Below are positions 1 to 32,000 of a stretch of 32,000 nucleotides of DNA, piece after piece. The position numbers and the translations under genes are program-made. The first letter of the stretch is position 1. Each line of letters starts with the position of its first letter. This DNA is from Candidatus Fokinia solitaria (GTDB lineage Bacteria; Pseudomonadota; Alphaproteobacteria; Rickettsiales; Midichloriaceae), in NCBI RefSeq assembly GCF_003072485.1, contig NZ_CP025989.1, positions 780,001-812,000 of the forward strand. The letters are read 5' to 3'. The notes under the pieces are model-generated. The model saw only the letters and a program-made list of their open reading frames with translations. It did not search any database and was not told where the DNA came from.

Positions 1-1
1 G

Positions 2-838
2 ATTGCGTTGCTTATATTGCGAGAGATTGCAGAAATGTCGCAAAACAACACAGCAAAGAGTACGAAAGAAACAGCACAAACAGAAGAGACAGAACAAACG
101 CCAGGTCTTATTTACTTAATTGACGAACCAGAACTACATTTACATCCATCAGCACAGAGAAAATTAATGGAATTACTCCTCGAAGAATCAAAGACGAAGC
201 AGATAATCATCGCAACTCACTCTACAGAGCTAATACATCCGATATTCTGTAAGAAAGAAGAGCCAGAAAAACACCATAACGACACGCCACAAACTGAAGG
301 TGAAAACAAAAGCGAAAGGCAAAATGCTCCTATAAAACCATACTTCCGCATCTTCAAAAGAGAGTCACAGGAGATAACAGTCACTGCTGATGCAGTAAAG
401 CTTCTGCTTCCCTTTCCATCACGAGAAGAAATAATTTTCCGCGCATTTGACGTATTTACTACAGATTTTCACAATGAGCTTTACGGCACACTTTATAGTA
501 AGTTGGAGAAACAATTTTATGACGAGCAGAAGAATAAGAGATTTATTGCAGAGGAATTTGACAAGAAAGTTGCCGAACTTAAAGAGAATCTTAAAGAAGG
601 AGAGCATATACCATCACCCGCAGAGAAAGAATGGAAAAAGTACAATTCAAAGAAAGGTGAAGTAATAGCAGAAAAAGTAACGATACATACTTACATAAGA
701 AATTCAATACATCATCCTGAAAATACACTTAATACCCTTTACACAGAAAAAGAATTAAAAGAGTCGATCGAAACACTAATAAAGTTATTAGGAGATTTTC
801 TCAAGAGAGAATCAAAACACAGAAGATTGAGATATTAG
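2..838 (+). CDS. AAA/ABC-type ATPase (AAA_21 / OLD-like family), C-terminal part only. The 5' end lies outside the window. The C-terminal helical region carries a HEPN-like RNxxxH motif.
   Basis: The reading frame is open to the left edge of the window. It has a Walker B/D-loop (LIYLIDEPELHLHP, nt 107-148) and an H-loop (IIIATHS). A low-complexity acidic linker follows, then about 165 aa of K/E-rich sequence containing YIRNSIHHPEN (R at 698-700, H at 713-715). The Walker A motif is missing, so the N-terminus is upstream of the window. Confidence 0.6.
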   Translation: MALLILREIAEMSQNNTAKSTKETAQTEETEQTPGLIYLIDEPELHLHPSAQRKLMELLLEESKTKQIIIATHSTELIHPIFCKKEEPEKHHNDTPQTEGENKSERQNAPIKPYFRIFKRESQEITVTADAVKLLLPFPSREEIIFRAFDVFTTDFHNELYGTLYSKLEKQFYDEQKNKRFIAEEFDKKVAELKENLKEGEHIPSPAEKEWKKYNSKKGEVIAEKVTIHTYIRNSIHHPENTLNTLYTEKELKESIETLIKLLGDFLKRESKHRRLRY

Positions 839-931
839 ACTTTTTCAAGCGCTTACAAATGTACTTAAAATACACGACGTTCTGCGATAAATGGATCTGC
901 TTTAATTTGCAAATCTCATTTTCGCAAAAAG

Positions 932-3898
932 TCACGCTTCTATCGTGCGAGATAGTCTACTAAGATACTCTCTTAAATACAGTCCAGTAACACTCTCTGG
1001 ATGCTTGCATATATCTTCCGGACGTCCTACACATAGCACTTTACCACCTTTAGGGCCTCCTCCAGGGCCAAAATCTATCACGTAATCAGCCTGTGCCACA
1101 ATACTCATATTATGTTCCACTACAACTACAGTATCGCCTCTATCAACTAATCTGTTAATCGTGGCAATCAACTTTGTAACGTCTTCTGGATGTAATCCTT
1201 TGCTTGGCTCATCCAACAAATATACTGTATGACTTCTAGAGAATTCTTCTCCTCCTTTCTCTAAGCTGAGAGTGGTGATATGTGCTCTTTTAGATAGTTC
1301 TCTAGACAGCTTAACGCGTTGCGCTTCACCACCGGAAAGTGTTGTTGCTGATTGCCCCATCTGCATATATCCTAATCCAACTTCTTGTAGTAAAGATATC
1401 TTTTCTCTTATTGCGGGCACATTTGCGAAAGCTTCCATCGCTTCATCAACAGAAAGTTCTAATATATCTGCTATAGAGTATCCATTCCACTTTATCTGCA
1501 ATGTATCTTGATTGTAGCGTTTTCCTCCACACGCATCACATTGTATATACACATCAGGCAAAAAATACATTTCTACCTTAATCACGCCATCACCTTCGCA
1601 TACCTCGCATCTTCCGCCTTTGATATTAAATGAAAATCTCGCTGCGGTATAACCATTACCGATAGAATCGGGAAGATTCGCGTATAATTCTCTAATTTGT
1701 GTAAACACGTTAATATATGTCGCAGGATTTGAACGTGGCGTTCTACCTATTGGCGACTGATCTATTCTTATTATTTTATCTACATTTTCTACTCCTGTGA
1801 TTTTCTTATATAAACTTGAGTTAGTAAGTACTCCGTTGATTTTATTACTTATTGCTCTATAAAAGAGTTCTACGAAAGTGGACTTACCACTTCCTGAAAC
1901 TCCAGTAATAGCCGTAAGCACTCCACACGGAATATCGATATCGACATCTTTGATGTTGTATGCTGTTGCGCCATAGATAGATAACATATCAGTATTGAGA
2001 GTTCTTCTGATACTTGGACAGCCAATATTTCTCTCACCTGAAAGATATAGACCAGTAATACTTTCCTTACATTCTGCAATCTCATTCGGAGTACCAGTAG
2101 CCACTACATAGCCACCTGCTTTTCCCGCGCCTGGCCCTACATCAATTACATAATCAGCTCTTCTGATAATATTCAAATCATGTTCTACTACTAAAAGCGA
2201 ATTACCCATTTTTATCAGCGAACATATAATATCTATGATCCTATGTTTATCATGTTCATGTGCACCGGCACATGGCTCATCCAAAACATATACTATTCCA
2301 CTCAAACTTGAACCTACTTGTCGCGTAATTTTCACACGTTGCCCTTCACCTCCAGAAAGAGTTTGCGCTTGCCTATCTAAGCTTAAATATCCAACACCAA
2401 TTTCTTCTAACAGCAGCAGACGTTTTATAACCTCTTCAATCAATTGCTCAGCAATCTGCTTTTTCTTTTCATCTAACTTTCCATCTAATACTTTGAACCA
2501 TTGTATTGCTTCCGTAATACTCATCTGACACAACTCGCCAATATGTATCCCCGCAATTTTCACGTGAAGTGCCTTATTATTTAATCTGTATCCCTTACAA
2601 CATTTGCAATTTCTCACATCTCTATACTTTGTTAATTCATCTGCTAAATGCGTATTTGTCTGCGCATCTGCTCTTTTCTCAAGAAATGGAATGACTCCTT
2701 CGAACTCTTCTTCAATCATTGTGTATCTCGTACCATCACTATACTGAATTCTCAGAAGTTCTCCTCTTGAACCATCGAAAATAATATCCTGTACTTTCTG
2801 TGGTAAATCACAAAACGGCGTTGCAAGATCGAATGAGTATTTTTCAGATAATGCACGAAAGACTTGTACGCACTTTTTACGGAAACTTTCTGGTACAATC
2901 TTACTTTCTGCTGACCATGGATGTATTGCACCTTCCATCAAACTAAGACGAGGCTGAGGCACTACTAACTCTCTCGAGAAAAAGGATTCTTTACCTAATC
3001 CATCGCACTCTGGACATGTACCTTGAGGCACATTAAACGAGAACATCTTTGGAGTAGGCTCTTCAATTGTAAATCCGGAAACTGGACAAGAAAATCCTTG
3101 AGATAGTATCATCTCATATGGTTGTTGCGCAGGTGAAGCAATATGTAACTCTAATATTCCTCTACTAAGTCTCGTAGCTGTATTAACAAAGGAAAAAATC
3201 TGCTCTTTTAAACCATGATATGCTGTTTTATTTTTTCCCGCTAATGATACTTCGGAAAGAAAAAGATTACCTATAACAGCTTTGATAGTATGCACTACAT
3301 TTGACTCAAGTATAGGTAAATGATCTACGTCATACTGAGTACCATCTATAGTAAATTTTCTATAGCCATTCTTCTTTAGAAGCGCTAATTCCTTTCTAAA
3401 ATCTCCTTTTTGATTTTTCGCTATCAGTGCATGAAATGTAATATTCGAATCAGGAGGTAAAGATAGCACTTTTTCCACTACCTCAGTTGCTGCTTGTCTT
3501 TTTATTATTTGTCCTGTAGCGGGCGAATGCGGATCTCCTATAGAGGCAAACAACACACGCAAAAAATCGTATATATCCGTAATCGTAGCTACTGTAGAAC
3601 GAGGATTTCTAGAGAATCCTTTTTGATCTATCGCAATAGGAGCGCCCATCCCGCATATACTTCCAAGCTTAGGCTTTGCTTGCTCTTCAAACTGCCTTGC
3701 ATATGTACTAAGACCTAGATAAAGCCTCTTTCCTTCTGCATTTAACACATCCATTGCTAACGAACTCTTGCCAGAGCCGCTAACACCGGAAAAAACAACG
3801 AACTTCTCCTTCGGTACTTTTACGCTGACTTTTTTAAGATTGTTTTCAGATGCATCTGAGATAATGATATATTCCACTTTATTAGAAGATGTTGACAT
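932..3898 (-). CDS. uvrA: Excinuclease ABC subunit A (UvrA)
   Basis: Two ABC ATPase modules are present (GVSGSGKSSLA and GVSGSGKSTFV; LSGGEGQR and LSGGEAQR). The UvrA zinc modules are present (CPECDGLG, CKCCKGYRL, CEVCEGDG...CDACGGKRY). Length is about 988 aa. The first ATG is at 3898; the ORF track begins at an upstream GTG at 3907. There is a small insert before the second Walker B (HITTLSLEKGGEEFSRSHTVYLLDEP). Confidence 0.95.
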   Translation of the reverse strand: MSTSSNKVEYIIISDASENNLKKVSVKVPKEKFVVFSGVSGSGKSSLAMDVLNAEGKRLYLGLSTYARQFEEQAKPKLGSICGMGAPIAIDQKGFSRNPRSTVATITDIYDFLRVLFASIGDPHSPATGQIIKRQAATEVVEKVLSLPPDSNITFHALIAKNQKGDFRKELALLKKNGYRKFTIDGTQYDVDHLPILESNVVHTIKAVIGNLFLSEVSLAGKNKTAYHGLKEQIFSFVNTATRLSRGILELHIASPAQQPYEMILSQGFSCPVSGFTIEEPTPKMFSFNVPQGTCPECDGLGKESFFSRELVVPQPRLSLMEGAIHPWSAESKIVPESFRKKCVQVFRALSEKYSFDLATPFCDLPQKVQDIIFDGSRGELLRIQYSDGTRYTMIEEEFEGVIPFLEKRADAQTNTHLADELTKYRDVRNCKCCKGYRLNNKALHVKIAGIHIGELCQMSITEAIQWFKVLDGKLDEKKKQIAEQLIEEVIKRLLLLEEIGVGYLSLDRQAQTLSGGEGQRVKITRQVGSSLSGIVYVLDEPCAGAHEHDKHRIIDIICSLIKMGNSLLVVEHDLNIIRRADYVIDVGPGAGKAGGYVVATGTPNEIAECKESITGLYLSGERNIGCPSIRRTLNTDMLSIYGATAYNIKDVDIDIPCGVLTAITGVSGSGKSTFVELFYRAISNKINGVLTNSSLYKKITGVENVDKIIRIDQSPIGRTPRSNPATYINVFTQIRELYANLPDSIGNGYTAARFSFNIKGGRCEVCEGDGVIKVEMYFLPDVYIQCDACGGKRYNQDTLQIKWNGYSIADILELSVDEAMEAFANVPAIREKISLLQEVGLGYMQMGQSATTLSGGEAQRVKLSRELSKRAHITTLSLEKGGEEFSRSHTVYLLDEPSKGLHPEDVTKLIATINRLVDRGDTVVVVEHNMSIVAQADYVIDFGPGGGPKGGKVLCVGRPEDICKHPESVTGLYLREYLSRLSRTIEA

Positions 3899-4063
3899 GC
3901 TATGCACACAGTAAATTCCATTTTTCAGTTAGCTGCTTCGCCATCCGACACTATTGATAATACCACAATTCGGAAAAAAATCCATTCAGATTCATCTTGA
4001 TTATATATTTGTCTTATGCTTTTAAGCATCAACATAAGAAAATAAGTTCTGAAAACAGATGCA

Positions 4064-4804
4064 TTATCCTTCTCCTAAAAGCTTGATTAATTCTAATGGT
4101 TTCAATGAAGATTTCTCTTTTTCTTTGAACTGATGCATTACGCTACCATCGTTTAAAATAATCAGCCTATCTCCATATTCTATAGCATGATGCATGTCAT
4201 GCGTTATCATTAAAACTGTCTTTCCTCTTAGAATTTTCCTTGTGAGTTTCATTACGTTATCGGATGTTTTCGGATCAAGTGCAGACGTTATTTCATCCAT
4301 CAGTAATATCTTAGATTCGGAAAGTAACGACATTACCACACTAAGAAGCTGTCGCTGCCCTCCGGATAAAGTAGCTACAAATTGATTTAACTTTCTCTCA
4401 AGACCTATATCCAATTCTTTCAGCTTTTCCATAAAAAAGCTTCTCCTCTCCTTTGTATTGTATAATCTCATCCCTCTTCTTTTCCCTTGCATATAAGCAA
4501 GATTAAGATTCTCGAATACTGTCATATCGCTAACGGTATTACTATCAGGATATTGCGTTACATACGAAAAAAGCTTTTTTCGCTGAGAAGAATGCATTGA
4601 TTTGACACTATGTCCATCTACTGTTGCGCATCCGGTAAAATTTTTTATTTCGCCATTTATAAGGCGCAAAAAACTCGATTTCCCTACACCATTACGACCT
4701 ACAATCATAATGAATTCATTTTCCATAATATCGATTGTGAGATTGTGAAATATGGAGTAATCATCAGTGTGCGCTTTTAAGCAGACATTACTTATCTTTA
4801 TCAT
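4064..4804 (-). CDS. ABC transporter ATP-binding protein (COG1101-type, partner of the PF04392/COG2984 binding protein)
   Basis: Walker A is GRNGVGKS, the signature is LSGGQRQ, Walker B is ILLMDE and the H-loop is ITHD. The start overlaps the upstream permease stop by 17 nt, which indicates an operon. Confidence 0.85.
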   Translation of the reverse strand: MIKISNVCLKAHTDDYSIFHNLTIDIMENEFIMIVGRNGVGKSSFLRLINGEIKNFTGCATVDGHSVKSMHSSQRKKLFSYVTQYPDSNTVSDMTVFENLNLAYMQGKRRGMRLYNTKERRSFFMEKLKELDIGLERKLNQFVATLSGGQRQLLSVVMSLLSESKILLMDEITSALDPKTSDNVMKLTRKILRGKTVLMITHDMHHAIEYGDRLIILNDGSVMHQFKEKEKSSLKPLELIKLLGEG

Positions 4805-5642
4805 GCGATATACGTACTTTTGTGAGATAAATTACTATTGTCACCACAACGCCGGTAATCAGATTTACATCGTATACTTCCAAATGCAGCAACTCCACAT
4901 GCAAAGCAAAAGCAATAATCAGCCTGTATATCACAGAGCCAACTATGCATGAAAGTATCGAAAAAATTACCGACTTCCTTTTAAATACCTTTTCTCCAAG
5001 GAAAATACCTGCGAATCCTACTACTAATGTACCAATTCCTTGCGATGTATCGCATAATTGCTGGTACTGTGCCATTAAACTTCCGCTTAACGCTATTGCG
5101 CCATTGCTAAGCCCTAATATCGCCAATGTAACGCCACTAACGCATATATTCACCGTTTTACATACAGCTTTATTGTACCCTATTGCGCGTGCAGATAATC
5201 CAAAATCGGTATTTAATACATAAGAAAAAGTACATAATACAAATACCAAAATGCATAATAATACCAAGATTGGAGAAATATTAGAAAATAGCGTATCATA
5301 TCCTACTAATGATATATTGGAAACTCCCCCCATAATACGCATATTTACAGAATACAACATAAAAGCGACTAGTATTCCAGCAAGTAAATTCTGTACCTTA
5401 CAATATATATGTAAGATTCCGGTAATAATCCCTACTACTACTCCAACAGCAAAAGCAGAAACTGTCGCTAGCACTACCGAAACTCCATTTGCAATTAAAG
5501 CGCCTGATACCGCAGCGCCACTCATAAAACTTCCATCACATGTCAAATCAGGAAAGTCTATTATTCGAAATGTAAGGTAAATCCCTATAGCTACTATGCT
5601 ATATATCAGTCCTACTTCTACAGCAATTAAAATCTCTTCCAT
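4788..5642 (-). CDS. ABC transporter permease (COG4120-type)
   Basis: This is a polytopic hydrophobic protein. Its N-terminal GLIYSIVAIGIYLTFRIIDFPDLTCDGSF motif is typical of this permease family. It sits 1 nt downstream of the binding-protein gene and overlaps the ATPase gene. Confidence 0.75.
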   Translation of the reverse strand: MEEILIAVEVGLIYSIVAIGIYLTFRIIDFPDLTCDGSFMSGAAVSGALIANGVSVVLATVSAFAVGVVVGIITGILHIYCKVQNLLAGILVAFMLYSVNMRIMGGVSNISLVGYDTLFSNISPILVLLCILVFVLCTFSYVLNTDFGLSARAIGYNKAVCKTVNICVSGVTLAILGLSNGAIALSGSLMAQYQQLCDTSQGIGTLVVGFAGIFLGEKVFKRKSVIFSILSCIVGSVIYRLIIAFALHVELLHLEVYDVNLITGVVVTIVIYLTKVRISHDKDK

Positions 5643-5643
5643 A

Positions 5644-6594
5644 TCATCTCTTATTAACGATTATAGAAGCTTTTTGCAACACGTCAGACGGTACGGAAAA
5701 ACCTATTTCATTACTCGTGAGTTCATTAATGGCAATTTCAATCTTCTCCGGATATAGAACTACGCCGCTTACTTCCTCATTATTAAAAGATTTTTTCAGT
5801 AACTCTCCTGTCATAACGCCAATCTTATATTGATTAGGCCCTATAGCACCTAAAACTCCTGCATACACCGTATCTACGTCTGTACAATACAACGGTACAT
5901 TATTTTTCTTGCAAAATTCAGCTATATTTGAAATAGCACTTAGCGCGGTATTATCGTTACTAATTATCACTGCATCGACTTCTTTCATCATAGAAGATAA
6001 ACAAGAATTTACATCAGTAACCTTCAACAAAGCACGCTTCACCAATTTTATGTTAGATCGTGAACACGCTTTTGACAGATCATCTACTATATATTGCGAG
6101 TTTATTTCACTTGGATTGTATAATATTCCCAAACTTTTTATAAGAGGCTGCATTTCAGTTATTATCGCAAGGTACTTTTCTGATCGCAAGAAATTACTCA
6201 CACCTGCTACATTCTTGCTTTTTAGCAAACCTGCTTTATATGGCTCAGTGACGGATGAAAAAACAATAAGAGTATCACGCTTCTTTCTTGCGTTTAATAG
6301 CATCTGCGCTGCCATTGTACCGACGCCTACTACTGCTTTCGGATTTGACGAAAAGTACTGCGAAGCAATCTGATGCGCAAGTGCAATATTGCCTTGTGCA
6401 GATTTTATGCTTACTGATGCGAAATCTTTTACAGTATCTTGAATAGCAGAAGCTACAATATCTAGTGCTGGATGATCCGCAGATTTCAGAATTAATACCG
6501 TATTTTCTGCCGCACAAGCGATAAATGCATAACATACAAATACTTTGAGTAGTACATATCTAATCATGATGCATATAGATGAATAACGGTACAT
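5644..6594 (-). CDS. ABC transporter substrate-binding protein (ABC_sub_bind / PF04392-like) with an N-terminal signal peptide
   Basis: It has a hydrophobic N-terminus (VLLKVFVCYAFIACAAEN, possibly a lipobox-like FIAC) followed by VLILKSADHPALD, which is typical of PF04392 proteins. It is the first gene of the SBP-permease-ATPase operon. The true start may be the internal ATG at 6567. Confidence 0.7.
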   Translation of the reverse strand: MYRYSSICIMIRYVLLKVFVCYAFIACAAENTVLILKSADHPALDIVASAIQDTVKDFASVSIKSAQGNIALAHQIASQYFSSNPKAVVGVGTMAAQMLLNARKKRDTLIVFSSVTEPYKAGLLKSKNVAGVSNFLRSEKYLAIITEMQPLIKSLGILYNPSEINSQYIVDDLSKACSRSNIKLVKRALLKVTDVNSCLSSMMKEVDAVIISNDNTALSAISNIAEFCKKNNVPLYCTDVDTVYAGVLGAIGPNQYKIGVMTGELLKKSFNNEEVSGVVLYPEKIEIAINELTSNEIGFSVPSDVLQKASIIVNKR

Positions 6595-6621
6595 TTTTGC
6601 ATATCCATTTTTTATAAGTTA

Positions 6622-7932
6622 CTACCTCATTCTATTCCATGATAAAGAACTAGCATGAGTCGCTACTACAGATTCTTTATTTCCATTTATATCGATAAAA
6701 TATATGCTGCTGATACCTCCATTTCCCTTACGTGCGCTAAACATCATACCAGAACCATTCGGTGCCCATGCAACATTATCAACTAGCAATGCACTATTTA
6801 AAAGCTTTTCTTCACTGCCATCAGCATTCATGATACCAAGATAGAACATACCATTTAAGCGCTTACTGAATGCTATATAATTTCCATCTGGAGAATACGA
6901 TGGAGTAAAGTACTGTCCACTACCAGTACTAATCTGATTGATCTTTCTCGTAGCTGAGTTAAGAGAGTAGATTCTATTGATACCACTATGATCAGAGGTA
7001 AATACCATTCTCGTACCATCATATGAATATTGCGCATTCGTAATAATAGCGTTTTTCACGGATAGTAAAGGTACCGTCTTACCACTACTCAAAGAGTACT
7101 CATATAAACCAGTAGTCCCCATATACGCTATGGAAAAGATCATCTTTCTCATATCCGGAGAAAAATTTATCGAAAAAATAGTGCCTTTTAGTGAAAGAAT
7201 TGGTTTCACACTACCATTCTCAAGATCTAGTCTCATAACGACTGTTCTATGATTCCAGTACTCTATATAATACAGCTTCGTACCACATGGACTAAATTGT
7301 GGATTATGTACTATATTTTTACCGTTTGTTACGTATACAGCATTATCGCCGTTATAATCCGCTATCACCAGCTTCGTAACTTGCTTTTTAGCTTTTTTCA
7401 GTTCTTTCACAAACGCCACTTTTGTAGCGAAGTAACCATTCTGACCAGTGATGTATCGATAAATTCGATTCGATATCGCATGCGAAACTTCTCTCCAACT
7501 ACTTATTGGTACTACTTTAGAAAAGGTATCAACTTGCTTCTTAAGTTTTACATCAAATAACTTATAAGATACCAATATTGAGTCAGCTGCTTTGTTACGC
7601 TCTACCCGTCCGAGTATTATAAGTGACGTACCACTCTTTTGCCATAAATGAAAGTTTGGCACATTCGTGAATCCTACATTTTCTAAGAATCCTCTAGGAT
7701 CTGAAATACTAAAAATTCCTGAAAAAGATAAATCTTTCGCAATTGCTGTAGAAATTTTCTGCGATACCGGAGACGCATCACCGTGAAACGGAAAAATCGC
7801 ACAATCTACGAAACGTACTTTATTTTGGGAGATTTTCAGTTCCAAAACAGCATGCGATGTATTCGCAAGCATCAGAGAGAATACAGCAAAAAGAAGGTAG
7901 GCTACTATGCGCCTAGAAGCAGAGAGACACAT
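6622..7932 (-). CDS. tolB: Tol-Pal system beta-propeller protein TolB
   Basis: It has a signal peptide and an N-terminal TolB domain. Repeated WD-like/PD40 propeller motifs follow (FSPCGTKLYY, FSPDMRKMIF, YSYDGTRMVFTSD, YSPDGNYIAFS, WAPNG). Length is 436 aa. Confidence 0.85.
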   Translation of the reverse strand: MCLSASRRIVAYLLFAVFSLMLANTSHAVLELKISQNKVRFVDCAIFPFHGDASPVSQKISTAIAKDLSFSGIFSISDPRGFLENVGFTNVPNFHLWQKSGTSLIILGRVERNKAADSILVSYKLFDVKLKKQVDTFSKVVPISSWREVSHAISNRIYRYITGQNGYFATKVAFVKELKKAKKQVTKLVIADYNGDNAVYVTNGKNIVHNPQFSPCGTKLYYIEYWNHRTVVMRLDLENGSVKPILSLKGTIFSINFSPDMRKMIFSIAYMGTTGLYEYSLSSGKTVPLLSVKNAIITNAQYSYDGTRMVFTSDHSGINRIYSLNSATRKINQISTGSGQYFTPSYSPDGNYIAFSKRLNGMFYLGIMNADGSEEKLLNSALLVDNVAWAPNGSGMMFSARKGNGGISSIYFIDINGNKESVVATHASSLSWNRMR

Positions 7933-8172
7933 CGCAGAAATTGGTTAATTCTCGTATAACTCGAGTCTGTACACATGCGATGAAAATGTCAACGATTTCA
8001 ATGTCTCTTTTCTACGATAAGTTACTACTGCACCGCAAATAGATATATGCAAGAACGACAGAAGCAATGCAAATATGCTTTCTGCACTTCTTACACTATC
8101 AAAGCGAAATCATTAAAGAACGTTTATAAACATCTTTCGGCAAATAACAGCGCATTAAGCGCATCACACCAC

Positions 8173-8514
8173 CTAAGCCTTTTCTATACTTGTGCTTTTA
8201 ATGTACTCAGGAGACTGAATATCTACGCCACTTCTCTTACTATACCTTATTTTCTTACCATCTGACACTTTAAAGCCTATACGGCATGGCTTTCTATCAC
8301 TTGGATCGATATGCATTACCTTAGATAAAGGAAGTGGAAATTCTATATTTTGATATCCACCTGCATTAGCTTTCTGTTTTTTGCTTCTGATATTCACACC
8401 TGCAACTACCACTTCGCATTCACTTGCAAGTACAGCTAATACCTTGCCAATTTTTCCCTTATACTTTCCGGAGATTACTATCACTTCATCACCCTTTACA
8501 ACTCTAGCAGCCAT
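8173..8514 (-). CDS. rplX: 50S ribosomal protein L24
   Basis: It has the KOW motif VVKGDEVIVISGKYKGKIGKVL, and the size and basic composition fit L24. The ATG is at 8514; the ORF track starts at a TTG two codons upstream, at 8520. Confidence 0.9.
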   Translation of the reverse strand: MAARVVKGDEVIVISGKYKGKIGKVLAVLASECEVVVAGVNIRSKKQKANAGGYQNIEFPLPLSKVMHIDPSDRKPCRIGFKVSDGKKIRYSKRSGVDIQSPEYIKSTSIEKA

Positions 8515-8550
8515 AGTCAAAAATAAATTAATTCAACAATTAAACAATCA

Positions 8551-8922
8551 TTACAACACTTCTTGTGCTAGAGAGATAATCTTTGTAAATCCTAACCCTC
8601 TTAATTCGCGTGGCATCACGCCAAAAACCCTAGTTGCAAGAGGTTCGCCTGCTTCATTTATTATAACAGCAGCATTCACGTCGAATTTGATATAACTACC
8701 GTCCTTTCTTCTAACCTCTTTTTTCGTTCTTACAACTACAGCTTTATACACTCCACCAGCTTTTACTAACTTTGGATTCGGTATCGCATCCACTACGGAT
8801 ACCACTATTCTATCACCAATAGAACCGAATCTTCTCTTCGAGCCACCAAGCACTTTTATACACTTAGCAAATTTAGCACCAGAATTATCGGCAACTAATA
8901 GTACCGTACCAGGTATAATCAT
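8551..8922 (-). CDS. rplN: 50S ribosomal protein L14
   Basis: [31 protein letters not shown]...[11 protein letters not shown] is near-canonical L14, at 123 aa. Confidence 0.95.
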
Positions 8923-8954
8923 AATAAAGAAACAGTAAAAATTTTATAATCCGA

Positions 8955-9197
8955 TCAATTAGCGATTTTATCGTATAACACCATCCATCTTTTTAACTTA
9001 GATATTGGCCTCGACTCAATGATAGAAACTGCATCTCCACACTTAAAAGCAGAGTTAGGATCGTGCGCATGATATTTCTTTGTAACTGAAACTATCTTTC
9101 TATACTTTGGATGCTGAAACTTTCTCTCCACCTCAACGACAACGGTACTCTGTTGCTTATCACTCACAACAACACCTTTTAGTATTCTTTTTGGCAT
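8955..9197 (-). CDS. rpsQ: 30S ribosomal protein S17
   Basis: [36 protein letters not shown]...YHAHD...[18 protein letters not shown] matches S17 at 80 aa. The 55-codon in-frame 5' extension in the ORF track (to 9362) has no S17 or L29 similarity and is not called. Confidence 0.9.
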
Positions 9198-9479
9198 TTC
9201 CACACTATCATATACCGATAAACTACGTCGGATGCTAGATAACTCATAAGTAAAAGTCAAGCTGTAACGAATATGATCGGTACTCTCTTCAGTATCGAAA
9301 ATGATAGTAATAAGCGTATTCAAGAGAGAATTCATCAACTTGAGTGTATTGATAAATTGCACCGAATTATTTTATGATACCTTTATAGTCATCGAGATGC
9401 ATTAATTCACAATCTCAAATTTGCTTCATAAACAAGTCACTTGTATCACTTATCACTCTTAAACATAATCGATGAATAG

Positions 9480-10082
9480 ATGAATAACAAAAAGAACGAT
9501 GACATACTATGTAATTATCACGGTATAAAGCATATTGCTGTCACAGATGAAGAGTGTTTAATCAAGGAAATTTCAGCGCAATATTCAAAGACTGGCTTTG
9601 TCAAAGCTAAATTCATGGAATTGCTTGCATGGGCGAGAGTAGGCTCTCTGTGGCCAATGACATTTGGTTTAGCATGCTGTGCTGTAGAGATGATGCATGC
9701 AGCAGGAAGTAGATATGATATGGATAGATTCGGAATGCTCTTTCGCGCAACGCCTAGACAATCTGATGTCATCATAGTTGCTGGCACTCTGACAAATAAG
9801 ATGGCTGCAGCGCTACGTATGGTCTATGATCAGATGCCAGAACCGAGATGGGTGATATCAATGGGTAGCTGTGCAAACGGTGGAGGATATTATCACTACT
9901 CATACTCTGTAGTGAGAGGATGCGATCGAATTATACCAGTAGATGTGTATATCCCTGGTTGCCCTCCAACTCCGGAAGCACTACTATACGGATTCATGAT
10001 TTTGCAAAGAAAAATCAAAAGACAGCATAGAGAGGCGGCGTACGACAAACTGAAGCAGAATACCGCGCCACTCTCAAATTAA
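9480..10082 (+). CDS. nuoB: NADH-quinone oxidoreductase subunit B (complex I, N2 Fe-S subunit)
   Basis: Motifs present are [43 protein letters not shown] and IPGCPP. It stands alone, with no nuoA or nuoC alongside. Confidence 0.95.
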
Positions 10083-10094
10083 GCTTTTCGATAT

Positions 10095-11450
10095 CTAAGC
10101 GTCATCACCATATCCTGTAGGTTGCGTCCACTCTTTACCTATAAGAATTTTAGGAGAAAGATACTTGAGAGTACCCATATTACCAAGCATTTCAACAATC
10201 GATGACGTGTAGTAAAAAACGCTATCATAAAACGCTATTTCTGCTTCATACGCATCAACTTGCGCTCTCATAGAATCAGTAAAATTCTTCGTACCTACCT
10301 CGTACTCTATTGCTGTATCCTTAGCAAGCTTCACACGATGCATCAAGGCAGCTTCACGTGCTTTCATCAAGACCACATTACTCTCCATTCTTCCCCATAA
10401 TTTCTTCGCTTCTTCTATTGCTACCGCTTTAGCATCTCTCCAGGCAATTTTAGTACGATTTTTCTCACTATTTTGAGCATATATTCTAGCGTAATCCACT
10501 GGTACGAATATAGGCACCCTAACATTAAGAGAGAGTGTTTTACCTCCGAATAAGTAAGCACTTGTCTCAGAATCATATACACTTTGTGAAGTATCCGGTG
10601 CAATGTTATAAGATACATCGACGGAAGCACCAAGCCTTGAAAGTGCTGCTACAGAATGCGCTTTCTCTCTTTTGTAAGAAAAAGAACTTTGCATAATAGC
10701 ATCATTATGTTGCATTGTAACATCAATCACAGCATCCAAAGAAGCAGGCATAGAAACATTGTGAAAATCAACATGAGAGAGTTTTATGTGCTCATCTGGA
10801 AATTCAGTACCAGTCAGATAGCGGAATTTTCCTTTTTCTTCTTTTAGCGATTCTTCTGCTGCTGTTAACTGACTGACTGCATTCGCCATCTGATATTCTG
10901 CCTCTGCTAAATCGGAAGAGGCAATCACTCCAAGAGAAAACTTCACTTTTGCTTTATCTAAAGCATCTTCATAGTACCTTTTTTGTCTTTGCCTAATCAC
11001 AACTACATCTTTATCATGAAGTACCTTTTCATAACTTAATATCACCTGTGCAGTAACTTTAGTAACGGTATCGTAGAACATGTATGTGTCAGCATTTTTG
11101 TCGGCATTTGAAGAAACGATATCCATCATATCTGCACCACTTTTAAAGATGTTACAGCTTATCTGCAATGAAGCATTCTCGCTGATGTTACGTTCTACTT
11201 TCTGCCCCGTAAACGTCTTCGCGTCCTTTACAGTAGAAATAGAATATCCCCAGTTCGCTGTAGGTAATAGAGTAGCAAGCGCCATATTTTCCCTACCGGA
11301 TGATGCACTCACCTTCTCCTTCGCAGCAGCTATTTTCTGATTATTCTGCAAAGCGGCATCTATAGCCATCGAAATATCATACGCTTCAGACTTGATAAAC
11401 GAAAAACATGACGACATGAACGTCACTACGATGAAAAAGAATCTTAACAC
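10095..11450 (-). CDS. tolC: TolC-family outer-membrane efflux/secretion channel protein
   Basis: It has a signal peptide (GTG start at 11450). The N-terminus SMAIDAALQNNQKIAAAKEKV is typical of OEP/TolC proteins. Helical coiled-coil-rich repeats occur in two halves. Length is about 450 aa. Confidence 0.75.
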   Translation of the reverse strand: MLRFFFIVVTFMSSCFSFIKSEAYDISMAIDAALQNNQKIAAAKEKVSASSGRENMALATLLPTANWGYSISTVKDAKTFTGQKVERNISENASLQISCNIFKSGADMMDIVSSNADKNADTYMFYDTVTKVTAQVILSYEKVLHDKDVVVIRQRQKRYYEDALDKAKVKFSLGVIASSDLAEAEYQMANAVSQLTAAEESLKEEKGKFRYLTGTEFPDEHIKLSHVDFHNVSMPASLDAVIDVTMQHNDAIMQSSFSYKREKAHSVAALSRLGASVDVSYNIAPDTSQSVYDSETSAYLFGGKTLSLNVRVPIFVPVDYARIYAQNSEKNRTKIAWRDAKAVAIEEAKKLWGRMESNVVLMKAREAALMHRVKLAKDTAIEYEVGTKNFTDSMRAQVDAYEAEIAFYDSVFYYTSSIVEMLGNMGTLKYLSPKILIGKEWTQPTGYGDDA

Positions 11451-11755
11451 TATCTATTGCTACCCCTCTGTTCGAATTTTCACTAGTGGATTTTGAAGAG
11501 ATAGCACTACAATGTCAAGGATGACTTAACAATATGTGTATCCTTTGAATTAGTAGCAAGAAAATCACACACATCCGTAAGTTTCAAGCTATCAAAAAAA
11601 CAGTTTAATACGGACATTTTTGATACTGAATTTTATCGTCGTATCACGATACTATTGATCATTTTTACTCACAACTATAGATTACGGCGAGTATTCGGCT
11701 ATTGGATATCTTCAATCGCTTTGCTTCGATATTAACTAATGCATTTTACACTAGC

Positions 11756-12523
11756 ATGCTAAAGAATAAAATAGGTCTTATAGTTGGTCTCTCAAATGAG
11801 TACTCAATTGCATATAAAACGGCTGTACAATGTTACAATGCCGGTGCTACTCTAGCACTTTCGTGCCAAACACAACTTGCATCTCGCGCAATGCCACTAG
11901 CACAGAAAGTACAGGGAACGCTGTATGAGTGCGATGCTACCGATACCGCATCTGTTGATTTAATGATTCAGCATGTTAAGGAAAAATTTGGAAAATTGGA
12001 TTTTGTGATACATAGCGTCGCATTTGCTCCTAAAGAATGTCTGTCAGGGCGCTTTTTAGACACTTCACATTCTGACTTTTCGCTCACTATGAGTGCTTCG
12101 TGCTTCTCATTTATCTATCTTGCAAAAGCTGCATCAGAATTAATGCACGACGGAGGCAGTATAATAACGATGACATACTACGGCGCGCAAAAAGTTATAC
12201 CTAATTACAATGTAATGGGAGTGGCAAAAGCAGCATTAGAAGCCTGTGTAAGATATGCTGCTCTAGATCTTGGTACAGAAAAAATACGCGTTAACGCTAT
12301 CTCTGCAGGCCCTATCAAGACTCTTGCAGCTTCCGGCATAGGCGGATTTAGCAAAATGCTTCATTGGGTTGAAAAGAACTCCATTATGAGAGAGAATGTA
12401 AGCGGCGCAGATGTAGGAGATAGCGCTGTATATCTAGTCAGTGATATGAGTAAAAACGTCACGGGACAGACTTTATTCGTTGATTCAGGCTATAGCGTAG
12501 TAGGTATGAAACTGGAAGAGTAA
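11756..12523 (+). CDS. fabI: Enoyl-[acyl-carrier-protein] reductase (NADH), FabI
   Basis: MLKNKIGLIVGLSNEYSIAY, HSVAFAP, MTYYGAQKVIPNYNVMGVAKAALE (the catalytic Y...K region), ISAGPIKTLAASGI and GQTLFVDSGYS are all present. The ATG at 11756 is preferred over the TTG at 11702 used by the ORF track. Confidence 0.9.
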   Translation: MLKNKIGLIVGLSNEYSIAYKTAVQCYNAGATLALSCQTQLASRAMPLAQKVQGTLYECDATDTASVDLMIQHVKEKFGKLDFVIHSVAFAPKECLSGRFLDTSHSDFSLTMSASCFSFIYLAKAASELMHDGGSIITMTYYGAQKVIPNYNVMGVAKAALEACVRYAALDLGTEKIRVNAISAGPIKTLAASGIGGFSKMLHWVEKNSIMRENVSGADVGDSAVYLVSDMSKNVTGQTLFVDSGYSVVGMKLEE

Positions 12524-12535
12524 GCAAATTTTATC

Positions 12536-12589
12536 AGGAGATCGTGAAGAGATTTTATACAGCACTGCAAAATATCTTCATTTTCTCCT
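12536..12589. terminator. Imperfect long hairpin between the convergent fabI and HU-like genes (candidate bidirectional terminator)
   Basis: I paired it by hand. AGGAGA(12536-41) pairs with TCTCCT(12584-89). After a 2-nt mismatch, GTGAAGA pairs with TCTTCAT (one G-U pair). After a further 1-nt mismatch, ATTTT pairs with AAAAT. The loop is 12 nt. No clear U-tract follows on either strand. Confidence 0.3.
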
Positions 12590-12603
12590 CTCTTATATAT
12601 CAA

Positions 12604-12891
12604 TTAGCCTAATTCGTTCTTTGATTTGAAAAAGAAATGATCAAGTGACATCTTATTCTCCATCATCTTGCTGAGTATGAAGTTCGTAGGAGTAAATTTG
12701 AGAATCTCATGCACATCCTTTTCATCTACGGAAATGGTACCAAGATACTTTATGGTCAACTTCTTCTCTTCTACAAGAGTCTCAATCATGGCACTTACTA
12801 CTGTCTTTATGCACTTCGAAGCCTTCTCAGGGCTATAACCTACATCACTAGATACTTGCTGCAACAACAGTATAGAATTATTTAGTTCCAT
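12604..12891 (-). CDS. Small HU/IHF-fold-like protein, divergent, with the beta-arm region drastically shortened (tentative)
   Basis: It is 95 aa. YSPEKASKCIKTVVSAMIETLVEEKKLTIKYLGTISV aligns by eye to the helix-turn-helix body and first strand of HU/IHF. The roughly 25-aa DNA-wrapping arm (R..R.GRNP.TG) is replaced by about 9 aa (DEKDVHEIL). Confidence 0.35.
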   Translation of the reverse strand: MELNNSILLLQQVSSDVGYSPEKASKCIKTVVSAMIETLVEEKKLTIKYLGTISVDEKDVHEILKFTPTNFILSKMMENKMSLDHFFFKSKNELG

Positions 12892-13428
12892 TTTAGATAT
12901 TAGTATTTGTTATTACTTACTTTTAGATTGTAGCTAATGCACTAACAACACAATAGGCAGATATATCAACATACGCATGTAAATTGCACGTAATGCTACC
13001 ATAATACTAAAAGTTTCGCTTTGGAGGAGGATACTACAATCATCTATTCATAACAAGAGAAATGTTATGCAGATATAAATTAAAAGCATAGAATATGTAT
13101 ATATTCGTGTGAAGCAGTATCGCTTGTCTTATTTTTTTCTCTTCATCTAACCGAAAAATCCACAAGAATTACCTAATATATCACATTAATAGAAGAGATG
13201 TTAATATTCATAACTCAGTATGAACAAAAATCCAACATAGATTAAACATACTTGTTACGAAGCTATACTAAAATTCGATAAATATAAGATTCATAATATT
13301 GCAATGTTTTTATTTCTTTAGAATAAGATTCGTCATTCAACATTAAAAATAAATTTAATTATTATTGATATATTAGGGTAATATATATTATCATTAAATA
13401 TATCTCTTCATACTTGTTACGTTTCACA

Positions 13429-13734
13429 ATGCAAATTCATAATGATATAAATCCGAAAGTCTTCGAAGCAGTAGGAGATGAAGTCTCAAAAAACATCGCA
13501 ATGTCGTTAGCAAAATTCAGCAATTCGAAATACAAAAAAATACAAGGTAGGCTTTTTATCAAAGCTACACCGAATATGGAGGAAAATATTACAAAAACTA
13601 CCGCAGAAATTGCAGCGCTCACAAAGCGCGAAGTCGCAATTTCTCTCAAAAAAGGTATTGTAGAAAAAATGAAACACGGAGTGACATCATTCAGAGACAG
13701 ATTACTTCGCAGTAGCAAAGAAAAACAAAGATAA
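13429..13734 (+). CDS. Hypothetical small lysine-rich protein
   Basis: This is a 101-aa ORF from the ATG at 13429 (the ORF track uses the TTG at 13414). I recognise no motif. It is the only sizeable ORF in this otherwise empty interval, and the overlapping antisense ORF looks like a shadow. Confidence 0.35.
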   Translation: MQIHNDINPKVFEAVGDEVSKNIAMSLAKFSNSKYKKIQGRLFIKATPNMEENITKTTAEIAALTKREVAISLKKGIVEKMKHGVTSFRDRLLRSSKEKQR

Positions 13735-13935
13735 CAAAAATGCAATTCACATAATATTTCCTCCTTTATCAAGACAATAAAGTTTAACATTTGAATACTT
13801 CATATGCGGCATATTTAGCCTTTTCTTTTCTCGCTCCGATTCTTCAAATCGCATCAGTTATCGAACTTTATCAGCCTTGCACATTAGATTAAATCATAGT
13901 ACATTCTACAGTTGTTATACGAATATAAGTTCTTC

Positions 13936-14649
13936 ATGCTGAACTCTGTTAAAGCAATCCTGCTAGGATGTCCAGGCAGTGGTAAAGGCACTTTAGGAAA
14001 GGAAATATCGAAATTTCTTTCGATACCGATCCTTTCTACTGGAAAATTGCTCAGGAAGCTTTTTGCTAGCAAAGAACAGAATGGAAATAAAATCAACGGA
14101 GGCGCACTACTGGAAGACGATAAGATGATGCATATTCTGCAAGAAACATTAGTAAAAACAGAGTATACCAACGGAGTTATACTAGACGGATACCCTAGAA
14201 CGATAACACAAGCAGAGTTATTAGATAACGAGATAAAAAAAAAGGACGACACTATAATACTCGATATAGCAGTTAAGCCTGAAATCGCCATTAAGCGGAT
14301 TGTAGGAAGATTTATGTGCAGTCAATGCGATAGTATATACAATCTCTTCTTTAAGCTACCTTATATCAACAATATCATTCTAACGCAGGATATAACTGTG
14401 AAAGATCTGCTATCAAGTAATAATTCATCGTGTAAATGCGATCACTGCGGTAGCGAAACATTTTACAGTCGCGAAGATGATACCGAAGAAATAGCGTTAA
14501 AAAGGTATAAAGAATACGTCAAAAACACATTACCACTTACTGACTACTATAAACACAGAAAGTTCTATTTTCACTTCGATGGCAATAACTCATCTCAGCA
14601 CTTATTCGATGAAGTAAAGAATGTGCTTCATGCAAAGAAAGATAACTAG
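13936..14649 (+). CDS. adk: Adenylate kinase (long, Cys4 zinc-type LID with an extra insert), cytoplasmic form
   Basis: The P-loop is ILLGCPGSGKGT. STGKLLRK and ILDGYPRT are present. The LID is GRFMCSQC...CKCDHCGSETFYSREDD, followed by RYKEY...T.PL..YY. The ATG at 13936 gives 237 aa with no signal peptide. Confidence 0.85.
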   Translation: MLNSVKAILLGCPGSGKGTLGKEISKFLSIPILSTGKLLRKLFASKEQNGNKINGGALLEDDKMMHILQETLVKTEYTNGVILDGYPRTITQAELLDNEIKKKDDTIILDIAVKPEIAIKRIVGRFMCSQCDSIYNLFFKLPYINNIILTQDITVKDLLSSNNSSCKCDHCGSETFYSREDDTEEIALKRYKEYVKNTLPLTDYYKHRKFYFHFDGNNSSQHLFDEVKNVLHAKKDN

Positions 14650-14682
14650 TATATTAATTTCTTAAGTATTTATTAAAGCTAC

Positions 14683-15657
14683 ATGACATTGGTATTCATG
14701 GGTTCAGGAGAGTTCGCTTTATATCCATTGTTAAAGCTCCTTAAAAGCGAACATAAAGTGAGTGCAATATATACAAAAGGTGAAAAAAATAATCCGATTC
14801 TGAACTTAGCGCATGAAAACAGTATTCAAGTTTTTACTCCAAATTCTCTCAAAAGCGAAGACCATGTTACACAACTGAAAATGCTCGCTCCCACCATATG
14901 TGTAGTAGCATCGTATGGACTCATCATTCCTTCATCAATGCTTAATATTCCAGTAAACGGATTTATTAATATACATCCATCATCATTACCAAGATGGCGC
15001 GGCGCTGCTCCAATTCAACGTGCGATAATATCTGGAGACAGACATATCCACGTATGCATTATGCAGATGGATAGCGGACTTGATACAGGAAATATAATAC
15101 TATCTCAACTGGTAGAACTCAAAGACGAAACATACTCTGAGATTTTACCGATTCTTTCCAACATAGGTGCAAATTTACTGCTTGAAGCATTAGAATTAAT
15201 AAAAAAAAACACAACAATCTTCATAAAACAAGCTGAAGATGGCATTACATATGCTGATAAAATCAAGAACACAGAATGCATGATAAGTTATGATAAAACA
15301 GGATACGAAGTACATAACCTTGTAAGAGGACTCTCTAAAATAGCATGCGCTTTTCTACTATTTCAGCAAAAAAGATTAAACTTGATAAAAAGCACTCTAC
15401 TAAAATTTGGAAGTACTGAATATCAACAATACTTATGCACCGCTCAAGTTCTCTGTAATCTGCAATCTTTTTCAAAAGTCCATACAAAACATAGAATAGA
15501 GTTGCAAAATGCCGATCTGCTATTCGCTAAGAAAAAAGGCATAGGAATCTATTTTGCAGGCGATAGAAGTATACTAATTCTCGAAATAGTACAACTCGAA
15601 GGTAAAAAGATTATGTCTGGTGCAGATTTCTCAAACGGTCTATTGGTTAAAATATAA
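14683..15657 (+). CDS. fmt: Methionyl-tRNA formyltransferase
   Basis: MTLVFMGSGEFALYPLLKLL, VVASYGLIIP, INIHPSSLPRWRGAAPIQRAI and MQMDSGLDTG are all present. The C-terminal domain carries a modest insert. Confidence 0.9.
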   Translation: MTLVFMGSGEFALYPLLKLLKSEHKVSAIYTKGEKNNPILNLAHENSIQVFTPNSLKSEDHVTQLKMLAPTICVVASYGLIIPSSMLNIPVNGFINIHPSSLPRWRGAAPIQRAIISGDRHIHVCIMQMDSGLDTGNIILSQLVELKDETYSEILPILSNIGANLLLEALELIKKNTTIFIKQAEDGITYADKIKNTECMISYDKTGYEVHNLVRGLSKIACAFLLFQQKRLNLIKSTLLKFGSTEYQQYLCTAQVLCNLQSFSKVHTKHRIELQNADLLFAKKKGIGIYFAGDRSILILEIVQLEGKKIMSGADFSNGLLVKI

Positions 15658-15752
15658 CCCTCTTCAGTTTTACTTACTTTTTTTGAGATAAAGATTGCTT
15701 ATTTCATACCTTTGAGTAATATCAACTCCGAATATGAAATTTTTTATTGAGA

Positions 15753-16583
15753 ATGAAGAAATTTTTAACAGCAGTACTGCTCTCTGCGGTCGTTTTCATT
15801 AGCGCGTGTAGTCCGCAACATACTAATCTTGATAGCACTACTCAAGAAAATCCTATCTCAAGAGTAAAGATAATTCTCTTAGGTGCGCCAGGTAGCGGCA
15901 AAGGCACTTTCGGTGCAATGCTTTCCACTCAACTTAATGTTCCAATATTGTCAATGGGTGATGCAATACGAGAGTATTTCAAATCCTCTTCCGATCCTAA
16001 GGCTGCACAACTACAAGGCGGCAAACTGTTAGATGATGAAACTACTATTCAGATTTTAAAGAAAAAACTGTTAGAGCCACAGTATGCAAATGGTGTCATA
16101 TTAGACGGATATCCACGTACAGTAGCGCAGGGACTTATGTTAGATGAGGCTTTAGGCGCTAGCAACTCTCCAATCATTATCAACGTTCATGCTTCTCTTA
16201 ATGTGATAGAGAAAAGAAGTGCTGGTCGCTTTATGTGCGCTGAGTGTAATGCAATCTACAATCTATACTTCAGCTTGCCAAAGATACATGATAAGTCTCT
16301 CGATAGCGGCAAAGTCACAAGAGCACAGATGTTAGCACGTGATAATATGTGCACTTGCGATCATTGTGGAAGCAAGAAATTCTATGCGAGAAAAGACGAT
16401 ACACGTAAGGTGATATTGCATAGATATTGCGAATATCGGAAGAATACCTTGCCGCTTATAAAGCACTACCAAACGTATCCTGCTTTCTTCACTGTTGATG
16501 GCAATTGCTCCATTTCCCTTCTCTCTCAGCAAGCTATAACTCTTGCAGAGAAGCTTCGCCCTCTTCTCGCTGCTAGAAAATAG
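15753..16583 (+). CDS. Adenylate kinase paralog with an N-terminal lipoprotein signal peptide (predicted exported or membrane-anchored)
   Basis: M(R)MKKFLTAVLLSAVVFISAC has a basic n-region, a hydrophobic core and the lipobox I-S-A-C (Cys codon at 15807-15809). A Ser/Thr/Gln linker follows. The Adk core looks intact: ILLGAPGSGKGT (from 15882), SMGDAIR, ILDGYPRT, GRFMCAEC...CTCDHCGSKKFYARKDD and RYCEY...TLPL..HY. An alternative TTG start lies at 15747. Confidence 0.8.
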   Translation: MKKFLTAVLLSAVVFISACSPQHTNLDSTTQENPISRVKIILLGAPGSGKGTFGAMLSTQLNVPILSMGDAIREYFKSSSDPKAAQLQGGKLLDDETTIQILKKKLLEPQYANGVILDGYPRTVAQGLMLDEALGASNSPIIINVHASLNVIEKRSAGRFMCAECNAIYNLYFSLPKIHDKSLDSGKVTRAQMLARDNMCTCDHCGSKKFYARKDDTRKVILHRYCEYRKNTLPLIKHYQTYPAFFTVDGNCSISLLSQQAITLAEKLRPLLAARK

Positions 16584-16593
16584 AAGCATCTAA

Positions 16594-16628
16594 CTTTCCA
16601 AAAAGTGGCTTTTGCTCTTTTTGGAAAG
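16594..16628 (+). terminator. Perfect 12-bp inverted repeat 10 nt downstream of the adk-paralog stop (candidate intrinsic terminator)
   Basis: CTTTCCAAAAAG (16594-16605) pairs with CTTTTTGGAAAG (16617-16628) around an 11-nt loop. The stem is AT-rich, and only a short TTTT follows, 8 nt downstream. Confidence 0.45.
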
Positions 16629-16879
16629 GAAGCTGTTTTCTAGTAATCACTGCACTCAGCTTTGAGTATCCTCCTCGTCCGTGTTGCTGCGGCTAGCGAT
16701 ATAAAAAGCGTAAAAAGATTAGATACAGTAAAGTGCTACGGTTTTTCACTGCATTACTATAATACAGTACTTTCTATTTACTTCTTGCATCTCAATCCTT
16801 ACAATCATTGCCTTAGGTAGGTATATTTTTTCTTTGTCAAATAACACTTTAATTATCTTATAAAGTCTTCATTTTTCTT

Positions 16880-18382
16880 ATGAGTAGCACGAAATCTCTT
16901 ACAAATGACACATTTCCTAATTTCTTATGCCTTCTCTTCTTCGTCGAAATGTGGGAACGCTTCAGTTATTATGGAATGCGTGCTTTGCTCGTACTATTCT
17001 TGACATCTTACATTGGAGTTACAGATAAAAAAGCGTACGTTATATACTCTCTCTTCGCAGCAATATCGTATGCAGTACCGATCATAGGAGGCTATCTTGC
17101 CGATCGAGTCATGGGATTTAGAAAAATGGTCATAATAGGTGCTCTCGTCATGACATTTGGACATACCGCACTAGCACTCTCTGGCACTGATCTATGCGCA
17201 ATATTTCTTGGATTAAGTTTAATTGGAGTAGGCACAGGGTTATTTAAAGGTAACATCACTAATCTTCTTGGAGAATGTTATCGTCATAAAGAAGAAGATA
17301 GAAGTACAGGCTTTGGATTATTTTATGTAGGAGTCAATGTAGGTTCATTTTTAGCTTCCATTTCATGCGCAATCGTAGCGCATCAATATGGATGGCATTA
17401 CGGCTTTGGATTAGCAGGATTTGGCATGTTATTAGGATTAATAACTTTTATTAAATTTCAATATGTCTTAGGAGATACTGGAAGAAGTCCTATAAATAGC
17501 ACAAAGCTCATGAACATCATGCAATTCTCAGGAGTGATAATTTTCAGTATCATTTTATCTATCATATGCACCGTCTCGTTTGAAAATTCAGAGTTATTTG
17601 TCAACGTGCTGCAATACTTCGGATTTGCTCTCCTTATAATCTTCGGATATATCACGTATAAAACAGATGAACGTTACAGAGAAAATATGTACATTATAGC
17701 GATAATGACAATTTTCTTAATGCTATTCTTCGCATTAGAGATGCAGCTTGGGTCATTGATCAATTTATTCACTGAAAGAAACGTTACTAACAGCATCTTA
17801 GAAATACAAATTCCTGCAGCAATTTCTCAAGCAATTAATCCAATCTCTGTTATTCTATTCGGTCTTTTGTTCAATACCTTCTTTAAGCTACGTAAGTCGT
17901 TAGATACGTTTAGAATGCTGCTGGGAATACTTGCAATTGCAGCATGTTTCTTCATACTTTACTTCGGTTGTATAAATGCTGATACTACAAGCCGCGTGCA
18001 CTATGTATACCTTATAGTGAGTATATCAATCATGGGACTTGGAGAAATTTTCATCGCTCCCGTAGTACAATCATATGTATCCTTACTTGCGCCTCAAAAA
18101 TATAAAGGACTCATTATGGGCATAATGCTACTCTCACTTGCATTTTCTAATTTAGGAGGGGTAGTAATTGCAGAATTTATGTCTATACCACACGATAACG
18201 GAATATCTACAGCATATAAATCTCTTCAGATATATAAAAAGGGATTTTGGGATATAGCTATTTTCAATCTCTACATAGCTATAGCATTTATTCCATTCGG
18301 TCTATATATCCACAGAAAGCTCTCAAAGAGAAACAGCACTAATGAGAGTGATACAAACGATCATAGCGTAAGCACACACTAG
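16880..18382 (+). CDS. Proton-dependent oligopeptide transporter (POT/PTR2 family, MFS), di-/tripeptide permease
   Basis: The PTR2 signature FFVEMWERFSYYGMRALLVLFL is present, followed by GGYLADRVMGFRK. The protein has about 14 hydrophobic segments and is 500 aa. Confidence 0.9.
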   Translation: MSSTKSLTNDTFPNFLCLLFFVEMWERFSYYGMRALLVLFLTSYIGVTDKKAYVIYSLFAAISYAVPIIGGYLADRVMGFRKMVIIGALVMTFGHTALALSGTDLCAIFLGLSLIGVGTGLFKGNITNLLGECYRHKEEDRSTGFGLFYVGVNVGSFLASISCAIVAHQYGWHYGFGLAGFGMLLGLITFIKFQYVLGDTGRSPINSTKLMNIMQFSGVIIFSIILSIICTVSFENSELFVNVLQYFGFALLIIFGYITYKTDERYRENMYIIAIMTIFLMLFFALEMQLGSLINLFTERNVTNSILEIQIPAAISQAINPISVILFGLLFNTFFKLRKSLDTFRMLLGILAIAACFFILYFGCINADTTSRVHYVYLIVSISIMGLGEIFIAPVVQSYVSLLAPQKYKGLIMGIMLLSLAFSNLGGVVIAEFMSIPHDNGISTAYKSLQIYKKGFWDIAIFNLYIAIAFIPFGLYIHRKLSKRNSTNESDTNDHSVSTH

Positions 18383-18608
18383 TAGCTGTAAGTATAGATT
18401 TGAAGAAACGCATTTAATCTATTGTTCTTCATAAAGGGTAGTGATAAGCGCAGAGGACGTATATCGCCATGAATAAAAGAAATGCAAGAGAACTTTTTAG
18501 AGAGGTCATTTTCCACTTTATGAAGCAGTACTATACTCTGTCTTGCCCGCTACTTCCAAACAAAATACACAACTGCTCAAATATTAGGTACGATACGAGA
18601 GATATCAT

Positions 18609-19037
18609 TTAAAAATTGATTACATCGTCATCATTATCATCTTCTGCACCATGTTCCGTCTTTTGCTGATGCCCTACATGTTCTAACTTTAGTAAAGACG
18701 ATGAGTTACTTTGCAATACTATTTCAGTTACGCTTCTCTTCTCGTCCTGGCTACCTTTCCACAATCTTGTATGCACAGAACCTTCTATATACAGCGCATC
18801 TCCTGCACGTACATTCTTTTTTACAAAGCTAACAATCCACGGTACAAATACACAAATCCTGTGATACTCCTTCTTCGTCACTTTAGTTCTATCTCTTGTA
18901 ATCCAGTGCTCTACCGTATACAGGGTAAAGTTTATCACTTCTTTTTCCTCTCCAGTTCTATCAGTTCCTGACGTTTTTCTCACTACAGGATCGCGATCTA
19001 CTATTCCTACTAATGTTATTTTATTCTTTGTTTTCAT
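18609..19037 (-). CDS. ssb: Single-stranded DNA-binding protein
   Basis: The OB-fold pattern is present: NKITLVGIVDRDPVVRK...W...HRICVF...RAGDALYIEGSVHTRLW...TEIVL. The acidic C-terminal tip DDNDDDVINF matches the canonical DDDIPF. The ATG at 19037 is preferred; the 28-codon 5' extension in the ORF track is hydrophobic and not SSB-like. Confidence 0.85.
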   Translation of the reverse strand: MKTKNKITLVGIVDRDPVVRKTSGTDRTGEEKEVINFTLYTVEHWITRDRTKVTKKEYHRICVFVPWIVSFVKKNVRAGDALYIEGSVHTRLWKGSQDEKRSVTEIVLQSNSSSLLKLEHVGHQQKTEHGAEDDNDDDVINF

Positions 19038-19178
19038 GTTACACAGCAACTCACTAAAAGATTTATTGAGTCTGATGGTGTTATGAAAGAAAGTCAATAT
19101 ACAAAATAAAACAAGTGCCACACTTTATACAAAGCAGCATACTTATCTTGAGAGTCTCTATATTAGATAGTGCATGAT

Positions 19179-20834
19179 TTACCTCTTCTCGCGCAGAAAT
19201 TCTATCACATCCGCTCGCATAAAGTTCTGCATTATGTCATCTTCAATAATACCATAGCATGCCAATATTCTATTTATCGATATTGCAGCTCTTCTCAAAG
19301 CATATGGATCTTTAGTGCTAGATGGCTTTATTCCAATTTCAAACATCTCATTAAGAGTATCTAATCTATCACTCAAACTTAATACAATACCTAAAGTAGA
19401 TACAGGTAGCATTGCATCTCCTTTACCTAAGGGGTGATAATGTTCTTTAATTGCCATTACAACATCATCACTCTCTCCATGAAGTTTTGCATAATATGCT
19501 CCTATAATTCCTTGCAATTCTGGAAATTCGCTTACCATTTCCGTAGTTAAGTCCATTTTTGATAAATAGCATGCTCTTTCAATAGAATACGACTCTACTG
19601 TAGTAGCAAAGTAGTGCTTAATTTTATCATAGAGTTGCATGCCGATGTTTTTCATTCTTTCAACTTTCTGATACATTGAGCCTATTTTTTCATGAAACAT
19701 TAGCCCCTTTAACTTATCAATTAGTACATCAAGCGATGTGTTGCATTCTTTAAGAAAAATGAAGCGCGCATCTTCTAATCTTGCTTGTACCACTTTCTCG
19801 TTACCTCGAATGACACTATCTACATCATAGTGTGCTGAAGCTATATCATTCACTATAATAAAGTATGGGGCAATTTCTCCTTCACTCTTGTATTGTAGCA
19901 TCATACATCTTTGATGATGCTTAACAGTCGTGATTAACACTTCCCTCGGTAACGACATGTATTTCTCTGATATTGTACCAAGCAATACACTAGGAAATTC
20001 AGTCATTGCGCTATTTGTGTGCAGAAGCATTTCATCTTCTATCATTACGGTAGAATCAGGTATAATAGCTGATATGTTCTCTCTAATACGACTCACACGT
20101 TCCATGCTCGACACAATTACACCATATTTTTTCAAGATATTCGCATAATCAGAAGCGTGAGATATTGTAATACATTCGCCAAAGTAATTTCCTACAAGAT
20201 TATCAATACCACTCTGTAATGTCGTAATAGGGGGGATATATCCATCATGCCGTTCACTATATATTCTATGTCCAACTGTTTTATTAGACGAATGCAAATG
20301 TCCGAACGTGAATGGTATCACATCTTCATTGTACATACATAATACCGAATATAGAGGCCTTACCCACTCTATTTCATAACTCCCCCATTTCATTGATTTC
20401 TCCCATCTATATGAAAGAATTGCATCGCGTATTATAATACCGAGATTTTTCAAGATCTCCTTTTTGCCACATATTTTCTGATGATATACATAATTCACAC
20501 CATCTTCTATCAAATCAGCCTTATTCGTTATCTCATGCTTTTTCATGAAAGCGGCAAGTATTTTATCATCGCAATCAATCTTCGGTCCTTTAATAATACT
20601 CTTGATTAAAACAAGTTCTGAATGAAGATCCGGTAAATTGTTGATAAATAATCCTATTCTTCTAGCAGAATACAAATCGTACGATACAATGATATCTTCT
20701 TTGCAGAAGTTGTTGTAATTCTTGTAATAGAGTGTCACAGCGTCCACTACGTTTTTACCTATTTCCTCTGTAGCTTTTTTCTGCATACTCATCGGTATTT
20801 CACCGGATAAAAGCTCTAGTAACAAAGCAGCCAT
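19179..20834 (-). CDS. glyS: Glycine--tRNA ligase beta subunit, unusually short (551 aa)
   Basis: The N-terminus is LLLELLSGEIP. The central region has GNEKVVQARLEDARFIF and MFHEKIGSMYQKVER. KDPYALRRAAISINRIL lies about 40 aa before the stop. In E. coli GlyS, recalled from memory, the equivalent DPFALRRAA motif lies about 190 aa before the C-terminus. Confidence 0.85.
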   Translation of the reverse strand: MAALLLELLSGEIPMSMQKKATEEIGKNVVDAVTLYYKNYNNFCKEDIIVSYDLYSARRIGLFINNLPDLHSELVLIKSIIKGPKIDCDDKILAAFMKKHEITNKADLIEDGVNYVYHQKICGKKEILKNLGIIIRDAILSYRWEKSMKWGSYEIEWVRPLYSVLCMYNEDVIPFTFGHLHSSNKTVGHRIYSERHDGYIPPITTLQSGIDNLVGNYFGECITISHASDYANILKKYGVIVSSMERVSRIRENISAIIPDSTVMIEDEMLLHTNSAMTEFPSVLLGTISEKYMSLPREVLITTVKHHQRCMMLQYKSEGEIAPYFIIVNDIASAHYDVDSVIRGNEKVVQARLEDARFIFLKECNTSLDVLIDKLKGLMFHEKIGSMYQKVERMKNIGMQLYDKIKHYFATTVESYSIERACYLSKMDLTTEMVSEFPELQGIIGAYYAKLHGESDDVVMAIKEHYHPLGKGDAMLPVSTLGIVLSLSDRLDTLNEMFEIGIKPSSTKDPYALRRAAISINRILACYGIIEDDIMQNFMRADVIEFLREKR

Positions 20835-20945
20835 GTATCTTCGTAAATATAATACGGATTCTACTTAGATACCATTTTCTACATTCGATGTCATACAATA
20901 TTTCCAAGACTTCGTGTGTTAGCATCAAGCAGTTAAGCGACGCTT

Positions 20946-21620
20946 TTATCTAATAAAAGATATCACGTAGTTGGAATCTATCTTATCATGGAGAAGCCAA
21001 CTTTTTTTAATAAAATCATATTGCATGCCGTGAACATCAGAGATTCGATATGATGGATACATAATATCTACTAACTCCGAAGGCTTGACGTAATTACACC
21101 AATTATGAGTACCTCTAGGTACAAAATTCAAGACGTACTCTCCTAAAAGAATAGTCTTGATGTATGAAAGCACTGTTCTATTGATGGAAGAGATAATGAC
21201 AAGCTTTGCTATACTATCTCTCACTTTTTGTAATAAGATCTTCCACTCATCTATATGCTCTATACTTTCCATCATCAATATCACATCGAAGCAGCGCGCA
21301 GTATCAAAGAAAGTCACAGCACTTTCGCATATAAAATCAACTGCTACATTCTCCTTCTTCGCTAACTTTGCAGCGTAAAAAACGGCTTTCTCACCATTAT
21401 CTACTCCAGTTACATTCATGCCAAGCTTCGCAAGTGGCACGGATAAAATACCACCTCCACAACCTAAGTCCAATACCTTTAATCCTTTCAATGCAGGAAA
21501 AAACTTTCGTAATGTCTGTACTATATACTCTAACCTTACTACATTCATGCGATGGAGCATTTCGAATGCACCATCGCTTTTTTCCCATTCTTGAGCGATA
21601 TCGTCTAAATAGTTGTACAT
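20946..21620 (-). CDS. ubiG: Ubiquinone biosynthesis O-methyltransferase (3-demethylubiquinol 3-O-methyltransferase)
   Basis: LHRMNVVRLEYI, the SAM motif KVLDLGCGGGILSVPLAKLGMNVTGVD, MMESIEHI, VPRGTHNW..YVKPSEL and W.L....D.NY at the C-terminus track E. coli UbiG along the whole length. Confidence 0.85.
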   Translation of the reverse strand: MYNYLDDIAQEWEKSDGAFEMLHRMNVVRLEYIVQTLRKFFPALKGLKVLDLGCGGGILSVPLAKLGMNVTGVDNGEKAVFYAAKLAKKENVAVDFICESAVTFFDTARCFDVILMMESIEHIDEWKILLQKVRDSIAKLVIISSINRTVLSYIKTILLGEYVLNFVPRGTHNWCNYVKPSELVDIMYPSYRISDVHGMQYDFIKKSWLLHDKIDSNYVISFIR

Positions 21621-21648
21621 TGCATCACTTCAAACACTAACGTCATAT

Positions 21649-23049
21649 TTAAAACATCGCCAACGCGCGTATTCCAAATGTATAACTTACCTGATGCGCT
21701 GTTTGTCCATCTACTTTCATTCTTACAGTATCGTTATACGTAGCTTGATATTGAGCATACTGATTATTACTACCTTCATATACATAGTATGAATAGCCAT
21801 TACTATTTCCTTGCATAGGTGTAGTGCCTACATTCGAAAATACCGCTTCTTTTGTATTGGTATTATTCAACTCAGAACAATCTGCAATCTCACAACTACC
21901 ACTGCTTGGCGCATATGTATACTGAGCTGGTACTGCATTTACGCTTACCGTATTAGTACTACGTGATAATTTAGCACCAGGAGAGACGTATTGATTATCG
22001 GAGCTGAAAGTTATAGGTGATGTCGCATTTATAGTGCCGAATATTTCTAGCTGTATATTACCAAATTTTGTTGCAAAACCTCCAGTCAACGCAGTCACTA
22101 TACGCAGATCGTCAGGCGTAGTAATCTTTTCTTCAACGTAATCAGCTATCGATTCTTGTACTACCGTTTCGTTTCCAGAAAAAGCAACAGCGCCATACTC
22201 TCCAGAAATGCAACCACTAGCTGAATACGTGCAAGTAGGTTGCGTTGTAAAGAATGCTCCGCAGCCTGCGCCTGTACAGTACTCAGTAGTACTTCCATTA
22301 TCAGACCAACATGTTGAAGGTGTACTTACCGAACCAATTGCGCATCCTTGCACTGCTGATGCCGGAGTACAAGTGTTACTTGGAGAGCTATAACTGATTG
22401 TGCCAGCAGTGCTAGTACACGTACCACTTGCAGAGCTTATTCCAGAACATACCGAAGTAGCATTCACATACTCAGTTTGCCCTAACGCGGATACTACAAA
22501 TGATACATCTTCTCCACTCGGTGCATTCCATCCGTTATCAATAGCTTTAGCGGTAATATCAGTAATCTTTCCGCTACTATCCATAACTTTTATGCCAGAG
22601 ATCTCATATGTCTGATCCAATATTCCTATCGTTACTCCAACAAACGGCTTTATTTTCCTTTGACCGAAATACTTATTCACTCCAATACTCGTTGTAAAGC
22701 TGTTCACCGACAGCTGCTTGGCAAAGGTAAGCGCTTCACTTTCTACTTCATTATTGAAAAAATCTATCCCTATAAATGCTCCGAGCGAGCCAAACATACG
22801 ACCTACTCCAAATGTAAGACCAGGAGAGGCAACATAGTCATTTGTCACCTGTTCGATTTCACTATCTCTAGTACGTGTAGCAGTTGTATATTTCAGATTG
22901 TTATCCAGTTCTATTGCTGGTGTAAAGTTTACTATACCTCCGCCAAAAGCAAAATTCTTCCTCACTTCTGAAAGAGAATCTTGGATACTGATAGCTGAAA
23001 CAGCATTAAACGGCAATAGTAATAATAAAAGTAATCCTACGACGTACAT
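21649..23049 (-). CDS. Outer-membrane beta-barrel surface protein with a Cys/Ser/Thr/Gly-rich central insert
   Basis: It has a signal peptide (LLLLLLPFNAVSA|IS) and alternating amphipathic beta-strand segments (LTFGVGRMFGSLGAFIGIDFF, KPFVGVTIGI). The C-terminus YTFGIRALAMF ends in Phe, as in barrel OMPs. Residues about 201-280 contain 9 Cys in S/T/G-rich sequence. Confidence 0.7.
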   Translation of the reverse strand: MYVVGLLLLLLLPFNAVSAISIQDSLSEVRKNFAFGGGIVNFTPAIELDNNLKYTTATRTRDSEIEQVTNDYVASPGLTFGVGRMFGSLGAFIGIDFFNNEVESEALTFAKQLSVNSFTTSIGVNKYFGQRKIKPFVGVTIGILDQTYEISGIKVMDSSGKITDITAKAIDNGWNAPSGEDVSFVVSALGQTEYVNATSVCSGISSASGTCTSTAGTISYSSPSNTCTPASAVQGCAIGSVSTPSTCWSDNGSTTEYCTGAGCGAFFTTQPTCTYSASGCISGEYGAVAFSGNETVVQESIADYVEEKITTPDDLRIVTALTGGFATKFGNIQLEIFGTINATSPITFSSDNQYVSPGAKLSRSTNTVSVNAVPAQYTYAPSSGSCEIADCSELNNTNTKEAVFSNVGTTPMQGNSNGYSYYVYEGSNNQYAQYQATYNDTVRMKVDGQTAHQVSYTFGIRALAMF

Positions 23050-23172
23050 AAAAAATTGCTAAATAAATACTTATAACTCAAGAATAAAAGTAATAAATAA
23101 AAAAGAAAAGAAAAATTATACGCACATAATTGAATGACAGTAAAATTTATAATACATACTGCATTTTGCACT

Positions 23173-24168
23173 CTATTTAGTGCACTTATTTAATACGCGC
23201 AGTACATTTTTTATAATTTCCTTCTCTTTTGGCAAAGTCGCTATCTCTAGGTTTTCCGCATACGGAAGTGGTATGTCTACACTAGCTACGCGACACGGAG
23301 GCGAATCAAGAAAATCAAAAGCGTGCTCAAGTACGCTCATACTGATCTCAGCACCAATACCGCATTTTGCCCATCCTTCTTCTACTGTCACAAGATTATT
23401 AGTCTTTTTTACTGAATTAATTATCGTTGCGGTATCTATAGGACGCAACGTAATGAGATCGATAACTTCGCATGATACACCGTATTCTGTTTGAAGAATT
23501 TCGCTAGCGCGTAAAGCTCTTCCAACTTGAATGGAAAACGTCACTATCGTAATATCCGTTCCCTGTCTTACTACTCTAGCCTCTCCTATTTTTGGAGGTA
23601 TATAGTCTTCTAATACGGCATGTTCTTCATTATAAAGAATTTCATTTTCTAGAAATACAACAGGATTTTTATCTTCTACCGAAGCCTGTATTAGAGCTTC
23701 AAAATCGTACGAGAAATACGGTGCAATCACCTTTAATCCTGGAATGTGCGCATACCATGCTGCATAACATTGCGAATGCTGCGCTGCCACTCTAGATGCC
23801 GCACCATTTGGCCCTCTAAATACAATCGGACATGTAATAGTACCTCCTGACATGTAATGCAATTTTGCGCATGAATTTATAATCTGATCCATCGCTTGCA
23901 TTGCGAAGTTGAAAGTCATGAATTCCACTATAGGCGCCAATCCACTCATCGCCATCCCTGCGCCAATACCTGCAAAACCATGTTCTGTTATCGGTGTATC
24001 TATTACTCTTTCTTTGCCAAATTCTTGAAGGAGTCCGCTGCTCACTTTGTAAGCGCCTTGATATTCTCCTACTTCTTCTCCAAGCAGCACAACATTGCAG
24101 TCATTACGCATACTCTTAGCAATACCATCTCTTATGGATTCTCTGACAGATTTCATGGAGTGAGTCAT
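23173..24168 (-). CDS. pdhB: Pyruvate dehydrogenase E1 component, beta subunit
   Basis: LLGEEVGEYQGAYKVSSGLLQEFGKERVIDTPITEHGFAGIG, FMTFNFAMQAMDQIINSAAK-like sequence, RGPNGAA and VVFLENE are present. Length is 331 aa. No pdhA is adjacent. Confidence 0.95.
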   Translation of the reverse strand: MTHSMKSVRESIRDGIAKSMRNDCNVVLLGEEVGEYQGAYKVSSGLLQEFGKERVIDTPITEHGFAGIGAGMAMSGLAPIVEFMTFNFAMQAMDQIINSCAKLHYMSGGTITCPIVFRGPNGAASRVAAQHSQCYAAWYAHIPGLKVIAPYFSYDFEALIQASVEDKNPVVFLENEILYNEEHAVLEDYIPPKIGEARVVRQGTDITIVTFSIQVGRALRASEILQTEYGVSCEVIDLITLRPIDTATIINSVKKTNNLVTVEEGWAKCGIGAEISMSVLEHAFDFLDSPPCRVASVDIPLPYAENLEIATLPKEKEIIKNVLRVLNKCTK

Positions 24169-24219
24169 AAGATCTCAAAAAAACTTAGTTAAAGTAGCAA
24201 AATAACCGAGAAATTCAAC

Positions 24220-25218
24220 TTAATAGTCTATGTTATGAAGCTTTCCCCTAAACGCAATATGCACTACCATCGTATAAATTAAAAGCAGAGGCACAAATAT
24301 CAGCGCTGATATCAATATTGCTATAAGAGATTTTTCATGCGCAGCACCATCTACAAGTAGAATACTGTACGGAGAAATATACGGATATACTACCATTGCA
24401 GAAAAAATAAAGAATGCCGCAAAGAAACAAAACATAGACACCAAGAATAGAAAATTACTCCAGCGATATAGCAGACGCTGCATATACACAGCAAGGAAAC
24501 CGCAAATAAAGTTTAGCATAATAGGAATAGCACTATAATAGCCAAGCTTTAGCAATCTTCCAAACATTACTTCATCTTCATGAAACAATATTGCGTATGC
24601 TAACATTGAAAATAATGCAAAACCATACAATAAGCCACTAACGTCATTTTCAATCTTTCGAGGATACTCACTACTCACTCTTATCTTCTGCGTAAGAGAT
24701 ATCCACATCTCTCCTAAAGCAGAGAACCCCATTATAAACGCCATCCCTCCCGCACAACAACTGACAAATTGCGTTATACCGTTACTGAATCCACTAATAT
24801 AGTAGAATATCATATGCCCCATAGTAAAACTCATTCCAAACGAGGATATCATGAAGATATTACTCCACAATGAATAGTATGATGTTTTTAGCCGTAATTC
24901 AAAGGATACACCACGTAATATGAGGAGGAAAAGTAGCATAAATACATGAATGTAAAGCTTTCCTAATATCTCGCCATGCGCTTGAGGAAAAGCTATTGTA
25001 ATAAGTCCTACCCATAACACTAGCCATGTTTCATTAGCATCCCAAAAGGGCGCAATCGAACCAATGATGCTATCTCTTTTAGCGCGAGACTTATAGCGCA
25101 CAAGCAGCATGCCTACTCCTAAGTCGCAACCATCAAGCATGCAGTACATATATAGCGCTAACGTTACAAGAAATCCAAAAATATCAGCAAGATGATTCTG
25201 CAGTATATATGCGATCAT
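24220..25218 (-). CDS. cydB: Cytochrome bd ubiquinol oxidase subunit II
   Basis: MLDGCDLGVGMLL, SIAPFWDANETWLVL, multiple transmembrane segments and the C-terminus ...VPLLLIYTMVVHIAFRGKL parallel E. coli CydB. No cydA lies upstream. Confidence 0.9.
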   Translation of the reverse strand: MIAYILQNHLADIFGFLVTLALYMYCMLDGCDLGVGMLLVRYKSRAKRDSIIGSIAPFWDANETWLVLWVGLITIAFPQAHGEILGKLYIHVFMLLFLLILRGVSFELRLKTSYYSLWSNIFMISSFGMSFTMGHMIFYYISGFSNGITQFVSCCAGGMAFIMGFSALGEMWISLTQKIRVSSEYPRKIENDVSGLLYGFALFSMLAYAILFHEDEVMFGRLLKLGYYSAIPIMLNFICGFLAVYMQRLLYRWSNFLFLVSMFCFFAAFFIFSAMVVYPYISPYSILLVDGAAHEKSLIAILISALIFVPLLLIYTMVVHIAFRGKLHNIDY

Positions 25219-25225
25219 ATGCTAA

Positions 25226-25885
25226 TTATTTAATTAATTTTTTATCGATCATCTCAAGTGATAATTCACTTTTTAACGGCGCGCCATTAAGTATCAAGTA
25301 TGGCGTATATTCTATCTTCAAGTCTTGCTTTCCTTGAAAAGACTGCTTTATTACTCTTCGTTTAAATAAATCACTTGATTTACAGTGCTCTATCTTACTT
25401 TTCGAGATATTATTAAACTCCAGTATTGAAATCATTTTCTTTTTATAGTCTCCAAAAAGCCAGGAAAGTTGATTCTTGTATAATACATCTATCACTCTGA
25501 AATAGAGATCATAATCATCATGACCAATACATAATGAAAGTGCTGCAGCATCAAGAGACTGCGCATCAAGCGGAAACGGACGATATATGTACAGCATCTT
25601 ACCAGTTTTGACGTACTTCTCTAATATCTGAGTAAATAAAGAAGCATGGTAGTGCGCACAATGAGGACAAGTAAGTGAAGAATATTCTATCATCACATTC
25701 TTCGCTTTCAGATTTCCGATGTAATAGTCATCATGCATTTTACTCAGCAACGGAGAATCAGTCACTATAGCATTGTCTTTTACTGGCGCATTTACAACAG
25801 AGTAAGTATTACTATATGGAAAAAGAAGACATATAAGACAGAATATGAACGTCAAAAAGCAATGTAAATCCCTTGAAAAAAGCAT
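25226..25885 (-). CDS. DsbA-family periplasmic thiol:disulfide oxidoreductase
   Basis: It has a signal peptide (CFLTFIFCLICLLFPYSNTYS) and a thioredoxin-fold active site, SSLTCPHCAHYH. Its stop is 8 nt upstream of the cydB start, on the same strand. Confidence 0.75.
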   Translation of the reverse strand: MLFSRDLHCFLTFIFCLICLLFPYSNTYSVVNAPVKDNAIVTDSPLLSKMHDDYYIGNLKAKNVMIEYSSLTCPHCAHYHASLFTQILEKYVKTGKMLYIYRPFPLDAQSLDAAALSLCIGHDDYDLYFRVIDVLYKNQLSWLFGDYKKKMISILEFNNISKSKIEHCKSSDLFKRRVIKQSFQGKQDLKIEYTPYLILNGAPLKSELSLEMIDKKLIK

Positions 25886-25973
25886 ACTTCGAGATAAAGC
25901 GCCATTAATACTAAGTAACAGTATCTAAACTCTAAACAGGAAATTCAATAGAAATTTCTCATTTATAACTTTA

Positions 25974-27317
25974 CTAATCTTGAAATTTTATGCGCGCTCT
26001 CAAACGCAGAATGGTGATAATATTGACGATCATTATGATTCCTCCTGAAATACTCATGATCAGCATCACGTCTTCTTGTTCCTGAAATGCAAAAATACTA
26101 AAGGCAAATATCGCATATATTACGTATATTACCCTGCCATACTTTGCGTGAATATAAGATGCTGCCTTTTGCCCTACTACAAAATATCCTATGATAGTGC
26201 TAAAACCGGCAATCACAATCACAAGCGTAATATAACATTCTACGAAAAAAGAAGGTAGAAATTTTTCGAGAGAGAAAGATACATACTGAAAGTGACTCAA
26301 TCCCTTTTGCTGAAAAGCGCCACCAAGCTTTGCAATCAAGAGACTGATCATCGATATAACAGTATCGGTAAATAATGAAAAAAACGTCGTTCTCGCATAA
26401 GAAGCAGGAGATGTCATTATCTTCGCTTCACTATGTACAACCGAATCATACCCCATTCCTATATCTCCAGAATATATCCCTCTCGCGAAACCATAATGCA
26501 TTGCTATTATCACACCTACTATATTCCATCTATCATTATGAAAGTCATAAAATTTCGTCCCTTGATATAAGATTTCATACAATATCTCCGGAATGGCAGC
26601 ATAATTTATCGCTATCACATATAATCCAATACCAATATACGATACTAGTAACACTGGCATTATAACAGCGCATATCTCACTCAGCCTTTTTACTCCTCCA
26701 AGTGCACTTGCCATCACACAACATAGCGTAGCTGCTACTATAATTGCTTTATCCACTCCAAGTAACGTGGAAATACTATCGGTAATAACAAGAAATTGCA
26801 CAATCTCCACTCCATATATGCATAACAGTACAGATATCAGTAAGGGTAATACCGTCTTCAGCACACTACTTTCCTTAAAACTACCAGCGATATAATACAT
26901 CAATCCGCCATCATATCCATCGCCATTCCTTTTCTTCACTCTATACTGTATTGCAAGATAAACTTCGCAATATTTCACAATCATACCAATAAAGGAAGCG
27001 AGCAGCATCCACAAAATACTCCCCATTCCTCCAAGCGTCACCGCACCCATTATCGTCACTATATTACCTACTCCTACCATGCCACCAATTGAAGAGAAAT
27101 ATAACTTCCATGGAGGTAATCCGTAAGACGAATTTGTTTTATGAGAAGCTATGCCGAAAATTTCAGATACATTCTTAATAGGATTTTTTAATGTACGTAT
27201 CTGTAAGAAGTGCGCTTTATACGTGAGATATACGCCTCCGATTAAAATGACGAATATTCCAAGGTACTCCCATATAAAACGATCTATCCATGCGAAAAAT
27301 GAAAAAATATACCCCAT
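25974..27317 (-). CDS. Alanine/glycine:cation (sodium:alanine) symporter, AGCS family
   Basis: The N-terminus (IDRFIWEYLGIFVILIGGVYLTYKAHFLQIR) and the motifs SSIGGMVGVGNIVTIMGAVTLGGMGSILWM and YSGDIGMGYDS, in a protein of about 11 TM segments and 447 aa, are typical of AGCS transporters. Confidence 0.85.
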   Translation of the reverse strand: MGYIFSFFAWIDRFIWEYLGIFVILIGGVYLTYKAHFLQIRTLKNPIKNVSEIFGIASHKTNSSYGLPPWKLYFSSIGGMVGVGNIVTIMGAVTLGGMGSILWMLLASFIGMIVKYCEVYLAIQYRVKKRNGDGYDGGLMYYIAGSFKESSVLKTVLPLLISVLLCIYGVEIVQFLVITDSISTLLGVDKAIIVAATLCCVMASALGGVKRLSEICAVIMPVLLVSYIGIGLYVIAINYAAIPEILYEILYQGTKFYDFHNDRWNIVGVIIAMHYGFARGIYSGDIGMGYDSVVHSEAKIMTSPASYARTTFFSLFTDTVISMISLLIAKLGGAFQQKGLSHFQYVSFSLEKFLPSFFVECYITLVIVIAGFSTIIGYFVVGQKAASYIHAKYGRVIYVIYAIFAFSIFAFQEQEDVMLIMSISGGIIMIVNIITILRLRARIKFQD

Positions 27318-27429
27318 AAATCTACCACGCCAATCTTATTCTTTTTCTATCACTTATACCTTCGAATATAGTATATATCAAATGTGCAATGACATATCTC
27401 TTAGCACAATAAACGAATATATAAGCATC

Positions 27430-28359
27430 ATGATCAGAATGATAGAAAAATTCAGAGAGATGCTTCTTAGCGAATTTCAAGCAAGTAATAACACTATTAT
27501 ATCGTATGTTACAGACTTAAAATTCTTTAACTTCTTTCTTCAAGAGAGAAAAATTGCACCACTATCTGTCACTCATTCTGACATTACGGATTATCTTGTT
27601 ACCTTAAATAAAGAATCTTCTGCCACCGTAAGACGCAAGATATCAGTTTTAAAAAGATTTTATAGCTTTCTACTAACTGAGAGAGATATTACAGAAAATC
27701 CAACACTTAGCATCAAATATCCGAAACGAGAACATAAATTGCCGAACGTACCGAGTGAAACGGATATAATAAAGATGTTCACAGGCATTCGTGAACTATA
27801 TTTGAATGATGAATTTCTATTATTACGAAATAATGCAATATTTGCGGTACTATATTCTACAGGACTCAGAGTATCAGAACTGATTACGCTTAAACTTGCT
27901 GATGTTATGGAAAACGAATATTTGCGCGATAACTCTGTAAAAAGAATTATCAAAGTAATAGGAAAGGGCAATAAAGAACGTAATGTAGTACTGAACGATA
28001 TCGCGTATGCAACGTTGGCGCAATACGTACATCTCATCATAACTACGAAAAAGAACTGCAACAATTTTGGATGGCTATTTTCTTCCGAAGATTCTCCAAC
28101 TACTCATCTTACAAGACAGAGAATCGGACAGATTATCCGTGAAGTAGCGACGTATATGAACATAGATAAAAAATTGATATCGCCTCATAAAGTAAGGCAT
28201 GCTTTCGCTACTCATATCTTGAGAAAAGGCGCACAAATTCATGTGTTACAGAAAATACTCGGACATTCTTCTATCACTTCAACGCAAATATATACCTCGG
28301 TATTGAATGACGATCTGAGAAATATGCTTAATGACAAGCATCCTCTTTCAAAAAAGTAA
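27430..28359 (+). CDS. xerD: Tyrosine recombinase, XerD type (chromosome dimer resolution)
   Basis: The N-terminal SAM-like domain contains SNNTIISYVTDLKFFNFF. The catalytic set is present: LYSTGLRVSEL (R), VIGKGNKER (K), SPHKVRHAFATH (HxxR) and LGHSSITSTQIYT (H...Y). GLRVSEL and RHAFATH favour XerD over XerC. The start is set at the ATG at 27430. The ORF-track start at 27151 would overlap the AGCS gene by 167 nt and adds non-homologous residues. Confidence 0.8.
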   Translation: MIRMIEKFREMLLSEFQASNNTIISYVTDLKFFNFFLQERKIAPLSVTHSDITDYLVTLNKESSATVRRKISVLKRFYSFLLTERDITENPTLSIKYPKREHKLPNVPSETDIIKMFTGIRELYLNDEFLLLRNNAIFAVLYSTGLRVSELITLKLADVMENEYLRDNSVKRIIKVIGKGNKERNVVLNDIAYATLAQYVHLIITTKKNCNNFGWLFSSEDSPTTHLTRQRIGQIIREVATYMNIDKKLISPHKVRHAFATHILRKGAQIHVLQKILGHSSITSTQIYTSVLNDDLRNMLNDKHPLSKK

Positions 28360-29067
28360 CTATTTCTTCTTCAGAACGACAAATATCTCCGCTGAATCCG
28401 AATAGCTTGAATGTGGCTTAAAAAACTGGAAATTGTCAAAATGCTCAGAGTGCTTCTTTATCACAGCGCTTTCCTTACCGCATCTTATAACCTTAGTCAC
28501 AAAAAAACCACCTTTCTTCAGATACTTTATTGCAAATAACAGACTCTCATTTAAAAGCGCAGCAAATCGTAAATGATCTGCAGTTTTATCTCCAGACGCA
28601 TTAGGTAACATATCACTCACTATCAAAGCGGCGCTAAAATTCTCTAAAATATCTGATGACTTCTCTACTTCACGATCTTGTGCTGCTTCACTAGTCTCAT
28701 CAAACTGAGACAAAATTTCTTGTATTTTCTGCATCAAATCAGATGCTAAAAAATCATGTTGTATGAAATGCACGCCAGAAACAGGCATCACATGCAATAA
28801 GTCAATTCCAATAATCGAAGCGCGCACTGAAGCTTTTTTTAATCTTTCACTTATGACTTGAGACCAGCCACCTGGTGCAGCACCTAAGTCAAGTATCACT
28901 TCTCCATTCTTTACCGTTTTTATAATGTGAAATTTATCTAAAATTTCTATTAACTTAAAAGCAGCTCTCGATCTATAATTCAGCTCCTTTGCCATATGCA
29001 CGTACTGATCTTTTTTTCTCCTCTTTAGCCACTTTTGAGAAGAGTAAGAAAACTTTTTTTTCAGCAT
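28360..29067 (-). CDS. rlmE: 23S rRNA (uridine2552-2'-O)-methyltransferase RlmE (FtsJ/RrmJ)
   Basis: SSQKWLKRRKKDQYV, YRSRAAFKLIEI, the SAM motif VLDLGAAPGGWSQV, SDM.PN.SG and KV..G are present. There is an acidic insert of about 25 aa before the SDM motif. Confidence 0.9.
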   Translation of the reverse strand: MLKKKFSYSSQKWLKRRKKDQYVHMAKELNYRSRAAFKLIEILDKFHIIKTVKNGEVILDLGAAPGGWSQVISERLKKASVRASIIGIDLLHVMPVSGVHFIQHDFLASDLMQKIQEILSQFDETSEAAQDREVEKSSDILENFSAALIVSDMLPNASGDKTADHLRFAALLNESLLFAIKYLKKGGFFVTKVIRCGKESAVIKKHSEHFDNFQFFKPHSSYSDSAEIFVVLKKK

Positions 29068-29191
29068 CTACTTCAATATAATCCAACACTTCCGTTAGCA
29101 TAGCATATACCGCTATGAGATATAACACATATGTTGACTATCGTAAGGTAATCACCTACTCTTATAGAAAATAAATGTAGCTTTAACTAAT

Positions 29192-30523
29192 ATGAAAAGC
29201 ACTAATTTCGAATTCGAAAAACTCCATTCTAATGGAGTGGAAGTGGAATATAAAATCACTGTAACTGACAGTGAAATGAATAAAAATATAGAGAACAAGA
29301 TACTTGAATTATCGCAAAATTACAAATTACACGGTTTTCGAGAAGGTAAAGTGCCATTGGCTATGGTGCGAAAAAAAGAAATTGAAGGCGTGACAAGTCA
29401 GTATATCAGAGAATTGATAGCAGAGGGTATCAATCAATTGCATGATAAAGGCGAAATCGATACCTCATCTAGAGATTCTAGAATAGAGTTGGTTGAAATG
29501 AAGCAAGATGGAGTAACTGTAAAGGTAACAGGTACCGTACCGATAAAAGTGGATGTAAAGAAAATGCTGCATGATAAAAAAATAGAATTTTTATCCCTAG
29601 ATAAAAGCGAAGCAATCGATACAAGCGAAGCTGAGCAAACGATCGTACGACAACTCGCAAAAGAAGTGCCACAAGACAAAGATTATAAAGCTAAGAAAGG
29701 TGATACAGTAGTCCTCGATTTGACTGGTAAGTTGATGAGAGATAAAGAAGAAATAGATTTCGATGGCCTATCAGGTACAGGAGTAAGCTTGAAAATAGGC
29801 GATAATTATTTCGTCGTCCCGGGCTTTGAAGATAGTTTAATCGGATTAAGAACAGGAGATGTACACTTATTTGAAGGCACATTTCCTATGGACTATCACG
29901 ATCCGCAAATTAAAGGGAAAAAAGTACGATACCACATTACCGTCACTTCAGTACTATCAGTACAGGAAGAATCGCATTTAGATGATGCATTTGCAACGCA
30001 GATGGGCTTCTCTAATGTACAGGAGTTTAGAGCGATGCTACAAACTGATATCATGAGAAGATACGATAACATCATCTCTCTCATCAATAAGAAAAGACTC
30101 CTTGATTTCTGCGCTGATTCATTGGATTTTAAACCTTCCGCAGAAATGATAGCAAAGGAAAAGGATAATATAGTAAGTGAATATAAAGAAGCAATTCTCG
30201 CTAAAGATGGAGAAGAAGGATTGGATAAAGCAGTAAAAAACATGCTAAAAGTTAGCATCATTATCGGCGCTGTCGTTAGAGAAAAACATTTAGCAGTAAG
30301 CGAAGAAGAAATGAAGGAAAAAATGGAACAAGTGTTGAAAGATTATCCTCAGTCTGCACAAAAATTTAAGGAAATGGAAACAGATCCTACGTATAGAACG
30401 AGAATAAAAGCATCGATCCTTGAACAAAAAGTCGTAGATTTTATGATGACACTTACGAACGCTGCTTCTTATAAGCAGATATCGTTTAAGGAGATCAAAA
30501 ATTACGAAAATGAGATGATATAA
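29192..30523 (+). CDS. tig: Trigger factor (ribosome-associated chaperone / PPIase)
   Basis: The N-terminal ribosome-binding domain has the signature GFREGKVPLAMVRKK. The central FKBP-like segment contains KGDTVVLDLTG...VPGFEDSLIGLRTGD. The C-terminal domain is helical. Length is 443 aa. Confidence 0.9.
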   Translation: MKSTNFEFEKLHSNGVEVEYKITVTDSEMNKNIENKILELSQNYKLHGFREGKVPLAMVRKKEIEGVTSQYIRELIAEGINQLHDKGEIDTSSRDSRIELVEMKQDGVTVKVTGTVPIKVDVKKMLHDKKIEFLSLDKSEAIDTSEAEQTIVRQLAKEVPQDKDYKAKKGDTVVLDLTGKLMRDKEEIDFDGLSGTGVSLKIGDNYFVVPGFEDSLIGLRTGDVHLFEGTFPMDYHDPQIKGKKVRYHITVTSVLSVQEESHLDDAFATQMGFSNVQEFRAMLQTDIMRRYDNIISLINKKRLLDFCADSLDFKPSAEMIAKEKDNIVSEYKEAILAKDGEEGLDKAVKNMLKVSIIIGAVVREKHLAVSEEEMKEKMEQVLKDYPQSAQKFKEMETDPTYRTRIKASILEQKVVDFMMTLTNAASYKQISFKEIKNYENEMI

Positions 30524-30858
30524 TATACGCTGTTTTCACATATATTGATTAGATAGAGTAATGTATTATCGGCAGTAGGTCGTACTGCCTTATATTGCTG
30601 AAGCTTGCTTTTTTCCTTCTCAGTTTCTGCAGTAAGTGCATGGCGGATGAAAGTATGTATGCTTTTTGAGGTGTGTTTATAGCGCTTGTCGGAAATGAGG
30701 TTTTTCCTACAATTTCCGCATTCTTCTTGCTTTCTGCAAATCGCAAAAAGTGGAGTATTTGTTATAGGTCGAAAATGCTGTTGATGTTTCATACAAACAT
30801 GGGATGCGAATACACAAGCGTAAGAATCGAACTTCTCACATATAGTACATCGCACCAC
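30502..30858 (-). CDS. Hypothetical Cys-rich protein (118 aa). Doubtful. Its first ~25 codons lie in tandem-repeat unit 1.
   Basis: It has a GTG start and encodes MVRCTICEKFDSYACVFASHVC...CRKQEECGNCRKN (CxxC ... CxxC). It overlaps the tig 3' end by 22 nt and contains the candidate tig terminator. I recognise no family. Confidence 0.25.
   Translation of the reverse strand: MVRCTICEKFDSYACVFASHVCMKHQQHFRPITNTPLFAICRKQEECGNCRKNLISDKRYKHTSKSIHTFIRHALTAETEKEKSKLQQYKAVRPTADNTLLYLINICENSVYYIISFS
30570..30588 (+). terminator. Stem-loop 47 nt downstream of the tig stop (candidate intrinsic terminator)
   Basis: GGCAGTA (30570-76) pairs with TACTGCC (30582-88) around the 5-nt loop GGTCG, followed by TTATATT. 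It lies inside the hypothetical minus-strand ORF 30502..30858. Confidence 0.4.
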
Positions 30859-31418
30859 AACAGTAACAGCGCTATGGAGAATAATACTTCTCTATTTCGA
30901 AATACTGCTTAGATGTTCTATGCAAACATGGGATGCGAATACACAAGCGTAAGAATCGAACTTCTCACATACAGTACATCGCACCACAACAGTAACAGCG
31001 CTATGGAGAATAACGCTTCTCTATTTCGAAATGCTGCTTAGATGTTCTATACAAACATGGGATGCGAATACACAAACGTATGGATCTAACTTCTCACATA
31101 TACGGCACACTACAACAGTAGCAGCGCTATGGAGAATAATACTTCTCTATTTCGAAATACTGCTTAGATGTTCTATACAAACATGGGATGCGAATACACA
31201 AGCGTAAGGATCGAACTTCTCACATACAGTACATCACAGCACACCACAGCAGTAACAGCACTATGGAGAATAATACTTCTCTATTTCGAAATACTACTTA
31301 GATGTTCTATGCAAACATGGGATGCGAATACACAAGCGTAAGGATCGAACTTCTCACATACAGTACATCACAGCACACCACAGCAGTAGCAGCACTATGG
31401 AGAATAATACTTCTCTAT
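30783..31418. repeat. Tandem direct repeat, about 4.9 copies of a 126-134 bp unit
   Basis: The anchor CAAACATGGGATGCGAATACACAA recurs at 30794, 30923, 31052, 31178 and 31312, giving periods of 129, 129, 126 and 134 bp. The units are more than about 90% identical by eye. Length variation is concentrated in a CA-rich tract (CGCACCACAACAGTAACAGC versus CACAGCACACCACAGCAGTAACAGC). The last unit is truncated at about 31418. Confidence 0.95.
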
Positions 31419-31494
31419 AAATAGGAGTTTGAACTTCCTCGATTTCAGATATTTTCTCAGTACACATCACAAACGTGATACAGCATTACATTGC

Positions 31495-32000
31495 TTATTT
31501 TCTGATACACGATTCTCTCATCCTTAATTCACTTGGTAAATGCAGCAACTCTAATACAGTATTTGCTATATTTGCCAATCCTAGCTCTTGTTTTTTAAAA
31601 GTAATCGCTCTATTACCGACATAGCAAAGCGGCACAACATTGGTGGTATGTTGAGTATTAATCTCTTCATTACTAAAAAGCATTTCCTCGATATTGCCGT
31701 GATCCGAACACACAAGCATCTCATACTCATTTCTCGTACATACATCAACTAGCTCTCGCAAGCAATGATCTATCACTTCGCACGCTCTCACTGCTGCTTG
31801 AAAATTACCTGTATGTCCAACCATATCTAAATTTGGATAGTTTACGCATACGAATCCATATTCACCTCTCATCAATGAATCACTTAATACGCGCGTCACT
31901 TCATATGCGGACATTTCCGGCTTTAAATCATATGTAGGCACTTTAGGCGATGGTATAAGTATCCTCTCTTCCAGCGCATAAGGTGTCTCTCTTCCACAAT
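31495..32000 (-). CDS. gpmI: 2,3-bisphosphoglycerate-independent phosphoglycerate mutase (iPGM), C-terminal part. The 5' end lies outside the window.
   Basis: ...ERILIPSPKVPTYDLKPEMSAYEVT, NYPNLDMVGHTGNF.AAV.A.E..D.C and the metal-ligand motif SDHGN are present. I read the frame by hand as open to the right edge of the window. The ORF-track M at 31941 is an internal GTG (Val). Confidence 0.9.
   Translation of the reverse strand, partial: CGRETPYALEERILIPSPKVPTYDLKPEMSAYEVTRVLSDSLMRGEYGFVCVNYPNLDMVGHTGNFQAAVRACEVIDHCLRELVDVCTRNEYEMLVCSDHGNIEEMLFSNEEINTQHTTNVVPLCYVGNRAITFKKQELGLANIANTVLELLHLPSELRMRESCIRK

Follow-up and report, generated by a model that had tools for sequence, protein, structure and literature searches.

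A second adenylate kinase with a predicted lipoprotein signal in Candidatus Fokinia solitaria and its possible place beside the ATP/ADP translocases

Energy parasitism by means of ATP/ADP translocases is a defining trait of the Rickettsiales and the Chlamydiae, and it figures in ideas on the origin of mitochondria. To our knowledge, the translocases have been studied in isolation, and the fate of nucleotides in the periplasm, between the host and the transporter, has been largely ignored. Several nucleotide kinases at work outside of the usual compartment have been described. One example is AK2, which is enriched in the intermembrane space of mitochondria, where it buffers ADP/ATP/AMP and acts jointly with the adenine nucleotide translocator (PMC2680645). 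Another example is the AK2 of Plasmodium falciparum, which is both N-myristoylated and palmitoylated, and which goes to the parasite plasma membrane and the parasitophorous vacuole (PMC4409355). A third example is the leaderless secreted Ndk of pathogens such as Porphyromonas gingivalis (PMC5121656). As to a periplasmic or a lipoprotein adenylate kinase (Adk), our literature searches found no paper, in agreement with the initial annotation of the locus described here, which knew of none.

Candidatus Fokinia solitaria (Rickettsiales) is a very small bacterial endosymbiont of Paramecium that takes up ATP from its host. In a window of its genome (the whole stretch of DNA analyzed, 32 kb in length), the gene that we call adk2 encodes a complete, long-type Adk behind a lipoprotein-type signal, and this combination makes it probable that Fokinia has an Adk tethered beyond the cytoplasm as well, at the site of nucleotide exchange with the host.

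The adk2 gene and its N-terminal signal

The product of adk2 matches the NCBI entry 'Adenylate kinase [Candidatus Fokinia solitaria]' at 100% identity, and it passes the Pfam family thresholds with 90.9 bits for ADK (PF00406, cut-off 26.8) and 28.3 bits for ADK_lid (PF05191, cut-off 26.6), as expected from its initial assignment to the family. On the forward strand, an in-frame TGA at 15738-15740 limits the possible start codons to TTG 15747 and ATG 15753. The adk2 gene of F. crypta, the only other sequenced Fokinia species, lacks the TTG but keeps the ATG, and therefore ATG 15753 is taken to be the real start. Of the initially proposed span, 15747-16583 with a product of 276-278 aa, the frame and the end thus stand, while the start is now placed at the ATG, for a length of 276 aa; the ortholog confirms this codon and does not shift it. 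From codon 2 as far as the P-loop, the F. solitaria frame is free of ATG, GTG, and TTG codons, as had been noted from the outset, so that any product retaining the P-loop also carries the signal; the F. crypta gene has a single TTG in this interval, at codon 9, within the hydrophobic core.

Table 1. Features of the adk1-fmt-adk2 locus, numbered by position in the window.
Feature	Position	Strand	Basis or remark
adk1, 237-aa paralog without signal peptide, presumed cytoplasmic Adk	13936..14649	+	Pfam ADK 108 bits; no lipobox
fmt (methionyl-tRNA formyltransferase), between adk1 and adk2	14683..15657	+	Pfam Formyl_trans_N and Formyl_trans_C
Intergenic block, promoter-like: TTGCTT, 16 nt, TAATAT	15695..15722	+	near-identical in F. 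crypta
adk2, 276-aa adenylate kinase precursor with predicted lipoprotein signal	15753..16583 (including stop codon)	+	ORF list, Pfam, NCBI protein identity
Predicted signal peptide MKKFLTAVLLSAVVFISAC: n-region MKK, h-region F4-F15, lipobox I16-S-A-C19	15753..15809	+	PS00013-type rule, strict lipobox
Lipobox ISAC	15798-15809	+	sequence
Cys19 codon TGT, predicted lipidated +1 residue; +2 is Ser	15807..15809	+	Cys at 19 in both Fokinia species
Polar 18-aa tether SPQHTNLDSTTQENPISR	15810..15863	+	44% identity between species; low model confidence
P-loop GAPGSGKGT (aa 44-52, Lys50)	15882..15908	+	G44, P46, G47, G49, K50, G51 invariant in 72 Adks
NMP-site motif GDAIR, Arg73 = E. coli Arg36	15957..15971	+	R73 invariant in both alignments
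GYPRT, Arg122 = E. coli Arg88; then Gln126	16107..16121	+	R122, Q126 invariant in both alignments
LID C162-A-E-C165 ... C200-T-C202-D-H-C205	16236..16367	+	alignment
Fokinia-specific LID insertion, ~20 aa (aa ~178-199)	16284-16349	+	alignment; inside the adk2 LID
RKDD	16389-16400	+	sequence
R213-K-D215-D216 ... R224 = E. coli Arg156, Asp158, Asp159, Arg167	16389..16427	+	invariant columns
Cys226, adk2-only	16428..16430	+	kept in F. crypta adk2; not in either adk1
Cys252, adk2-only	16506..16508	+	kept in F. crypta adk2; not in either adk1
Hairpin immediately 3' of the adk2 stop, then UUUUCU, terminator-like	16584..16638	+	inverted repeat

Lipoprotein signals were called by a rule of the PROSITE PS00013/PS51257 type, to which the strict lipobox [LVI][ASTVI][GAS]C (DOLOP) was added, with the Cys at positions 15-35. 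Both known adk2 orthologs are positive: K2 and K3 provide the required Lys or Arg (at least one in the first seven residues), and an uncharged h-region with its lipobox follows (LLSAVVFISAC in F. solitaria, LLSVVTLLSSC in F. crypta), with the Cys at position 19 in each. Among the 75 six-frame ORFs in the window, adk2 is the only one to satisfy the rule and the strict lipobox, and in a set of 200,000 random N-termini with matching composition, 152 (~0.08%) satisfy them by chance. The hydrophobic core, preceded by MKK, comprises 12 residues (~12-15), and the Kyte-Doolittle hydropathy maximum (11-aa window) is 2.69 for the adk2 signal versus 1.45 for adk1. With positive charges at the N-terminus and a core of this length, the leader fits a cleavable signal and not a membrane helix. 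Both the I-S-A-C lipobox and the polar linker of about 18 aa that follows it, as proposed in the initial annotation, are thus borne out, and the signal-bearing paralog is conserved in the relative, where the lipobox reads L-S-S-C and the signal has been kept in spite of saturated synonymous sites. Within the protein, variation is greatest in the tether, while the kinase core is 82% identical between the two species.

Could the N-terminus remain unprocessed, as an uncleaved anchor or a non-functional leader, making adk2 a second Adk on the cytoplasmic side? The signal prediction is rule-based, zinc-finger LIDs are ordinarily cytoplasmic, and many proteins in the Fokinia genome, described as 'typically intracellular,' unexpectedly scored positive with SignalP (PMC5905368), so that spurious signals in this lineage are not to be lightly dismissed. 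However, at ~12-15 residues the hydrophobic stretch falls short of a typical membrane helix, the Lys-Lys pair puts the N-terminus inside and hence the kinase outside, both species have the lipobox Cys at precisely the same position while identity in the tether has dropped to 44%, and a signal-free paralog, adk1, is already present nearby. We consider an unprocessed N-terminus improbable.

Genes for the lipoprotein machinery (lgt, lspA, lnt, and the Lol genes) were found neither within the 32-kb window nor in the syntenic F. crypta stretch. A TolC-like OEP encoded in the window matches a looser lipobox pattern from its listed GTG start; lacking both Lys and Arg among its first seven residues, it does not satisfy the strict lipoprotein rule and provides at most a weak hint of such machinery.

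Catalytic core, LID, and predicted fold

The catalytic residues of adk2 are all in place. In an alignment of 72 Adks, K50, R73, R122, Q126, R159, R213, D215, D216, and R224 are invariant, and R155 and T52 are nearly so, and in a seven-sequence alignment that takes in the E. coli Adk, all of these, including R155 and T52, are invariant. Counterparts of E. coli R36, R88, R119, R123, R156, D158, D159, and R167 are all present. The kinase core initially described as intact, with the P-loop from 15882, GYPRT, and R.DD, is therefore found at the positions given for it, with no loss of the LID and NMP arginines or of the P-loop Lys. The description of the LID as a Cys4 type holds in part. The two Cys pairs are there, C162/C165 and C202/C205 aligning with those of Cys4-LID Adks (P0005 and the Thermosipho P0011), but the cysteines are five in number (C162, C165, C200, C202, C205), C200 being extra, and the LID also contains an insertion of ~20 aa. 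This insertion is common to adk1 and adk2 of both Fokinia species and is missing from the other aligned Adks. The LID of adk2 is thus Cys-rich and presumably binds zinc. A DsbA-like oxidase is encoded at 25226-25885 in the window. After export, a Cys-rich LID would have to fold in the compartment of the DsbA-like oxidase, and this counts against export.

The AF2 model of adk2 (pLDDT 90, pTM 0.83) predicts, with high confidence, the Adk fold that the initial annotation implied, with the LID insertion as two short helices (pLDDT about 89-96) and with residues 1-30 as the sole disordered part (pLDDT 46-58). When the model is compared to the PDB by Foldseek, the best 50 matches are all adenylate kinases (E down to 2.9e-17), the best of these being crystal structures of Zn-type Adks, with target-normalized TM of 0.85-0.89.

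The NMP-binding segment is unusual, LSMGDAIR versus the common ISTGD..R, and its Asp70 is replaced by Ser in F. crypta. In the E. coli Adk, it is Gln92 that confers AMP specificity. The unusual segment, the LID insertion unique to both Fokinia Adks, and the lack of nucleotide synthesis in Fokinia (PMC5905368) would all be in line with an exported NMP kinase of altered specificity (GTP:AMP or broad NMP) that salvages non-adenine nucleotides. However, Gln126, the equivalent of E. coli Gln92, is kept, along with all the arginines, and the top structural matches are true Adks, leaving altered specificity a slim chance.

Locus, paralog, and exported adenylate kinases elsewhere

The paralog adk1, located 1.1 kb upstream, shares about 42-44% identity with adk2, and with this signal-free enzyme in place, the signal-bearing adk2 is free to work elsewhere. 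The gene order adk1-fmt-adk2-POT is kept in F. crypta, the neighbor of adk2 being a POT-family peptide transporter, with no translocase gene adjacent. Between the two species, adk2 has a dN of 0.136 at a pS of 0.71 (saturated), a dN lower than those of fmt (0.164) and adk1 (0.20), which places adk2 under the stronger constraint; it is under strong purifying selection. The intergenic block upstream of adk2 is likewise conserved, although synonymous sites are saturated. It was by comparing the two species and by folding that this block and the downstream hairpin came to light, while a promoter and terminator scan near adk2 found nothing over background. As the block falls under the consensus threshold of that scan, we refer to it as a possible promoter. 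The hairpin has a folding energy of -23.6 kcal/mol (z = -5.0), and a hairpin of a different sequence occupies the same place in F. crypta (-15.6 kcal/mol, z = -3.6).

In a genome that evolves fast and is reductive (PMC5905368), a duplicated gene might be expected to decay, and adk2 could be such a functionless remnant, or else an artefact of annotation. We find this highly improbable: the frame is intact in two species with saturated synonymous sites, dN lies under the values for adk1 and fmt, the start codon, the upstream block, and the downstream hairpin are conserved, and the fold is predicted with high confidence. The best explanation is the opposite of a decaying duplicate, a predicted catalytically competent Adk made as a lipoprotein precursor.

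As to the origin of adk2, the four Fokinia Adks (adk1 and adk2 of both species) form one clade in the Adk tree, with 100% bootstrap support, and from this, along with the shared LID insertion, we conclude that the gene was duplicated in the lineage of Fokinia and that the export signal was acquired afterwards. The tree contained no AK2 sequences; as the nearest relative of adk2 in it is adk1, we do not file adk2 as an AK2. Host derivation was also considered, with giant multi-Adk-domain proteins heading the representative search, and was rejected, the per-domain identity being just the usual ~30-35%.

Adks with Sec-type signal peptides also occur in chlamydia-like contigs, as a large separate family in which 102 of the 119 top matches are signal-bearing, suggesting that exported Adks are not unique to Fokinia. 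The signal-bearing members (the P0210, P0302, and P0181 groups) are single-domain, catalytically intact proteins of 236-254 aa that also keep the Cys4 LID, with the hydrophobic leader immediately before the first beta-strand. Their leaders are mostly signal-peptidase-I-like (e.g., ...VVYA/AEP) and have no lipobox. In the tree they fall, along with a Chlamydiales Adk that has no signal, into a clade of their own with weak support, and this position, along with the leader type, points to a signal gained independently of Fokinia. By its lipobox-type leader and its own 100% clade, adk2 falls outside this family, and its acquisition from the family was rejected on the basis of the tree and of the shared LID insertion. 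The designation 'chlamydia-like' rests on a single NCBI label, 'Parachlamydiaceae bacterium' (P0302), on a chlamydia-type YidC, and on Ank, F-box, and LRR neighbors; the YidC is of the NF002168/PRK01001 type, which we take to be that of Chlamydiae. Such neighbors suggest host-associated bacteria. In a contig scan based on the alignment of these chlamydia-like Adks, the back-translated patterns proved to be generic Adk motifs, and the 80 loci matched were mostly from Firmicutes (Lachnospiraceae, Clostridia), with a few from other phyla, the Firmicutes ones being ordinary Adks.

A proposed periplasmic role and its relation to known systems

Fokinia possesses two ATP/ADP translocases but neither nucleotide synthesis nor a Krebs cycle (PMC5905368), and no host vacuole surrounds it (PMC4701390). 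For a bacterium naked in the host cytoplasm and so equipped, the periplasm would be the site of both host-ATP uptake and ADP release. We believe that adk2 is probably a periplasmic, lipid-anchored Adk working beside these translocases, while the coupling to them, taken alone, is put forward more tentatively. The nucleotide-interconverting enzyme of periplasmic or surface location envisaged by the initial annotation is supported at the level of sequence, with export, lipidation, and activity as predictions. The precursor would be exported by the Sec system, Lgt would attach a diacylglycerol to Cys19, LspA would cleave between Ala18 and Cys19, and the mature enzyme would face the periplasm from the membrane, on a flexible tether of ~18 residues. 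By the Lol rule of E. coli, Ser at +2 directs a lipoprotein to the outer membrane, and, should this rule hold for Fokinia, the outer membrane would be the destination of adk2. In the periplasm, adk2 would catalyze ATP + AMP <-> 2 ADP. Released ADP could thus be converted into ATP, which would be re-imported, and AMP, which would be lost to the host, the ATP/ADP ratio at the transporter would be buffered, and both phosphoanhydride bonds of host ATP could become usable.

An adk2 lipoprotein exposed on the surface, to the host cytoplasm, might instead act on host adenylates or moonlight, as an adhesin or in other host interaction. The naked position in the host cytoplasm (PMC4701390) and the absence of LPS (PMC5905368) speak for this, as do the growing evidence, cited in the genome paper, of internal proteins on rickettsial surfaces (PMC5905368), the Ser at +2, compatible with outer-membrane sorting, and the Plasmodium AK2 as a lipid-anchored Adk at a host-parasite interface (PMC4409355). 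On the other side, no surface-lipoprotein export system was identified in this analysis, and the strict conservation of the entire active site argues against a purely non-enzymatic function. Adk activity is already abundant in the host cytosol, so that an extra Adk would change little there. Surface exposure thus appears unlikely.

If adk2 is indeed exported and active, as in the periplasmic role proposed here, then the energy balance of ATP theft would change, AMP taking the place of ADP as the nucleotide given back for the ATP taken in, the host-symbiont interface would offer a new accessible target and marker, and adk2 would be a clean case of a housekeeping enzyme re-addressed through duplication and the gain of a signal peptide. 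A conserved, intact, signal-bearing Adk suggests, as a testable hint, that these energy parasites manage their periplasmic adenylates, as mitochondria do with AK2, and the many chlamydia-like sequences with the same solution suggest a principle of wider reach, not an oddity confined to a single genome. Next to the Rickettsiales, Chlamydiae form the second classic group of energy parasites that rely on ATP/ADP translocases (PMC1951785). One might speculate, though we would sooner doubt than assert it, that a periplasmic Adk is a dedicated, unrecognized partner of the translocases in energy parasites, a counterpart of AK2 that evolved on two or more occasions, in Fokinia as a lipoprotein and in chlamydia-like bacteria as an enzyme exported by Sec, so that ATP is taken, AMP is returned, and both high-energy bonds are harvested.

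How does adk2 compare with the systems already described? In its P-loop, NMP and LID arginines, Cys pairs, and predicted fold, it resembles the long-type Adks with a zinc Cys4 LID of Bacillus subtilis and Geobacillus (PDB 1p3j, 1zin). Unlike these cytoplasmic, leaderless enzymes, it has a 19-aa signal and an 18-aa tether, along with the LID insertion of ~20 aa, a fifth LID Cys, and two further conserved Cys. With the chlamydia-like Adks it shares an N-terminal export-type leader, from which it differs by the lipobox, and it differs from these Adks also by the LID insertion. Like the secreted Adk of Pseudomonas aeruginosa and the Ndk of Porphyromonas gingivalis, it would be a nucleotide-interconverting kinase at work beyond the cytoplasm, its export being predicted; those, however, are housekeeping enzymes released leaderless, while adk2, a dedicated paralog bearing a lipoprotein signal of the classical kind, lies outside the class of leaderless secreted Adks. 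The AK2 of Plasmodium falciparum is, as adk2 is predicted to be, the lipid-anchored Adk of an intracellular parasite, with an N-terminal targeting segment, but it is eukaryotic, carries N-myristate and S-palmitate, lacks a signal peptide, and is secreted non-classically, whereas the signal of adk2 is of the Sec/Lgt/LspA type. Most plausibly, the closest functional analog is mitochondrial AK2 (Aky2 in yeast), likewise an Adk situated between two membranes by an adenine-nucleotide antiporter, a location that for adk2 is deduced from its signal. The homology between the two is at the level of the Adk family only, AK2 is soluble, with no Sec or lipobox signal, while adk2 has a lipoprotein signal, and the net flux is opposite: mitochondria export ATP, and Fokinia imports it.

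The adk2 gene and its N-terminal signal

The adk2 gene of Candidatus Fokinia solitaria (Midichloriaceae, Rickettsiales), an endosymbiont of Paramecium, is not new to the databases, where it goes by a generic name: the 276-aa product is 100% identical to the NCBI entry "Adenylate kinase [Candidatus Fokinia solitaria]" from an 837,348-bp contig. As an in-frame TGA is found at 15738-15740, translation can only start at TTG 15747 or ATG 15753, and as Fokinia crypta, the only other sequenced Fokinia species, keeps the ATG and not the TTG, we place the start at the ATG. The initial annotation had opened the frame at 15747, where an in-frame TTG does exist. Its motif coordinates (Cys19 codon, P-loop, GYPRT, and RKDD) were all exact on re-check, and, as it had claimed, no in-frame ATG, GTG, or TTG occurs in F. 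solitaria adk2 from after codon 2 to the P-loop.

The N-terminus, consisting of MKK, FLTAVLLSAVVF, and I-S-A-C, satisfies the PROSITE lipoprotein rule (six uncharged positions before the box, Cys at 15-35, Lys/Arg among the first seven residues), as well as the stricter lipobox [LVI][ASTVI][GAS]C, and the F. crypta ortholog (277 aa, 78% identity; MKKFLVAVLLSVVTLLSSC) likewise has its Cys at position 19, bearing out the lipoprotein signal originally read from a single sequence. When the two rules are combined, 1 of 75 six-frame window ORFs of at least 60 aa is positive, namely adk2, as are 0.08% of random N-termini matched in composition. The looser lipobox pattern alone is found in 2 of 24 probable window genes, adk2 and the gene for a TolC-like outer-membrane protein, a class often lipidated. 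The 18 residues following Cys19, the predicted lipidation site, are polar, differ more between the two species than any other part of the protein (44% identity versus 82% for the core), and are modeled with low confidence by AlphaFold2, and thus look like a flexible tether. With this anatomy, an uncleaved or non-exported leader is the less well supported reading.

Two other observations concern the same window. One 466-aa protein without a Pfam match, conserved in F. crypta (465 aa), possesses a clear signal peptide (MYVVGLLLLLLLPFNAVSA) and is a predicted exported protein. Opposite the 5' end of a Na/Ala symporter gene, an ORF for a XerC/D-type integrase on the other strand shares about 170 bases with it; the integrase probably starts later than listed, its Pfam match beginning at residue 98.

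Features of the window and related sequences (positions are those of the window unless stated)
Feature	Position	Strand	Remark
adk2	15753-16583	+	signal-bearing Adk
adk1	13936-14649	+	237-aa Adk without signal, 1.1 kb upstream of adk2, fmt between
Conserved block, ~30 nt	15695-15722	+	TTGCTT, 16 nt, TAATAT; two-species comparison
Cys19 codon	15807-15809	+	ORF reading
P-loop	from 15882	+	ORF reading
GYPRT	16107-16121	+	ORF reading
LID insertion, adk2	16284-16349	+	~20 aa
LID insertion, adk1	about 14400-14470	+	matching part
RKDD	16389-16400	+	ORF reading
Cys226 codon	16428-16430	+	
Cys252 codon	16506-16508	+	
Hairpin directly 3' of adk2 stop	16584-16638	+	z = -5.0; F. crypta syntenic stretch (L001) 10845-10890, z = -3.6
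Ribosomal genes S17, L14, L24, then tolB	8173-9362 (-) and 6622-7932		
466-aa protein	21649-23049	-	
DsbA-like protein	25226-25885	-	Thioredoxin_4
XerC/D-type integrase ORF	25974-27317	-	
Na/Ala symporter	27151-28359	+	
Signal-bearing Adk family			P0210, P0267-P0385, P0181, P0082, P0386-P0395, P0416; loci L003, L004, L006, L087, L091, L093

The enzyme core and the cysteines

The kinase core had been described as apparently intact, with Pfam searches and structural modeling proposed as checks, and both agree. The product exceeds the gathering thresholds of both ADK and ADK_lid. Lys50 (P-loop), Arg73, Arg122, Gln126, Arg159, Arg213, Asp215, Asp216, and Arg224 are invariant in an alignment of 72 sequences, while Arg155 is nearly so (invariant among seven sequences), these residues corresponding, respectively, to E. 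coli K13, R36, R88, Q92, R123, R156, D158, D159, R167, and R119. The AlphaFold2 model (mean pLDDT 90, pTM 0.83) is poorly defined in residues 1-30 only, and its best Foldseek matches in PDB are all adenylate kinases (target-normalized TM 0.85-0.89), with reconstructed ancestors and zinc-containing enzymes from Gram-positive bacteria at the top of the list. An Adk of altered nucleotide specificity is less well supported than an ordinary one.

The lid domain (LID) had been read as a Cys4 type, and its two Cys pairs are indeed present, but both Fokinia paralogs also possess a fifth cysteine (C-x-C-x-x-C) and, between the pairs, an insertion absent from the other aligned Adks, modeled in adk2 with high confidence as two short helices. 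Both species have Cys226 and Cys252 in adk2 but lack them in adk1, and the two residues could form a disulfide in an oxidizing compartment. The DsbA-like protein, with a hydrophobic N-terminus and encoded next to cydB, indicates periplasmic disulfide formation, of relevance to a Cys-rich exported enzyme.

Duplication and maintenance in Fokinia

The gene order adk1-fmt-adk2-peptide transporter (POT family) is the same in F. crypta, so the signal-bearing paralog is conserved in synteny, another check proposed at the outset. In a neighbor-joining tree, adk1 and adk2 form one clade (100% bootstrap), as does each ortholog pair (100%), which, along with the shared LID insertion, places a duplication within the Fokinia lineage, preceding the species split, with one copy gaining the signal. 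With synonymous sites saturated between the two species (pS about 0.7), dN is lowest for adk2 (0.136), followed by fmt (0.164) and adk1 (0.20). The conserved block in the 95-nt spacer upstream of adk2 is nearly identical in F. crypta, and the hairpin following the gene is strong in both species, its structure kept and its sequence different; a consensus terminator scan did not pick it up. A decaying duplicate is thus less well supported than a gene that is maintained, probably with its own expression signals.

As to the adk locus itself, S17, L14, and L24 are usually continued by L5...secY-adk. In both Fokinia species tolB is found instead, so that the large ribosomal operon is interrupted at this point, which may be related to adk lying elsewhere.

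Proposed role and parallels

F. solitaria lives naked in the host cytoplasm (PMC4701390), lacks the Krebs cycle and nucleotide synthesis, and possesses two ATP/ADP translocases (PMC5905368). Many of its predicted secreted proteins were called "typically intracellular" by the genome authors, whose text, supplementary list aside, does not mention adenylate kinase (PMC5905368). The most economical interpretation, upholding the exported or membrane-tethered paralog initially proposed, is that the adk2 precursor would leave the cytoplasm through Sec, receive its lipid and be cut at Cys19, and would serve as a tethered Adk in the periplasm, with adk1 serving the cytoplasm; placement as a surface-exposed lipoprotein is less well supported. 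The sequences show the signal anatomy, its conservation, and the integrity of the active site; we infer not only export, lipidation, and membrane assignment, but also activity and coupling to the translocases. Host ATP has to pass through the periplasm on its way to the translocases, and bacterial ADP is released there. From surplus ADP, a periplasmic Adk would make ATP for renewed uptake, along with AMP that would be lost to the host. It would thereby keep the ATP/ADP ratio steady on the face of the transporter, and each host ATP could yield twice the energy.

An exhaustive representative search with adk2 uncovered further Adks of a single domain that begin with a hydrophobic leader. The top-scoring representatives after Fokinia, P0121-P0166, are giant proteins of two to seven Adk domains (up to 2,709 aa), of ordinary per-domain identity (about 30-35%), probably eukaryotic flagellar Adks. 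Searching with one of the single-domain proteins, P0210, returned at least 119 clusters (55-87% identity, 213-277 aa). We counted a leader as signal-peptide-like when 15 aa or more precede the first strand and the hydropathy of a 10-aa window starting within the first 15 residues reaches 1.9 or more. By this simple criterion, 102 of its 119 top matches possess such a leader, versus 2 of 116 generic Adk matches. The leaders, of which MKTLILGLCLLITSLGLVVYA|AEP is one example, resemble those cut by signal peptidase I, and the proteins keep their catalytic residues. The contigs, metagenomic or from MAGs, look chlamydial, because one member is labeled "Parachlamydiaceae bacterium" by NCBI, the contig of another encodes an 823-aa YidC matching NCBIfam NF002168 (1005 bits), which we take to be a chlamydial model, and Ank, F-box, and LRR proteins are encoded nearby. 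In a smaller group (P0181, P0082, P0386, and P0387), the leaders stop exactly at the first strand, and one contig carries kdp and mgtE. The signal-bearing proteins represent a large, apparently undescribed family of single-domain Adks with Sec-type signal peptides. In the tree they fall, with weak support, into a clade of their own that also includes a signal-free Chlamydiales Adk, so Fokinia gained its signal independently.

Full-text literature searches found no use of the phrase "periplasmic adenylate kinase," no paper that links chlamydiae or rickettsiae with a signal peptide on an adenylate kinase, and none in which adenylate kinase, the periplasm, and energy parasitism come together. The known Adks outside the cytosol are AK2 of the mitochondrial intermembrane space, mammalian ecto-Adk, and leaderless "secreted" pathogen Adk (PMC2680645), as well as Plasmodium AK2, which is N-acylated and directed to the plasma membrane of the parasite and to the parasitophorous vacuole (PMC4409355). 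We regard adk2 as a variation on a familiar enzyme rather than as a novel type of system; what makes it interesting is where the protein is predicted to reside and the parallel in chlamydia-like bacteria. The role proposed for it would mirror the one that AK2 plays next to the ADP/ATP carrier of mitochondria.
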